64,000 bases of DNA, taken from Candidatus Latescibacterota bacterium. GTDB taxonomy: Bacteria; Latescibacterota; UBA2968; GCA-2709665. The stretch is from positions 5,184,001 to 5,248,000 of the forward strand of contig OZ250150.1 in assembly GCA_965237675.1 (NCBI GenBank), in the 5' to 3' direction. Of the stretch, positions 1-64,000 are shown one piece after another. Position numbers and translations under genes: made by a program. The notes under the pieces are model-generated. The model did not search any database. It had not been told where the DNA came from and saw only the letters and a program-made list of their open reading frames with translations. Each line of letters begins with the position of its first letter. Position 1 is the stretch's first letter.

Positions 1-453
1 CGATAACTGGAAGGCCTCGCCAAATGTCTTGTTGTCCAGCGCTTCCTTGAACTTCAGAACCAGGGGATGAAACCGCATGCAGTAGGCCACCATCAGGACA
101 CGGTCGTTCCTTTGAGCAGCCTCGATCATCTGCAGGCATTCCCGCTCACTGTTGGCCATCGGCTTTTCCACCAGCACGTGCTTGCCCGCATCCAGACAAC
201 GAACCGTTACCGGATGGTGAAGATGATGCGGCAGCACCACAAGCACGGCGTCCACGTGGTCCAGGACCTCTTCATAGTCCGTCGCAACCAATGGCTCATT
301 GGGGAAAACCCCCGCAACCGTCTGCGCCCGCGCCAGATCAATATCCACCACGGCCGAAATCTCCACGCGGTGCAGAACCTCACTCATCCGGCTGGCATGG
401 CCCCGTGCCATTCCACCACATCCGATAATTCCCACCCTTGTTCGCCGTGCCAT
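1..453 (-). CDS. Gfo/Idh/MocA family oxidoreductase (5' part; runs off the window)
   Basis: Manual translation from ATG at 453: MARRTRVGIIGCGGMARGHASRM..., a Rossmann GxGxxA start. A later KHVLVEKPMA motif and an upstream GGAGG RBS support it. Not in the ORF track because it has no stop in the window. Confidence 0.85.
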   Translation of the reverse strand, partial: MARRTRVGIIGCGGMARGHASRMSEVLHRVEISAVVDIDLARAQTVAGVFPNEPLVATDYEEVLDHVDAVLVVLPHHLHHPVTVRCLDAGKHVLVEKPMANSERECLQMIEAAQRNDRVLMVAYCMRFHPLVLKFKEALDNKTFGEAFQLS

Positions 454-484
454 TTCTCTTTCCTCCGTTTCTCCTCGATCGGAT

Positions 485-1522
485 TTATGACCCTTCTCCG
501 TCTTCCCATTCGAAGATCACTTTGCCCGTCGCTCCGGTATCGAAGGTCGCGAACGCTTCACGCGCCTGCTCGATACGAAAGCGATGGGTCACGATTTCGT
601 CCAGCGGAACCCGGTGCGTCTGCAGAAACGCGACGGCATCGAAATAAGCGCCCATCGAATACACGGAATTGCCTCTGAGCGTCAGCTCTTTTCGAAGGAT
701 ATCCATAAAGTCAATCTCAAGCGACGCGGCGCCGGCACCCACATAAACCACCGTCCCGTGCAATCCCGCGACCGCCGCCGCCTGTGTACGCGCGGCGCCA
801 CTCCCCGAGCACTCCACAACCCCGGCCGCTCCTTGTCCGCCTGTCAGATCTCCGATCGCCTCAACCGGGTCGTTCTCCTTTGCGTTTATCACAGCCCCGC
901 CACCGATACGTTCCGCAAGATCTATCCTGTACGGGTTGATGTCCACGCCGAACGTCCGATATCCCATCGACGCGCCCATCAACAGCGTTGTTAAACCTAC
1001 CGGCCCCAAACCGAACACCACAAGCGGGTCACCGTGACGCCCGGGCACCTTGTTTACAGCCGAAAAGGCAGTCCCCGCTGTGCACGCCAACTGCGTTCCA
1101 ACAGCAAACGAGAAATTATCCGGAAGCGGCATACAGTACCGTGCGTCCGTAACCATATAGTCTGCATGGGCACCGTCACGAGTCCGGCCAAAAGCTCCCT
1201 GGCCCGAACAGAACACGGGCGTCCCGGATAGGCAGACCGCACAATGTCCGCACCCCACCGTGTGATAAACACTGACCCTGTCACCCGCGGACACATTCGA
1301 AACATCCGCCCCCACCTCAGCCACAATCCCGGCAGGTTCGTGTCCGGAAATCATCCCCTCCCGCTCCCGCGCCCACTCCCGGCTACTTTGATATTTGTGC
1401 AGATCACTCCCGCAGAGGCCGGCCACCCTCATTTCAATGACCACCTGTCCGGGTCCGGGTTCCGGCGTGTCAAATTCCCGAACTTCCACTTCACTTTCGC
1501 CGAGATACACGACACCCTTCAT
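485..1522 (-). CDS. Zinc-dependent alcohol dehydrogenase (MDR family)
   Basis: Motifs LCGSDLH and GHEPAG, structural Zn site CGHCAVC...C, nucleotide-binding GLGPVG. Confidence 0.92.
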   Translation of the reverse strand: MKGVVYLGESEVEVREFDTPEPGPGQVVIEMRVAGLCGSDLHKYQSSREWAREREGMISGHEPAGIVAEVGADVSNVSAGDRVSVYHTVGCGHCAVCLSGTPVFCSGQGAFGRTRDGAHADYMVTDARYCMPLPDNFSFAVGTQLACTAGTAFSAVNKVPGRHGDPLVVFGLGPVGLTTLLMGASMGYRTFGVDINPYRIDLAERIGGGAVINAKENDPVEAIGDLTGGQGAAGVVECSGSGAARTQAAAVAGLHGTVVYVGAGAASLEIDFMDILRKELTLRGNSVYSMGAYFDAVAFLQTHRVPLDEIVTHRFRIEQAREAFATFDTGATGKVIFEWEDGEGS

Positions 1523-1922
1523 GCCCTCATCTCCCGATTATTGGATTCCCGGGTCAATTCCACCATCCTTCTCACGGCGTACCCCGTGCGCATCTGCGTT
1601 CCACATTTCCAGAATGCGCCGCAGTCTGCAATTGAAATCTCCCCGTTGATTGCCTATCTTGGGTTCCGCGCCGAACTGATGGGAGGACGGTCGATCCGAA
1701 TGGCGTTGCGAATGTCCGGACCGCGTCGTCGGAATCCGCCTGCAAATAACGGTGCTTACACGCCTGAAAAGCGTTATCCTTTATGGGAATCGGGCCACCC
1801 GCTATGATCGTTTAGCCATGATACTGCGAACCCCGACCCCATGCAAGGAGACATTGTATCGGAACGCCGACAAAGCGCCACCCATTCCCTCGCAGGCGCC
1901 CTCGGATCCGTTTCACGGCGCG

Positions 1923-2261
1923 CCGGGCAGATCGCAATCGCGCGCGAAAAATCCGAAATCCACGACATGGCGGAAACCTACCGGCAGAGAATCTCGTTCT
2001 GCTACGATGCCCTGGGTTCGACATACGGTATCAAGGTCAGTCCTCCCGAGGGGGCATTTTTCCTCTTTCCCCGGGTTGAGGGCGTCAGGGAACTCGTTCG
2101 CGTTCGCGCTTGAACTGCTCAGGCGACGGAAAGTCTCGGTTGCCCCGGGCATCGCTTTCGGCATTGGCGGTGAAGAATCGGTCCGCCTCTGCTGCGCCCC
2201 AGACCCATCTGTATTGGAACCTGCAATGGAACGTTTCTGTCGATTTGTGGAACAGAGATGA
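1923..2261 (+). pseudogene. Frameshifted C-terminal fragment of a class I/II PLP aminotransferase
   Basis: One frame reads ...MAETYRQRISFCYDAL...PEGAFFLFPRV. It continues after a frameshift near 2088 as FALELLRRRKVSVAPGIAFG...ESVRLC. The N-terminal two-thirds, including the PLP lysine, are absent. Confidence 0.75.
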
Positions 2262-2353
2262 AAAACACCGCTATTGACACGAGTCTCTAACCGTTGGCGT
2301 CGTTTCCGGGAAATTGGACGGGATGAAGCCAACCGTACGAATGGGAGAACCAT

Positions 2354-4084
2354 ATGAAGGATACAGGCATTTCCGAACCCCGATACAAGGTACGAGTAGA
2401 ACGTAATGTACCCGTAACCATGCGAGACGGCGCCGTCCTTCGAGCCGACATTTACCGTCCTGAAGAGGACGGGAAATACCCCGTCGTCGTGGAGCGGGTC
2501 GCCTACGAACTTGTCGGCCGGTGCACATCCAACGGGGAATTCTACGCAAGCCGGGGATTCGTCTTCGTGGGACAGAACGTACGCGGGACCTTCGCCTCCG
2601 AAGGCGATTGGCGACCCTTCCGCGACGACGGCTGGGGCGCCAACCGCGACGGATACGACACCATCGAATGGGCCGGAGTACAACCCTGGTCCAACGGTCA
2701 TGTGGGGATGGCCGACGGTTCCTATTCCGGTTTCACGCAGTACATGGTCGCGCCCACACGGCCTCCGCACCTGAAAGCGCTTTACGTGCGAGAGGGTGGC
2801 GGTGACCATTACAGCGGCTTCTGGTACCGGTATGGCGCGTATTCCCTGCCGTTCCGGAAATGGGCGATGCAGACTCTCCTGTCCCAGTTGGAACACGGAA
2901 GCGCCCCTCCGGGACTGGAGGCCGCACGTGCGCGCCTGACAGCGGCGTTGGATGAATTCCAAGACTGGGAGCGACACCTCCCACTCAAATCCCTCCCTCC
3001 CCTGGAAGGACTGCTCGATTGGTACTTTGAAGACCTCGACCACCCCGAAGACGGCGCCTACTGGTGGCCCACCAATATCAGCTCAAGATACGGCGACATA
3101 GAAACTCCTATGCTCCACTTTGGCGCCTGGTTCGATGTGTTCCTGGACGGCACGTTGCAGTGCTTCCAGGGCATTCGAAGACACGGTCGCACCAGGGCCT
3201 GCCGGGAAGGACAACGCCTGCTCATCGGACCCTGGATCCACGGTCCGGGGAATGCGGCAAAACAGGTCGCCGGCGAACTTGACTTCGGCCCCGATGCGGC
3301 CTTCGACATGAACGCGCACCGCCTGAAATGGTATGATTACTGGCTGAAGGGAATGGACAACGGCGTCATGGATGGCCCGCCAGTACGTATTTTCCTGATG
3401 GGAGAAAACCGCTGGCTGGACCTGGAAGACTGGCCGCCGGCCGGCATCACCTACCGGCCCGCGTATTTCCGCGAAGGATCCGGCAAGAATCAGTATTCGC
3501 TCAACAACGGCGGTCTGACCTTCGATCCGCCGCGTACGTCTGAACATCCCGACAGTCTTGCCTACGACCCGAACGACCCCATGCCCGGCCTGCGCTTCTA
3601 TCCCACGCTGGGGCCCATGGACCATCAGCACCTGGAAAGCGGAATGCTCACCTACACCTCGGCAGAACTGAAACGGGATCTGACCGTAATTGGCCCCGTC
3701 AAAGCCATTTTACACGCCCTGTCCTCAGCCCCGGATACAGACTGGGTGGTCAGACTCTGTGACGTGTGGCCGGATGGCCGTTCCATGCCCGTCTGCGACG
3801 GCATCCTGAGGGCGCGATTCCGAAACTCGTTGCAACGCCCCGAACTGTTGACGCCGGGCAGGATCTACAGGTTTGAAATAGACATGTCCGCCACGGGTCA
3901 GGTGTTCCAGGCGGGGCACTGCCTGCGCATAGAAATTACCAGCAGCGATTTCCCCCGGTACGACCGAAATTTGAACACCGGAGGCCCCTTCGGCGAAGAA
4001 ACGATTGGACAGGTCGCGGTCAACACCGTTTTCCACGACGCAAATCGGCCGTCATACGTCGTGTTGCCCGTTATGGATGCGTGA
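2354..4084 (+). CDS. CocE/NonD family hydrolase (peptidase S15)
   Basis: VTMRDGAVLRADIYRP, RGTFASEG, nucleophile GSYSG, GPWIHG, and C-terminal SSDFPRYDRNLNTG. Confidence 0.93.
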   Translation: MKDTGISEPRYKVRVERNVPVTMRDGAVLRADIYRPEEDGKYPVVVERVAYELVGRCTSNGEFYASRGFVFVGQNVRGTFASEGDWRPFRDDGWGANRDGYDTIEWAGVQPWSNGHVGMADGSYSGFTQYMVAPTRPPHLKALYVREGGGDHYSGFWYRYGAYSLPFRKWAMQTLLSQLEHGSAPPGLEAARARLTAALDEFQDWERHLPLKSLPPLEGLLDWYFEDLDHPEDGAYWWPTNISSRYGDIETPMLHFGAWFDVFLDGTLQCFQGIRRHGRTRACREGQRLLIGPWIHGPGNAAKQVAGELDFGPDAAFDMNAHRLKWYDYWLKGMDNGVMDGPPVRIFLMGENRWLDLEDWPPAGITYRPAYFREGSGKNQYSLNNGGLTFDPPRTSEHPDSLAYDPNDPMPGLRFYPTLGPMDHQHLESGMLTYTSAELKRDLTVIGPVKAILHALSSAPDTDWVVRLCDVWPDGRSMPVCDGILRARFRNSLQRPELLTPGRIYRFEIDMSATGQVFQAGHCLRIEITSSDFPRYDRNLNTGGPFGEETIGQVAVNTVFHDANRPSYVVLPVMDA

Positions 4085-4189
4085 CCTATATTCTCAAATC
4101 CACTGTGAATCTCTCTCGGCTCGCGAATTCGTGCATCGACGCAGGGCTTTTCAGAACTGCACGTCGGTTCTGTGCGGGGCTCCCGCAGC

Positions 4190-5653
4190 TTATTCTTCGG
4201 GAAACACATTACATTCTGGAGGCGCCCTCCAGAAACCCGCCAAATCGTGATCCACGGCCCCAGCCCACCGCCGTAACACACGCCTCCCCGCCGTCCGGCG
4301 TTGCAGTTTCGGCCCGATCGCGCCCCCGTCCCACCCTTCCAGAACCCGAGCCAGAAGCGCGGCCTTCACCTCTGCGCAGGCGGGATCGCCCGCCCGGTCT
4401 TCAAACTCCTGGGGATCCACATCGAGGTTGAACAGCTGCGGTTCATCGTATCCGTGGTAGGTGTTCAGTTTCCACGGGCCCTGGCGAACCATCCGCGCCG
4501 GCGGCTCGTCGGCGCCGCTGTAATTCTCCGAAAAGGTCTCATTCACCCAGGCAGCCGACCGCCCGTCCCCCTCCAGAAAACACCTCAGGCTCCGGCCTGC
4601 AACTTCCGGCAGCGGATCTCCACCCGCCAGGTCGATCATCGTAGGACCCACATCCAGAAGGCTTGTTACCGCATCCACGCGCCGCCCTTCTCCGAATCGC
4701 CCCGGAAAAGACACAATCATCGGCACGCCGGCAGACCCCTCGTAGAAGCTGCTCTTCCACCACATCCCGTGTTCGCCGGCCATCTCCCCATGATCCGAGA
4801 GATAGATCACCGCCGTATTCTCTCCGTACGACGTTGACGCCAGTGTCTCCAGCAACCGTCCGATCAGACCATCCAAAAACGTAACGAGTCCATAGTAGGC
4901 CGCACGTGCTCTGCGCACCGCTTCTTCGCTCAGTCCGTTTACGCCGCGCTTCTCACGCCAAAGACGGATCGCCGGATGCAGCCGGTCCAGGTAGCCCTCC
5001 GGCAACTCCGGAAGTTCCACCCGATGGTAATATTCTTCGTATAAGTCCTTGGGACAGATGAAGGGGCAATGCGGCAGCACATACCCCGTCATCAGACAGA
5101 AGGGTTGCTCGGCGCCAGTCCGGTCGCGGCGCGCAAGAAATTCACAACACGCTTCGGTCACCGCCACGTCGTAAGCCTGGTAGGATGTGCGCCCCGGTCC
5201 CGAAATTTCGACCGACCGACGGGATTGGCCCGTCGTCCCCGTTGGAATATGCCCCAGGTCGGGACCGGGTCCACCGGGAAACGGTCCCGACACATCTCCC
5301 ATAATACGCTGTTCGAAGCCGTGCCGCTGGTCCGGCCCCACATAGTGCATCCTGCCGCCCAACACCGTTTCGTATCCCACCAACCCGAGACCGTGCGCGA
5401 ATGTCGGAATATCCGACCTCAGAAAACAGGCATTGGACCACACCTCGATGTCAGAGGAATGCCGACCCGTGAGAAAAGTCATCCGCGACGGCACGCAAAG
5501 CGGCGATCCACAATAGGTATTCTCGAATAGCACGCCGCGTTCCGCCAGGGCGTCGAGGTGTGGCGTACGGACAATCCGATCCCCGCCACAACCCATATAC
5601 CGCCGGTTGTGCTGGTCTGACATAATCACCAGAAAATTCGGCTGGTCCGGCAA
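4190..5653 (-). CDS. Cys-type S1 sulfatase (choline-sulfatase-like)
   Basis: PNFLVIMSDQH, CxPxR motif CVPSRMTFLTG, SDHGEMAGEHG.WWK. Confidence 0.92.
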   Translation of the reverse strand: MPDQPNFLVIMSDQHNRRYMGCGGDRIVRTPHLDALAERGVLFENTYCGSPLCVPSRMTFLTGRHSSDIEVWSNACFLRSDIPTFAHGLGLVGYETVLGGRMHYVGPDQRHGFEQRIMGDVSGPFPGGPGPDLGHIPTGTTGQSRRSVEISGPGRTSYQAYDVAVTEACCEFLARRDRTGAEQPFCLMTGYVLPHCPFICPKDLYEEYYHRVELPELPEGYLDRLHPAIRLWREKRGVNGLSEEAVRRARAAYYGLVTFLDGLIGRLLETLASTSYGENTAVIYLSDHGEMAGEHGMWWKSSFYEGSAGVPMIVSFPGRFGEGRRVDAVTSLLDVGPTMIDLAGGDPLPEVAGRSLRCFLEGDGRSAAWVNETFSENYSGADEPPARMVRQGPWKLNTYHGYDEPQLFNLDVDPQEFEDRAGDPACAEVKAALLARVLEGWDGGAIGPKLQRRTAGRRVLRRWAGAVDHDLAGFWRAPPECNVFPEE

Positions 5654-5715
5654 GACAGGCCCCCCGCCCTTAGTTACTCTGACCTGAATCCGTTTTTTAA
5701 CGACGTACCAATATG

Positions 5716-6954
5716 TCAGGGAGCGCCCGAGCCGGATAGCGTCGCGAGCCGGATACGATGGTTGAACGTATCGGCAATATAGAGGTATCCGTTTGCCTCA
5801 TCAAACGCGACCCCCGCAGGCCGGTTCAACGCGGCCAACGTGGCTGGACCGCCGTCTCCGCTGAACCCCGCCTGCCCGTTTCCGGCCACCGTTGTAATCA
5901 TTCCGGAAGCCAGATCGATCGCCCGGATGCGGTGGTTCATCTCATCGGCGACGTACAACCTCCCGTCCGGGCCGAACTGAAGATCGCGCGGATTGTTCAA
6001 ACTCGCCTGTATGGCAGGGCCGCCGTCCCCACTGAACCCCGCGGCACCCGTGCCCGCAACGGTATCGATCCGATCCCTTTCAAAGTCCACACGTCGAATC
6101 CGCTGATTGTGCGTATCGGAAATAAAGAGCTTGCCATCCGGCGCCAGGGCCAATCCGCCAGCTGGCGGGGGATTGTTGCCTGCAGGGAAGTTCAGTTGCG
6201 CCATATGGGGAGGACCGCCGTCGCCACTGAATCCGGCCGCGCCCGTACCCACAACCGTGGTAATGACGCCATTGGGATCGATCTTTCGCACCCGCAGATT
6301 GCGCTGATCCAGAACATAGAGCGTATTGTCGGGAGCAAGCACCGTCTGCGAAGGATAGTTCAGAAGCGCATCCTCCGCGGGACCGCCGTCGCCCGCAAAA
6401 TCCGGCGTATCTCCCAGGAATACCCTCACCCTGCCACTGCCAGGGTCGAAAAGGCGCAGCTTGTGGTTTCGCCAGGCCGTCAGCAGAAATGCCCCGCCCG
6501 AAAGCTGGATGAGATGCGTCGGATGACTCAGATTGACGGACTTCCCCGACGCCCCCGGCGGGATCCGCTCGGATTGCCCGTAGGATCCGTCGCCCATAAA
6601 GCCGCTGCCGATCGCCGTCTCCAGCGTGCTATCGCCTATGGCCGCCCGCCGAACGCGATGGTTGTTCCAATCCAGAACATATACACGGCCCTCGGGCGTA
6701 ACCATCACATCGACCGGCCAGTAGAACGTAGAAAGCAACAGCACGCTGCCGTCTCCGTCCCAACCCGCATCTCCGGTTCCCGCCCAGGTGCAGATCGTCC
6801 CGGGCGTATCCGAACAGAGCGACGGCGGAGCAATGGGTTCGTCGTCGTCGGAATCGATCGGGTTGTCGTCACCGCAAGCCGCCAGAAAACAGGCCAGCAC
6901 CCCGACACAAAGCCAGAACCTGCCCCGCCGCAATCTCTCCATACCAATTCGCAT
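5716..6954 (-). CDS. NHL-repeat beta-propeller lipoprotein
   Basis: Lipobox LAAC. Repeated GFSGDGGPA..A.LN.P and ADTFNHRIR units. Confidence 0.88.
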   Translation of the reverse strand: MRIGMERLRRGRFWLCVGVLACFLAACGDDNPIDSDDDEPIAPPSLCSDTPGTICTWAGTGDAGWDGDGSVLLLSTFYWPVDVMVTPEGRVYVLDWNNHRVRRAAIGDSTLETAIGSGFMGDGSYGQSERIPPGASGKSVNLSHPTHLIQLSGGAFLLTAWRNHKLRLFDPGSGRVRVFLGDTPDFAGDGGPAEDALLNYPSQTVLAPDNTLYVLDQRNLRVRKIDPNGVITTVVGTGAAGFSGDGGPPHMAQLNFPAGNNPPPAGGLALAPDGKLFISDTHNQRIRRVDFERDRIDTVAGTGAAGFSGDGGPAIQASLNNPRDLQFGPDGRLYVADEMNHRIRAIDLASGMITTVAGNGQAGFSGDGGPATLAALNRPAGVAFDEANGYLYIADTFNHRIRLATLSGSGAP

Positions 6955-7066
6955 CTGCGCTTCCCCTCACACCTTGTCCCATCTGACCGGCCTGCCTGTG
7001 TCCTGTCCCGGAAAGAGATTGCCTCCTCTCGTCACAAAAGTCGCTTGCGGCCGGCCATCACGACCG

Positions 7067-8206
7067 TCAGAAGTCACTCGCGCACCGGAATCCGATCTTG
7101 TCATCCGTCGCAAACGGCGCATCGAACCATCGCGTGGTCGTGTCGGCAAGGTCCCGGAATGCCCACGAACCTCCCCGCAGCACCCGGTTCGCGCCCGTCT
7201 CCCCGCCCCTGGGATTTTCTCTTGGTGAATTGCTATAATAAAACGGGTCGAACCAGTCCTCGCACCATTCCCAGGCATTGCCGGACATATGGTGCGCCCC
7301 ATAGGGGCTTACACCCTTCGGATGGCTGCCGATGTCCACCGTACGGCCCACAAGATCGCCGATATTCGCATGCTCAGGCGTGGGTGTCGCTGTTCCCCAC
7401 GGGTAGGGCCGCCCATCCGTGCCACGAGCCGCCTTTTCCCACTGGGCTTCGGTGGGCAGGCGCATTCCGCGCCATTCGCAGTATGCCCTGGCGCCAAACC
7501 AGGTCACGTTCGTCACCGCCCGGTTGGCGAGATAAAACGCCTTCAGCACATATTCATCTTTGATGGTACGCCCCAGGTCTTCGCTTTCCTCATCATCGTC
7601 CCCTTCGAGCCCGGCCAGTACGTCTATTGAAATCCGGATATCGGCCTCTCTGGAATCCAAATTGTAGAGCACATTGTCTTCTGAGTCCAGGTTCCGATTC
7701 GCCGCATTCCGGTATGCGATATCCTCGTCGGTTTGCCATGGGGCCGTACGGCCGACCGTTTTGGTGCCCCGGTTCCTGTCGTTCAGGAACGCGATAAACT
7801 GAACGTTGTTCACCTCGTACTTGTCAATCCGGAACGCGTCCAGGTAGACGACATGTTCCGGCCCGTCCGGAGGCAGCCCCCGGTCGGTACCCATAATGAA
7901 ATCTCCCGCCGGAACCTCGAGGAGTTCATGCTTGAGTCTCGGCACCACGGGTCCGTCGACCACCTTCCGTCCGAAGAAAGATGCGAAAATCTCAAAGTCG
8001 GGCGCGTCGACCGTGCGGCTGCCGTCCAAATCGTATATCGCGTCTTCCGTTTGATAAGCCCGTGCAAAAAGGACAAAATCGGTCAGATCGATGATTCCAT
8101 TGCCGTCAAAGTCCACATCCTCAATGGTGATCCTGTCGGCCCACGCGCGCGCCGGGCAAAGTGCGAGTAAGACAGACAGGGCAAAACACAGAAGCACCTG
8201 CGCCAT
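7067..8206 (-). CDS. Secreted FGE-sulfatase (SUMF1/EgtB/PvdO) domain protein with N-terminal dockerin/EF-hand-like pair
   Basis: Signal peptide, then DFDGNGIIDLTDF and DLDGSRTVDAPDF. FGE-family motifs RLPTEAQWEKAARG, MSGNAWEW, RGGSW, GFRCA. ATG 8206 has an AAGGAG RBS. Confidence 0.88.
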   Translation of the reverse strand: MAQVLLCFALSVLLALCPARAWADRITIEDVDFDGNGIIDLTDFVLFARAYQTEDAIYDLDGSRTVDAPDFEIFASFFGRKVVDGPVVPRLKHELLEVPAGDFIMGTDRGLPPDGPEHVVYLDAFRIDKYEVNNVQFIAFLNDRNRGTKTVGRTAPWQTDEDIAYRNAANRNLDSEDNVLYNLDSREADIRISIDVLAGLEGDDDEESEDLGRTIKDEYVLKAFYLANRAVTNVTWFGARAYCEWRGMRLPTEAQWEKAARGTDGRPYPWGTATPTPEHANIGDLVGRTVDIGSHPKGVSPYGAHHMSGNAWEWCEDWFDPFYYSNSPRENPRGGETGANRVLRGGSWAFRDLADTTTRWFDAPFATDDKIGFRCASDF

Positions 8207-8247
8207 GTGCGAATTCTCCTTCACCGGCGTATGTTCCCGAACATTAG

Positions 8248-8407
8248 CAGCCCGTTGAAAAAGTCCATCCGGTCTGCGGCCGGCTCTTGTGACCGAATTA
8301 CTGCGTTGCGTTCCCTCTCCGAATCCCCCGATTCGACTCGGTCGCGCGCCTCGTCTTCGGTCACAATGTCTCGGCCTCGCCTGCAGAGCAACTTTTCCAA
8401 CGGACTG
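8248..8407. mobile_element. 160-bp MITE, copy 1
   Basis: Imperfect terminal inverted repeats CAGCCCGTTGAAAAAGT / ACTTTTCCAACGGACTG, flanked by TTAG on both sides. About 92% identical to 32831-32990. Confidence 0.85.
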
Positions 8408-8621
8408 TTAGACGACCTCTCTGGCGTTTTCTTTCGCGCGTCGGATGACAGCGCAAAGTATCTTCGCGTCGGTCCGCGCGCCACGACATCACATCAAATT
8501 GAACCGAAGGATTCCCACCCACCGGAGGGAGTTCGGTTTACCGAAAGACGTATCCCGGGCGGTTTCGGTGGATACACGAGTGGAACCTATTGGCGCCTTT
8601 CAGACGTGTTTTCGAAACGGC

Positions 8622-11600
8622 TCATTTTTGCACCACAAACGTGGTTTCCTTCACAAAGGACTTTCCGCTGTTTAAATCCGTTACCTCCACCGTCAGGTAA
8701 TGTCTTCCCGACCATGCCTCTCCCAGTTCCAGTTCCGTATACGCGACTTCCGAATCCTGGAAGCCAAGTTGCTCATACCCGACCGCAACCTCCGTTTTGT
8801 TCGACCGTCCCCTGAGCGTTTGAGCCAACCTCGAAAGTACGCCGCCGGACTTCGGACCCATCGTGTACTCCACCCTGTACTGGGTCTGTCCGAAATTGTC
8901 CTTTTTCAGGTTGTAGATCTCGTAATACACAAACACGTTCTGACCCGTCCCATATGTTCGAGAGGGCATCGGTACCACGTTCAACCCGTGTTTTCCGAAC
9001 TTGCCAAGATTGGCGGCGGCCTCGCTTACGTTATAGGCCAACTCCAGGTCGCTCACACGAAGACCCTCTTTATGGTAAGACTCCACGACCACCTGCTGAC
9101 GGTAGATTCCCAATCGTCCCGTCATGCGGTCACGCGCCTTCACCTCCAGCCTGTAGACGCCCGGCGGCACTTCCAGCCTGACCACGTCCGGGAGGACCAC
9201 GTCCGGGCCCGTACGATTGCCCGGCCGTTTGTAAAACACCTCGGCCGTCTTCCGGTAAACCTTGCCCGAGAGGGACGAGAGCAACGCCAGTTGCCGCCGG
9301 ACCGCCACCTGTGTGACGTTGTGTTCGGCCAGGTAGTTTGTCGCCGCGCACGGAATGCCGTAGTAGATCTCCAGCACGCTCTTTCCGTCGGCACCTTTGA
9401 AATCGGCCAACGTGTAGTGAAAATCGTAGGGGGTCTGGCCGTATTCCGGCGCGTAGAAGTCCGGGGCTAGCGCAACCGCCTGATGGAAGACCTTTTCAGG
9501 TGAAAAACGACGAAACCGCGTTATCTGCTCGACATTCAAATCAGGTGCATTCGGAACCGGCGTAAAATCAAAAATCCTGGAGTTGAACTCGTCGGTAAAC
9601 GAGATTTCGATGCCCCCGTCGATGTTCAGGTAAATCCAGGACGCCCACGGCGTGGACCCCAGGTCCGCGCCGGCGGCAAGTACCGGATTGAAACCCGAAC
9701 CCGCGAAAATGTCCGTGTTGATACGGGACGGCGCAGGACCGAAGACCAGGTTTTCCGGGGCACTCTGTCCGATATCTCCTGCCTCGCCGATCGTCCTTCC
9801 GGCGCTTGGACCTTCCGGGTCGCTCCGATCCGTAGAGGAACCGCCATCGCGGCTTCCCTCCGTCGTTGTCATCTGCCGCAGATTCGAATCGGCGCCGTCA
9901 GGATCTCCCCCGGTAAACGCGTCGCGCTCACCCTCAATTCCGAAATCCGATGAGGCGCTCTCGAAACCCAGAATATCGCGCTGCAAGGAAAAGTTGCGAA
10001 CCGGGAACACAGGCCCCATAAAGGAGGCACCGATCGCCTGCGTTCCGTAAAGCTGGGTCGCGAGCCGCTCCTTTACGCGCAACACGGATAGATCCTGCTT
10101 CGCATTGAAGTTGTGCGAACTGGTCACGTGGTCCGGTTCTCCAAACCGTATGTACACCTCACCGCGCCGGTCCCACGGATCCTTGCCTTCGGAGAACTGC
10201 ATAATGGCATACCAGACTCGACGGTAGTGTTCCAGCAGCCGTTCGTTTACCGGCGTGCCAATATCCGGATCACGTACGTTCCAGAACCGTTCCAGAAACG
10301 CTTTCCGTGCCGCGCCCGACGTCTGTTCGTATTCGGCCAATTCCTCGGGCGACGCAATCAGTCCAATGTCAAAATAAAGCGACTGCTGCTCCTGCTCCAG
10401 CCGGGAAATGTAGGTTGAGAAAAACCCCATCGCCATATCGTACTTGTCGCGCTTGGCGCAGGCCTGAGCCACGATCGGCATCAGCTCGATTGCATCGGGA
10501 TACTCCCGTGTAAATGTCTGAATCTTATCTAAAATCCGATCGTAGTCCTTGACCTTCAGGTACGCGTACCCGAGCCGCCTGCCCACTTTCTGATCGGCCG
10601 GCCGCATCGCGAGGTACCGGGTATACCAGACAATGGCTTCCTCGTAATCCTCCATAAAATTGGCGTACCAGTCTCCCATCAACAGATAGGCATCGGCGTA
10701 CTCCGGATCCGTCTTCAACACCCGGTCCAACTCCGGCTTCACATCGTGCTCGTTCAGCATGTACCGCACGAGGGCGATCTTATACCGGGCATCCACGAAA
10801 TCCCGATCCCGGATAAGCGCCTTCCTGAAATAGGTAATCGCCTGGTAGCGTTCGTTGTGGAGTTCCATCAACACGAGGCCCAGACCGTAATAAGGCTCGG
10901 GGTCCTTCCCTGTCAGCGCGGCCGCCTTCTTGAATGCCCATCTTGCGCCCCTGTAGTATTTATCCTCCAAAAACGCATACCCCAGCTTCAGGTGTGCGTC
11001 TTTATCTCCAGAACGTTGATGCGCGACCACGCGGAGCGGAAATATCGCCCCCTCCACGTCTTTGCTCTCCAACCGTTCCGCGCCCAGACTGAAGAGCGAA
11101 TCGACCTGCGCATGGGGCATCGCCCGGGCCTGAACAGCATATCCGCCCGGGCCCCCGATCAGATGTTGAACGCGGCCCCGGTGCCAGTAACAACTCAATA
11201 TTGAATCGCCCGGATGGAAATTTGGATGGAAATAGTATCCAATCTCGGGCATATGCGGCTCGTCAGTTGCCGGACATTGGAAAAGACGCAAGAGCAATCC
11301 CATCTCCCGCTCGCTCGCAGGTCCTTCCTCCTGCTGCTGTGCCAACTTGCCGGAAGACCATTTCAGAAGAGCGCCCAGGTTCACGGACAGATCGTGGTCA
11401 TGGGCGGAGATGAACGCTGAGATCAAGTCTCCCAGGACGAGCAGGCGTTCCGAGCAAACCGCTTCCTCCAGGGCCTCGTCGTTTATAATAAGGCTTCGTA
11501 TGGCATCGATATAGCCCTGGCAGCTTCCCCTGGACAGACCCACTGCGGCATATGTCTTTCGTATATCCTTAAAACCGCTGACGGATTCCCTGTAGGCATC

Positions 11601-12371
11601 CCGAGCGCTGCGGTACTGGCCCCGGTGCATGGCGTGATGACCCCGCACCCACCAGTTCAGCGCCTGGTGAACCATCAGCATTGCCGCATCAATCTCCGTC
11701 TCCCGAACCGGTGCCGGGCGTCTTCCGCCACCTGTCATGCGCGGAACCGGCCAGGCGGGCACTTCACTGCCGTCCATTCCCACGCAATACAACGTGCCGT
11801 CCAACAGACCGGCCACGGCATCCGCACTCGGAGACCAATTGAGAGGGCCTCGCACGTGTCCCCGCACAAGCAACCGGGCACGCCCGAATGCATCAACGGT
11901 CCACAAACCGTGGTGATCCGTTACAGCCAGGCGGCGGCCGTCCGGGGCAACCGCCATATCGACCGGATCCATTCCCCTGGGCAACGGCCAGAGGGACTCT
12001 CCTGATTCGTCAATTCGCCAGACGCGGTTGCGGAGGAGGGGAAGCCGCCGCTGATTGCGCGTATCGGACGTCAGCCTGCCCACCGGCGTGGTGCCGAACG
12101 CGACGTGATCGAGTCCTCGCTCCAGATAGACCAACCCATCTCCAGGCAGAAATCCCACATCTCCGGGCGGACCCAGATAGATACCCACCCTCGTGGGCAT
12201 GGTCCCATCGGAGCGGCCGTGCCATACCTGTGTCAACAGGACCTTTGGCTTGCCGCCCGGTACCAGCCAGACTGCCCGCTGCCCATCCGGCGAGTAGACC
12301 GCGGCCGGGGCGCCGTACGTCCTGGCTGCAAGGCCCAGCAGGGCTACGATTAAGGCGCAATTTCTTAACAA
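8622..12371 (-). CDS. GWxTD-like domain protein with propeller-like N-terminus and TPR repeats
   Basis: Signal peptide and TPRs. FWNVRDPD...NERLLEHYRRVWYA...WDRRGEVYIRFGEPD. C-terminal Ig-like region. TTG start with GGAGG RBS. Confidence 0.85.
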   Translation of the reverse strand: MLRNCALIVALLGLAARTYGAPAAVYSPDGQRAVWLVPGGKPKVLLTQVWHGRSDGTMPTRVGIYLGPPGDVGFLPGDGLVYLERGLDHVAFGTTPVGRLTSDTRNQRRLPLLRNRVWRIDESGESLWPLPRGMDPVDMAVAPDGRRLAVTDHHGLWTVDAFGRARLLVRGHVRGPLNWSPSADAVAGLLDGTLYCVGMDGSEVPAWPVPRMTGGGRRPAPVRETEIDAAMLMVHQALNWWVRGHHAMHRGQYRSARDAYRESVSGFKDIRKTYAAVGLSRGSCQGYIDAIRSLIINDEALEEAVCSERLLVLGDLISAFISAHDHDLSVNLGALLKWSSGKLAQQQEEGPASEREMGLLLRLFQCPATDEPHMPEIGYYFHPNFHPGDSILSCYWHRGRVQHLIGGPGGYAVQARAMPHAQVDSLFSLGAERLESKDVEGAIFPLRVVAHQRSGDKDAHLKLGYAFLEDKYYRGARWAFKKAAALTGKDPEPYYGLGLVLMELHNERYQAITYFRKALIRDRDFVDARYKIALVRYMLNEHDVKPELDRVLKTDPEYADAYLLMGDWYANFMEDYEEAIVWYTRYLAMRPADQKVGRRLGYAYLKVKDYDRILDKIQTFTREYPDAIELMPIVAQACAKRDKYDMAMGFFSTYISRLEQEQQSLYFDIGLIASPEELAEYEQTSGAARKAFLERFWNVRDPDIGTPVNERLLEHYRRVWYAIMQFSEGKDPWDRRGEVYIRFGEPDHVTSSHNFNAKQDLSVLRVKERLATQLYGTQAIGASFMGPVFPVRNFSLQRDILGFESASSDFGIEGERDAFTGGDPDGADSNLRQMTTTEGSRDGGSSTDRSDPEGPSAGRTIGEAGDIGQSAPENLVFGPAPSRINTDIFAGSGFNPVLAAGADLGSTPWASWIYLNIDGGIEISFTDEFNSRIFDFTPVPNAPDLNVEQITRFRRFSPEKVFHQAVALAPDFYAPEYGQTPYDFHYTLADFKGADGKSVLEIYYGIPCAATNYLAEHNVTQVAVRRQLALLSSLSGKVYRKTAEVFYKRPGNRTGPDVVLPDVVRLEVPPGVYRLEVKARDRMTGRLGIYRQQVVVESYHKEGLRVSDLELAYNVSEAAANLGKFGKHGLNVVPMPSRTYGTGQNVFVYYEIYNLKKDNFGQTQYRVEYTMGPKSGGVLSRLAQTLRGRSNKTEVAVGYEQLGFQDSEVAYTELELGEAWSGRHYLTVEVTDLNSGKSFVKETTFVVQK

Positions 12372-12450
12372 ACCGTCCTCCAGACCTTACAGATGCCCGG
12401 ACAACACATCATGAGGAGTGGCGAAAATGAAGTCTTATAAGATAAGAAAG

Positions 12451-13677
12451 TTACCCCCCTTTAAACAACCCCTCATTTGCGATCACCTCCAACGCCTCGC
12501 CCATCGCACGGACGGCCTCATCGATATCCGCCTCGGTGTGCGAGAAATTGGTATAGCAGACCGAATAGATAATGATCCCCCGCTTCAGCACTTCCTCGTT
12601 GAACCTGAGAAACAGTCGGCCCGCGTCCGGATGGTCAAAGACCAGTTGCCCGACGGGAGACGCTCCCACGAAGCGCGCCGGCAGGCCCAATCGCTCGCTT
12701 TGGGCATTGAAGCCTTCGTGAAGCTGGTCGCCGCGCTTCCACAGGGTGCCGATCACATCCTCCTGTTCATACACGTCCAGCACCGCCCGCGCCGCCGCCA
12801 GCCCAAGCGTGTCCCCTCCGAAGGTGGACGACACGACGCAATCCTTCACCGTCTCCATCACCGCCGCATTCCCCACAAAACAGGACAGCGGCACTCCGTT
12901 CGACAGTCCCTTGGCAAACACCCCCAGGTCGGGAACGACCCCGAAATACTCCTGCGCGCCGGCGCGCCGCAGGCGGAACCCTGTCACGATTTCGTCGAAA
13001 ATGAGGACTGCCCCGTGCTGCTCCGTCAACGCCCGCAATTCCCTCAGAAAAGAACGCCCCTGTTCGATTTCCGCATATGCGCACGCCACGCTCACGGCCG
13101 CAATCTCACCCGGGGCCTCTTTGAACGCCTCGGCATACGGCCCGATGTTTCCCCACGGCAACGCCCTGTAGGTTTTCCGTGTTGCCTCCGGCACACCGAC
13201 TCGGGCCATCGTATTGATCCAGCCGTGGTATCCGCAGGTCAGGATAAGATCCCGCTCCGTAAACGCCCTTGAAAGGCGATGTGCGGCCGCCATCGCCTCT
13301 CCGCCGGTCTTCAGGAATCGAACCCGCTGGGCGCACGGCAGCACGTCGACCAACCGCTGCGCGACGTCAACCTCCAGCGGGTGGGGATAGCTGAACACGA
13401 TACCACTTTCCAGTTGCGCCCTGACGGCCTCATCCACCGCCGGAAACCGGTAACCGAGGGAAATGGGGCCCAGTCCGTTCCGGAAATCGATATATTCGTT
13501 GCCGTCGACATCCCACACCCGGCATCCGTCACCTCGAACCAGGTAGCACGGCTCCACACCGCGCAGCGTCTCCCTCGGCGCCTTGGAATGGGTCTGCGTG
13601 CCCAGCGGGATGACCGCCTGTGCCCTGTCGTACAGCTCCCACGAGCGGGCAACCGACCGCTCAACCATCGTTGCCAT
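12451..13677 (-). CDS. Class III PLP aminotransferase (GSA-aminomutase-like)
   Basis: WDVDGNEYID, KTGGEA, GYHGW, IFDEIVTGFR, PLP lysine in FAKGLSNG. Confidence 0.9.
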   Translation of the reverse strand: MATMVERSVARSWELYDRAQAVIPLGTQTHSKAPRETLRGVEPCYLVRGDGCRVWDVDGNEYIDFRNGLGPISLGYRFPAVDEAVRAQLESGIVFSYPHPLEVDVAQRLVDVLPCAQRVRFLKTGGEAMAAAHRLSRAFTERDLILTCGYHGWINTMARVGVPEATRKTYRALPWGNIGPYAEAFKEAPGEIAAVSVACAYAEIEQGRSFLRELRALTEQHGAVLIFDEIVTGFRLRRAGAQEYFGVVPDLGVFAKGLSNGVPLSCFVGNAAVMETVKDCVVSSTFGGDTLGLAAARAVLDVYEQEDVIGTLWKRGDQLHEGFNAQSERLGLPARFVGASPVGQLVFDHPDAGRLFLRFNEEVLKRGIIIYSVCYTNFSHTEADIDEAVRAMGEALEVIANEGLFKGG

Positions 13678-13758
13678 GATTTACCTCCCAAACGAACCTT
13701 TCCACGTGCGTCGGACGACAGAATATTCGGACCACACTTCGCACCCGCACGCCGCAGG

Positions 13759-15726
13759 TCAATACCCGTGAACTGAATGCCCGCCACCCGGAAACCAGAT
13801 CATATCCACAACCAACGAAACCCCCACGCCCGTGGAATAACCCACGAGAACACCGAGGAAGAACGGCACATAACGGCGGTAGAGCGCCGCTCCACCGATT
13901 CGCAGTATGAGGAATTTGATTGCCCATGCCAGAAAAACCGAAAAAACCGTATACCGTACAGACGTCCCGGTGCCCGCCAGCGCGAATCCAACGGGGTGGA
14001 AAGGCCACCACGGAAACCGGTACTTCAGAAACGTCAACAACGACATCACCGCCGCGCCAATGCCAAACAGGCTTAGTTGCAGGCGGTCGGGCGGCTCCGG
14101 GTTGTTCATCTGGGTCAACACGCCGGCAAAGCCGGACTTGCTATAGCGGGTGAATGGGTAGTCGTTGAAATTAAAGGCCCCGTATGTATAACCAAGGTAT
14201 AACGTGAACAGGATCGAGAACACACAACCCACGCCGAAAGCCAGCAACACCGCCCCAAGTACACGCCGCCGCCCATCCCTCGGGCATACATCCGCCAGTT
14301 TGGCGCCGTGGATTACCGACGGCATGAACAGACCCTTGCCGTAGGACGCGACGCCATTGGTGAATCCCAGCGTTGTCAGACTCGACCCCGACAGGTTCCG
14401 CGATCCGAACAGCGACGCGACAAACCGCTGAGGCCCCACCGGCATGCTGATAAATACCAGACCGACGTCCGAAACAATACGCGAGACCCCCAGATAAAGG
14501 ACGAAAGTCGCCAGAACAAACGCACACGCCAGGACAAGACTCATCCCGGCCTGCCACCACCAGAAAACTGCGAACAGCACGCACACAATCAGCCCGAACA
14601 CCGCCGTCCTGAAGGACATCATTTCATCTTTTTCGTCCAGCGGCTCGGCCCTCCCCAGCGCCTTCATAAAAACCGGTTTCAGGTGGTTCCGCGACGTCCA
14701 GAATCCCCATCCCACCATCGCAAAAAACGCACCCAGAGGCAGCCACTGGAAATCACCCGATGCGTGCGACCACGAACTGGCATTATATCCCAGCCGGTTC
14801 AGAATACCGCTGCGAATGATGAACAACAGATCAAAAAACCAGAGACTGAACAGCACGTCGATATTGGCAAAATAGCAGAAGGAAATCGTAAACATATTGA
14901 TCCGCGTCCATAGACCGGGGAAATAGCGTTCAAATTTGATCCATGGACCCCAGCGGATATTCGGAATCTGTGGAAAGCCGGGAACGAAGTAGTTTATCAT
15001 GTTCCAGGCCAGAATGCCAAACGCGACGCCGAATCCGATCCAGAACAACCGCGGAAAATTAAATGTCTCCGCGCGGACTGTAAGGTCCGTGACCGGGCGC
15101 AAAATCGGAAATGACAGGCGCTCACTTTCCACCCACTGCTTGCGCAAAATCACCGCCAGGCAGACCGAACCAAAAAACAGCGCGGTAATCAGCCCCATCC
15201 AGCAAACCACCGGCACAAACCAGACGTTCCAGGGAATTGAGTCGCCGGGCGGCAATCCTTCAAACAGGTGATTCAGCGCGCCGTTCGTGTTTCTGGGCGC
15301 CAGCCAGTGCGGAATATACGGATGGAAAAACTCTCCCCACTGATTCTCCGGCGTTGCGAAATAAAACGGCGCCGCGATTGCCCCAAGGAAATACCCCGTC
15401 AGACCCACGGACGGGATGGCGCCACCGACGAGGCCTCCCGCCAGCACCACCAGCAGTTCTGTTGACGATAACGCATATCGACGCGCGAGTAACCGGCACA
15501 GCGGATTCAGGCCCAGGGCAAGCAGGAGATAAAGCAGCAGAGTACCCATTGGAAAATGACTCAACGTCATTCGCGACGCATGGACAACGTACTCCACGTA
15601 ATTCACCACAAGGTTCACCCCGACCGCCAATCCCCCGGCCAAAAGAACGCTGCGTAGCGTCACCTCCTGCCTGTCAATCCGGCCCGTGACATCCGTCGCC
15701 ACGACGACCGCTGAATCTTCAGCCAC
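13759..15726 (-). CDS. DUF6785/DUF6784-like polytopic membrane protein (OPT-related putative transporter)
   Basis: Many TM helices. YFATPENQW, RKQWVESERLSFP, WWPFHPVGF, PFFLG. GTG start at 15726 follows a GGGAG RBS; the ORF-track start lies inside a REP. Confidence 0.8.
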   Translation of the reverse strand: MAEDSAVVVATDVTGRIDRQEVTLRSVLLAGGLAVGVNLVVNYVEYVVHASRMTLSHFPMGTLLLYLLLALGLNPLCRLLARRYALSSTELLVVLAGGLVGGAIPSVGLTGYFLGAIAAPFYFATPENQWGEFFHPYIPHWLAPRNTNGALNHLFEGLPPGDSIPWNVWFVPVVCWMGLITALFFGSVCLAVILRKQWVESERLSFPILRPVTDLTVRAETFNFPRLFWIGFGVAFGILAWNMINYFVPGFPQIPNIRWGPWIKFERYFPGLWTRINMFTISFCYFANIDVLFSLWFFDLLFIIRSGILNRLGYNASSWSHASGDFQWLPLGAFFAMVGWGFWTSRNHLKPVFMKALGRAEPLDEKDEMMSFRTAVFGLIVCVLFAVFWWWQAGMSLVLACAFVLATFVLYLGVSRIVSDVGLVFISMPVGPQRFVASLFGSRNLSGSSLTTLGFTNGVASYGKGLFMPSVIHGAKLADVCPRDGRRRVLGAVLLAFGVGCVFSILFTLYLGYTYGAFNFNDYPFTRYSKSGFAGVLTQMNNPEPPDRLQLSLFGIGAAVMSLLTFLKYRFPWWPFHPVGFALAGTGTSVRYTVFSVFLAWAIKFLILRIGGAALYRRYVPFFLGVLVGYSTGVGVSLVVDMIWFPGGGHSVHGY

Positions 15727-15776
15727 AGTGCATCTCCCTGCAGTTTTCGGACGCCTTCCTGGGCGACCCCGCCGAC

Positions 15777-15801
15777 GGGCAACCACAAGGGTTGCCCCTA
15801 C
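15777..15801 (-). repeat. GTAG-type REP palindrome
   Basis: Minus strand GTAGGGGCAACCCTTGTGGTTGCCC. Near-identical to 31818-31842. Confidence 0.8.
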
Positions 15802-16036
15802 AAGGCGTTATGTCCGCTCCCGGGAGCCGCCTGGAGACCGCAACATACAAAACGAGCTCGAAAAATACCAAAAGACCAGCCCGAACCATCTGTGCCGCCA
15901 TGTCGGGTGCCGATTCCGCCTCCGGTACCCCGGCAGGATTGGTATCCTGCGCCACAACGGTCTTCGACACCCTTTGATTTGCAGACGATTATTGTTTACT
16001 TTATTGAGAATATACAGGCGGAACAAGGGTTCTACA

Positions 16037-16267
16037 ATGCCGACGATATCCATTGAAGGGTATAAATTTCGGTTCTATTCTTCCGACCGGTTTGAACCGG
16101 CACATATACATGTGATAAAGGGAGGAAATGAAGCGAAAATCTGGCTTCAACCCATTGCAGTAGAATATAGCTATGGTTTCAACTCGACGGAACTGAATCG
16201 CATTGTCCGACTAACACATCGGTATCGCCAAAGATTACTGGAGTTCTGGAATGTCTATTTTACCTGA
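16037..16267 (+). CDS. DUF4160 domain protein (putative TA component)
   Basis: MPTISIEGYKFRFYSSDRFEPAHIHV..GNEAKIWL...LEFWN. AT-richer than its flanks; overlaps the next gene. Confidence 0.85.
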   Translation: MPTISIEGYKFRFYSSDRFEPAHIHVIKGGNEAKIWLQPIAVEYSYGFNSTELNRIVRLTHRYRQRLLEFWNVYFT

Positions 16268-16517
16268 AGAGATCACCGGTCAGGTCAAGGCAATCGGCGT
16301 TCGATTCGTCGAAAACACACTTTATGTAACATTGGACGACGGCCGAGAGATCAGCCTCTACATCCGCAGGTTCGATTGGCTGGACTGGCTTGCAAAGGCA
16401 ACTCCTGAACAACGGGCCAACTGGTCCATCGAACCCGGGGGCTTCGCCGTGTACTGGGAAGACCTGGACGACGGAATCGAAATCAGGCATCTATTAAGCA
16501 TGCAACCGCTGGGTTAG
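16251..16517 (+). CDS. DUF2442 domain protein (putative TA component)
   Basis: LYVTLDDGREI...LAKATPEQRANW...G.AVYWEDLDDGI. Confidence 0.87.
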   Translation: MSILPEEITGQVKAIGVRFVENTLYVTLDDGREISLYIRRFDWLDWLAKATPEQRANWSIEPGGFAVYWEDLDDGIEIRHLLSMQPLG

Positions 16518-16543
16518 TCGCCCGCGCTTTATACGGCATTCAA

Positions 16544-16717
16544 TTAATACCCGTGAATCGAATGTCCCTCGCCGGAAAACCAGATAATATCCAACACGAG
16601 CATTCCAGACACAAACAGACACGCCATCCCGGCCTCCATCCCCGCACGCCAAAACCAGCTCACCACAAATATAAGACTTCCAGCCAGCCCCAGCAACGCC
16701 GACCGACAGGGTGTCAT
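16544..16717 (-). pseudogene. 57-aa internally deleted remnant of a DUF6785-like paralog
   Basis: Manual translation MTPCRSALLGLAGSLIFVVSWFWRAGMEAGMACLFVSGMLVLDIIWFSGEGHSIHGY. Matches two separate parts of the 13759-15726 protein. Confidence 0.75.
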
Positions 16718-16742
16718 CTCCACCTACCCGAACACGACCTGT

Positions 16743-18359
16743 CTAAACGCCAGCCGCCCACGTGTTCCCGCCCGCCCGCACCTTCCCCCCCTCCGGCTTC
16801 AGATATTCCGCACAATGCGCGCCTCCCGCGACGCCCCCAACCACGTCCAATTCGTGCCCCATCTTAAGCAGCCCATCTTGAATGGCCTCGTCCAGTGATC
16901 TCGTCACCATCAGGGGCTCCTCCATCTGGACGTGCATCCGGGGGCCGGACACCGCCTCGCAGGAAGTTGCGCCGAAATCCACGATTTTCTGCGCGATCCG
17001 CGCATTCACACTCACAAGCCTGCGCCCTCCGGGCAACCCCGCCGCGACGTCGCGGTCCGGCATGCGAATCATCATCGGGGCCGTATTGTTCAAGGGCCGT
17101 TTTCCCGGCGCCACTGAATTCTTGCGTCCAGGCCGCGGATCCAGCCGGCACATCCCGTGCCCCAGAATCAACCCCGTACCGGGCACCGTGACCAGGGACC
17201 CGAATGCGCCACCCTGCGAAATCGTCACGGAAGCCACGTTGCCTTCCACGTCCGCCGCGGAAACATGGAGCGTCCCGGCTGTCGAATCCCCTTCAGGCCT
17301 CGGGGACCGGCGATCTACGTATTCCGGAAACTGCCGCACGGACTCCACGCGTCCTGCCGCGTAGTCTTTGCTCAGCAACCTCCGGACCTGAACATCCACG
17401 TGATCCGGATCCCCCAGATACAGCAGGCGATCGCGCCACGCCAATTTCAGCACTTCGGCCAGCCGGTGCCAGTACGTCACCGTATTTTCCGGCACAGGCT
17501 CGAAGCATTCCAGCATATTCAGAACCTGGAGCGCCGTCAGCCCACCGTTCGGCAATATCGCCGCATAGACGGTCGCATCGCGGTACGTGGTCTCGTAAGG
17601 CGCCGTCACACGCGGCTCATAGCGCGCCATATCCTCCCTGGTAAGCGCGCCCCCCGTAAGGCTGACGTGATCCGCGATCTTCCGCCCGATCTCCCCATCG
17701 TAGAAGTCCCGCCACCCCGCCTCACACGCACGCTTCAGAGATTTTTCCATATCCCGCCTGTGCCAGACGTCGTCCGCCCCGGGTAAACGCCCTTCCGGCA
17801 TCAGATGCTTCTCCGTTGCCGGAAACCGGCGAATTACCGCCTCCAGATTCCGGATCGAACCCGCGGTGGAGCCAAAGGGAAATCCATTTTCCAGCAACGT
17901 CAGGGACGGCGCCACGATATCCGACCACTTCAACCGGCCCCAACGCTCCCACAACACCCCCATCCCCGCCATCATTCCGGGCGGACCCACCGCCTGAGGT
18001 CCGTGCACGTTGGCGTTGCCCCGTACGGAACAGAGATATTCGTTCTCGTTGATCCCATTCGGTCCGTCCCGCATCGGCATCACGTCGTACATCGTCTCAC
18101 TCGCAGACGCGGGCGCGATCGAGTTCGCATCCAGAGACCACACCTTCCCGGACCGCCCGTCCAGCACCAGAGCGCACAGCACGTACCCCATCACGCCCGT
18201 GGACTGCGGCTGCAGCATACAGCAGGCCATACTGGTCGCGGCCGCTGCGTCCATCGCGTTTCCACCCTGCTCCAGTACGCGCGCACCCACCCGGGCCGCT
18301 TCTTCGGGGCCGGCCGCGACGGCGCCGCGGGACGCCAGGATCTCTCTCCCTTCAACCAT
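16743..18359 (-). CDS. ggt: Gamma-glutamyltransferase family protein
   Basis: GGNAMDAA, Ntn nucleophile GTLHVSAADVEGN, GAFGS, APGKRPLNN, GLPGG. ATG 18359 has a GGAG RBS. Confidence 0.88.
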   Translation of the reverse strand: MVEGREILASRGAVAAGPEEAARVGARVLEQGGNAMDAAAATSMACCMLQPQSTGVMGYVLCALVLDGRSGKVWSLDANSIAPASASETMYDVMPMRDGPNGINENEYLCSVRGNANVHGPQAVGPPGMMAGMGVLWERWGRLKWSDIVAPSLTLLENGFPFGSTAGSIRNLEAVIRRFPATEKHLMPEGRLPGADDVWHRRDMEKSLKRACEAGWRDFYDGEIGRKIADHVSLTGGALTREDMARYEPRVTAPYETTYRDATVYAAILPNGGLTALQVLNMLECFEPVPENTVTYWHRLAEVLKLAWRDRLLYLGDPDHVDVQVRRLLSKDYAAGRVESVRQFPEYVDRRSPRPEGDSTAGTLHVSAADVEGNVASVTISQGGAFGSLVTVPGTGLILGHGMCRLDPRPGRKNSVAPGKRPLNNTAPMMIRMPDRDVAAGLPGGRRLVSVNARIAQKIVDFGATSCEAVSGPRMHVQMEEPLMVTRSLDEAIQDGLLKMGHELDVVGGVAGGAHCAEYLKPEGGKVRAGGNTWAAGV

Positions 18360-18474
18360 TAAATGTCTCCCTGGCAAGTGGTTGATCGGAAATTTGGTAC
18401 GTTTTGAATGTTCATTGGACGGCAACCATAAGGGTCGTCGCAACAAACCTCAATACGAAAAAAGATAGCAGCGA

Positions 18475-18619
18475 AATTGGCCACAAAAAGCACAAAAGGC
18501 ACAGAAGGTATCGGTGCGAAACGGCGTGTGCCGCAACTCCGTGGTCCTGCAGTTATCTCGCTATCTCTCGGCTATACGCCTGTAAAGGGATAGCTGTTTT
18601 TGTGCCTTTTGTGGCAATT
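18475..18619. repeat. Inverted-repeat element with CACAAAA-type arms
   Basis: Left arm AATTGGCCACAAAAAGCACAAAAGGCACAGAA; right arm TTTTGTGCCTTTTGTGGCAATT. Confidence 0.65.
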
Positions 18620-18824
18620 AGCCTTTATTCGAAAAGTACAGCAAGGCGACACCGCGGCGAAAACTTCAGAAACCGGGTATAAAGGTCGTTCATTTAAACG
18701 TTTTCTCCGCTCACGTCCATTGACTTAAAGCATCCTGGAACTTCGACATCAACTCGCCTTTGTTCTTCAGTGTATATTCGATTCAAGGTCCCCGAAAAAT
18801 GACGGATCAAGGCCAAATAATCTG

Positions 18825-20042
18825 CTACAGATTCGCGGCGACTTTATTAATTGCAGTCCCGATGTCTCGTATGTCCGACTCTTCCATATGTTCATGGATT
18901 CCTCGAACCGCGACCGTCCGCAAACCCGCCACGGCCCGAGGGGTTGTGTCGGGCCCATAATGGTACTCGCGGTCCGTCGCCCCGCAGGTGAATGGGCATC
19001 CGCTATTTCCGTAGGTGATCTTCCCGGTCAGGTATCTCCCGCGCATGAATATGGGGTCACCAATATAGTGCGCTCCCACCGCAACCCCCTCGGCGGACAC
19101 CGCCTTGCAGAACCGATCGGGATCGTGACCCGTCACGTGAAATATGAAATTCCACCACGACACCTCCCGATCAGGCTCCGAGGGCACGGGCTCGATTCCC
19201 GGCGCATCCGCGATCAACTCACACAACAGCCGCCCCAGGTGAATCCGGCGCTCTACAACGGCCCTGACCTTTTCCAACTGCGCCAGACCCACCGCCCCCT
19301 GCATCTCCGTCATACGATACGTCGGCGCCAGAAATCCGTGGTCCCGCTCGCCCAGGTACTTGTAGTCCCATCCCTTATCGGAAAACAGCTTCAGGCGAAC
19401 GTATGTCTCTTCATTGTTGGTAACGGTCATCCCGCCGTCGCCGGTCGTCATGTGTTTGGACTGCTGCAGGCTGAAACAACCGATATGTCCGAACGTCCCC
19501 ACGTACCGGCCCCTGAATCTGGTTGCGTGGGCCTGGCTGCAATCCTCGATCAGGATAAGATTGTATCGATCCGCAATATCTACAACCGCGTCCACGTCGC
19601 ACGGCCTTCCAAACAGGTGCACCAGAATAATCGCCCGGGTCCGGTCCGTAATGGCCGCCTCGATAGACCCGGGCGTCATGTTCAATGTCCTCGGATCCAC
19701 GTCGGCGAATACCGGCACCGCGTTCTGCTGCAGGATAGGCATCACGCTGCCGGGATCGGTAACGGGCGCGGTGATGATCTCATCGCCCGGCTCCGGGTTC
19801 ACGGCCCCCACGGCAAGGTGGATGGCCGCCGATCCACCCGTGGAACTCTGCGCGTATCTGACGCCGTAGAGGTCGGCAAAAGCCTCCTCGAATTCCCTTA
19901 CGAACCTGCCGCTCTTTCCGAACAGATTCTGGGTGCGCACTGCTGCGATCAACAATTCCTCCTCCCGCGCCCCAAACGGCGCCCTCGCCGGAAACGGGCG
20001 GGTCCGTACCTTCGGCCCTCCGTGGATCGCCAGTTTCTCCAT
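18825..20042 (-). CDS. DegT/DnrJ/EryC1/StrS family aminotransferase
   Basis: MEKLAIHGG, IEDCSQAH, FSLQQSKHMTTGDGG, YRMTEMQGAVG. Confidence 0.92.
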   Translation of the reverse strand: MEKLAIHGGPKVRTRPFPARAPFGAREEELLIAAVRTQNLFGKSGRFVREFEEAFADLYGVRYAQSSTGGSAAIHLAVGAVNPEPGDEIITAPVTDPGSVMPILQQNAVPVFADVDPRTLNMTPGSIEAAITDRTRAIILVHLFGRPCDVDAVVDIADRYNLILIEDCSQAHATRFRGRYVGTFGHIGCFSLQQSKHMTTGDGGMTVTNNEETYVRLKLFSDKGWDYKYLGERDHGFLAPTYRMTEMQGAVGLAQLEKVRAVVERRIHLGRLLCELIADAPGIEPVPSEPDREVSWWNFIFHVTGHDPDRFCKAVSAEGVAVGAHYIGDPIFMRGRYLTGKITYGNSGCPFTCGATDREYHYGPDTTPRAVAGLRTVAVRGIHEHMEESDIRDIGTAINKVAANL

Positions 20043-20190
20043 CTTTCCTCCCACAAAAAAAATCCAGGAGCGAGGAATCAGAATCCGGAAGGAAAACCGG
20101 GTTCTCTTCTAAATCCTGACCCCTGACCCCTGGACCTTGCGAAAGCGAACCGCCCCATCGTCATCGGCCCCGATCGGTGACTACAAGCCT

Positions 20191-22593
20191 TCACCGCTCC
20201 AATCTGAACAGGACCTCCTTCTCAGCCTCCGCGTTCCCATTCTGATCGACAACGCGCACCGTCAGCCGGTTTACACCGGATTTGGCATTCTTGAGATCCA
20301 TCTCGAAATACTCCTGCAAATCCGTCTCTCCACGGACCTGCTCCGTCGCAACCGACACCTCGGGATTGCGTTCACCCCTGCGGAGCAGTCGTCCCACACC
20401 GGCCCACATCCGTCCGAACGTACCGCCCTTCTCCGGCATCGAATGAATCGTATAATGCAACGTGAATCGACTCTGCCCGAACCCATCGGCCTTGAGCCCG
20501 TACGCCTCGTAATATACAAACGGATGCTGGTTCATCCGATACGTCTTGGTTGTCATCGGAATCACCCAGATACCGCCCCCCTTGGCGTATTTCTCCAGGC
20601 CGCCCTCCGTCGAGACCTGAAACCCCAATTCCAGGCCGCTCAACTTCAACGTATCGCGGGAATAGTCCTCCACCTCGAGACGTTCTTTGTAAATGCCCGA
20701 ATGGCCGGAAACCAGATCCTTGACCTGAACGCGCAGATCGTATCTGCCGGGGCTCACGTCCAGCGCAAGCTGATTCGGAATAAAGGTTCCTTTCCCCGTA
20801 TATAGTTCCTTCGACGTGCGCAATACCAGTTCCTCACTATCCTGCAGCGTCTGGCCGGTTTCCGTATCGAACAGGGCGATCGCGCACCCCATCCGGACCA
20901 CGGGCTGCTCGTCTGATTCCGACTCTCTCAGGCTGCGCGGTGGAATACCGTAATAGACCTCCACCCGCGTCTTGCCATTGGATCCTCGAAACGTCGCCCG
21001 ATCGTAGTAAAAATCCAGAAATGCCTCGCGGCCGCCCGGCAGATAGTGCTCGGGCATCTGCCGGATGCTCCGGTTCATCACCATTGCCGGCGAGAATTTC
21101 ACCATCCGGCTGGTCCGCCGCAACGCGCCATCATCGAATGCCGCCGCGGGCACGGGCGCAAAATCAAACTTCCCGCCACCCCATTCGTTGGTAAACACAA
21201 CCTCGATCCCCCCGGCGACGCCGGTATACACCCACGACTCCCATCTTATGTAGGACATGAAGTCCCCACCGGCCGCCTGCGTGCGGTTCGGGGATAGCGT
21301 CACCTCATAGTTTTCGCTATTCAGCGCCGACAGATCGGCCGGCGCCAGCGGGTCGTCGATCAGCGCGGGCGCCCCCTCCTCAACCTCCAGGGGGTCCGGC
21401 GCCGCGCCCTGATCGGTTCCCGGCGGCATTTCAAAGGGGAAATCCAGGCCCACCTCGTGCATCCTGCGAATCGGGAATACCGGTCCCCGGCCCACCTCGG
21501 CCATGCCCAGGGGACCGTAAATATCGTGCGCGACACGTTCCTTGATTCTCTCCACGGAAACAGGCATCGGCGGCGTTACCCCGGCTGACGACGACCGGTA
21601 ATCCGGAGCGCCGTACCGAATATAGACCTCTCCCCGCCGGTCCCACGGGTGGGCCATCTCAGAGAACCCAGTCCTGGAATACCACACCCGGCGATAGTGC
21701 TCCAGCTTGCGTTCGTTCACCGCAGTCATCAGATCCGGGTCCCTCACCGACCAGAACCTTACCAGATACTCCCGCCGCGCCGCCGGATCATCCGCCGTCG
21801 CCCGGTAAGCGAGGAGTTCTTCCCTGGATGCGATCAAACTCACATCCTGATACAACTGGCGTTCCTCCGGCGGCATTCTGGAAAACCCACGGCCATAGTA
21901 CTGCATTGACAGGTTTAGGGCCTTTCGGCTCGCACAGGCCTGCGCCACCACGGGCAACAACAACCCCTCGTCCGTTGCCACCTCCAGGGAATCCAGCGCC
22001 TGCGAGGGCAATTCTTCAAGAACCCCCGACCGAACATATGCTGTGACCACGGCCCGGAGTACCGCCGGATCCCGCGTCGGTTCTACCGAGAGAGAGCGCA
22101 CATAGGCATTGAGCGACTTGTCATAGTCCTCGATATCGGAATAAAGTCGCCCCAGAAGCCGGTGGGCCAATTCGAACTCTGGCGAAAGCCCGACGGCCTG
22201 CGACGCATGGTAGATCGTCTGCTCGGAAAACCTTCCTTTTTCTCCCTCCGCCGTCCCCGACCGATAGGACGCCAGCGCCATGCCGAAATGCGCCGGTGCA
22301 AAATCGTCGTTCTGCGAAAGGGCCGAATGAAACGCCTCCTTGGCGCCCACCGGATCCGCCTTCAGCAACCGGGCGTACCCGATCCGGGTATTGTGACCAG
22401 CCGGATCCCCCACCAATTGCGGCCAGTACACCCGTACCGCACGCTGCACCTCCCAGTCAGGTGCAGGGCCGGCGGTTGAACCCCCGACCGCTTCCGGCGC
22501 TCCTTGTTCGGCGCGGGCAGCCAGACCTCCCATCAGCAAGACGGTCAAACCCGCGAGCCCGAGCACCATCCTCCGTGATCGAATCCTGTACAT
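20191..22593 (-). CDS. GWxTD-like domain protein with TPRs (paralog of 8622-12371)
   Basis: Signal peptide and TPRs. FWSVRDPD...NERKLEHYRRVWYS...WDRRGEVYIRYGAPD, then WESWVY. Confidence 0.85.
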   Translation of the reverse strand: MYRIRSRRMVLGLAGLTVLLMGGLAARAEQGAPEAVGGSTAGPAPDWEVQRAVRVYWPQLVGDPAGHNTRIGYARLLKADPVGAKEAFHSALSQNDDFAPAHFGMALASYRSGTAEGEKGRFSEQTIYHASQAVGLSPEFELAHRLLGRLYSDIEDYDKSLNAYVRSLSVEPTRDPAVLRAVVTAYVRSGVLEELPSQALDSLEVATDEGLLLPVVAQACASRKALNLSMQYYGRGFSRMPPEERQLYQDVSLIASREELLAYRATADDPAARREYLVRFWSVRDPDLMTAVNERKLEHYRRVWYSRTGFSEMAHPWDRRGEVYIRYGAPDYRSSSAGVTPPMPVSVERIKERVAHDIYGPLGMAEVGRGPVFPIRRMHEVGLDFPFEMPPGTDQGAAPDPLEVEEGAPALIDDPLAPADLSALNSENYEVTLSPNRTQAAGGDFMSYIRWESWVYTGVAGGIEVVFTNEWGGGKFDFAPVPAAAFDDGALRRTSRMVKFSPAMVMNRSIRQMPEHYLPGGREAFLDFYYDRATFRGSNGKTRVEVYYGIPPRSLRESESDEQPVVRMGCAIALFDTETGQTLQDSEELVLRTSKELYTGKGTFIPNQLALDVSPGRYDLRVQVKDLVSGHSGIYKERLEVEDYSRDTLKLSGLELGFQVSTEGGLEKYAKGGGIWVIPMTTKTYRMNQHPFVYYEAYGLKADGFGQSRFTLHYTIHSMPEKGGTFGRMWAGVGRLLRRGERNPEVSVATEQVRGETDLQEYFEMDLKNAKSGVNRLTVRVVDQNGNAEAEKEVLFRLER

Positions 22594-22920
22594 CGTTATC
22601 GCCCTCTTTTCAGGTTGGCGCCAATACGTCAGACCGCACCCATCTTCTCAGAGGCGCGGCAATGGAAACCATGGTTCTGCTCCCGATAACATTAGGATGC
22701 CCACAGGCGAAATGGGTTCCAGAAAACCCGGGAATCGCCAGAAGGCCGTGAGAGGGAAGAGGGTAGACGTAAGAGGTGTTGATGACTTTTCCATTTGAGA
22801 CACCCGTAAATGGACACTCGTTGTGTGAAACGAGAAGCGTACTGAGAAGGGGAGCGTGAGATCCGTGGGGTGCGGTGTGGACTTCTTACCTATCCCCTCT
22901 TACCTCTTCCCGCTCCTGGC

Positions 22921-22956
22921 AATAAGAAAGGAGGACGATCCCGCGGACCGCCCCCC
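22921..22956 (-). terminator. Intrinsic terminator after the PorV-family gene
   Basis: Minus strand GGGGGGCGGUCC-GCG-GGAUCGUCCUCC-UUUCUUAUU: a 12-bp stem with G-U pairs and a U-rich tail. Confidence 0.65.
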
Positions 22957-22980
22957 TTAATTTAAAGCGCTTTCCCGCCC

Positions 22981-24024
22981 TTAGAACGTCCCGCCCACGG
23001 ACAGACGCAGAGGGGGATCGAAAATACCCAGATCCGGGTTATGGTAGGAGAGATCCACGGTGACCAGCTGACCGCCCGCCAGTTCGTGCTTCAGGCCGGC
23101 ACCGACGCTCCAGCTTTCAAGAGCCGAATGCGTCCGGTAACCCGCCCGAAGCGCCAGCGTGTTTTCCAGCCAGAGTTCCCCGCCCACGCGGGTAATCGGC
23201 CGGAAGTCGGTAACGAACTCGTGCTCGAGCGAAAGCGTGAAGAAGCCCGGATCGCCCTTCTGACCGAATATCTCCATCGCTCCGCCAAGGGAGTACGTGG
23301 TGGGCATGGCGGCCGTGAAACCACCCTCGGTCACCTTCACATTCGGACCCAGGTTCCGGAAACTCATGGCAATCCGGCTGCTCCGATACCCGGTGTAAAA
23401 GTGGGTGCCGATGTTGTAGTCGATGGTGGACACCTTCTCCAGGTAGAGATCTTCCTGCATCCAGCGGATCTGACCGCCCAGCATGAATTTATCGGTCATC
23501 TTTTTGGCAAAAACCGCGCCAATGGCGATATCGCCCACCTGCGCCTTGGTGCCCGTACCCCAGGGCGCCGTCGGCGTGGTGACATCGAATTCTTCCGCCG
23601 CAAAACTGGTTACTGTAAATCCGATGACCCCGAACCCGGCATTGAATGCCAGCGCGCCGGAAACCACGGAAGAATTGGCCAGCCAGCGGGTATAGTTCAG
23701 TGTATAGGCTACATTTTCGATGTGCCCCAGGCCGGAGGCGTTCCAGAAGGCGGCCGAAATGTCATCCGCGATGGCTGTATAAGCCCCGCCCATGGCCTCG
23801 GCGCGGGCCCCCTGGCCGATCTTCAGGAAGGGGAATTCCGAGAGCCCAACCCGTTCGGCCCACAGACCCCAGGCCTTGTCTACGTTCTCCATCTTCGGAT
23901 CGATCAGCGCCCCTTTGCGCGTCTCGGCTCCGGGCGCCGGCTGCTCAACGGCCAGCGCCGGCTTCACGGAAAGGAGAGCGACGGTCACGAGGACCAACCC
24001 CAAGATGATCCATCCCTTTTTCAT
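22981..24024 (-). CDS. PorV/PorQ family outer-membrane protein (FadL-like barrel)
   Basis: Signal peptide, FLKIGQGARAEAMGGAYTAIADDISAAFWNASGL, LALRAGY, C-terminal Phe. Confidence 0.88.
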   Translation of the reverse strand: MKKGWIILGLVLVTVALLSVKPALAVEQPAPGAETRKGALIDPKMENVDKAWGLWAERVGLSEFPFLKIGQGARAEAMGGAYTAIADDISAAFWNASGLGHIENVAYTLNYTRWLANSSVVSGALAFNAGFGVIGFTVTSFAAEEFDVTTPTAPWGTGTKAQVGDIAIGAVFAKKMTDKFMLGGQIRWMQEDLYLEKVSTIDYNIGTHFYTGYRSSRIAMSFRNLGPNVKVTEGGFTAAMPTTYSLGGAMEIFGQKGDPGFFTLSLEHEFVTDFRPITRVGGELWLENTLALRAGYRTHSALESWSVGAGLKHELAGGQLVTVDLSYHNPDLGIFDPPLRLSVGGTF

Positions 24025-24054
24025 AGCAATTCTCCTTAAACGTCGCGAGGTTCG

Positions 24055-26442
24055 TTAACGGATCACCACAAACGTGCCGGTCTTGATCTTTCCGGCGCCT
24101 GCCGAACCTTCCACGCCGTGCACGGCATAGAAATAGATTCCCGGGCCGACAATCGCCCGGATGGTCGAATAAGGCCGGCCGTTCCATCTGGTCTCACTAT
24201 TTCTTATGCCCTTCTGACGCAACACCTGGATCAGCTGCCCGGCGGTATTGAAAATATAAATGTACGAGTTGGAAGGCACGTTTACAAACCGGATACTCAG
24301 ACCGCCGCCGTACTCGTTGGTCCCGTTGGCCATGTAAGGGTTCGGGACCACCACAATATCGCGTTCCAACGCGTCCGCGGCCGCTACGTACGGCAACTGC
24401 GGGGACCCCCGGTTCACCTGGAGGAAGTTGGAATACGGACCTTCCTGTCCGTTCTGCAGAAACTTCTGCGCCCTGGGCGGGAGATCCGCGAAGGTCTTGG
24501 TGCCGTCGTTGTTCACCCAGTCGTCGTGCGGTTTCTGGTAGGCCCGGACGTTGTAGTAATAGAAAAAACCCGCATTGGAACTCGCGTCGGACCAGCCGTA
24601 CATTCCCGGCCGGCCGGCCCGCCGGCCCTGGCTGGCCTGAATGGCCAGTTCCTCACCCGAGATGTCGTCGCCCTCGGCTGCAGCTACCGGCCAATCCGCG
24701 CCGCCATCGTAAGATACACCCGCAGGCAGCGGTCCACCCACGGGCAGGTCGGCGACAAGGTTGAACGGCCCGGTGGCCGTGAGCGTTCCCCGAAGACCGC
24801 GATAGATGCGGAACCCTGCGACGTCGGCAACGTTGTAATCGGGATGGATGGCGCCCTGGGCTTCGGCCGCCCAGAACAGCTTCACCTTCGCATTCTGGTC
24901 GCTCTTCGCGTAGACGTCGATGTCGGGAGGACCATCCGGGATATCAAAACCGCTCTGATAGGCGAATATCGCGTGCTCCAGATGCTCTACAATCGCCTGT
25001 TCGCCCTGAAAAAAACTGGCCTTGTCCGCAGTGAGCGACCACTGCCAGATGTCCATGGGACTCTTACCCGGTCCGCCGTACTCTGCGCCGGAGCCGGCCA
25101 CAAACGCCACAACGACCTTGGCCTTGTCACCCGGTCCGAGCGCCCAGGGACCGTACACCTGCGCGTTCGTGAAACCGCCCACCCCGGTGGGGTTGTCCTG
25201 CGCGGACGTCGCCGTCAACTTGGCAAACGCCTCCGCAGGGGTCTCTCCCTCGAGGACGGGCTCGTCGTAGTCGGCGGTGGTGCGTACGTTCCACCAGCCC
25301 TGGTAGACCGGCTGGTCCCCGTCGGGCTGCACGTACTGACCCACATCGTGCATATTGAATGCGTGTCTCGGGTCTGCAGCGTTGTCGGCGAACGCGATCG
25401 GCGCCATGCCCACGAAGGAATGCGAAGCCAGTTTGCCGTCGGGGAAGGCCATCTCCTTCAGGTCGGAGGTTTCGATGTCCTTATTCCACGGGTCGCCGGT
25501 ATCTTCCCAGGCCCTGAACGGGCTGTCGCCGTCGAACTGATAGCTCAACTTGAGACCCTGCGCCCGTGCCGCGCTGATGGACACCGGGCCGCCGGGACCG
25601 CCGTCCACGTAGTTGCCGGCCTCGGTGTAGCGAAAATGATCGTCGAGAGATTGGTCCAACCACCGCCACCATCGGCCGCCGCCCTGGTTGTTGTCCGCCG
25701 TCTCGTTGACTTTCCAGGTGGCCACCAGCGGCAGGTACACCTCGTTGTGGCGCGTGCTGCCGATATTTTCGAGGGTGTATTCCACGATGACAAAATCGTC
25801 GAACATCTGGTGAGCCCAGTTGTGAACCTTCCGGGTTATCGTGATGTCGAACCTGTTGTTCCACTTGGCAATCAGAATCTCTTCGGCAAACGCATCGTCC
25901 GGCGTGTATTCTCCGGGCGAGAAGTTATGGATGAGTCTGGGCGGCGCGCTGGTGTCCATCTCATCCGGCACGTCCGCGCCCGGCCAGTAGTTGCTGGACG
26001 GCGAGAACGACCCGGAACGCCCCTGCTCCCACTCCGTTGCCGCGCCGAGACCCGCCTCGGGCCCGCTTGACGGGTCGTATACCAGCGGTGTGATACCGAC
26101 GCTCTTGCCCCTGGGGCCGGTCCATGCCGCATCCACGCCGCCGGGCCCCACCACCATGATCCAGGTGCCGAAACCAACGGCGTTGCCGCCCCGGCGGGTA
26201 TAGTTGGAACTGGCGTTGCTGGCGGGGATGTTCGCCCAGCCGGGGTACCAGAACATATCCGGCTCGCCCGTCTGCCCGCTTCCCAAGTTCCAGCCGCCCA
26301 TGGTTCCATCCGTGTTCCAGCTAACCTGGACGTGCCCCCGGCTGGTCGACAGCCTCGGGGTGTCGCTCTGGTCTACGGCCCAAGCGCCCACTGGCAGGAG
26401 CAAGCCGCAGACAAGCGCCATAAGCTTGATGCCTGGTTTCAT
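24055..26442 (-). CDS. Secreted protein with FN3-like module and T9SS type-A CTD-like C-terminus
   Basis: Signal peptide; PDGPP...KLFW...AGFRIYRG; C-terminal IVVVPNPY...IRFVNVP...IYIFNTAGQLI...GIYFY...KIKTGTFVVIR. Confidence 0.75.
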   Translation of the reverse strand: MKPGIKLMALVCGLLLPVGAWAVDQSDTPRLSTSRGHVQVSWNTDGTMGGWNLGSGQTGEPDMFWYPGWANIPASNASSNYTRRGGNAVGFGTWIMVVGPGGVDAAWTGPRGKSVGITPLVYDPSSGPEAGLGAATEWEQGRSGSFSPSSNYWPGADVPDEMDTSAPPRLIHNFSPGEYTPDDAFAEEILIAKWNNRFDITITRKVHNWAHQMFDDFVIVEYTLENIGSTRHNEVYLPLVATWKVNETADNNQGGGRWWRWLDQSLDDHFRYTEAGNYVDGGPGGPVSISAARAQGLKLSYQFDGDSPFRAWEDTGDPWNKDIETSDLKEMAFPDGKLASHSFVGMAPIAFADNAADPRHAFNMHDVGQYVQPDGDQPVYQGWWNVRTTADYDEPVLEGETPAEAFAKLTATSAQDNPTGVGGFTNAQVYGPWALGPGDKAKVVVAFVAGSGAEYGGPGKSPMDIWQWSLTADKASFFQGEQAIVEHLEHAIFAYQSGFDIPDGPPDIDVYAKSDQNAKVKLFWAAEAQGAIHPDYNVADVAGFRIYRGLRGTLTATGPFNLVADLPVGGPLPAGVSYDGGADWPVAAAEGDDISGEELAIQASQGRRAGRPGMYGWSDASSNAGFFYYYNVRAYQKPHDDWVNNDGTKTFADLPPRAQKFLQNGQEGPYSNFLQVNRGSPQLPYVAAADALERDIVVVPNPYMANGTNEYGGGLSIRFVNVPSNSYIYIFNTAGQLIQVLRQKGIRNSETRWNGRPYSTIRAIVGPGIYFYAVHGVEGSAGAGKIKTGTFVVIR

Positions 26443-26467
26443 ACTTGCTTCTCCCTTATTCTCTAAG

Positions 26468-26493
26468 GGGGGCGGGAAAAAACGCCCGCCCCC
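26468..26493. other. Intercistronic GC hairpin after the TonB-dependent receptor gene
   Basis: GGGGGCGGG-N8-CCCGCCCCC with no U-tract. Confidence 0.55.
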
Positions 26494-26508
26494 GAATAGT
26501 TGCCATAC

Positions 26509-29500
26509 TCAGAAGTTGATTTTCAGACCCACGCCCAACTCGCGCGGCTTTCCGTAGTACCGGGTCAACTCGTTGTAATCCCCGTAGTCCAGATAGTCCT
26601 GGTCGTTCGGCCTGGGCACGTTCAGACCCCACCGCACGAAGTCAGGATAAGAACCGGCTACCGGGCTGTCCTGCTGGTTGAACAGGTTGAACACCTCCAC
26701 GTAGAAAATCGCGTTCCGGTGCCCGCCTTCCACGAGCGTTTTCTCAACCTGCAGATCGGTCCAGGTCCGCACGGGCCTGTGGCGCAACTCCGGCTGCTTG
26801 CCAGGCGGCGTGTACCACAGCGGCCTGCCGCTCTGGATACGCCAGACCATATTCGCGCGCAGGCCGCCCGCCACGTGGAACTGGCGCAACCCGGGGCCGA
26901 AGTCCACGGGCGTGTCCAGGTACAGCGAGAGGCTGGACTGGATACGAAGGTCGGAACTCTTCGGATTGAACAGCCGGCCGCCGCCGTAGGTGGGCTGCCA
27001 CACGCCGTTCATATTGGCCGGCGCGTCGTAGGCCTTCTGGATATCCATGAACTCGAAGACAACGTATTGATAGCCGTTGATCATGGCGTTGGAGCGGCCC
27101 CGCCAGTTCCTGGCCGCCCTTCCGGCGAATTCCATCCGCTCTTCCAGCGTGTAATCCTTGCGCACGTACTGCGAGCCGCTCCATTCCCAATCGTGATACT
27201 GATCCGAGTTCATCACGTACGAGGAATCGGGGTAGAACATGGTGGCGTTGGAACCCACGCGCGCGGAGGACGCCCAACCGAAGTTGATCGCCGCGTTGAA
27301 CGAGAAGTAGTGGCTGAAGCCCTTGCGCACGTGCAACTCAAAGCCTCTCATGTCCTGGAAACCGCTGGGCTTGCGGCCCCAGACCCACGTTGTCCGCTGC
27401 GGCTCGTACCAGTACCGGCTTCCGGAGTTGATCTTGCCCAGGGCGCTCTTGTAGTAGGCCGCCATACCCGCCGTATAGTCAGCCACGAAGTTCCAGTCGG
27501 CGCCCGCCTCGTAAGCCCGGGTACGCGTGAGGGCAACGTAGGGGTTCGCCATCCGGACCTGCCCGTGCAGACCCCGGAACGCATCCCAGGCCACGTTAGC
27601 GTCGGGGCCGTTGGCCCGCCACTGTTCACGGAAGAACTCAAACAAGTCGGGCACTTTCGCATACAGACCCGCCGTAAAGTGGAAGGCGGACCGGTGCGTG
27701 ATGGGATGGGAGACCCCGAAGCGCGGGCTGACCTGGGTCGCCCACTGCGGGTCGACCGTGGCCATATCCACGTGCTTGATGAGCCAGCGGTACTGCGGCG
27801 TCTGAAGCTGCGACACATTGTAAAACTTGTGGTTCGTGTAAAGCGCGTCGAATCGGATGCCCGCGTTCATCACCATGCCCTCGAACTCCATCTTGTCCTG
27901 CAGATAAAATCCGATCTGAATGGGGTTGATGGGGGCTTTCACGTCGGGCAGATTGCCCGAGTGGGTGATGAAGTCGACGATCCGCTGGCTGGGGTTGGGT
28001 GCATTGTAGTTCAGATAATAGATGCTGAAACGGGTCAGATCCATACCCGCCTTGACGAAGTGCCCCTTGGTGACCTGCGAAGACACGTCCAGCTTGAGGT
28101 TCAGCCGGCTCCTGTCGGCGATGGTATAGTTCGCGACATAGTTGGGCTTCACGTTGAACCAGCCGTCGAGGTCCTTTTCGCCGAATACCGTTAACGGGAA
28201 CCCGAACTGATCCTTCGGCCAGTTGGTATGTTGCGTATCTTCGGCAGTAGTGTAGAACGACACCCTGGCTTCGTAGAACGTCTTCGGGGATACCGTATGG
28301 GTCAGCGACGCATAGGTGACCTGATCCGAAATTCTGCGTCCGCCCGCGCCGGACCCCTCGGGCAGGAAGATATTCTGACCGTTGGAACGCCTGTCGCGCT
28401 GGGTGTTCGTTCCAATATTGTAAATTTCCGCCACTGAGTAAATGTGCCCGATACTCACCTTGGCGTCGGCGCCGGGGCGGAACGTCAGCTTTGCATTTCC
28501 GCGGAAATCGATCGGCGTACTCAGCGTGGGAAACCCGCCAGACATCACGCTGTTGAGGCTGGTGGCGCCAAGGCTCGGGTCGAATGTGGCAGTGCGAGCG
28601 GAGGTGTTCATCACGTCGGTGGGCTGCCGGGTCCACCGGGCGCTCGCGAAGAAACTGGCCTGGTCGCCCAGCGGGCCCGAAATGCCGCCCTCGATATAGG
28701 AACCCTTCACGTCGGTATAGTCCACGGAGTTGTGCGCCAGGCCCACCTCGTCGTCGGGTGTTCCCGGAACGCCATCGTCTCCGTCGCTCAGGGTCACGGT
28801 TTCCGCGCGCCACTCCCTGTTGTCCCATTTGAGCCTGTCACGGTGATACGCGCTTTCGTAGAGATTGGCGCCCCAATGCTTCTGGCCCGGGGGCGTATAG
28901 CGGAAATCGCCCCAACCACGAAAGTCGCGTCCGCCGTCTTTCGTAACGATCGAAATGGCGCCCGATTCCAGGTTGCCGTATTCCGCGCTCGCGCCGCCCG
29001 AAATCACCGTGATTTCCTGCACCGCGGTCTTGGAGACGCCGGTGAACTGCCGGCCGTATCCGTCGTTGTTCGGCAGCACCACGCCGTCCACCATCAGGAT
29101 ACCGTCCCTGGAGTCGCCGCCGCGGATGACCGTGGCATTGGTCAGATTCACGCCCGGATTCAACGCGACCAGATCGGTGACCGAACGCGCCATTGGCAAC
29201 GACTCAAGCTGCTCCGCGCTCATCACGTAATGACTGGTGGTCTTGTCCGGCTCCACGGGCGGGCGTTCGGCGATAACGACCAATTCCTCGGCTTCGAGCG
29301 CCGTCTCTCTCAACTGGAAATCGACGGTTGCGGTGAAGTCCGTCAGAATTAGCACGTCCGTCTGCGAAACCGCGTTGTAACCCACCATCGACGCCACCAG
29401 CGTGATGTTGCCCGGATCTACTGACAGAATCAGATAGTATCCGTCCGCGTCGGTCTGGGCGCCCCTGCGCGTCCCCTCAATAACGATATTCACGCCCGGC

Positions 29501-29634
29501 AGCGCCTCGCCGGATGCTGCATCCATCACACGTCCGGTCAGTTTACCGGTTGTACCCGCGAACGCGCCGGCGGTGAACCCCGCCAGCACAAAAAGCGCGA
29601 CCGGCAAAGCAATAAACACCTTCCATTGATTCAT
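26509..29634 (-). CDS. TonB-dependent receptor with N-terminal carboxypeptidase-regulatory-like domain
   Basis: GTTGKLTGRVMDAASGEALPGVNI, plug IRGG...VDGV...GGASAEYG, YLQDKMEF, NAGIRFD, SPRFG, C-terminal PRELGVGLKINF. Confidence 0.92.
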   Translation of the reverse strand: MNQWKVFIALPVALFVLAGFTAGAFAGTTGKLTGRVMDAASGEALPGVNIVIEGTRRGAQTDADGYYLILSVDPGNITLVASMVGYNAVSQTDVLILTDFTATVDFQLRETALEAEELVVIAERPPVEPDKTTSHYVMSAEQLESLPMARSVTDLVALNPGVNLTNATVIRGGDSRDGILMVDGVVLPNNDGYGRQFTGVSKTAVQEITVISGGASAEYGNLESGAISIVTKDGGRDFRGWGDFRYTPPGQKHWGANLYESAYHRDRLKWDNREWRAETVTLSDGDDGVPGTPDDEVGLAHNSVDYTDVKGSYIEGGISGPLGDQASFFASARWTRQPTDVMNTSARTATFDPSLGATSLNSVMSGGFPTLSTPIDFRGNAKLTFRPGADAKVSIGHIYSVAEIYNIGTNTQRDRRSNGQNIFLPEGSGAGGRRISDQVTYASLTHTVSPKTFYEARVSFYTTAEDTQHTNWPKDQFGFPLTVFGEKDLDGWFNVKPNYVANYTIADRSRLNLKLDVSSQVTKGHFVKAGMDLTRFSIYYLNYNAPNPSQRIVDFITHSGNLPDVKAPINPIQIGFYLQDKMEFEGMVMNAGIRFDALYTNHKFYNVSQLQTPQYRWLIKHVDMATVDPQWATQVSPRFGVSHPITHRSAFHFTAGLYAKVPDLFEFFREQWRANGPDANVAWDAFRGLHGQVRMANPYVALTRTRAYEAGADWNFVADYTAGMAAYYKSALGKINSGSRYWYEPQRTTWVWGRKPSGFQDMRGFELHVRKGFSHYFSFNAAINFGWASSARVGSNATMFYPDSSYVMNSDQYHDWEWSGSQYVRKDYTLEERMEFAGRAARNWRGRSNAMINGYQYVVFEFMDIQKAYDAPANMNGVWQPTYGGGRLFNPKSSDLRIQSSLSLYLDTPVDFGPGLRQFHVAGGLRANMVWRIQSGRPLWYTPPGKQPELRHRPVRTWTDLQVEKTLVEGGHRNAIFYVEVFNLFNQQDSPVAGSYPDFVRWGLNVPRPNDQDYLDYGDYNELTRYYGKPRELGVGLKINF

Positions 29635-29663
29635 CGAAGACCTCCTTCGAAAAGTTTCGGCGG

Positions 29664-30362
29664 TTATTTTCCGCTGAAGTAAAATTTAATACCGGCTCCG
29701 ATGTCCAGCATTTGCAGCGGGAACGTCTCGGAAAGCTCCCAGTCTTCCATGCCCCGAAGGTCCCCGACCATCATATTATAACGGGCCCGAAGGTCAATGG
29801 CGACGTTGTCGATCACGAACGCCTCAACACCCAGACCGGCGTTGATCCCGAGGGCAAACCGCTCGTCGGAGAACGGCTCCAGCTCAAGAACCAGACCCTC
29901 CGTCTGCCCCGGCCAGAGCAAGCCGCTTACTTCGTTCTTGTAGCGGTAGAAGCCGCCACCCACCGCGATGTACGGGGCGAAACTGCTGCCTGCGAACGGC
30001 TTCCCGACCTGGCGAAGACGAACGAGCCCGTTCACCAGGAGACTGTTCAGGCTCATATTGCTGCTCGCATTCGGGCTGGTATGTTCCTTGCCGTCGGTCC
30101 AGGTGAACGTGCGGGTCAGCAGGCTCCCGTCGTTGAAATTGCCGTGGTGAAACTCCATTTCCACCGTAACATTCGACGCCGGCACGTAGGACGCGTTCAA
30201 TCCGAACTTGGAATCGTTGTCGTACCAATCACCCAGACCGAAGACCGGCACGTTGTAATTCGCAAACACGCCGACTCCCCAATTCCCTTCCTGGGCAACT
30301 GCGGGCCAGGTTGAAACCGTGAACACAAGAATCAACAGGCCAACAACCCTGAACACCTTCAT
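29664..30362 (-). CDS. Outer-membrane beta-barrel protein (OmpW/OMP_b-brl-like)
   Basis: Signal peptide, PYIAVGGG, GINAGLGVE, GAGIKFYF. GGAGG RBS before ATG 30362. Confidence 0.82.
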   Translation of the reverse strand: MKVFRVVGLLILVFTVSTWPAVAQEGNWGVGVFANYNVPVFGLGDWYDNDSKFGLNASYVPASNVTVEMEFHHGNFNDGSLLTRTFTWTDGKEHTSPNASSNMSLNSLLVNGLVRLRQVGKPFAGSSFAPYIAVGGGFYRYKNEVSGLLWPGQTEGLVLELEPFSDERFALGINAGLGVEAFVIDNVAIDLRARYNMMVGDLRGMEDWELSETFPLQMLDIGAGIKFYFSGK

Positions 30363-30505
30363 AAACACCTCCTTACATTGGAAGATGACTTGTCCCCGCC
30401 ACCCTGCTTAACGTCTGCGACTTGCACCGAAAAAACAACGACCTGCGAACTTACTTCTAAAAAAACACCCGCAGTTTGCTCAATATTTTACCCCCTCTCA
30501 GACAC

Positions 30506-30544
30506 AAAAAATGGGCGTAACCGTCCTGAAACCGACAGCGCCCG
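30506..30544 (-). terminator. Terminator-like hairpin inside the 5' leader of the OMP-TBDR operon
   Basis: GGGCG-CUGUC-N8-GACGG-UUA-CGCCC followed by AUUUUUU. Confidence 0.5.
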
Positions 30545-30567
30545 TTAAAGCACTCCTGCTTCAAACC

Positions 30568-30583
30568 TATCATATTTATGATA
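30568..30583. promoter_or_regulatory. 7-2-7 palindrome, candidate operator
   Basis: TATCATA-TT-TATGATA is a perfect inverted repeat in an AT-rich leader. Confidence 0.5.
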
Positions 30584-30673
30584 ACACAATACGCGGTAGC
30601 AATTTAGCATAAGCCAATCCGGATGTAACGCTTAGATTCGCCATTGAGAGCACAACCGCAGATTAATCGACAC

Positions 30674-30702
30674 AAGATAGACAAGATCTTCTCAAATGTC
30701 AA
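30674..30702 (-). promoter_or_regulatory. Sigma70-type promoter of the OMP-TBDR-CTD-PorV operon
   Basis: TTGACA-N17-TATCTT on the minus strand. Confidence 0.65.
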
Positions 30703-30812
30703 CACTTTTGTTCCTCAAACCGTCGCCTTTCGGCACTATTTTCCCGAGGCCACGTACGACGGTCAGTGCCCCGCATCGCCGATTTCCGGACCTCCGGAAT
30801 CCCAAGCGGAAA

Positions 30813-31715
30813 TCAGGCGGTCCGAGCCGCTCCACTTCCCGGACCGGCGCCGAGAGCGTCGAGTACCGTTTCACCGATATCGGCCGGGCTGCCGCATACC
30901 CGGATTCCCGCGGCTTCGAGGGCGGCGACTTTTTCTTCGGCGGTGCCCTGCCCGCCGGAAATGATGGCTCCCGCGTGGCCCATGCGCCTGCCGGGGGGCG
31001 CGGTCCGGCCGGCAATAAAGCCGACGATGGGCTTGTGGAAGGCGCTTTTGACATAGTCCGCCGCCTGTTCTTCCGCGGCCCCCCCGATCTCGCCGATCAT
31101 GACAACGCATTCGGTGTCGGGGTCCTGCTCGAAGGCTTCAAGGCAGTCAATAAAGTTGGTCCCGACAATCGGGTCTCCCCCGATACCCACGCACGTGGAC
31201 TGGCCGAGGCCCAGGGCGGTCAGTTGCGCAACGGCCTCGTAGGTCAATGTTCCGCTCCGGGAAATGACGCCGACGTTCCCGCTTCGGTGAATCTCGGCCG
31301 GCATGATGCCGATTTTACATTTGCAGGGCGCGATGATTCCCGGACAGTTGGGGCCGATGAGCCTGGTGGAACGCGAACTGAGGTAGTGTTTGACCCGTAC
31401 CATATCCAGGACCGGGATGCCCTCGCTGATGCACACAACCAGGCCCAGGCCCGCATCTGCCGCTTCAATAATGGCGTCCGCCGAAAACGCGGCCGGCACA
31501 AACACGATCGAAACGTCGGCGCCGGTGGCGTCGACCGCGTCCGACACGGTATTGAAGACCGGTACGCCCTCGACGCGATTGCCAGCCTTGCCCGGCGTGA
31601 CGCCAGCTACGATCCGGGTGCCGTAATCCAGCATCTGACGCGTGTGAAACGAGCCCTCGGTGCCGGTAATCGCCTGCACAACCACGCGGGTTTCCCTGTT
31701 GACAAAAATGCTCAT
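30813..31715 (-). CDS. sucD: Succinate--CoA ligase subunit alpha
   Basis: [25 protein letters not shown], phospho-His in RRMGHAGA. Confidence 0.96.
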
Positions 31716-31754
31716 TGAGTATCCCTAATGGGTCAAAAGAATTCACAAACATTG

Positions 31755-31842
31755 GTAGGGGCGCCCTTGTGGGCGCCCGACCCCGCTGCGACGACACAGA
31801 CACCGCTACGTTAACCTGGGCAACCACGAGGGTTGCCCCTAC
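31755..31842. repeat. Inverted REP doublet (REPIN-like)
   Basis: GTAGGGGCGCCCTTGTGGGCGCCC (31755-31778) faces GGGCAACCACGAGGGTTGCCCCTAC (31818-31842). Confidence 0.8.
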
Positions 31843-31987
31843 CAGGGAAGGCGGATCCGATGGGGGGACACTGTTGGCGCATTAAAATCGTCGACAACAT
31901 TGAATCAAGCGCGCTGATTCCATTAAATGTATTGGTCACTTATCTATAATTAAGATGGTAAACGTGCGAAGATCAAGCGGCCGGCGG

Positions 31988-32707
31988 CTACAACGGCCGG
32001 GGTCTGGCGCGTTCCTCGAGGGTGCCGTCGGCTTTGCCGATGACGATGTGGTGGGCAAGGCCGATAAAGAGTCCGGATTCAACGACGCCGCAAATCGCCG
32101 CAATACGCCGCTCAAGGTCGGCGGGGTCCTCGATGGCGCCAAAGGCGCAGTCCATGATGTGGTTGCCATTGTCCGTAACGAAAATACGGCGTTCGAGGAC
32201 ACGGAGACTGGCGCGGCACCCCAGGGCTTCTATTTGCAACTGCACAAACTGCCAGCCGAAGGGCACGACTTCCACCGGCAGCGGGATTCCGCCGAGTCGA
32301 TCCTTGAGTTTGGATTCGTCGGCAACGATGATCTCCCGGAGGCTGGCCGTGGCCACAAGTTTTTCACGAAGCAACGCCCCGCCACCGCCCTTTATGAGGT
32401 TGAAGGCGGGATCGATCTCGTCCGCGCCGTCGATAGTCAGGTCGATCCGGGTGGTATCGGCGAAATCGATAAGGGGAATACCTTCGCGTTCGGCCTGAAT
32501 CCGGGACTGTTCGGACGTGGGAATACCACGTATCCGAAGGCCCTCCCGGACGCGCTCGCCCAGCTTTCGAATGGCAAAGAACGCGGTCGATCCGGTCCCC
32601 AGACCAACGATCATCCCGTCTTCCACCAATTCGGCGGCGCGTTCACCTGCGAGTTGTTTAGGGTTGGCAGCCACTGTTTTATTTGGCATCGTTACACGAT
32701 CTTCCAT
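31988..32707 (-). CDS. rpiA: Ribose-5-phosphate isomerase A
   Basis: GLGTGST, DGADE, KGGGGALLREK, TDNGN. Alternative start at 32689. Confidence 0.96.
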   Translation of the reverse strand: MEDRVTMPNKTVAANPKQLAGERAAELVEDGMIVGLGTGSTAFFAIRKLGERVREGLRIRGIPTSEQSRIQAEREGIPLIDFADTTRIDLTIDGADEIDPAFNLIKGGGGALLREKLVATASLREIIVADESKLKDRLGGIPLPVEVVPFGWQFVQLQIEALGCRASLRVLERRIFVTDNGNHIMDCAFGAIEDPADLERRIAAICGVVESGLFIGLAHHIVIGKADGTLEERARPRPL

Positions 32708-32830
32708 TCTCTTTCCGGAAGTCTTCCAGGCCTGATCCGATTCGCCGGGAATTTATGGATTGGCGACCCGAAATGCAACGAGAAATGAGGGTGACATCAC
32801 CCCCGCTGCGCCATTTGTCCCTGGCCTTAG

Positions 32831-32990
32831 CAGCCCGTTGAAAAAGTCCATCCGGGCTGCGGCCGGCTCTTGTGGTCGCATTACTGCGTTGCGCTCCCTC
32901 CCCGAATGCACCGATTCGACTCGGTCGCGCGCCTTGTCTTCGGTCACAATGGCTCGGCCTCGCCTGCAGAGCAACTTTATCAACGGACTG
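32831..32990. mobile_element. 160-bp MITE, copy 2
   Basis: Same element as 8248-8407, again flanked by TTAG on both sides. Confidence 0.85.
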
Positions 32991-33006
32991 TTAGGGCCGA
33001 AATTAA

Positions 33007-33035
33007 TTGACATTTTCGTTTGTATCTATCATAAT
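33007..33035 (+). promoter_or_regulatory. Sigma70-type promoter
   Basis: TTGACA-N17-CATAAT upstream of the HTH-MBL gene. Confidence 0.65.
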
Positions 33036-33098
33036 ATTGGCATGGTCTTGAAAGCGACCATTGCACATTACGAATGACCTTCGAACGGGGGAGGACAC

Positions 33099-33944
33099 GT
33101 GGCATACACGACGCTCGAGGATTTTTTCGGAGATATTGTCGGAAAGGCCAGGCGGGGGCGGGGTCTTTCGGAAAAGGCGCTTGCAGAAGCGGCGGGACTG
33201 ACCGCCGAGGACGTCGGACTGATTGAAGCCTACGAACTCACGCCGGAAGATGGCCGTATTCGGGCACTCGCCGGCGCGCTGCATCTGGAAGGGGAAAAGC
33301 TGCTCGGGATTGCGAAGGGATGGGTGCCGGAGCGGGGAAACGCGCCTCACGACGACGCGCGACTGTCCGTTGAGCGAACGATTCTGGACGTGGGTATGGA
33401 AGTGAACGCCTATGCGTTGAAGTGCAAGGCTTCAGGTGAAGGCGCGATTGTCGATGCGGGAGGCCATGCCGAGCGGATTTTTGAAATGGCGGAGCGAATG
33501 TGTCTGAAGGTGACCCACGTGCTGCTTACTCACGGACATGGCGACCACGTTGGCGCACTTGCTGAAATTGCAGAAGCAACGAGCGCCCGGGTGTGTTGTT
33601 GCGAACGTGATTTCGCGCTTCTTGGAAGTCTGAAAGGACTCGTAACTGACCTGGTGGACGACGGCTGGCGTACGAACGTGGGGCGTATCGCCATCGATGC
33701 GGTGAGCCTCCCAGGGCATACGGCGGGCGGAATCGGTTACGGTGGAGACGGTGTGTTCTTTTCGGGCGACGCGCTTTTTGCAGGATCCATGGGCGGCGCG
33801 CTGGGTTCAGCTTATGCCGGTCAGATCACGGCGGTAATGGAAAAGGTCCTGTTTCGAAATGAGAACACCCGCGTTTTTCCGGGGCATGGACCCATCACGT
33901 CGGTTGCTGAGGAACTGGCGCAAAACCCGTTTTTTGCCCGCTGA
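33099..33944 (+). CDS. MBL-fold metallo-hydrolase with N-terminal XRE-like HTH
   Basis: ARRGRGLSEKALAEAAGL (HTH); THGHGDH, PGHTAG, GDALF, PGHG. Confidence 0.88.
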   Translation: MAYTTLEDFFGDIVGKARRGRGLSEKALAEAAGLTAEDVGLIEAYELTPEDGRIRALAGALHLEGEKLLGIAKGWVPERGNAPHDDARLSVERTILDVGMEVNAYALKCKASGEGAIVDAGGHAERIFEMAERMCLKVTHVLLTHGHGDHVGALAEIAEATSARVCCCERDFALLGSLKGLVTDLVDDGWRTNVGRIAIDAVSLPGHTAGGIGYGGDGVFFSGDALFAGSMGGALGSAYAGQITAVMEKVLFRNENTRVFPGHGPITSVAEELAQNPFFAR

Positions 33945-34075
33945 GCCTCAGCGGGAACCCCAAATGCGGCGACATCAAAAACCAACAAGCGGCCGTGTAA
34001 AACTGAAGACGGACGCTTCCGGTTTAATTCCCAAACGATACGGTATCCGAAGGGCATGTTGACAAATCAAGGAGC

Positions 34076-37000
34076 TTGGATATGTCCCGGTGGTCCCTTC
34101 TATTTGGTATCACATTATTCACGTATGGTATCGCGTTCGGACAGGAGTATTTCGGCAAGAACAAGGTAACGTATGACGATTACGACTGGCACTATCTGGA
34201 GACGGAGCATTTCAAGATTTATTTCGACAAGGCGTCGCAGCCTGTGGCGGAGTTTGCGGCGAAGGAGGCGGAGCGTGCGCTGGTGCGGCTGGAGAAGGAT
34301 CTGAAGTATACGCTGAAGGACCGATATCCGATTGTGATCTACAACTCGCACAACGGTTTTTCGGTGACGAACATCGCGCAGGTGGAGCAGTCGGAGTTCA
34401 CGGGCGGTTTTACGGAGTTTGCGCAGGGACGGGTGGTGATCCCGTATACGGGGTCGTATGGCGATTTCCGTCACGTAATCCATCACGAGTTGGCGCACGT
34501 GGTGACATTGGAGATGTGGACGGGCGGCGGGTGGCTGGGGGCGATGATGACGCAGGCGGCGACGTTGCCGCCATTGTGGATTGCGGAGGGGGTAGCGGAG
34601 TATTTATCGCAGGGTGGGTGGGACAGTGAGGGTGACAATTTCATGCGTCACGCGACGATTGCGGGATATGTGCCTGGGATGATGGCGTTGAGCGGAGCGT
34701 TTGCGTATAAGGGTGGTCAGTCGGTATTCGTGATGATCGAGGAGGAGTATGGCAGGGACAAGGTAGCGGAGTTTATCTCGTCGTTTCGTTCCGCACGCGC
34801 GGTGGACAAGGCGCTGAAGGCGTCGGTGGGCGAGGGCGTGGAAGCGTTGGACGAGAAGTGGCAGTTGTGGTTGAAACGTCAGTATTGGAACGAGATCAAC
34901 CTGCACCACCCGTCGGAGGAGGTAGCGAAGCAGTTGACGGAGGCATCGGCGGGTCGCGGGTTTTACAATATCGCGCCGTCGTTTTCACCGCAGGGCGACA
35001 AGATCGCGTATGTGACGGAGCGTCAGGGGACGTTCGACATCTACCTGATGTCGGCGATCGACGGTCAGGATCTGGGACGGTTGGTGGAGGGGGAGCGTTC
35101 GTCGGACTTCGAGGGATTGTTTGTGCTGCGACCGGGCATCACGTGGTCGCCCGACGGCAAGCAGATCGCGTTTGCGGCGAAGTCGCGGAACAAGAACACG
35201 TTGTATACGCTGGATGTGAGGAAGAAGCGTGTGACGAAGCGTTTCAAGTTCGATCTGGACGGGTTGTTCGAGCCCACGTGGTCGCCTGACGGGAAAGAGG
35301 TCGCGATCGTGGGGTTGAAGGACGGCTGGTCGGACGTGTATATCGTGAACGTGGAGGACGAGTCGCTGCGCCGGATGACGCGGGATCCGTATGACGAGAA
35401 GCACCTGGACTGGTCGCCGGACGGGGAGTGGATCGCGATCAGTTCGGACCGACCGACGGCGGATCTGTCGTATGACGGCTCGAAGGACTTCGTGTTCGGC
35501 ACGTATGATGTGTTCGTGATCCGCCGGGATGGAACGGAGATTCGCCGGGTGGTGGAAAGCGAGGTGAACGACAGCCATCCCACGTGGGGGCCGGACTCGC
35601 AGAAGCTGGCGTTTGTGTCGGACAGGACGGGGGTGGGCAACATCTACATCGCGCACGTGGACGGCTCGCAGGTGTATCCCATCAGCAATCTGTTGTCGGG
35701 CGCGCGGTATATCGACTGGTCGGCCGACGGGAAGAAGCTGGTTTTTACGACGTTTCATCGGGGGGGTTACGACATCTTCGTGATGAAGGACCCGCTGAAG
35801 CAGAGGCGTGGGCTGGAGGACCTGCCGCTGACGCGTTACGCGAAGCGCCTGGCGGGGATCGAGGACCGCCCGTTCGTGGAACTGCGAGAGGAACACAGGG
35901 AAGAACGGACGGCGGCAGCCGCGGAACCCGACAGCACGGGTACCCCCGCGGAACAGGATACGGTGGCGGTGGCGGTGGCAGACCGGAAGGTGGAGACGTG
36001 GATGTCCGATCAGATGGCGCTGGCAGCAGCCGAAGCCCGCGGCGCCACCGGCGACGAGGACGCACAGGCCGACACCCTGGAGACGGACGACGACAGAGAA
36101 CTGACGCTGCGCGACTGGAGCAAAGAGTTCAAGGTGAACAAATACAGCGTCGAACTCAAACCGGAATTCTTCGGGGCCAACGCCGGCTTCGACACCTTCT
36201 ACGGCGTCAACAGCCTGGTTCAGCTGTCGCTGACGGACGTGATGGGCGACCACCGCGTCATCGTTCAGACAGGGCTCAGCTTCTCCCTGAAAGACAGCGA
36301 CCTCTTCCTCGGCTACCAGAATCTTAAACACCAGACCAATTACTACCTCAGCGCCATCCATACGCGTCTATTCTTCTTCGACAGCGGTCAGTTAAATGCC
36401 GATCGATACTTCGGCGCCGAGGCCAGCCTGGTTCGGCCGTTCAGTCGATTCAGCAGAATGGAACTGGGTACACGGGGCATCAGAATTACCCGCGAGCGCC
36501 TCGACCTGGAGCGATACGAGAATCCGTGGGTGCGACGCGGCTTGACCGGTAGAACCCTTCGTGGACTTACAGGCACAGAAGTCGATTCCCGCGGGGCTGC
36601 GGTTTCCTATCTGGCGATCGTGGACGACAACTCGTTGATGAGCCGTTTCGGAGCCGTTGACGGACGCCGGATGCGTCTTGGCGTAGAGGGAAGTTGGGCG
36701 GGAATGCGGTTTGCGGCGCTGAATCTGGATCTACGGCAGTATTTGTTCGCGCTGGGCGAATACACGTTTGCCTTTCGTCTCTCGGGCGGCACCAGCTATG
36801 GCCCCAACAAGAGAGTCTATTTTGTCGGTGGCGTCAACAATCCCGTGAATCCAAATTTTTCGACGTTTGCCAATGTGGACCAGGATCGGATATTCTTCTC
36901 CAGTTTTGTCTGGCCGCTTCGGGGCGTGGAGTTGTTCGAACTGGCTGGCGACTCGTACGTGCTGGCTAACGCGGCGTTCCGTTTTCCCCTCGTCCGGGAA

Positions 37001-37330
37001 CTGGCCATGGGCTGGCCGCTGCCGCTTTTCTTCCAGAACGTTCAGGGTGAGTTGTTCCTGGATATCGGCGGCGCCTTTGAAAGAGCCAATTGGAGAGACG
37101 GCTGGATCGCCCGTGACGGCGGCTTCGAGCTCAATGCGCCGCAACACTTCCGCGACGGGCAATCCAGACACGGATTCGAGAAACCGCAGATGGCGGCGGG
37201 GTACGGATTCGGCGTGCGCGTGAATCTGGGCTATTTCCTGTTCCGATACGACCTGGCCTGGCCCACGGATCTTGCACGGACCTACCAACCCCACCAATAT
37301 TTCTCTATTGACATGACAGGGCATTTCTAA
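34076..37330 (+). CDS. Peptidase-MA-like / PD40 propeller / Omp85 (BamA/TamA-type) barrel fusion
   Basis: QEYFGKNKV, HHELAH..PLWIAEG.AEY, repeated WSPDG, PLRG lid motif, GYGFGVR, C-terminal Phe. Confidence 0.85.
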   Translation: MDMSRWSLLFGITLFTYGIAFGQEYFGKNKVTYDDYDWHYLETEHFKIYFDKASQPVAEFAAKEAERALVRLEKDLKYTLKDRYPIVIYNSHNGFSVTNIAQVEQSEFTGGFTEFAQGRVVIPYTGSYGDFRHVIHHELAHVVTLEMWTGGGWLGAMMTQAATLPPLWIAEGVAEYLSQGGWDSEGDNFMRHATIAGYVPGMMALSGAFAYKGGQSVFVMIEEEYGRDKVAEFISSFRSARAVDKALKASVGEGVEALDEKWQLWLKRQYWNEINLHHPSEEVAKQLTEASAGRGFYNIAPSFSPQGDKIAYVTERQGTFDIYLMSAIDGQDLGRLVEGERSSDFEGLFVLRPGITWSPDGKQIAFAAKSRNKNTLYTLDVRKKRVTKRFKFDLDGLFEPTWSPDGKEVAIVGLKDGWSDVYIVNVEDESLRRMTRDPYDEKHLDWSPDGEWIAISSDRPTADLSYDGSKDFVFGTYDVFVIRRDGTEIRRVVESEVNDSHPTWGPDSQKLAFVSDRTGVGNIYIAHVDGSQVYPISNLLSGARYIDWSADGKKLVFTTFHRGGYDIFVMKDPLKQRRGLEDLPLTRYAKRLAGIEDRPFVELREEHREERTAAAAEPDSTGTPAEQDTVAVAVADRKVETWMSDQMALAAAEARGATGDEDAQADTLETDDDRELTLRDWSKEFKVNKYSVELKPEFFGANAGFDTFYGVNSLVQLSLTDVMGDHRVIVQTGLSFSLKDSDLFLGYQNLKHQTNYYLSAIHTRLFFFDSGQLNADRYFGAEASLVRPFSRFSRMELGTRGIRITRERLDLERYENPWVRRGLTGRTLRGLTGTEVDSRGAAVSYLAIVDDNSLMSRFGAVDGRRMRLGVEGSWAGMRFAALNLDLRQYLFALGEYTFAFRLSGGTSYGPNKRVYFVGGVNNPVNPNFSTFANVDQDRIFFSSFVWPLRGVELFELAGDSYVLANAAFRFPLVRELAMGWPLPLFFQNVQGELFLDIGGAFERANWRDGWIARDGGFELNAPQHFRDGQSRHGFEKPQMAAGYGFGVRVNLGYFLFRYDLAWPTDLARTYQPHQYFSIDMTGHF

Positions 37331-37451
37331 TGTCCTGTCCCAGAAATATGTCACCATTCATCCGGCGGCATCGAACACCGTACCATGCCTTCAGAAACCG
37401 GTGGGGGTTCGTTGGCCGTGTCTGAATACGGGGTTTCGGGAGGATGCGCAA

Positions 37452-37766
37452 ATGGCGGCTAAAGACCACTATCGGGAAGGATTGAAGCAGATTTCCGCCG
37501 GCAACCTGGACGGCGCTTTAGAGATGTTTCACAGGGCGCTGGAAGAAGATCCGGATTTTTATATGGGGCACCTGGGTCTGGCCCAGGTTCTTGACCGGCA
37601 GGGCAAAGTCGATGAGGCGATTCCGCATGCGCAGGAGGCGATTCGAATCGCGCCCGGGGAGGCGCTTGCCCATACGAGTCTTTCGAGACTGTATCAGCAG
37701 AAGGGACTTATCGAGGAAGCGGAGGCGGCGATGGAAATGTCACGGCGGTTACAGTCCGAATCGTGA
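37452..37766 (+). CDS. Small TPR protein
   Basis: MAAKDHYREG... with about three TPR motifs; GGAGG RBS. Confidence 0.82.
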   Translation: MAAKDHYREGLKQISAGNLDGALEMFHRALEEDPDFYMGHLGLAQVLDRQGKVDEAIPHAQEAIRIAPGEALAHTSLSRLYQQKGLIEEAEAAMEMSRRLQSES

Positions 37767-37816
37767 CGGGAAATGGGCGGCTCCAGCCGGGCGCGGACAC
37801 ATCGTTCGCGCCTTTT

Positions 37817-38851
37817 CTATTTACCCTCTCCGTATCCGCTCGTGTCCACGGTGCTCAACCGGCGGGAAAAAAGGAGGCGGATCAGCCCTGGGCCGCCCGC
37901 AACCAGGTAGGTGACGAAGGCGAGAGCATGCATCACCGTCGCGTAAGCCAGAGCATCCGTAAGCGGCACATTGCATACCGCGTAAAGGGTCTGGCTGCAA
38001 AAATAATGGTAGGTGCCGGTTCCTCCCGGGGTGGGGATAATCACACCAATGGTCGATATGACCAGGACCACGATGGCGTCGAAAAAATCGAGGTGGTACC
38101 GGGACGGAAAACCGAAGGCGAAGAATGTGACGTAAGACGTCAAGATATAGGTCAGGTTGAGAAGGATGCTGGACACGAGGATGCCGAGATAGCCCGAGGT
38201 CGCGTGAACGCCGCCCAGACCCTGAAACAGCGACTGGAGAATTTCAATCAGCCGGTCCGCCACCGGTTGGGAGAGCCATCGGAAAGGTTTACGCAGAAAA
38301 ATCAATGCGCGATCACCGTAGACCGACAGAAGCCCGATGAGAACAAGAAAACCCACGGTGGCCGCAAGGGCGAGGAGCGCAACTCCCTCCATCCATGGGA
38401 ACGCGGTGACGATTTTGCTTCTGGAAAAATAAAGGATGCCTCCGAGAAAGATGAGGAGGGCCAGCATGTCGATCGCCCGTTCTACCAGAATGGTGGCGAG
38501 AATACCGCTCAATGGCAGACGCTCGTCTTTTTGAAGCGAGACCCCGCGCGCAATCTCTCCCGCGCGCGAGATGACGTTCGCGGCGGCATAACCCACGAGG
38601 ATGGCAAGGCTGGCTCTCCCTAAGGAAATCCGATGACTGACGGGTTTCAACAGGATCTGCCAACGCCAGGCGCGGGGGAGAATCGATAGAACGAGAAGCA
38701 AAACACTCAAGGCAAGCCAGGGAACCCTGGCTTGCCTTACGGCAGACCACAGTTGGGCTGGCGCGACGCCATGAAAGGCCAACCATAGAAATCCTGCGGC
38801 AAGCGCGACGCCGATGACAAATTTGAGCAGTGTCTTTAAAGAGTGCGTCAC
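37817..38851 (-). CDS. Lysylphosphatidylglycerol synthase TM / UPF0104 flippase-like protein
   Basis: RAWRW..LL, GY.AN....RAGE..R, ER..D, PTPGGTGTYH. Confidence 0.88.
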   Translation of the reverse strand: MTHSLKTLLKFVIGVALAAGFLWLAFHGVAPAQLWSAVRQARVPWLALSVLLLVLSILPRAWRWQILLKPVSHRISLGRASLAILVGYAAANVISRAGEIARGVSLQKDERLPLSGILATILVERAIDMLALLIFLGGILYFSRSKIVTAFPWMEGVALLALAATVGFLVLIGLLSVYGDRALIFLRKPFRWLSQPVADRLIEILQSLFQGLGGVHATSGYLGILVSSILLNLTYILTSYVTFFAFGFPSRYHLDFFDAIVVLVISTIGVIIPTPGGTGTYHYFCSQTLYAVCNVPLTDALAYATVMHALAFVTYLVAGGPGLIRLLFSRRLSTVDTSGYGEGK

Positions 38852-38875
38852 AGGGGCTCTCGTAAATATCCTCGT

Positions 38876-39766
38876 TCAGTAACCGAATCCGCGCAGGGCT
38901 TGTTCCTTATTTCGCCAGTTCTGGTGAACTTTCACACGCAGATCCAGATAGATGGGAGCGTTAAGAAAGGCCTCTATCTTACCCCTGGCAATTTTGCCGA
39001 TGGATTTGAGGGTTTTTCCGTTTCCACCGATGACGATACCCTTCTGGGACTTTCGTTCGACGACAATACTGGCACTTATGTAGGTTTTGGGTCTGTCTTC
39101 GCGGAAGGCCTCCACCTTGACCGCCGTCGCGTAGGGCAATTCCTGCCGGAGTTGCAGGAAAATCTCCTCACGGATGAGTTCGGCCACAAAAAACCGCTGC
39201 GGGTGCTCGGTAAGCATGTCTTCCGGGTAGTAAACGGGACCAGGAGGTAGCGCCTCCTCCAGACTGGCCCGGAGCAGCTCGACATTGAAACCGGTCTGGG
39301 CGGAAACCGGAAAAACTTCCCGAACAGTTGCTTCTTTTCTGACGCGATCCACGCAACGCTGCGCCCGGGCGGTGGAAACCAGGTCGGACTTATTCACGGC
39401 GACGATGCGCGGGCTTCTGACCCTGAGCAGGATTTCTCGTACTTCCTGGTCGAAGGTGCCTTCAAAGTCGGATGCATCTATCACACCGAGAAATACATCC
39501 GCGTCGCTGACGGAACGCCGAATCTGATCGCTCATCCGCTCGTGAAGACCGTAGCCCGGCTTAAGCAATCCCGGCGTATCCAGAAAAATCATCTGGGATG
39601 TTCGGGAGGTGAGGATGCCCAGAACCCGATGCCGCGTGGTCTGGGGTTTGGCGGTCACAATGGACAGGCGTTCGCCGACGAGCAGATTGAACAGCGTGGA
39701 TTTGCCCACGTTGGCTTTGCCGGCGATGGCGATGAATCCGGATTTAAAATCGGCAGCGCTTCGCAT
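38876..39766 (-). CDS. era: GTPase Era
   Basis: GKANVGKST, KPQTTR, DTPG, NKSD, ELPY, SQKGIVIG (KH domain). Confidence 0.96.
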   Translation of the reverse strand: MRSAADFKSGFIAIAGKANVGKSTLFNLLVGERLSIVTAKPQTTRHRVLGILTSRTSQMIFLDTPGLLKPGYGLHERMSDQIRRSVSDADVFLGVIDASDFEGTFDQEVREILLRVRSPRIVAVNKSDLVSTARAQRCVDRVRKEATVREVFPVSAQTGFNVELLRASLEEALPPGPVYYPEDMLTEHPQRFFVAELIREEIFLQLRQELPYATAVKVEAFREDRPKTYISASIVVERKSQKGIVIGGNGKTLKSIGKIARGKIEAFLNAPIYLDLRVKVHQNWRNKEQALRGFGY

Positions 39767-39781
39767 GGATGTGCTCAGAAG

Positions 39782-40729
39782 TCAGAAATACAAGGAGCCC
39801 GAGATGCGGTAGGTATTGTCCAATTCACCGTGTTCCAGAAAGGCGAGATCGAAAGCAACGCGTCCACGGAGACGGACGCCCGCACCCGCTGTAAAGTGAT
39901 TTCCCCGCGCACCGAGGCGGAAGGCCAGCTTTTTTCGGTAGACGTATTCGACGCCAATCCGAACCCCCTGAAAGTTCTCGACGGCGGATTCTTCTTCACC
40001 GATGCGGAGACTCCCGCTGCAGGTGATGAGTCCGTTAACCGCCGCGACCGGCCGTACGAGCGCCAGTCCAATCACAAGGACCGGAGGAACGCGGTCGGAT
40101 GTACCCGAGTCGAAGGTGATCTTCATTGGAATGAGATTGCGAATCAGAAGGCCGGCCGTCACGTGCGGCCGAGGCATATAGAGCATGCCGAAGTCAATAC
40201 CAAATCCCGACCCCGTACCGGTGCCGAGCCTGCGGGATACGAGCTTCACCCCGGTACCTGCGAACAGATTAGACCGCAGGCCGCGGCCATAGGCAAGGTG
40301 GAGATGGTATTCGGTTGTACCCACGACACGGGATACGACGGGACGATTATCCGGGGCCGGCGGGAGCGCTGGGTTCTCGAGAGTGGTGAGCTTGACGCCG
40401 TCCACCCCCAGGCGGGTGAGGCCGACGCCAAAGCCGCCGATCGGAGAGGGGCCGCAAAGGGTAAAGACGTCATGGTTGACCGTGCCGCCGAACTGCTCGG
40501 CATGTTGAATCTGCAATTCTGTTTGTCGCAGGCGCTGAAGGCCTGCCGGGTTCCAGTAGATGGCGGTGGCGTCGTCGCTGACGGCCACAAAAGCGCTTCC
40601 CATCCCCAGCGGTCTTGCGCCTGCTCCGAGCTGCAGTGGGTCTTCTGAATAACGTGTTTCGGACTGCGCATGAACAGGAATGGGCCGCGACAGCGCCAGT
40701 GTGAGAATCGTTAGGAGGACGTGCTTCAC
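39782..40729 (-). CDS. PorV/PorQ family outer-membrane protein
   Basis: LQLGAGARPLGMGSAFVAVSDDATAIYWNPAGL; C-terminal YRISGSLYF. Confidence 0.85.
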   Translation of the reverse strand: MKHVLLTILTLALSRPIPVHAQSETRYSEDPLQLGAGARPLGMGSAFVAVSDDATAIYWNPAGLQRLRQTELQIQHAEQFGGTVNHDVFTLCGPSPIGGFGVGLTRLGVDGVKLTTLENPALPPAPDNRPVVSRVVGTTEYHLHLAYGRGLRSNLFAGTGVKLVSRRLGTGTGSGFGIDFGMLYMPRPHVTAGLLIRNLIPMKITFDSGTSDRVPPVLVIGLALVRPVAAVNGLITCSGSLRIGEEESAVENFQGVRIGVEYVYRKKLAFRLGARGNHFTAGAGVRLRGRVAFDLAFLEHGELDNTYRISGSLYF

Positions 40730-41313
40730 GGGAACGGCTCTTCAGGTATGGATTCGACGATTGGAATGAGTATGGCGTTGCTCCCGGCGCGGAGAGCGGA
40801 ATCCAGCGCTTTGATGTCGGACGAGTCGAGGACGATGCCACCGGTCTGAGCGGGTACGTGAAATCCGTGCGGCTGGATGAGCAGGGTAGGAGAAAAATAA
40901 AGCCTGGAACGACCGTGGGGCCCCTCAATTAGCCGACCGCTGAAGTCGAGCGGCAAACGGCGGCCTCGAAGCCTGACTCCGGCGTTTCCGGGTTCGGCGC
41001 TCACCGGGGCGAGCCTGGCGATCATTTTGAGTTGTAAAGACGACCGGCTCAACCCTCCCGTGAGACGGTATTTCTGAATTGCGCAGGATCTCAACATGTG
41101 CGCACCGGCTTTCAGATAGAGCTTGCCGGCCGGCAGATCGATTACGAGGTAGTAGGCGTCGGGATCCTCCCTGACAAACCGAACTTCGAGTGCCAGGGCC
41201 TGATTTCTGTTTCGGAGAACCTGCTCGAGCGAGTCCGGCACACTCTGGCCGCATGCCGCGGGGGGCGGTATGAACCAGACGACCGGGATGGAAATGATGA
41301 CACGCAGGATCAA
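40726..41313 (-). CDS. L,D-transpeptidase-like protein lacking the catalytic Cys
   Basis: TTG start overlaps the upstream TGA. YYLVIDL...KLYL and QTGGIVLDSSDI align with the neighbouring LDT (ITHGCIRLNDADL). Confidence 0.65.
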   Translation of the reverse strand: MILRVIISIPVVWFIPPPAACGQSVPDSLEQVLRNRNQALALEVRFVREDPDAYYLVIDLPAGKLYLKAGAHMLRSCAIQKYRLTGGLSRSSLQLKMIARLAPVSAEPGNAGVRLRGRRLPLDFSGRLIEGPHGRSRLYFSPTLLIQPHGFHVPAQTGGIVLDSSDIKALDSALRAGSNAILIPIVESIPEEPFP

Positions 41314-41936
41314 TAGATGTATACGCGACTTCCTTTCTGCGCCCGAGCGAATGTCGCCTCGAGGTCGGCGTCGTTCAGACGAATACACCCGTGCGTGATG
41401 TTGCGGCCAATGAGATTCGGGTAGAGGTTTCCGTGAATTTCGTAACCGTCGCCCAACTCCAGCGCATATTTGCCCAGCGTGACCGGATCCAGGCGGTCGA
41501 AATCCCAAGGCAGTACCGGGGCCTCCCGACCTGCCTCCACAAAAGCCCATTCCGGTTTCTTCCATATCGGATTCACCACTTTACGCCGGATTTCGAATCG
41601 CCCTTTCGGTGTATTGAACCGCCACAGTTTCCGTTTGTCGCTCAATAGAATCTTGCCGCTGCCGGTTGCGCAGACCGCTTCCTCCAACAGCCGATTCCGG
41701 TGCCATACCTGGAGGCGGTTGTGTACCGTGTCGATTACAAAATGCGGCCTTTCGTCCCTCAACCGGTTGAGGGCGGCCTCCAGCGTTTCGATGTCCGCTG
41801 AAAGATGATCTGCCGTGGAGGATCGGGCCGGGGTGCCGGTCGGCTCGGAACCCGCGCTCTGACTGTCCGGAGGGCGAGTCCGGCACGCGGCGGCGACCAC
41901 CACCGGCAGAAGCAGAACAACAATAAACCGGCGCAT
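41310..41936 (-). CDS. L,D-transpeptidase (YkuD family) lipoprotein
   Basis: Lipobox AAAC; CATGSG, TPKG, P.W..P.W, EIHG, THGCIRL. Confidence 0.92.
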   Translation of the reverse strand: MRRFIVVLLLPVVVAAACRTRPPDSQSAGSEPTGTPARSSTADHLSADIETLEAALNRLRDERPHFVIDTVHNRLQVWHRNRLLEEAVCATGSGKILLSDKRKLWRFNTPKGRFEIRRKVVNPIWKKPEWAFVEAGREAPVLPWDFDRLDPVTLGKYALELGDGYEIHGNLYPNLIGRNITHGCIRLNDADLEATFARAQKGSRVYIY

Positions 41937-41950
41937 GCAAACGGTACCTA

Positions 41951-41996
41951 AAACTGGAAAACCGAGAAGAGAGCAGACTTCTCGGTTTTCCAGTTT
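41951..41996. terminator. Perfect 19-bp hairpin between the lipoprotein and LDT genes
   Basis: AAACTGGAAAACCGAGAAG-N8-CTTCTCGGTTTTCCAGTTT. Confidence 0.75.
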
Positions 41997-42035
41997 AAAC
42001 TAATATGGTAAAGAAAATGACAAACTGGCATTAGA

Positions 42036-42638
42036 TTAACGCAGATACCAGGCGTTGTTTTGCTCTTTCCAATCTTCGATTTTCTGCATTGCGGTTGAAA
42101 CGGCGTCCTGTACTCCGCCCAGCTTGCTTTCCGCGGCCTGGGCATGGGCCAACGCGTCGTTGAACATGCCGTTTTCCAGGCTGCCTTTTGCACTATTCAG
42201 CGAAGCTTCGGCCTCGCCAAGGTCGGCATCAAGCTGGCCCAGATCCCCATCCGCGCCTTTTCCGCGGGGGGCCGCGCTAAGCGCTTCCCGGGCTCCCGCC
42301 AGCATGGGAGACGTCGAATCGATGATAGCCTGAGCGCCGTCGCGTGTTTTGGCCTTGTTTGTTTCAGCCTGAGACACGGACTGGTTCGCGCGTTCCTCAG
42401 CCTCGATGGCAGCGGCTCTGGCCTCCTTGTATTCGCCTTGTTCTACTTTGTCTTTGGAGTCTTTCAGGGTGTTCGTGGCCGAACGGAAAATTTCTTCGGC
42501 GTAGACATCAGCCTCGGCGGCCTTGGCTTTGCTGAGGGCGCCTTCAGCGGCTTTGATTTCCTCTTCGGGCGGTTGTTCGCAAGCCACAAAGGCCGCGGAA
42601 AAACAGACAACAAGGCCAATCCTCAGGACAGATCGCAT
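42036..42638 (-). CDS. Ala-rich helical lipoprotein (DUF4398-like)
   Basis: Lipobox FVAC, then PPEEEIKAAEGALSKAKAAEADVYA; two helical repeats. Confidence 0.82.
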   Translation of the reverse strand: MRSVLRIGLVVCFSAAFVACEQPPEEEIKAAEGALSKAKAAEADVYAEEIFRSATNTLKDSKDKVEQGEYKEARAAAIEAEERANQSVSQAETNKAKTRDGAQAIIDSTSPMLAGAREALSAAPRGKGADGDLGQLDADLGEAEASLNSAKGSLENGMFNDALAHAQAAESKLGGVQDAVSTAMQKIEDWKEQNNAWYLR

Positions 42639-42737
42639 CTCCCCTCCTTGGTTGATAAGACCTGAAATGTTGGTAGTAAATCAAACAGAAATAACCATTT
42701 CCGCACCATCTCATTGGTTATGCACTCGTACGGCAGA

Positions 42738-42766
42738 AAGATACATCTTAAGCTCGACAAAGTCAA
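42738..42766 (-). promoter_or_regulatory. Sigma70-type promoter of the lipoprotein-LDT cluster
   Basis: TTGACT-N17-TATCTT on the minus strand. Confidence 0.55.
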
Positions 42767-43213
42767 GCGATTTCTCTAGAAATTTCGCCCCGGCAAACAC
42801 CGAACGGATTATCCATCTACCCGTCGATGCATGGAATTCGCCCACCGCCAGGCGAAAGTGGAATCGCCAAGCATATCAGGTAAAATGCCGGCAACAGAAG
42901 CTATTTAATGTGATGAACACGCTCGTATCAAGTAACGGATCACGTCACGGCATACCGCGTCATCAACCCGGTTGTGGCCGATTCCGCCATTTTCGCAATC
43001 GGCCTTTTGCGGTTGCGTGCCGTTGGTGCAACCGCTATATTGCGGACACACCGGGGTTCCCCGGTACTTCGGCCCGGCGCAAATTCGGTTCCCACATCGG
43101 GATTCGAATGTGAAAGTCCGCCGGTTACGCCACGCGTGAATCCACCGGCGAATATTGCGTAAGTCCATATAAAGTCATAGACATATTGGTTGTGCATATT
43201 ACGGGAGAAATCC

Positions 43214-43450
43214 ATGGGTTTTGAAAACGAACTGGGTGTGGCCGCGCTTTCGGTGTTGGGGGCGCTACTGTTTCGATGGTTTGGCGTTCCCAAACGCTGG
43301 ACGCCGGTGACGCCGTTGGTTTTGTCGATCCTGATCGTCGCGTTGTTCGGAGAGGTTGATACGGTGAAGGCGGTGTTCACGAGCGGACTGGTCAGCGGGC
43401 TATTCGCCAATGGATTCCTATTCCTTATTCCGAACACCCGGAATGGATGA
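43214..43450 (+). CDS. Small membrane protein (holin-like pattern)
   Basis: 78 aa with three hydrophobic segments and a GGGAG RBS. Its 3' end overlaps the convergent TPR gene by 33 bp. Confidence 0.55.
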   Translation: MGFENELGVAALSVLGALLFRWFGVPKRWTPVTPLVLSILIVALFGEVDTVKAVFTSGLVSGLFANGFLFLIPNTRNG

Positions 43451-44629
43451 TCTTATTCTAAGACGATTCAGATCATCCAGAAGTTGTTTGGCGTCGTACA
43501 CAACGGTATTCTTGGAAATGCGTTTTTCCTTGCGCACGTAGGTTTCAAGCGCTTCACGGGCGCGATCGTGGCGACCGCCTCGAAAGCAGGCCAAACCCAG
43601 GTAATAGTAGACGTCTGTCTGCGTGGAATCGACCTTAACCGCGTTTTGTAGATGCTTGATGGCATTCGCATAATTACGGACATTGAAGTATGACACCCCC
43701 AATTTGAGATACGCCGAAGCGTCGTCGGCCCCGGTGGCAATCGCTTTTCGGTAGGTATCGACGGCGGATTTGAAATCCCCTCGGTTAAATGCCAGGTTGC
43801 CGAGACTCACATACGCCTCGCCGTATTGAGGATCGATCTCCAGAGCTTTCAGGTAGGCGGCCCGCGCCTTCCTGAGATTCCCTTCCTGAGCATAGGCCAT
43901 ACCCAGATTTCTGTAGATGTAACGGCGTTCGGTGTCTTCGGTCTGGAACCGAAGCGCCATTTCGTAGATTTCAATGGCCTTGTCGGTCTTTCCGGTGTAG
44001 ATGTAAGTAAGGCCCAGATTAAGATAGGCGTCGGTGTACTTGTCATTGAGCTTGACCGCCCGTCTGTATTCCGCGATAGCCTGATCGGCGTATCCTTTAT
44101 GGTAATAGGCCAGGCCCATCAGGTTACGTACAAATGCCGACCCGGGTTTGAGTTCCAGAGCGGTTTTATAATGCGAAAGGGCCGAATCATAGTTCCCTTT
44201 GTGGTAGTATGTTCTGCCCAGGTCGACCCGAGCCTGGAAAAGGTTCGGATTGGCTCGTATCGACCGTTTCAGATAAACAAGCCGCTCGTCCGGGCGGGTT
44301 AACAGGCGCCCATACAGGTAGAGACCGACGGCGGCCCCCGGCCGGGCGCGCAGGCGCCTCAAATATTCGGCAAGCAACTCCCGGCGGCGGTCGGTCTTGA
44401 GCATCAGGTCCTGGTAGTGAATATTTGCCTGGATATCGTCGGGCTTGCTTCTGACCAGACGCCGAAAATGAGCCAGTTCGGCTTCATTCGGAACGCCTTC
44501 GGCGCCCCGGACAGGGCTTCCGAACCATCCAATGACAAGAGGCACAATAAGGATCAGACGGGTTAACACTGGCACTCCAGCGGTCAATCGTCGAAGTTGG
44601 GATTTCGTCGGCGCTGGATCGGTTCGCAT
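43418..44629 (-). CDS. TPR-repeat protein with N-terminal signal/TM segment
   Basis: About eight TPR motifs (e.g. AYLNLGLTY, AYVSLGNLAF). Start position uncertain. Confidence 0.88.
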   Translation of the reverse strand: MRTDPAPTKSQLRRLTAGVPVLTRLILIVPLVIGWFGSPVRGAEGVPNEAELAHFRRLVRSKPDDIQANIHYQDLMLKTDRRRELLAEYLRRLRARPGAAVGLYLYGRLLTRPDERLVYLKRSIRANPNLFQARVDLGRTYYHKGNYDSALSHYKTALELKPGSAFVRNLMGLAYYHKGYADQAIAEYRRAVKLNDKYTDAYLNLGLTYIYTGKTDKAIEIYEMALRFQTEDTERRYIYRNLGMAYAQEGNLRKARAAYLKALEIDPQYGEAYVSLGNLAFNRGDFKSAVDTYRKAIATGADDASAYLKLGVSYFNVRNYANAIKHLQNAVKVDSTQTDVYYYLGLACFRGGRHDRAREALETYVRKEKRISKNTVVYDAKQLLDDLNRLRIRSSIPGVRNKE

Positions 44630-44709
44630 CGGGGTTTGGAAGTCAGGCCCTGCCTGCGACCTGATCGCAGTCCGAGACGTTGACGCCGTGAACCGCGGAC
44701 CCGACCATG

Positions 44710-44747
44710 AAAAGGGGTGATAGCATCGTCTCTATCGCCCCTTTTTT
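44710..44747. terminator. Bidirectional intrinsic terminator
   Basis: AAAAGGGGTGATAG-N8-CTATCGCCCCTTTTTT. Confidence 0.7.
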
Positions 44748-45007
44748 CCGTACTGAAGACAATTTTCAGGCCGCAACGCCATGAAACCCTATGGAAATTG
44801 ATGACTTATATCGAATCACACAAGCCACGGCAGGACAGAAAGTGAAGACGCGCGGTGAACCGCAATATCCCCTATGGCGATCTGGCCCGGTCCATCAGGC
44901 TGGTCGATCAATTCGGTGTTGTCCTCCTGCAAGGGCGGCCCCATCGTGGCTGCAGGGTCGGCTTTATTGGCGCGGTACATCGGAGAAACGGAACGATTAT
45001 CCGGCAC

Positions 45008-45868
45008 CTATCTGTCTTTCTTCAGGAGAACGCTCAGAGGTCGTTTGGGTTTGTAGAGATAGATCACGTCGGCCGGGTCGAGCATCGTATTGAAAATGGC
45101 AATTTCATCAATCTTGCCGGAATAGGCCGTCGTGTAATGGTTGAATCGAATGGCCATTTCGTCCAGTTTCCACGTAATATCGCGCCGGATTTTCCTCTTC
45201 CGGCCTATTTCTTCACCGTCGACGAAGAGCGCGTATTCGGCATCGGTGTTGCCGCTGTTGATATTGGACCACGTTACAACAATATGGTGCCATTGATCGG
45301 ATTTCCAGTTGAGCTTCTCATACCGGATCGTCCATTGTTTCACCTGGTCTTCCCGTACTGCCCCCGTTTTGTCGGGGTAACAGCCGAAGCGAAGGGCGCT
45401 GGGAGGACGATCCTTCTGGCTTTTTTCGAAGTCTACGAAGATGACCGCATCATCCCATTTTTTTCCTATGGAGAAGGGCTCGGGGAACTTCTCCGTGAAG
45501 TCGCTATTGGGATCGACGCTTAACCAGAAAGAGACCCCGCCGGACCAAGGTTTACCCGCTGCGTAGGGAAAGTTGTCCTGGGCCGAATAGCTGAGATAGG
45601 TCGCGTCGTTCGCGAACGAAACGAAGCCGTCCTCCTTGCCGCCGGTGAACTCATGCCGGGGCGGGCTGCTCGTCTCCATTTCAGCAACCGTGCCTTTCTT
45701 TTTTGTTAGCGCCTCGAAACGAGATCTGTCGTCAAAATTCGCAAAAAAAAGGACGTTCGCCGCGAGTTTTTCCTCAATTTTTTTCTCAGGGCCACCACAG
45801 CCGGAAAAACCGAGCACGGCAACCGGAATTGTGATCAGGTGCAAAAGGCGGGAAGAGCACCGTGACAT
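45008..45868 (-). CDS. LamG-like jellyroll lipoprotein
   Basis: Lipobox FSGC; SFWL, WHHIVVTW, LFVDG, GKIDEIAIFN. Confidence 0.82.
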   Translation of the reverse strand: MSRCSSRLLHLITIPVAVLGFSGCGGPEKKIEEKLAANVLFFANFDDRSRFEALTKKKGTVAEMETSSPPRHEFTGGKEDGFVSFANDATYLSYSAQDNFPYAAGKPWSGGVSFWLSVDPNSDFTEKFPEPFSIGKKWDDAVIFVDFEKSQKDRPPSALRFGCYPDKTGAVREDQVKQWTIRYEKLNWKSDQWHHIVVTWSNINSGNTDAEYALFVDGEEIGRKRKIRRDITWKLDEMAIRFNHYTTAYSGKIDEIAIFNTMLDPADVIYLYKPKRPLSVLLKKDR

Positions 45869-46054
45869 AAGGCACATCTCCTTTCAGGAGAGGTTGAGAT
45901 CGATGAGCACGTTAAACCGGCCGTAACAGCGAATCACCAATATAAAAAAAGCCTGTTCGGGCGCAAGCGTTTTTCTCGTTTCCGGTCCGCAGACAAGGAC
46001 GGAAGGAGCCGCGAAGGCCAGAAAAATCAGATGATTAGAGCAACAGAAAATGCC

Positions 46055-46083
46055 TTGACAACGGTTTTCTAATTTATTATATC
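46055..46083 (+). promoter_or_regulatory. Sigma70-type promoter upstream of the M28-FtsX gene
   Basis: TTGACA-N17-TATATC in an AT-rich stretch. Confidence 0.55.
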
Positions 46084-46326
46084 GAAATTTCGTAGACTGC
46101 CCGAAACGGCCAGTTTTTCGGACGACGCCGTCGGCGACCGCCGCGGTGGGTTCCGCGGCCATCCGCAATGCGCGTAATGATCGCCCGCCGCTGAAATCGC
46201 GCCCACGCTTTGGAATGCAGTCCCGGCAACACCTGCGACTGCTGTCCGGCCCTTTGTCGTGAAACGCTGACAGGGTTAAGGCGGCCGAAACGAAAATTGA
46301 GTTTCTCAAAGATTCAGGAGTTGACA

Positions 46327-49300
46327 ATGCTGCGTAAACTTGGCGGCGCGATTCTATGGCTGATAGCGATTTTTATGCTTTCGTCGGTTACCGTGTTCAA
46401 CCCGGGCCAGGTAACCGACTTTTTCATTCGGGTCTTCAATATCAAGCCCAGCGTTCCGCAGGTGCGTGTGGAGAAACCCTCGCAGAGAGACGAAGGCATT
46501 CAGGAATTCGCCGATCTGATCTCAGAGTCGGGTCTCCAGGAGACCGTATCCGCTCTGGCCGGAATGGAATCCCGGGTGCCAGGGTATCCGGGGCATAGAG
46601 AGGCGTTCGAATACGTCAAGGGTCGTTTCGAGGCCCTGGGCCTTGAGGATATCACGGTAGAGGAACATCACGTTACCGTACCGATCGACAAAGGGGCGAC
46701 TCTGGAGGTCTTGGCCACCAAAGACACCATCCTGCTTTACGGGCTATGGCCCAATCATGTTCAAACGCCTTCCCTGCCGGAAGGCGGCGTTGCAGGCGCG
46801 CTGATCGACGCGGGGGATGGTTCTTTCAGAGCCTTGAATTCGAAGCCGGTGGCGAATAGCATCGCGTTGATGGAATTCGATTCCGGCCAGAACTATCTCA
46901 ACCCTCGCATGTTAGGCGCGCACGCCATCATATTTTACGACAACGGCGGCGTGAGCAGGGGTCAAGCCCTGGAGAAACTCCTCCAGGTACCGGTGGACGT
47001 GCCCAGGTTCTGGGTGGAGAAAGACGATGCTGGCCGACTGGCTGCACTTGCAAAGTCCAACGCCACACGCGTGAAATTGACTTCCAAGATGGACTGGGAG
47101 AAAGTGCCCACGTGGAACATATACGCCACCCTGCCTGGCTCGGACGATTTTGTCACGGAGCGTGAAGAGCGGAAATGGAAGGACGAGATGGTTGTCTTGA
47201 GTTCGTTCTACGACGCCGCTTCAGTTGTGCCCGCCCTGGCTCCGGGTGCGGAGAATGCGACCGGGCTGGCCGCCCTTCTGGAAGTCGCCGCGGCATTAAA
47301 AGACAAATCGTGGCTGGAATCCTCCTCCGCACTGCCGCAACTGCCGCGGTACACTGTGAAATTTCTGGTAACGGGCGCGCACTTCCAGGGTTTGGCCGGT
47401 GTCAACGACTTTCTGTTCAGGCATTCCCGGGAAAGCGACCACTTCCGGGATTTGATTCCGGACGAACAGAAGATCGACTTCCGACTATTCATCGGATTTG
47501 ACCTATCTAGCGAAACGGACCAGATCGCCAGTTTCTCACACGGTACGTTTATCAACCCGAACTGGTCAACCAACAATTACGAAAACAACCTGCTGGCACC
47601 CTATGCGAAGAAATTCAATAAATACCTGGCCAAAATCTATCCTGGCGAAGAACGTCACATCGACGCCGTTGCACCACCGAAACGAACCTGGAAGAACTAC
47701 ATGCCCGTCCGGCTGGGATTCGATAGCGAGGCGGTCAAATTCGTTGGCAAGGAGGGGATTACGCTGGCCACCCCTTCCACAACGCGCGAAAGGGTGGATA
47801 CGCCCGTGGATCGCGCGGAATACGTCAATTTTGTCAACCTGGCCCGGCAAACGCGAACGGCAACGGGCATGCTTCTGAAAGCGCTGGAAGATCCTGAGTT
47901 TTTCCGGGTGTCCAAACTCAAGCTGCAGGACCTTGGCCACAGCATGAAAGGGCGTATTCTCTGGTTTGAACGAGATGCCGATTTTGCGATTCCACGTGTG
48001 CCCGTGTCGGGGGCTATCGTCACATATCAGCAACCCGGGCCGGTGGCCAGTTGTGGTGGGGTCCGTACGTTGATTGTGGACAAAACCACGGAAGGCCCCA
48101 GATACGTGAGCGACCGTGCCGTGGGGCCCGAATTCGGCACAAAAGAGGAAGTGGAGGCCGCCGGTCGTTTCCATTTCAACATCATGCGCAACCGGTTTAC
48201 GAATCAGATATTTGCGTATGAAATTGACGACCATGGCCGAATCATATCGGCGCCGGATCTGGGCACGGAAGGCGAGGAGAAATTTCCCACCAGGCAGGGC
48301 TACGGATGGTGGGAGAACGAGATGCTGGCGGTCCTCTTCAAGTGCCGTTCTCTCAGCGTGTTTGAAATCATCGATTCCAGTTACCTTTCGGCGCTCGATT
48401 TCATGACCGTGCTGAATGCGGGCGATTCCCAGCCGCTGGAATACGGTTATTACTATATAGAAAACCAGAGCATCAAAGAAGGCGACGTCACGCGGGCGGC
48501 GGTCGCATTTACCGCGATAAACCCTACAACCGGCAGTCCCGATCCCATCAAGATTCTGATGAGCACAGGCCTGTTCGGGGTGAAATACCTGCTGATCAAC
48601 GCCCCTGAGGAGTTTCTGGAAAAACCCGTGGACAAGTGGGACGTGGACGATGACTTGCTGGAGCAGTCCCGCGGCGCCGGTTATCCTCCGGGTGTGATCC
48701 TGTACCCTTCATACAAAGCCGCGAAGGATATGTGGGTGATCGACGACATCCGGATGAAGCAACTTGCCCAGTACGGTATAACGAATGCACGGTTGGAAAA
48801 GCTGCATACGCATGCGGCCGAAGCGCTGAAACGGGCACGGGAGAATCTGGCCAACGACGACTACGAAGGGTTTATCGCCGCGTCGCGGGAAGCATGGGGT
48901 CTGGAAGCCCGCGGCTACCCGGAAGTGATGTCAACCGCAAACGACACGGTGCGTGGAATTATCTTTTATTTCATTCTACTGCTGCCCTTTTCCTTTTTCT
49001 GCGAGCGGTTGCTTTTCGGATTTCCGGATGTCACCCGGCGTCTGGCAGGCTTTGCGGGAATCTTCGTGCTGTTTTTCATAATCCTTCGTTACGTACATCC
49101 GGCCTTCAAACTGAGCAGCACGCCCTATATCATCTTCCTGGCTTTCGTAATCATGGCGCTTGGCGGCATTGCGATGTTCATTGTCGTTTCCAAGTTCGGC
49201 GAAGAGGTCCGGAAGATGAAGCAGGCCTCGGCAGGTACGTACGAGGCGGACGTGGGTCGGTTGAGCGCGACGGCTGCGTCAATTATTCTGGGCATTTCCA

Positions 49301-51123
49301 ATTTACGAAAACGTCCTCTCCGAACCGGACTGACGGCCATCACCCTCACATTGCTCACGTTTACCGCGCTGTCATTCACATCGGTACAGACGTCCATCAA
49401 ATTTTATCGATTGCCGCGAGACAATCAACCGCCGTATCCGGGAGGCCTTGTCCGGGATCGTTCCTGGAGAGGATTGCAGGAATCCGTGCTCCAGTACCTG
49501 ACCAGTGCATTTAAAGGCCGTGCGACAATCGTTCCCCGTGCATGGTACCTGTCTCAGGTTCGCGGTGAACGGGCCTACGTCAATTTTTCCCGGATCACCG
49601 AGCAGACCTCGTACCTTGGCTCGAGAGACACCTATGTCGATTTCGACGTTGGCATAACCACGGGAAAAGACAGCTTTGTGAACGGGTTGCTGGGGCTTAC
49701 CGCGGAAGAGCCGGAAATTACCGGTATCGACCGTTATCTGATGAGCGGGCGGTGGTTTAATCCAGGTGAGACGGATGTGTGCATTCTACCGAACGACCTG
49801 GCGGAATTGGTGGGCATTTTTCCTGAAGACGCCGGTACCGCCAAGGTCGAGATGCTGGGTGGTGTTTTCACGGTCATCGGTATTATGGACTCGGAGGGTT
49901 TCAACAAGTACAAAGATATGGACGACGAGAAGCTGACGCCCGTGGATACGGTCAAGGAGAAGGACGACCTGGCTGATGCTCAGGACCAGGATCCGCGGGT
50001 CGTGGCGGCGGCGCCCATTGAGACGTTTACGCATCTGGAATCGACCAATGTCATGATTCTGCCTTATGATTACGTGCGGAATATTGGAGGCACCCTGAAT
50101 TCCGTCGCAGTAGCGAACTTTGTGGACTCACGGGGCAACGCGAAGACGAACTTCCTGCCGGATGTCGAAGAGTTCATGACCCGCGTATCCCTGACCATGT
50201 TCGTGGGTCACGAGAACAAGGTCACGGTGTACAGTTCCATCGGATCCACGTCTCTTTCCGGGTTGGGCACACTGTTTATCCCGATCCTGATTGCTGCGCT
50301 GATCGTGTTGAATACGATGATGGGCTCCGTGTACGAACGGTTCAACGAAATTGGGATTTACTCCGCGGTGGGGCTGGCGCCCAACCACATTGCTGCGCTG
50401 TTTCTCGCGGAGGCGACGGTATTCGCCACGATCGGCGCCGTACTCGGGTATTTGATTGGACAGGTGCTGGTTCTTGTGCTATTTACCCAGGCACAGGCAC
50501 AGGGACAACTGCTCAGCCTGGAATTGAACTATTCTTCGTTGTCGGCCATTTCTTCCACGTTGATCGTAATGGCGACCGTGTTCCTTTCCACGCTGTATCC
50601 GGCGAAAAAAGCCGCCGATATGGCGGTTCCGGACGTAACGCGAAAGTGGGAATTTCCAGAACCCGACGGGGATAAATGGGTGTTTGATTTTCCGTTTACC
50701 GTTGGCGGCGCGGAAGTGTTGGGCATGTACACCTACCTGACTCGTGTCTTTGAATCCTACGGTGAAGGGTCCGTCGGCGACTTTGTGGCCGATTACGTCC
50801 GTTTTACCTCCGAGGACCTGGAGGGCGAACCCCAATATGAAATCAACCTGACGTGCTGGCTTGCGCCTTACGACCTGGGCATCAGCCAGGAAGTGGAATT
50901 GAGGGCGATACCAACCAGGGAATACAATATTTACAAAATTGTGGTCGTTATCAACCGGCTCAGCGGAGACGTGGCCTCGTGGAAACGAATCAACAGGGGC
51001 TTCCTAAACGTGCTCAGGAAACGATTCCTGGTGTGGCGTACCATTCCACCCGAGTTGAAACACCAGTATGCTGACGAGGGCAAACAGATTCTGGAAAACG
51101 CAGTGGAAGAGGTAAGTGTATAG
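46327..51123 (+). CDS. Giant membrane protein: degenerate M28 peptidase/PA domain plus MacB/FtsX-like permease
   Basis: SRVPGYPG and APGAENATG (M28-like); NLRKRPLRTGLT, GRWF, NTMMGSVYERFNEIGI..AVG, LYPAKKAA (FtsX). ATG 46327 follows a CAGGAG RBS. Confidence 0.85.
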   Translation: MLRKLGGAILWLIAIFMLSSVTVFNPGQVTDFFIRVFNIKPSVPQVRVEKPSQRDEGIQEFADLISESGLQETVSALAGMESRVPGYPGHREAFEYVKGRFEALGLEDITVEEHHVTVPIDKGATLEVLATKDTILLYGLWPNHVQTPSLPEGGVAGALIDAGDGSFRALNSKPVANSIALMEFDSGQNYLNPRMLGAHAIIFYDNGGVSRGQALEKLLQVPVDVPRFWVEKDDAGRLAALAKSNATRVKLTSKMDWEKVPTWNIYATLPGSDDFVTEREERKWKDEMVVLSSFYDAASVVPALAPGAENATGLAALLEVAAALKDKSWLESSSALPQLPRYTVKFLVTGAHFQGLAGVNDFLFRHSRESDHFRDLIPDEQKIDFRLFIGFDLSSETDQIASFSHGTFINPNWSTNNYENNLLAPYAKKFNKYLAKIYPGEERHIDAVAPPKRTWKNYMPVRLGFDSEAVKFVGKEGITLATPSTTRERVDTPVDRAEYVNFVNLARQTRTATGMLLKALEDPEFFRVSKLKLQDLGHSMKGRILWFERDADFAIPRVPVSGAIVTYQQPGPVASCGGVRTLIVDKTTEGPRYVSDRAVGPEFGTKEEVEAAGRFHFNIMRNRFTNQIFAYEIDDHGRIISAPDLGTEGEEKFPTRQGYGWWENEMLAVLFKCRSLSVFEIIDSSYLSALDFMTVLNAGDSQPLEYGYYYIENQSIKEGDVTRAAVAFTAINPTTGSPDPIKILMSTGLFGVKYLLINAPEEFLEKPVDKWDVDDDLLEQSRGAGYPPGVILYPSYKAAKDMWVIDDIRMKQLAQYGITNARLEKLHTHAAEALKRARENLANDDYEGFIAASREAWGLEARGYPEVMSTANDTVRGIIFYFILLLPFSFFCERLLFGFPDVTRRLAGFAGIFVLFFIILRYVHPAFKLSSTPYIIFLAFVIMALGGIAMFIVVSKFGEEVRKMKQASAGTYEADVGRLSATAASIILGISNLRKRPLRTGLTAITLTLLTFTALSFTSVQTSIKFYRLPRDNQPPYPGGLVRDRSWRGLQESVLQYLTSAFKGRATIVPRAWYLSQVRGERAYVNFSRITEQTSYLGSRDTYVDFDVGITTGKDSFVNGLLGLTAEEPEITGIDRYLMSGRWFNPGETDVCILPNDLAELVGIFPEDAGTAKVEMLGGVFTVIGIMDSEGFNKYKDMDDEKLTPVDTVKEKDDLADAQDQDPRVVAAAPIETFTHLESTNVMILPYDYVRNIGGTLNSVAVANFVDSRGNAKTNFLPDVEEFMTRVSLTMFVGHENKVTVYSSIGSTSLSGLGTLFIPILIAALIVLNTMMGSVYERFNEIGIYSAVGLAPNHIAALFLAEATVFATIGAVLGYLIGQVLVLVLFTQAQAQGQLLSLELNYSSLSAISSTLIVMATVFLSTLYPAKKAADMAVPDVTRKWEFPEPDGDKWVFDFPFTVGGAEVLGMYTYLTRVFESYGEGSVGDFVADYVRFTSEDLEGEPQYEINLTCWLAPYDLGISQEVELRAIPTREYNIYKIVVVINRLSGDVASWKRINRGFLNVLRKRFLVWRTIPPELKHQYADEGKQILENAVEEVSV

Positions 51124-51205
51124 AGACGTAGTGTGCCGAGAGTTGCATAACAGCCCGCGGGGTTGCCACCCGCAACCCGTGACTCGCTGCTCCCAATGAG
51201 GAGGG

Positions 51206-53260
51206 GTGGTTTTGGCAATTGAACCCAAGGACAATATAGAAGAGCAGGAACAGTACGAAAATATCATGCCGGTGGATGCGCCGTTTGAAGATGGTTTCAA
51301 TATGAAAACCCTGTGGGCGACGCTATTTGTGGGTCTGGTGATGCTGCCCGGCGCGATCTACCTTGGGCTGGTCACCGGCCAGAACATGGCGGGTGCGTCC
51401 GAATGGGTGACCATCATCCTCTTTCTGGAGATTGCCAAGCGGTCCTTCGTGCGTCTGAAGACGCAGGAGGTCCTGGTGATCTACTGGGTGGCGGGTGGAT
51501 TGCTGGGGGTAGGGGTGAGACTGGGCAGTGCGGCGCTGGTGTATGGGGGGCCGTTCGGCGGACTGATCTGGGATCAATACTTAATCCAATCCCCGGCGGC
51601 GAGGGGACTCGCGGATTTCATCCCGGACTGGGTGGTACCCAGGATCAGCGAGCATCCGGAAATCTACGCCGAACGGACGTTTTTGCACACCGCGTGGTTG
51701 AAGCCGATTGGCATCCTCCTTGCGTTAACCCTGTTAAGCAATACCGCGAGACTTTCGCTGGGATACGTGATGTTTCGCATTACGAGCGATATCGAACGGT
51801 TGCCGTTTCCACTGGCGCCGGTCCAGGCCCGCGGCGCCACCGCGCTGGCCGAGACGTCGGCCAAGCAGGAGGGCTGGAGGTGGCGGGTTTTCAGTACCGG
51901 CGCGTGCATCGGCCTTGTCTGGGGTCTGCTCTACGTTGTTGTGCCCACGCTTTCCAGCATATTCCTGACCGATACGGTCCAGATTCTGCCCATACCCTGG
52001 ATCGATTTTACGGAGCAAATCAAAACCCTCTTGCCGGCGGCGCTGTTTGGAATCGCAACCGACCTGGGCCATCTAATTGTCGGTTTCGTACTGCCGTTCT
52101 GGGTGGTTATCGGGTCGTTTGCCGGCGCCGTACTGGGAAACCTCGTTGTCAACCCGTTTCTTTACAAATACGAAATCCTGGACCGCTGGTCTGCGGGCAT
52201 GACGGCGATCCCGACTTCAATCTCCAACCAGTTCGACTTCTGGTTGAGTTTTGGTATCGGCACTTCGTTTATAATCGCGTTCACCGGATTCTACCAGGTA
52301 TTTCGGGTGCTTATGGAACAACGTCGTCAGAAACAGCAGACAGGGCATCATACATCGGGTATCGACCTCGAGGACCTGCCGGAAGGCCGCTCGGATATGA
52401 AGATGATATACCCGATTCTGTTCTGGGGCGCCGCCACGCTCGGCTTTATCGTGCTATGCCAGATGCTGGTTCCGGAATTCCATTGGGGTTGGGTTGTGTT
52501 CTTCGGACTCATCTATACGCCGATTTCGTCTTATATCGGCGCCCGAATGATTGGCCTGACTGGAAGCCCATACGGGGCGAGTATTCCCTATTTGCGTGAA
52601 GCGGGGATTCTTCTGTCAGGATACAAGGGTGTGGCGGTCTGGTTTGCGCCACTTCCTCTGCACGACCACGGGCTGGCCGTGCCGATCTATAAGCAGATGG
52701 AATTGACAAAGACGAAGTTTGTCAGTTACGTGAAATTGACCGCCGTGACCATGGTCGTGATCTTCATTTTCAGCTTTATTTTCTGGGAATTCATCTGGCG
52801 ACTGGGGCCCATACCTTCGTCCAGCTATTACTATGTGCAGACGTTCTGGCCGTACGACGCCACGATGACGACAATGTGGTTGAAGTCGACGATGCCGGAT
52901 CTCGAAGGACAGGGGACGGTCGGGGTCGAACTCCTAAAGGATATCATCAAGCCGGAAATCATCGGCGCGGGATTCGCGGTGGGTGGTCTCATGTATCTGA
53001 TTCTCGCCGTATTGAAGGCGCCGACACTGTTCTTTTTCGGTTTTGTGGGCTCACTTGCCACGTGGCCCCATTTTGTAATTCTGCAGTTTGCCGGCGCGCT
53101 TCTTGGACGCTTCTACTTCGCCAAGCGTTTCGGCGAATCCAAGTGGCGTGCATACGCGCCCATTCTGCTGGCCGGATATTACTGTGGCATGGGACTCATC
53201 GGGATGACATCCGTTTCGGTTGTGTTAATTTCGAAGGCCGTTTCCCAGGTTGTCTTCTAA
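51206..53260 (+). CDS. OPT-superfamily-like polytopic transporter
   Basis: Many TM helices; FEDGFNMKTLW, YLGLVTG, ERLPFP, PYLREA. GAGGAGG RBS. Confidence 0.78.
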   Translation: MVLAIEPKDNIEEQEQYENIMPVDAPFEDGFNMKTLWATLFVGLVMLPGAIYLGLVTGQNMAGASEWVTIILFLEIAKRSFVRLKTQEVLVIYWVAGGLLGVGVRLGSAALVYGGPFGGLIWDQYLIQSPAARGLADFIPDWVVPRISEHPEIYAERTFLHTAWLKPIGILLALTLLSNTARLSLGYVMFRITSDIERLPFPLAPVQARGATALAETSAKQEGWRWRVFSTGACIGLVWGLLYVVVPTLSSIFLTDTVQILPIPWIDFTEQIKTLLPAALFGIATDLGHLIVGFVLPFWVVIGSFAGAVLGNLVVNPFLYKYEILDRWSAGMTAIPTSISNQFDFWLSFGIGTSFIIAFTGFYQVFRVLMEQRRQKQQTGHHTSGIDLEDLPEGRSDMKMIYPILFWGAATLGFIVLCQMLVPEFHWGWVVFFGLIYTPISSYIGARMIGLTGSPYGASIPYLREAGILLSGYKGVAVWFAPLPLHDHGLAVPIYKQMELTKTKFVSYVKLTAVTMVVIFIFSFIFWEFIWRLGPIPSSSYYYVQTFWPYDATMTTMWLKSTMPDLEGQGTVGVELLKDIIKPEIIGAGFAVGGLMYLILAVLKAPTLFFFGFVGSLATWPHFVILQFAGALLGRFYFAKRFGESKWRAYAPILLAGYYCGMGLIGMTSVSVVLISKAVSQVVF

Positions 53261-53394
53261 TCCGGAAAACAGCATTCCATCATGGAACGCCGCCTGGATT
53301 CCGACTGTCTAATGAAATTACCGAAGACTGCGAATCCGGGCGGTTTTATGTCCGGCCCAAACGACGGGCGGTTTTTATAAAAAGGGAGGTTTCG

Positions 53395-53856
53395 ATGAAA
53401 CGGAGTGAAAGGATCATGAGACTCGCGCTCATCACCTGTATTGTGTTGGGATTTGCCATCGAGGCGGCGGCACAGCCCGACGGCGGGGGCGGGCGCGGAC
53501 GGGGAAGACGCGGGGGCGCGGCGCGGCTCAGAATGATGTTGCCCGTAGAGCAGACGCTGAGTTTTCTGGCTTTTGACGGCAGGATAGCGTTGAAAGACAA
53601 TCAGCTGCTCGAGATCCGGAACGCACTCAAGGAGATTCACGGCAAGCGGGGCGAATTGGAAAAAGAGATGCAGGATGGGGCCGATAGACAGCAAATTTCG
53701 GAGAAACTCGGGCGGCTTCGGAGCACAATGTTCGATAAGGTCAAAGTGGTGCTGGACGACAGTCAGGATAAGGTTCTGGATGGTTATCTGGAGAGGATGC
53801 GGCGAGGGTTTCAACGTGGACGCGGAGGCGGCGGGCGGCGGGGCGGCGGGGTATGA
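53395..53856 (+). CDS. Periplasmic helical protein (Spy/CpxP-like) with Gly/Arg-rich ends
   Basis: Signal peptide ending EAAAQ; LKDNQ and LDDSQ motifs resembling LTxxQ; GGGAGG RBS. Confidence 0.7.
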   Translation: MKRSERIMRLALITCIVLGFAIEAAAQPDGGGGRGRGRRGGAARLRMMLPVEQTLSFLAFDGRIALKDNQLLEIRNALKEIHGKRGELEKEMQDGADRQQISEKLGRLRSTMFDKVKVVLDDSQDKVLDGYLERMRRGFQRGRGGGGRRGGGV

Positions 53857-53959
53857 CGTGATCGTCAAGGACCACGATGCGATGATATGGCGGCTCCCCG
53901 CGGCGGGTTCGCCATATCTTGTTGAGCCGCCGACACCCGCGAGAATGCGAATTTTCCGG

Positions 53960-53988
53960 TTGACAGATTCCGGGGCGCCATTTACTTT
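53960..53988 (+). promoter_or_regulatory. Sigma70-type promoter
   Basis: TTGACA-N17-TACTTT. Confidence 0.5.
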
Positions 53989-54270
53989 GATTGATTGCGG
54001 GAGCATTTCGCCGCGACCAGAACCCGATTCTCGCTTGCGGACTCGCCCCTCCAAGGCAGACCGGGGGATGTTTATTCCCCACCGGTCTTCCCCTACTCCT
54101 GCACACGCCCGGTACTTGAACTTGCTACGGGGCCGCAGGACGCACGAAGGAAGCGGGGCCAGTTCAACCGCGGCCATTGGACGACTGAAACACGCCGTCA
54201 ACCGCTCGTTTTTCCGCGGGTGCGTATTTCGGAAACGCAGCCGGTATAGAGCCTGAAGAAAAGAGGGCGA

Positions 54271-55656
54271 ATGAATTTCCTGGATGTCGGCGGACGGTTT
54301 GAAAAACCGTTCACCTTTGCCGTGGTGGGCGACACGCACTTTTTGCATCCAAAGTTCGGTCGGCAAGCAGGTGAAACCGGCGGTTCGTTTCGACCATTGC
54401 AGGTCGACCAGTACCTCGAGAGCGTGCATTATGTTCTTATGCCAATGATGGCGTCACTAAAGGAAATGTCGCCGGCTTTTGTGGTCATCACCGGAGATCT
54501 GGTGGAGGGGCACCAGGACGTCGAACTCTCCATTGACGAGATTAAGGAAGGACTGGATTTTTTCGAAGGATATGGGATTCCGCTGTTATTCGCGTGTGGA
54601 AACAGGGATCGAGTTGAAGCATTCGACGGCGTCGTTCGGCCATATCTCGCCCGTTGGCTCGGCAGGACACCCCGAGAACGTTATTTCTTCCTGGATGTTG
54701 CCGGTTGCCGGCTGGTTTTCCTCGACACGCCCACGTGGAAGAGGCGGGGTGCCCAGCGGGAGTGGTTGGAGCTTACGTTGGAAGGGCGGGAGGCTGCGGG
54801 AATAGATCGTACCTTTCTGTTTGGACACCATCCTGTCTGGCCGGTTGCAAGGGCCTTTTTTTCCGAAATAGATTTTCATCTCGATATTCCGGAAATTCTG
54901 GGGAAACATCCGGTAGACGCCTTTTTTTGTGGACATACCCACAACCAGAGCGTGTTGCTTCACCGGACGGACGGACGACCCGTTCTGCAATGTATGTGTG
55001 CGTCCATCGGCCTCTCCGGTGAGATTCCAACGCCGCTGGATCGGGTGCAAAACCTGTTACCGTATCCACAGGACGTCCTGGCCTGCTGGCCGGGCTATCT
55101 TGAGAATACGGCGCCAGGATGGTTTGTTGTCCATGTCAACCCAATCTCGGTCGAAGCGGCATGGCATCATCTGAATAGAGGTGTGGAGACCCGACTTGCG
55201 TGGCATCGCCCCGGAGACCTTTCGGCGTTCGAAAAAATGGAACACCCCCCCGATGCACATTTGATATACGACGACTTGAACCACATTCGTCGCGCCACCT
55301 TGAGGTTCTGCGGATGGCATGCTTTGCGTCCGGATAAGCAGGTTTTCCTCAATGGTGAGCCGGTTGGCAACCTGCCTCCCGCGAACGACTACGCGCCGAT
55401 CCGGATGGAGTTGCCCGCCCGATGCCTTGGGCATATGCGCATGGAGAATCGGATCGAGATCCGGGTTCCTCGTAACGAAGCATGCACGCTAGGCAATTTC
55501 GTACTGGAAGCGGTCTTGCCTGGTGAACGATTTGTACGGACCCGGCCCACAGGCGAGATTTTTACCTGGTCCGACCGGTGGGGCGCGTGGAACTCGACCT
55601 GGTTGCAGAGAATGAACCCCGGACGGTCAGCAGCCACATTGTTGTGTTTTCACTGA
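54271..55656 (+). CDS. Calcineurin-like metallophosphoesterase with C-terminal beta domain
   Basis: GDTH, TGDLV, GNRD (the usual GNHD has H to R), GHHP, CGHTHN. Confidence 0.85.
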   Translation: MNFLDVGGRFEKPFTFAVVGDTHFLHPKFGRQAGETGGSFRPLQVDQYLESVHYVLMPMMASLKEMSPAFVVITGDLVEGHQDVELSIDEIKEGLDFFEGYGIPLLFACGNRDRVEAFDGVVRPYLARWLGRTPRERYFFLDVAGCRLVFLDTPTWKRRGAQREWLELTLEGREAAGIDRTFLFGHHPVWPVARAFFSEIDFHLDIPEILGKHPVDAFFCGHTHNQSVLLHRTDGRPVLQCMCASIGLSGEIPTPLDRVQNLLPYPQDVLACWPGYLENTAPGWFVVHVNPISVEAAWHHLNRGVETRLAWHRPGDLSAFEKMEHPPDAHLIYDDLNHIRRATLRFCGWHALRPDKQVFLNGEPVGNLPPANDYAPIRMELPARCLGHMRMENRIEIRVPRNEACTLGNFVLEAVLPGERFVRTRPTGEIFTWSDRWGAWNSTWLQRMNPGRSAATLLCFH

Positions 55657-55815
55657 GGCGCCGGCATGGAGCCTCGTTCGGTTTTCGCTCGGCATCGGGG
55701 GGGGGGGCGCCGGTCGTGACTCCCCCTCCCAATACACGCAGAAAGTGTCAGTGCGCAGGGAAACCCACCCAGGCATTCAATCAGCATCAAGGGAATTGAG
55801 ACTCCGGACCGCTCA

Positions 55816-57894
55816 ATGAAAAAGCCACGATTTACAAATCGGTTGCTACACGAAACGAGCCCCTATCTGTTGCAACATGCGCACAACCCTGTGGACTGGT
55901 ATCCGTGGGGCGACGAAGCCTTTGATCTGGCGAGAGAATCGGATCGTCCCATTTTCCTGAGCGTCGGTTATTCGGCCTGCCACTGGTGCCATGTAATGGA
56001 AAGGGAGTCGTTCGAGAATGAGACCATTGCAGACGTGATGAATCGGTTCTTCATAAACGTTAAGGTTGACCGCGAAGAACGGCCCGATGTGGATGAAATC
56101 TATATGAATGCGGTTCAGATTATGACAGGCGCCGGCGGGTGGCCGATGAGCGTGTTTCTGACACCCGAAGGAACGCCGTTCTACGGCGGCACCTATTTCC
56201 CACCCGACAGCAGATATGGTCGACCGGGATTTCCCGACCTGCTGCGTTCCGTGGCCAGGCATTACCGCGAAAACAGGAACAAAGTAGGAGAGGCGGCCGA
56301 TCGGCTGATGGCAGGATTGAAACGGCTGTCCGAATTGCGAAACCTGGATGGAGAATTGACCGGGGCGCTGTTTTCCAACGGGTTTGCGCAGATTGCTCGC
56401 AATTTTGATGCGGAAAATGGAGGATTCGGATCGCAGCCGAAGTTTCCAAGCAGCATGAATCTATCGGTTTTTCTGCGAGAATTCGAGAAAACCGGAAATC
56501 GCAATGCACTGGATATGATACTGCTGACGCTGCGGAAGATGGCACACGGCGGGATATACGATCACCTGGGAGGCGGGTTTCATCGGTACTCGGTTGACCA
56601 TCGCTGGCTGGTCCCGCACTTCGAGAAGATGCTTTACGATAACGCCCTGTTGACAGGGGTCTATCTGGACGCTTTTCAACTTACCGGAGAACCACTGCTC
56701 CAACAGGTTGTACAGGAAACGCTGGGCTACGTGATGCGTGAGATGACCGATCCGCAGGGCGGGTTCTATTCTACTCAGGACGCGGACAGCGAAGGGAAGG
56801 AGGGGAAATTTTTCGTCTGGGATCAGGAGGAGGTGTACGCATTGTTGGGTGAAGAGGACGGGCCGCTGTTTTGCCGGCAATACGATGTGAGGCCGGAGGG
56901 CAATTTTGAACACGGCAAGAGTATTTTGAATATACCGGTGGCGGCACCGGAATTAGCCCGGTTCCTTGATGTGGATCTGACGGCGCTGCAAGCCGCGACT
57001 CGGCGCGGACGGGAGGTGTTGGCGGGCGTTCGGAACGGCAGGATCAAGCCGGATCGGGATGAGAAAATCCAGGTAAACTGGAACGGTCTCATGATCTCGG
57101 CATTTGCGCGTGCTTATCAGGTTCTCGGAAGATCCCGGTATCTGGAAACGGCGCAAAACGCGGCCGGGTTCATACTTCAACATATGCTGACGGAATCGGG
57201 GCGTCTGCTGCATGCGTACAAGGACGGACGAGCCCGTTTCGTAGGATACCACGACGATTACGCCTTTTTCTGCTGCGGTCTGCTCGACCTTTACGAGACC
57301 TCCTTCGATCCGGCCTGGCTGGATGCGGCGGAGACTCTCATGGAGACGATGCTCGACGAGTTCTGGGATCCTGAAGAGGGTGGTTTCTTTTTTACCGGTA
57401 AGTCGAACGAGGAACTGATCGTCCGTTCCAAGAATCCCTACGACAACGCGATCCCGTCCGGAAATTCGATGGCCGTGATGCTTTTAATGCGCCTGGGTAC
57501 GATTCTGGATCGGCCGGATCTGTGGAAGAAGGCGGAGCAAACGCTGAAGCTGTTCGAACCGATGCTCCGCGAGATGCCGTCCGGTTTCGGTCAGATGCTC
57601 TGCGGACTTGATTTCTTCTCCCGGCGTCCGGTGGAGGTCGTATTGGTCGGCGAACCGGACGACGCAGCCACGAAAACTCTTCTGAAGGCGGCAAATAGGC
57701 GCCTGCTTCCCAATCGGGTGATTGTGCTTGCGGATCCAGAGAAGACGGGGGATTTGTCACGGCGTATTCCACTTCTTTCCGGCAAGACGGCTGTGGATGG
57801 CAAACCCACCGCTTACGTATGCAGAGATTCCGTCTGTTCCGCACCGATAACGTCCGTTTCCCAACTGGATGCATTGTTGCAGGATTCGTCGTGA
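55816..57894 (+). CDS. Thioredoxin domain-containing protein YyaL/SSP411 family
   Basis: [50 protein letters not shown]. Confidence 0.94.
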
Positions 57895-57955
57895 GTAACC
57901 GGAGGGTGTCAACTGCGGAGCAACCTAAACCTTAAAGCCCCGACAGGAGGATGTG

Positions 57956-58501
57956 ATGGCATCGGTATTGGTGGTAGGAGATGGGCCAGGTGGCCTGAGC
58001 GCGGCCCTGTTTCTGGCCAAAAACGGGATGGAAGTGACGGTATTCGGGCAGGATGCAACGCCCATGCATAAGGCCATGCTTTACAATTACCTGGGGATTC
58101 CCGAGTTGGCCGGAAGCGATTTCCAGCGAATCTCCCGGGATCAGGTGAAGGCCCGGGGAGCACGCATCGAGGATGTGCAGGTGGCCGCTGTCGAAAAGAC
58201 CCACAACGGATTTACGGTGACCACGGAGGACGGCGCCACCCACGAAGGGAATTATCTGATCCTGGCCGCGGGAACCAATGTGAAACTGGGCGTTAATATC
58301 GGGCTGGAGAGAGGCCCGGACGGGTTGGTATGCGACCGGGATGGGCGCACGGCCGTTGAAGGGTTATATGTAGTGGGTTGGAGTACGCGCCTTCGCAAGA
58401 CCCAGGCTATAATTTCCGCCGGTCAGGGAGCGTCCACAGCGCTCGATATTCTCTCCACCGAGGCAGGAGAGGATGTACACGACTTCGATGTCGTGTCGTG
58501 A
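57956..58501 (+). CDS. Short FAD/NAD(P)-dependent oxidoreductase (TrxB-like FAD domain)
   Basis: VVGDGPGGLSAA, NYLG, ILAAG, QAIISAGQG, VHDFD. Confidence 0.85.
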   Translation: MASVLVVGDGPGGLSAALFLAKNGMEVTVFGQDATPMHKAMLYNYLGIPELAGSDFQRISRDQVKARGARIEDVQVAAVEKTHNGFTVTTEDGATHEGNYLILAAGTNVKLGVNIGLERGPDGLVCDRDGRTAVEGLYVVGWSTRLRKTQAIISAGQGASTALDILSTEAGEDVHDFDVVS

Positions 58502-58611
58502 TACCCCCGGGAAAAGACAATTGCTTGTTATTGACGCATTGAAAGTGTGGGGTCGAATTGGCTGGAGGTTGAAATGTACCGGCGTGAAGCTGGACATTCT
58601 ACCACCGTCGA

Positions 58612-59181
58612 TCAGAAGAATCTGGGCGTCTTGCGGGGCGCTGCCGGTCTTGGAGGCGCCTCCTCTTCTGGAATGCCGTGGCTTTCAAGAATGTCCCGTA
58701 CCACAAGAACTGGAAGCCCCATTCGGACGGCCAACGCCATTGAATCACTTGGACGAGCGTCCACTTTGAAGGTTGTTCCATTGGGATTTTGCAGGGTTAG
58801 AACCGCAAAATACGTACTCCTCAGCACCCCATCTTCCAGTGGGCGGAGTTCGTCTATCACGATGGATTGAAGACGAAGCCCAGCCTCCTCCATGACATTG
58901 TGGAACAGATCGTGCGTGAACGGACGGGGAAACGTCTCGTTGTGCAGTTTGCGCCAGATCGCCATCGCTTCACAGGGACCGATCCAGATGGGCAGAAGTC
59001 GTCTCGTCTGGCTGTGTCGCAGAAAAACGATATATTGATCTTCCGAATCCCGCCCGACCTGATGAACCTCGGTTTTCACCAGATCCTTCCCCGCGGCATA
59101 GACCGGCGACGTGAGGGCCCGGCTCAGACACAGCCATAGGGCGCAGACAAAAAACACTGTACAACGACATCTATCGTACAT
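58612..59181 (-). CDS. Bifunctional nuclease (DUF151) domain protein
   Basis: LPIWIG..EA.AI, RPFTHDL, DARPSDSMALA. Confidence 0.9.
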   Translation of the reverse strand: MYDRCRCTVFFVCALWLCLSRALTSPVYAAGKDLVKTEVHQVGRDSEDQYIVFLRHSQTRRLLPIWIGPCEAMAIWRKLHNETFPRPFTHDLFHNVMEEAGLRLQSIVIDELRPLEDGVLRSTYFAVLTLQNPNGTTFKVDARPSDSMALAVRMGLPVLVVRDILESHGIPEEEAPPRPAAPRKTPRFF

Positions 59182-59307
59182 CTTGGTCCCTTTCAGTGCG
59201 TGTTAGGCGGGCGCTGACCGACACAAGATCGGGTGTATTCCGAAATATACGCCGGCGCCTTTCCGTGAGCAATCCGAATTTTCGGAAACGACACCGCGGT
59301 TTGCCGG

Positions 59308-59336
59308 TTGACAAGCTCCGCTGAATGTGCTACATT
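59308..59336 (+). promoter_or_regulatory. Sigma70-type promoter of the yicC-gmk operon
   Basis: TTGACA-N17-TACATT. Confidence 0.6.
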
Positions 59337-59387
59337 TATAAGTTTCGGAATTTTAACCCTTCGTGCGGCGTAAAGACGGGAGAATGC

Positions 59388-60266
59388 ATGGTTGTCAGCA
59401 TGACGGGTTTTGGACGGGGAGAGGCGGAAACGGACGGCTATCGCGCAACGGTGGAGGTGAAGTCGGTCAATGGGCGTTACGGGGAGGTTTCCGTCCATCT
59501 ACCAGGGCCGCTATCGGCCCTGGAACCCAAAATCAAGAACCTCGTGCTTTCTGTTTTCTCCCGGGGCCACATCCGCGTCTCGCTGAACCTGAGCGGTGAA
59601 GCGGTTGAACAGGGCATTCCGGTTCTGAACGAGCGGGTCGTCGAGGGGTATCGGAACGGGCTTGCGCGGCTTCAACTGCATCTGGGGCTTTCGGAATCAC
59701 CCGATCCCATGCAGGTGGCGCTGATGCCCAATGTTTTCGAATTCGAATCCAGGGCGCCGGATGTGGAAGCCGTCTGGAAGGTCGTCAAGCCTGCCTGTGA
59801 ACAGGCCGTGGCCCAGTGCCAGTCGATGCGATCCAGAGAGGGCGGAAGGCTGGCTGCGGATTTCGTCCAGCGCGTTCATCACCTTGAGGAACTGATCGGA
59901 CAGATCCAGAAGTTGGCGCCCACCCACGTCGCGTACGCGCATGCGAAGCTCAGCGAGAAACTCCGGGGCCTGATCGCCCAAGAACAGGTCGACCAGAACC
60001 GCCTTCTCACGGAAATTGCCCTGCTCGCGGAACGAACCGACATTACCGAGGAAACGGTCCGCTTCCACAGCCACAACACAGCGTTCCTTAAGACACTCGA
60101 TCGAGGCGAGCCAACAGGCCGGCGTCTGAATTTTCTGCTCCAGGAGATGCTCCGGGAAGCGAATACAATCGGGTCCAAAGCCGGCGACGTGGAGATTGCG
60201 CATCTGGTGGTCGAGATCAAGGAAGAGATCGAGAAGCTCAGAGAGCAGGTGCAGAACATAGAATAA
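59388..60266 (+). CDS. yicC: YicC/YloC family endoribonuclease
   Basis: SMTGFG, SVNGRY, DITEE..R..SH, GRRLNFLLQEM.REANTIGSK, REQVQNIE. Confidence 0.94.
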   Translation: MVVSMTGFGRGEAETDGYRATVEVKSVNGRYGEVSVHLPGPLSALEPKIKNLVLSVFSRGHIRVSLNLSGEAVEQGIPVLNERVVEGYRNGLARLQLHLGLSESPDPMQVALMPNVFEFESRAPDVEAVWKVVKPACEQAVAQCQSMRSREGGRLAADFVQRVHHLEELIGQIQKLAPTHVAYAHAKLSEKLRGLIAQEQVDQNRLLTEIALLAERTDITEETVRFHSHNTAFLKTLDRGEPTGRRLNFLLQEMLREANTIGSKAGDVEIAHLVVEIKEEIEKLREQVQNIE

Positions 60267-60286
60267 CATTCTGATCGGTTCCACAG

Positions 60287-60952
60287 ATGGAAAGATCGTT
60301 CGGAATTGAGACCATTCGAAGGCAACTCGATCGCGATCCCGCGTCGTTCGCCGTGGTGCTGTCCGGTCCCGCGGGGGCAGGCAAAACATCAATCAGCCAG
60401 GGACTTCTGGCAAGTGACAACACCCTGCGGCGATGCGTGACCACCACCACCCGCGCGAAGCGACACGACGAGACGGACGGAGTGGACTACCATTTCGTTT
60501 CGGAGGAGGAGTTTCGATCGAAGTTGAAGCAGGGATGGTTTTTTGAATCGGCGGAAGTTTATGGCTTTCTTTATGGCGCTACGTTCGAGGCAATTGCGCG
60601 TGCCCTTGGGAACGGCGGGGTGTTGTTGCTGGTGGTAGACGTACAGGGTACGGCGGCGTGGAAGCGCAAACTCAGGGAACGGTGCGTGAGCGTATTCGTA
60701 CTGCCGCCATCCGTTAAGATGCTTGAACATCGCCTGGGAGGGCGTCAGACCGAAGCGGCTAATGCGTTGACACGCAGGTTGGAGGATGCACGGAGCGAAC
60801 TTGCGAAAGCCGTGGAGTTTGACTATCTCATCGTCAATTCAGATTTGGACCACGCCATCGCCGACGTTCAGGAACTGATTCGTGTCGAGCGGCGCAGGCC
60901 GTGGAGACAGCCCGATCTTCTCGTTGAATTTGGGCGCGGGGATGCCCCGTAA
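60287..60952 (+). CDS. gmk: Guanylate kinase
   Basis: SGPAGAGKT, TTR..R..E.DGVDYHF, DVQG, PPS. Confidence 0.94.
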   Translation: MERSFGIETIRRQLDRDPASFAVVLSGPAGAGKTSISQGLLASDNTLRRCVTTTTRAKRHDETDGVDYHFVSEEEFRSKLKQGWFFESAEVYGFLYGATFEAIARALGNGGVLLLVVDVQGTAAWKRKLRERCVSVFVLPPSVKMLEHRLGGRQTEAANALTRRLEDARSELAKAVEFDYLIVNSDLDHAIADVQELIRVERRRPWRQPDLLVEFGRGDAP

Positions 60953-61057
60953 AACGCCATTGCATTGGGCAGTCAGATCGTCTTGAGCAGGTGAACGTAC
61001 ACGAATTCGACGCCGACCACAAACAGCGCACGCCGAAAAAAGGAGGTCAATACACAT

Positions 61058-61318
61058 ATGCCCCGGATTTTCTTTCTGGAAGAGATCAGCAACGACGAAG
61101 TGAATCCATACGAGGCCGTCAACGCCGCATCGAGAGAGTCCCGCCGGATTAACCAGGCGCGGATGGCGAGAGACGTTTCAGGAGAGGCGGAAAAGCCCAC
61201 GACGCTGTCGCTTGATCGTCTGTCGACGGGCAAAGTACGGGTTTCGTACGAGGCCGATGAGGAAACGGAAGCAAAGGATGCCAATGGCAGGAAAAATGAG
61301 GGTCCTTCTGGGAATTAG
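61058..61318 (+). CDS. rpoZ: RNA polymerase omega subunit
   Basis: NPYEAV...SRESRRIN, EKPTT; lies between gmk and coaBC. Confidence 0.8.
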   Translation: MPRIFFLEEISNDEVNPYEAVNAASRESRRINQARMARDVSGEAEKPTTLSLDRLSTGKVRVSYEADEETEAKDANGRKNEGPSGN

Positions 61319-62477
61319 CGGCGGGATTGCCGCCTACAAGGGCGTCGAAGTGCTTCGCGGTCTGCAGCGTGAGGGCGCCGAAGTGCGGGTGATGATGACC
61401 GCCGCCGCACAGCGCTTCATACGTCCGTTGACGTTTGAAGCGCTCTCCGGCCACCGTGTATACACCCACCTTTTCCCCGAGACGGGTGATCCGGAGGTGA
61501 TCCACGTCACGTTGGGCGAATGGCCCGACCGGATTCTCATTGCTCCGGCGACGGCCAACGTGATTGGCAAGATGGCCAACGGCCTGGCGGACGATCTGCT
61601 TACGTGCACGGTGCTTTCCAGTGAGGCATCCGTGATGCTGGCGCCGGCAATGGAAACGGCAATGTACCGACATCCCGCGTTATACCGCAATCTTCGGCGA
61701 CTTGCCGATATGGGGTATCGCCTGATTGGCCCGGAAGAGGGAGCGCTTGCATCGGGCCGTAGCGGAATGGGGCGGCTTGCGGATCCGGAACGAATCGTTT
61801 CGGAGGTCGTATCCACGGCGGCGAAATCCGGAGATCTTTCGGGCAGAAGGATTGTGGTGACGGGTGGACGGACCGAAGAAGATATCGACCCGGTTCGCTT
61901 TATCACAAATCGATCCACGGGTAAGATGGGTTACGCGGTGGCGCGCCGTGCCCGGCAGCGGGGTGCGGAGGTGGTACTGGTGAGTGGTCCGGGCGTTCTG
62001 GATCCGCCCGTGGGAGTAGACCTGATTCAAGTAAGAACGGTGTCTGAAATGCGCGCAGCGACCGAATCGGCATTTGAACTGGCGGATGCGCTGGTGATGA
62101 CGGCGGCCGTGTTGGACTTCAGACCGCGCGTTGTCTCTGAGAGAAAAATCAAGAAAAGAGCCAAAGGGCTGACTTTGGATCTGGTCTCAAACCACGATTT
62201 CTTGGCGGAATTGGGAGCACGAAAGAGAGATCGGGTTGTGGTCGGATTTGCGATGGAAACGGAAAATGGTCTGTCTAACGCACGAAAGAAACTGGAAGAG
62301 AAACACCTGGACCTGATTGCCTTGAACGATTTGAATGTGGCGGGCGCCGGATTCGGTGTCGACACCAATGTGGTCACGCTGATCGACGCGGACGGTGAGG
62401 TTGAACCATTGCCAAAAATGTCCAAGCTCGAGGTTGCAGACCGAATTCTAAATTGGGTAAAAAATCGGTGGACGTAA
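61284..62477 (+). CDS. coaBC: Phosphopantothenoylcysteine decarboxylase/synthetase
   Basis: GGIAAYK, APATAN, PAM, G.GRL, IDPVRFITNRSTGKMG, VGFA.ET. Start is 61278 or 61284. Confidence 0.95.
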   Translation: MAGKMRVLLGISGGIAAYKGVEVLRGLQREGAEVRVMMTAAAQRFIRPLTFEALSGHRVYTHLFPETGDPEVIHVTLGEWPDRILIAPATANVIGKMANGLADDLLTCTVLSSEASVMLAPAMETAMYRHPALYRNLRRLADMGYRLIGPEEGALASGRSGMGRLADPERIVSEVVSTAAKSGDLSGRRIVVTGGRTEEDIDPVRFITNRSTGKMGYAVARRARQRGAEVVLVSGPGVLDPPVGVDLIQVRTVSEMRAATESAFELADALVMTAAVLDFRPRVVSERKIKKRAKGLTLDLVSNHDFLAELGARKRDRVVVGFAMETENGLSNARKKLEEKHLDLIALNDLNVAGAGFGVDTNVVTLIDADGEVEPLPKMSKLEVADRILNWVKNRWT

Positions 62478-63133
62478 ATGTCGAGGCGAAAGAGACGCTG
62501 GAAGCGGTGCGGACATTCGTTCAGACCCAGGCCGAATTTGGGCTGACCGAGTTTAAATTGACGGGCACGGACACAGGCGCACGGCTTGCCGATTTTGAGG
62601 CGTCCATACGCGACTGCCGCAAGTGCGGGCTTTCGGAGGGACGGCACACCGTTGTCTTTGGCAGTGGCAACCCGAATGCAGACCTGATGTTTATCGGGGA
62701 GGCTCCCGGCGCGGATGAAGACAGGAAGGGGCTGCCTTTTGTGGGGTCTGCGGGGGCGTTGCTGACGCGCATGATCGAGGCAATCGGCTTTCAGCGCGAC
62801 GAGGTCTATATCGCCAATGTGATTAAATGCAGGCCGCCGGGAAACCGAGACCCCCAGCGGGAAGAAGTGGATACCTGCAAGCCCTATCTGGAACGGCAGA
62901 TTGAGCATATACAGCCGGTTATAATCTGCGCGTTGGGTCTATTCGCCGCGCAGACGCTGTTGGATACGGATGAAACGATGGGCAGGCTGAGGGGGAGGCT
63001 CTTTTCCTACCGCGGTATTCATCTGATACCCACCTATCATCCTGCCGCACTCCTACGAAACCAGCAATGGAAGCGCCCCGCCTGGCAGGATTTGCAGCTT
63101 CTGAGACGAGTGTATGACGGCGCGGCCGGTTAG
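62468..63133 (+). CDS. Uracil-DNA glycosylase family 4
   Basis: Cxx[28 protein letters not shown]. Start uncertain. Confidence 0.93.
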
Positions 63134-63193
63134 GGACACCCGGGTGTCCTGGTACCCGGGGTCGGAACCAGACCCCTCTTGGATTGTGATCCC

Positions 63194-64000
63194 ATGGCTT
63201 CTCAACCTAGAAGCGCACAGACATCCGCAGATCGTCCTCAGCCCCAGGCGCTGGAGGTTGAACGGGCAGTGCTGGGTGCCATGTTTATTGACAACGCGGC
63301 CATCAGTCGTGTGATTGAGGTCCTGGGTGATGAGACGGCGTTTTACCATACGGCAAACCGCAAGGTCTACGCGGCCGTACTCTCACTATTCGAGCGGGGA
63401 CTGCCGGTGGATGAGGTGACGGTTGTGGAGGAGTTGAAACGCCGCGGGCAATTTGAAGATGTGGGCGGGTACGCCTTTGTTGCAGGCCTGGGTGGCGAAA
63501 TGGCGACCAGCGCAAACGCGGAATACCATGCCAAAATCGTGCTCGAACGCGCTCAGCGCCGCAGGTTAATCGACGCTTCCACACAGACGATGACCGAGTG
63601 CTTCGACGACGCGGAAGATGTTCGAGAGGTGATCGACCGTGCGGAGCAACGGGTATTCCGGATCGCCGAGGGCGAACTCGGACAGGGTGTCGTCTCGCTT
63701 GAGTCCAAACTGCACGAGACACTTGAGCTGATTGAAAAGGCCCAAAAGCAGGGCGGCGCGCTGTCGGGCGTTACCACCGGATATCCTGATCTCGATGAAA
63801 TAACCGCCGGGATGCAGCCGTCGGACTTTATTGTAATTGCCTCCCGTCCGGCGATGGGAAAGACCGCGCTGACGCTGTGCATGGCGCGCAACGCCGCCGT
63901 AAAGGGCAAAACGCCGGTACTCTATTTCTCTCTGGAAATGAGTATGCAGCAGTTAGCGCAACGGTTGCTTTGTGCCGAAGCCCGTGTGTCTTCGCACCGA
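63194..64000 (+). CDS. dnaB: Replicative DNA helicase (5' part; runs off the window)
   Basis: Manual translation MASQPR...PQALEVERAVLGAM...GVTTGYPDLDEITAGMQPSDFIVIASRPAMGKT...FSLEM. Confidence 0.95.
   Translation, partial: MASQPRSAQTSADRPQPQALEVERAVLGAMFIDNAAISRVIEVLGDETAFYHTANRKVYAAVLSLFERGLPVDEVTVVEELKRRGQFEDVGGYAFVAGLGGEMATSANAEYHAKIVLERAQRRRLIDASTQTMTECFDDAEDVREVIDRAEQRVFRIAEGELGQGVVSLESKLHETLELIEKAQKQGGALSGVTTGYPDLDEITAGMQPSDFIVIASRPAMGKTALTLCMARNAAVKGKTPVLYFSLEMSMQQLAQRLLCAEARVSSHR

Follow-up and report, generated by a model that had tools for sequence, protein, structure and literature searches.

The window, a 64,000-nucleotide stretch of contig OZ250150.1 (C1:5184001-5248000) from a Candidatus Latescibacterota bacterium, carries a giant gene followed by a gene for a polytopic partner that we call famA (Table 1). 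The giant gene starts at the ATG at 46327, with AGGAG 6 nt upstream. The gap of 82 bp noted in the earlier sequence-only reading is exact, and no terminator-like site was found inside it. The giant open reading frame is genuine and not a chance frame, because 1189 of the 7995 candidates scored are homologues at E<=0.001 and at least 120 of these are 49-93% identical. The 120 listed homologues are matched nearly all across 95-100% of their length, with a few shorter ones covering 61-84%. The source genome has four giant paralogues.

Table 1. Features of the giant/partner locus (positions in the window) and gene pairs elsewhere in the genome (C1 coordinates)
Feature	Position	Strand	Basis or description
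Giant gene	46327..51123	+	ORF and translation; ATG start, 1598 aa, Pfam M28 and FtsX
TM1, N-terminal membrane anchor, residues 7-25	46345..46401	+	Hydropathy scan
PA + M28-fold head, ~residues 51-530	46477..47916	+	AF2 model, Foldseek, VIA, PDB profile, site conservation
Beta-rich region and long helices running into the membrane, ~residues 531-875	47917..48951	+	Confident model
Three hydrophobic helices TM2-4, residues 877-955	48955..49191	+	Hydropathy scan
MacB/LolC/FtsX-type module, residues 974-1435	49246..50631	+	Pfam FtsX, Foldseek, VIA, invariant columns
Family-specific C-terminal cytoplasmic tail, residues 1436-1598, beta-alpha-beta4-alpha2	50632..51120	+	Profile, fold matches
Spacer giant gene/famA	51124..51205	+	82 bp; GAGGAGG ahead of GTG start
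Partner gene famA	51206..53260	+	GTG start, 684 aa, polytopic, ~11-13 hydrophobic segments (hydropathy scan)
Minimal FtsX + MacB/FtsE-type ATPase pair	C1:5516253-5517769		Elsewhere in genome, outside window
PqqD-like + soluble 346-aa protein pair	C1:3792130-3793635		Elsewhere in genome, outside window

The overall plan first read from the sequence, an N-terminal anchor and a PA/M28-like ectodomain ahead of MacB-type and FtsX parts, was borne out by the ORF, Pfam and hydropathy. Pfam matched Peptidase_M28 at residues 282-429 (E 3.9e-6; 27.2 bits, cut-off 21.3) and FtsX at residues 1317-1431 (E 5.5e-15). The hydropathy scan extended the ectodomain to about residue 875 and placed TM5 at residues 1002-1020 and, beyond a periplasmic domain, TM6-8 at residues 1313-1423. 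The same scan corrects two details of that reading, giving three helices after the ectodomain in place of about four and a cytoplasmic tail of ~165 aa in place of ~140 aa.

The AF2 model of the head (pLDDT 87.5, pTM 0.88) matched the Aneurinibacillus AM-1 aminopeptidase 2ek8 in Foldseek (E 3.6e-22) and the Aeromonas enzyme 1rtq in VIA (Z 28.9, 273 aa, 2.8 A), and a PDB profile search also recovered 2ek8 (E 1.5e-15). With these PA-domain M28 aminopeptidases, and with B. subtilis YwaD/BSAP (6hc6), the head shares the fold and its inserted PA domain; it differs from them in that the canonical ligands are replaced and the domain is covalent with a polytopic permease. The N-terminal anchor and the helices that follow the protease-like domain are found likewise in the M28B receptors (transferrin receptor/GCPII). 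The head had been called nicastrin-like, but nicalin was recovered by the profile search only at E 2.4e-5 and over residues 263-327 of the profile, which leaves the bacterial PA-containing aminopeptidases as much nearer relatives. What the giant shares with nicastrin and nicalin is a concept, in which an M28-fold ectodomain serves a polytopic membrane complex but lacks the canonical metal site; its topology and partners are unrelated, and its pocket residues are strictly conserved, not lost.

The four altered M28 motifs were all located in the translation: SSFYD (292-296), GAENATG (307-313), GAHFQGL (350-356) and RVDTPVD (489-495). The remodelled metal-site positions are F294, D296, E309, H352, F353, D392 and D491, with His replaced by Phe, the bridging Asp by Glu, the Glu-Glu pair by His-Phe and the last His by Asp. 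Comparison with M28 by profile and alignment shows that the head lacks the canonical dinuclear ligand set. The motifs had been described as degenerate, and the two-zinc set is indeed absent; simple degeneration, however, does not fit, since D296, E309, H352, D392 and D491 are kept in 99-100% of 100 homologues. Judged by this conservation, the M28 site is remodelled and frozen, not decayed. Because the replacement residues are so conserved, a pocket for a ligand or a single metal in the head is possible.

The same conservation could be read as that of a membrane-anchored active exopeptidase, with an altered (e.g. single-metal) centre at E309, H352, D392 and D491, an OPT-like importer for the small peptides or amino acids released, and an FtsX part serving mainly as an anchor. 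With His at position 294 in 14 and at position 353 in 21 of the 100 homologues, some subfamilies may again have three possible ligands, and the structural matches include glutaminyl cyclases, M28-fold enzymes with a single zinc (Z 23.5-25.4). We nevertheless regard an active enzyme as very improbable: in the giant of the window, F294 and F353 each delete one ligand, one per canonical site, the position of the catalytic Glu is His, and a mere anchor role leaves the conservation of the MacB periplasmic domain, the coupling loop and the tail unexplained.

Between the head and the membrane, residues ~531-875 were barely probed by the fold searches, since matches to the M28 domain took up their lists. 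Helices TM2-4 contain the invariant residues E893, R894 and H924-P-A-F927; hhalign did not relate them to the FtsX domain (0.1%), and they lie outside the coverage of the MacB-type structural matches. In the module that follows, an N-terminal helix, TM5, a Porter/Sabre-like periplasmic domain and TM6-8 succeed one another in that order. Foldseek matched it to MacB (5gko, E 9.3e-11), and VIA gave Z scores of 18.5 for HrtB, 16.5 for YtrF, 15.5 for LolC, 15.4 for MacB and 14.6 for FtsX, with the periplasmic domain matching that of MacB (3ftj, Z 12.4). These model and profile matches support a predicted MacB-type module at the base of the giant. Its cytoplasmic loop E-R-x-x-E-I-G (1337-1343), also conserved in type VII ABC systems (MacB, LolCDE, FtsEX, HrtBA, YtrEF, YbbAP, BceAB), is invariant across paralogues with only 38% overall identity.

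The giant differs from those systems by the ~850-aa PA/M28-fold ectodomain and three extra TM helices placed in front of the shared MacB-type unit, and by the ~165-aa family-specific cytoplasmic tail. Mean column identity of the tail is 66%, and its profile retrieved 1561 cluster representatives (50% identity) at E<=0.001. Among the 150 representatives listed, it forms the C-terminal end of ~1000-3050-aa proteins or fragments, apart from two fusions and a few proteins that are extended slightly beyond it at the C-terminus. Fold matches of the tail are weak (helix-grip/KA1/START-like, Z 8-9.6).

The partners of the giant belong to two distantly related OPT-like families, famA, the type in the window, and famB, defined by DUF6785+DUF6784. 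The famA family has 2230 homologues. The famA protein of the window gave zero Pfam or NCBIfam matches, missing the OPT and DUF6785/DUF6784 models alike, and PF03169, the OPT/Yellow-Stripe-like model (TC 2.A.67), was reached at E<=1 by none of 22 family members. Profile alignment with hhalign gave 93.5% (E 2.3e-7) between famA and the DUF6785 family; against bona fide OPT proteins from related genomes it gave 41% (E 2.7e-4), collinearly over 494 columns. In relatives, three OPT-model matches of 35-36 bits (cut-off 25.8) directly adjoin giants, and the language-model neighbours of famA are 'peptide transporter' clusters with OPT in 15-33% of members. The label OPT-like therefore needs toning down for famA, which is best described as a putative, remote relative of the OPT superfamily.

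Of the 61 genomes sampled from the phylum, 47 encode giants, with 1-5 copies apiece. Linkage was surveyed in 80 related loci, 66 of which have at least 2.5 kb of flank on both sides. In 64 of these 66, famA and/or famB lies within 10 kb of the giant (famA in 48, famB in 40, both in 24), and in 49 of 66 a partner is adjacent and on the same strand. Paralogue-type loci follow the same pattern (22 of 23), the triad famB-giant-famA being present in 13 of the 23. Furthermore, P0480 (2120 aa) is a natural fusion of a giant with a full-length famB, and its cluster of 56 members holds more 2120-aa copies and one of 2083 aa. Pairwise distances of giants and famA proteins are correlated (r=0.94, 67 pairs), a value that 0 of 999 permutations reached, and par4-type giants are paired with a long famA of 804-862 aa in 15 of 15 cases. 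Neighbour clusters other than famA and famB each occur in at most 20 of the 80 loci. The pairing of giant and OPT-like gene first noticed in the window is consequently upheld by linkage and by a Rosetta-stone fusion with the sister partner family famB, and the giant and its partner genes are supported as a conserved unit. Known OPTs are stand-alone secondary transporters, unlike famA and famB, which are linked to a giant permease of ABC type. To our knowledge no type VII system has OPT-superfamily permeases as partners, to which the giant is obligately linked and at times fused, and a literature search found none. Nor did it find a paper describing the giant/OPT-like system or any functional characterisation of it, in agreement with the initial view of an undescribed machine.

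The statement that the window encodes no ABC ATPase also stands: none of the genome's 57 ABC_tran matches falls there. In most genomes the giant, unlike type VII permeases, has no adjacent ATPase; 11 of 80 survey loci, and 5 of 23 further ones, have an NBD ORF inside 10 kb, and it adjoins the giant in none of the 80. The neighbourhood survey, proposed for DUF6785, a LolD-like ATPase and accessory genes, recovered famB (40 of 66 loci), but accessory genes came inside 10 kb at a single one of the 80 loci. This arrangement would suit an ATPase-independent accessory. OPT transporters are normally proton-driven, and the giant could be a non-motor 'beta subunit', in the manner of nicastrin or nicalin, that recruits substrate for the OPT-like transporter or stabilises it, with the FtsX module retained as a fold only. 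The family-specific tail, an extra relative to the short C-terminus of MacB-type proteins, is in keeping with such a role.

Candidates for a motor were found elsewhere in the genome and followed by a cross-genome search for the minimal FtsX and the 346-aa protein. The minimal FtsX, a single-copy protein of 238 aa with an outer loop of ~40 aa, is present in 43 of the 47 genomes that have a giant and in 1 of the 14 that do not; for the 346-aa protein the counts are 44 of 47 and 1 of 14. This co-distribution rests largely on one clade, family f9 (0 of 13), and therefore comes near to being one evolutionary event. A clear minimal-FtsX orthologue, one per genome, was also found in three genomes that carry giants but are labelled as other phyla. 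The minimal FtsX is next to the ATPase in 10 of 10 fetched loci holding both (L114-L119, L127, L128, L130), from seven families of the phylum. In other families of the phylum the four accessory genes are grouped with the giant in a single cluster. Families f6, f8 and f11 have every part on the same strand, f8 and f11 in the order famB-TPR-giant-famA-294aa-PqqD-like-minimal FtsX-ATPase, and in f3 homologues of the 346-aa and PqqD-like proteins come after famA. An orphan paralogous ATPase, N1, adjoins giant paralogue 4. Copies of it with at least 71% identity were found in 26 of the 47 genomes with giants and in none of the 14 others; in L014, L095, L096 and L097 the distance from N1 to the par4 cluster is 0.6-0.8 kb.

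The minimal FtsX/ATPase pair could be an ordinary FtsEX, unrelated to the giant as the accessory reading requires, because an S41 CtpB-like protease adjoins it in the source genome and in family f3; in some bacteria an S41-type protease stands beside division-type FtsEX genes. NCBIfam scores of the pair fell below every cut-off and did not discriminate it from FtsEX. The outer domain of division FtsX, however, binds hydrolase activators, and a loop of ~40 aa is too small for it. The pair's place in one-strand clusters with the giant in three families, the orphan ATPase beside paralogue 4 and the invariant E-R-x-x-E-I-G loop, difficult to account for unless a cytoplasmic partner is conserved, also speak against an ATPase-independent giant, which we consider unlikely. 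Since the minimal FtsX and 346-aa protein track the giants across genomes, and all four accessory genes cluster with them in other families, an ATPase-less machine is probably the wrong reading, and a candidate motor is probably encoded elsewhere in the genome.

The accessory genes bear on direction. As far as is known, all characterised type VII ABC systems (MacB, LolCDE, HrtBA, BceAB) act outward or on the outer leaflet, and PqqD/RRE-like domains bind precursor peptides in RiPP pathways. A role in export or envelope biogenesis could be envisaged, in which a peptide-like or lipid-linked cytoplasmic product is recognised by the PqqD-like protein, moved out, and trimmed or handed over by the M28-like head. 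The linkage of a PqqD/RRE-like protein to the system, the TPR protein of the compact clusters and a PPIase gene beside famA in 19 loci fit this scheme. It is clearly unlikely, however, given that no conserved precursor-peptide or biosynthetic genes accompany the cassette, that the PqqD-like match reaches 32.2 bits against an 80-bit NCBIfam cut-off, and that up to five cassettes per genome fit nutrient uptake better in a phylum thought to degrade polymers.

Our preferred reading, to which we give a probability of roughly 0.55, is that giant and OPT-like partner form the cassette of a multi-component, ATP-driven inner-membrane machine for peptide or glycopeptide capture. It is based on the observed architecture, folds, linkage, natural fusion, part co-distribution and cassette co-divergence, from which we infer physical assembly, use of this ATPase, direction and substrate. 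The giant would be a type VII ABC (MacB/LolCE/FtsX-class) permease subunit in which the outer domain has grown into a PA/M28-fold head, its pocket remodelled but strictly conserved. It would act together with the polytopic OPT-superfamily protein encoded next to it, the two probably forming a physical complex. Its single FtsX module may pair with the minimal FtsX, as LolC does with LolE, and with the MacB/FtsE-type ATPase, so that large and small FtsX subunits and a LolD/FtsE-like ATPase would resemble the LolC/LolE/LolD set; the PqqD-like and 346-aa proteins would be cytoplasmic accessories. All four giant/partner cassettes of the source genome would in that case share one motor. The most likely job of the head would be to capture an oligomeric substrate, a peptide or glycopeptide; ATP-driven mechanotransmission would then pass it on to the OPT-like permease or gate that permease, with import rated likelier than export. 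Together the two genes of the window look like one cassette of such a machine, widespread and so far unstudied.

The 1598-aa protein of the window, here called the giant, and the gene that follows it for its OPT-like partner (type famA) form the two-gene arrangement that had been read from the sequence, as their frames and start signals confirm; no terminator-like site was found in the 82-bp spacer. Pfam recognized Peptidase_M28 in the giant (PF04389, residues 282-429; 27.2 bits, cut-off 21.3) together with FtsX (PF02687, residues 1317-1431; 55.9 bits, cut-off 25.5), and NCBIfam returned only sub-threshold MacB, LolC, LolE, FtsX and ADOP matches on the same C-terminal stretch. The hydropathy scan bore out the layout proposed by the sequence-only reading, with three helices instead of "about four" behind the ectodomain and a tail of about 165 instead of about 140 residues.

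Features of the giant, its partners, paralogues, candidate motor and surroundings (window, positions in the 64-kb stretch; C1, contig OZ250150.1; L-numbers, fetched loci; famA and famB, the two partner families)
Feature	Position	Strand	Details
Giant gene	window 46327-51123	+	single open frame, 1598 codons; ATG, AGGAG upstream
famA gene	GTG start 82 bp downstream of giant	+	GAGGAGG before start; 684-aa polytopic protein
390-aa ORF	window 53257-54429	-	convergent with famA, overlaps famA stop by 4 bp; no Pfam match
Calcineurin-like metallophosphoesterase, 461 aa	window 54271-55656	+	downstream
DUF255 thioredoxin-like (DsbH-type), 692 aa	window 55816-57894	+	downstream; C-terminal six-hairpin glycosidase-like region
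LamG/concanavalin-like protein, 289 aa	window 45008-45877	-	upstream, divergent from giant
TPR protein, 403 aa	window 43418-44629	-	upstream, divergent from giant
YkuD L,D-transpeptidase	window 41310-41936	-	upstream, divergent from giant
N-terminal anchor of giant	residues 7-25		hydropathy scan
Ectodomain of giant	about 850 aa		hydropathy scan
Three helices (TM2-4) of giant	residues 877-955		hydropathy scan
Fifth helix of giant	residues 1002-1020		hydropathy scan
Periplasmic domain of giant	about 290 aa		hydropathy scan
Three helices (TM6-8) of giant	residues 1313-1423		hydropathy scan
C-terminal tail of giant	about 165 aa		hydropathy scan
First His ligand	F294		Y 52, F 34, H 14 of 100 homologues
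Asp after first His	D296		100/100 homologues
Bridging Asp	E309		99/100 homologues
Catalytic Glu	H352		100/100 homologues
Ligand Glu	F353		F 78, H 21, Y 1 of 100 homologues
Second Asp	D392		99/100 homologues; assigned by motif position (our reading)
Last His	D491		100/100 homologues; R487, T492, P493, D495 likewise 100/100
Giant paralogue, L012	C1:1742518-1747233		partner set famB-giant-famB
Giant paralogue, L013	C1:4305486-4310024		partner set famB-giant
Giant paralogue, L014	C1:3144605-3149194		partner set famB-giant-famA
Long giants (labelled Planctomycetota)	L044:4640-13750, L048:6005-15394, L076:6833-15166		2777-3129 aa
ATPase N1	0.8 kb upstream of famB-giant-famA cluster of paralogue 4		262 aa, MacB/LolD/FtsE-type
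Minimal FtsX and ATPase N2	C1:5516253-5517769		
S41 C-terminal processing protease	C1:5517816-5519492 (L115:6816-8492)	-	PDZ and CtpB-like N-terminal domain
Homologues of 294-aa and PqqD-like genes	C1:3792130-3793635		pair in own genome (346-aa protein and PqqD-like protein)
PPIC-type peptidyl-prolyl isomerase, 548 aa	L066:915-2561		Rotamase_2, SurA/PpiD-like

Alignments of 25 diverse homologues yielded two AlphaFold2 models, one of the ectodomain and one of the membrane part. Confidence is high for the ectodomain (pLDDT 87.5, pTM 0.88), in whose model residues ~26-505 form a PA-containing M28 fold. Foldseek ranked 2ek8 first (E 3.6e-22), followed by P. aeruginosa PaAP, BSAP/YwaD, the transferrin receptor and GCPII, and VIA-align matched the Aeromonas aminopeptidase 1rtq over 273 residues (Z 28.9, 2.8 A); Pfam, VIA and Foldseek agree on the M28 alpha/beta fold. 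The head had been likened to nicastrin and nicalin, a kinship that did not hold. By PDB sequence profile it lies closer to active M28 enzymes (2ek8, E 1.5e-15 over 293 positions) than to nicalin (E 2.4e-5 over 65 positions), and nicastrin is absent among the matches listed for the head by PDB profile, Foldseek and VIA. Residues ~531-875 of the ectodomain, a beta-rich part with long helices, are also well modelled; the fold-search lists for the ectodomain were filled by M28 matches.

The canonical ligand set of M28 enzymes such as those of Aeromonas and Streptomyces comprises His, Asp, Glu, Asp and His, together with a catalytic Glu. We placed the corresponding pocket positions by HMMER alignment to 2ek8, 6hc6 and 2anp and counted residue frequencies in 100 homologues. 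The canonical set was not found in the giant, which carries H352-F353 at the Glu-Glu pair, and on this alignment the canonical dinuclear site is absent from the head. The four degenerate motifs quoted earlier all occur as written in the translation, and the canonical ligand set is indeed lost; decay is nevertheless a poor description, as the replacement residues are 99-100% conserved at several positions. Conservation of the pocket among the 100 homologues points to a site that was remodelled and then frozen, either as a working binding site or as an altered metal site. With its catalytic ligand set lost, the head is homologous to the M28 fold but should not be classed as an M28 peptidase, nor is it specifically nicastrin-like.

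The membrane model is of moderate quality (pLDDT 75.6, pTM 0.45). Its residues 115-576 (protein residues 974-1435) matched HrtB (Z 18.5), YtrF (16.5), LolC (15.5) and MacB (15.4), as well as FtsX, in VIA, and in the same moderate model the periplasmic part matched the MacB periplasmic domain 3ftj (Z 12.4, 181 aa, 3.7 A). The arrangement typical of a type VII unit, four TMs with a Porter/Sabre periplasmic domain between TM1 and TM2, is thus present at the level of a moderate model. Pfam detects a single FtsX stretch, and the structural matches begin at model residue 113 or beyond, leaving TM2-4 uncovered. The sole hint of a tandem permease is a 1+3 / 1+3 helix pattern in hydropathy; a second FtsX half arising by internal duplication was considered and dropped, as hhalign of TM2-4 against TM6-8 gave 0.1%, equal to the reversed control. 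Since TM2-4 lie outside the structural matches and lack sequence similarity to the FtsX domain, the giant as modelled has one recognizable FtsX-type unit and not two, unlike the tandem permeases ADOP, BceB and YbbP, which have a second FtsX-type half.

The tail is modelled as a beta-alpha-beta4-alpha2 domain with weak fold matches (Z 8-9.6) to KA1, Bet v 1, START and Aha1-type or helix-grip domains, which are near the level expected of common arrangements and offer a lead only. Its PDB profile gave only designed Kelch-like SAKe proteins, without a passing stretch, and we rejected this match as spurious; a search of the ESM Atlas with the tail gave no usable match.

Of the candidates scored, 1189 qualified as homologues of the giant (E<=0.001); MAGs of Latescibacterota and Gemmatimonadota supply most of them. 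The giant occurs in 47 of 61 sampled genomes of the phylum, in 1-5 copies each, and in none of the 13 genomes of family f9. Four paralogues reside in the genome studied here, the other three being 38-55% identical to that of the window. Paralogue 2 has a DUF6785 gene upstream and is flanked by a 1063-aa protein (weak heparinase II/III-like match) and a 1238-aa FG-GAP/beta-propeller protein. The long giants of three MAGs labelled Planctomycetota carry about 1200 extra N-terminal residues with Big_5 Ig-like domains before the PA/M28 head, and a famA gene follows each of them.

Two polytopic families of ~660-860 aa flank the giant paralogues: famA, which has no Pfam match, and famB, which is defined by DUF6785 and DUF6784. 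The neighbourhood survey took in up to 10 kb on either side of 80 related loci, many of them from close kin and hence dependent. At least 2.5 kb was available on both sides in 66 of the 80, and 64 of these 66 contained famA and/or famB (both in 24), with a partner directly adjoining the giant on the same strand in 49. The gene orders were giant-famA (24), giant-famB-famA (11), divergent famB/giant (8), famB-giant-famB (6) and famA-famB-giant (6). A further 23 loci of other paralogue types had famA and/or famB in 22 cases and the triad famB-giant-famA in 13. Beyond these two families, every neighbour family was limited to 20 or fewer of the 80 survey loci. Pairwise distances of giant and famA are correlated (r = 0.94, 67 pairs), shared species history contributing to this value, and giants of the paralogue 4 type are always paired with a long form of famA.

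A profile of the tail retrieved 1561 cluster representatives among 1.84 billion (clusters at 50% identity). Among the 150 tail matches listed, the tail is C-terminal in proteins of ~1000-3050 aa or in fragments, a few with short C-terminal extensions. Of 143 examined, two depart clearly from this pattern, their tail being fused to a downstream famB protein; one such giant-famB fusion (2120 aa) belongs to a 56-member cluster with further 2120-aa copies and one of 2083 aa. Taken together, conserved linkage, co-divergence and fusion make it very likely that giant and partner are a functional unit, and likely that they are a physical one. Split giants were rejected as a clear architecture, the 475 shorter matches being mostly contig-end fragments labelled partial. 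Two shorter proteins on long contigs, P0283 (716 aa, 1.54-Mb contig, 31 members) and P0330 (776 aa, 825-kb contig), match the FtsX and tail region at 54-62% identity and may be genuine split giants or frameshift products.

The partner of the window had been called OPT-like; this kinship is probably a remote one, and the window protein itself has no Pfam PF03169 match. Neither PF03169 nor the DUF6785 and DUF6784 models (PF20581, PF20580) match it, and none of 22 family members matches PF03169 at E<=1, whereas the four famB paralogues of its genome match PF20581/PF20580 at E ~1e-100. A search of the PDB by sequence profile gave no famA match at E<=10. Precomputed PF03169 matches are present in 8 of 120 listed famA homologues, several of them named 'peptide transporter' by NCBI, and three OPT-model matches of 35-36 bits (cut-off 25.8) directly adjoin giants in related genomes. 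Among language-model neighbours, famA falls with 'peptide transporter' clusters, 15-33% of whose members carry OPT; an overlap with OPT is also seen for DUF6785 clusters. Furthermore, hhalign of the famA profile against 12 bona fide OPT proteins of related genomes gave a probability of only 41% (E 2.7e-4), collinear over 494 columns, compared with 0.65% for famB against OPT; by hhalign, famA and famB are distantly related across the 200 N-terminal columns (93.5%, E 2.3e-7). Across the genome PF03169 has one sub-threshold match (16.7 bits), on the famB of paralogue 4. Weighing the matches for and against, we call famA a probable remote relative of the OPT superfamily.

Conservation of the LamG gene does not extend beyond close relatives (20 of 80 loci), and synteny of the metallophosphoesterase and DUF255 genes is likewise confined to close relatives. 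In one subclade a PPIC-type gene lies directly upstream of famA, with homologues in 19 of 80 survey loci. No tRNA or tmRNA genes were detected in the 64-kb window, and its GC skew switches sign near 32 kb.

The absence of an ABC ATPase from the window stands: none of the 57 ABC_tran matches of the genome falls inside it. In the survey, no NBD gene adjoins a giant in any of the 80 loci, and one lies within 10 kb in 11. An orphan ATPase, N1, is found beside paralogue 4, and likewise at that place in two congeners and in one genome of the sister family; no permease gene adjoins it in the seven genomes whose N1 surroundings were inspected. Its closest paralogue, N2 (61% identity), adjoins a minimal FtsX of 216-249 aa, with an outer loop of only ~40 residues, in each of the 10 fetched loci where both genes occur. 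Of the 47 giant-bearing genomes, 26 have an N1 orthologue (at least 71% identical), against none of the 14 others; minimal FtsX is single-copy in 43 of 47 against 1 of 14 (that one genome 57% complete), and a single-copy 346-aa protein, which follows famA in family f3, occurs in 44 of 47 against 1 of 14. All these counts carry a strong caveat, since the absences come down in essence to a single clade and kin are dependent. All three giant-bearing genomes examined that have a Planctomycetota or Handelsmanbacteria label also carry minimal FtsX. The giant, partner, accessory and candidate motor genes share one strand in families f6, f8 and f11, in f8 and f11 in the order famB, TPR protein, giant, famA, 294-aa protein, PqqD-like protein, minimal FtsX and ATPase.

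An S41 protease gene lies immediately upstream of minimal FtsX and N2, an arrangement repeated in two loci of family f3 (L127, L128). The pair could therefore be a division-type FtsEX, or the protease may belong to the giant system. That the pair is ordinary FtsEX, unrelated to the giants, is a reading we downgraded: it draws on the CtpB-like protease beside the pair in this genome and in f3, but minimal FtsX and N2 fall below every FtsE/FtsX/LolCDE cut-off of NCBIfam, minimal FtsX and the 346-aa protein share the distribution of the giants, and the pair joins the giant in compact same-strand clusters. It stays as one element of a less likely rival, in which the giant is a subunit that works without an ATPase. 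On the strength of shared distribution and compact clusters, we favour the reading in which giant, partners, minimal FtsX, ATPase and accessories would constitute one machine.

In such a machine the two FtsX-type halves would come from the giant and from minimal FtsX, as in LolC/LolE, with two copies of the ATPase (N2, perhaps alongside N1) bound at the conserved loops on the cytoplasmic side. Motion powered by ATP would be relayed to the periplasmic domain and to the M28-like head, in whose conserved pocket the end of an oligomer may sit; passage through the membrane would fall to the OPT-like protein or proteins attached to the giant. That a giant usually comes with two partners, and that famB can be fused behind the tail, suggests a place for the partners on either side of the ABC core; the clade of the window retains famA alone.

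The data show the architecture, linkage, fusion and co-distribution, whereas assembly, energy source, direction and substrate are all inferred here. We favour uptake over export, as a genome holds several cassettes and conserved neighbours with a biosynthetic role were not found. Export is a live rival, consistent with the PqqD-like protein linked to the system and with the fact that, to our knowledge, all known type VII ABC systems act outward. The giant system would work most like a type VII ABC mechanotransducer, with which it shares an FtsX domain and a MacB-type four-TM/periplasmic unit. It would differ in its partners, which would be OPT-superfamily permeases and not the periplasmic adaptors, lipoproteins or hydrolase activators of known type VII systems. 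The full reading, to which we give a probability of only about 0.3, is a hybrid in which a MacB-type mechanotransducer (giant, minimal FtsX, FtsE-like ATPase and PqqD-like accessory) is physically joined to one or two OPT-fold permeases, the motor and peptidase-derived head loading or gating the permease and the motor being shared in trans by several cassettes, for modular oligomer uptake in uncultured sediment and soil bacteria. Full-text literature searches, which largely leave out subscription journals, found nothing on the giant architecture and no paper on DUF6785, DUF6784 or their Pfam accessions.

The strictly conserved, remodelled M28 pocket of the giant offers a clear case in which to study how a peptidase fold becomes a receptor or an altered catalyst. 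If the hybrid of motor and OPT-fold permease is real, it would come near a new class, with a new coupling of ATP hydrolysis to a secondary-transporter fold and a context for DUF6785/DUF6784. The giants would then represent a large unstudied branch of type VII 'mechanotransmission' systems (1561 clusters by tail profile, 1-5 copies per genome), and would bear on how abundant uncultured phyla, Latescibacterota and their relatives, take up or handle oligomers.
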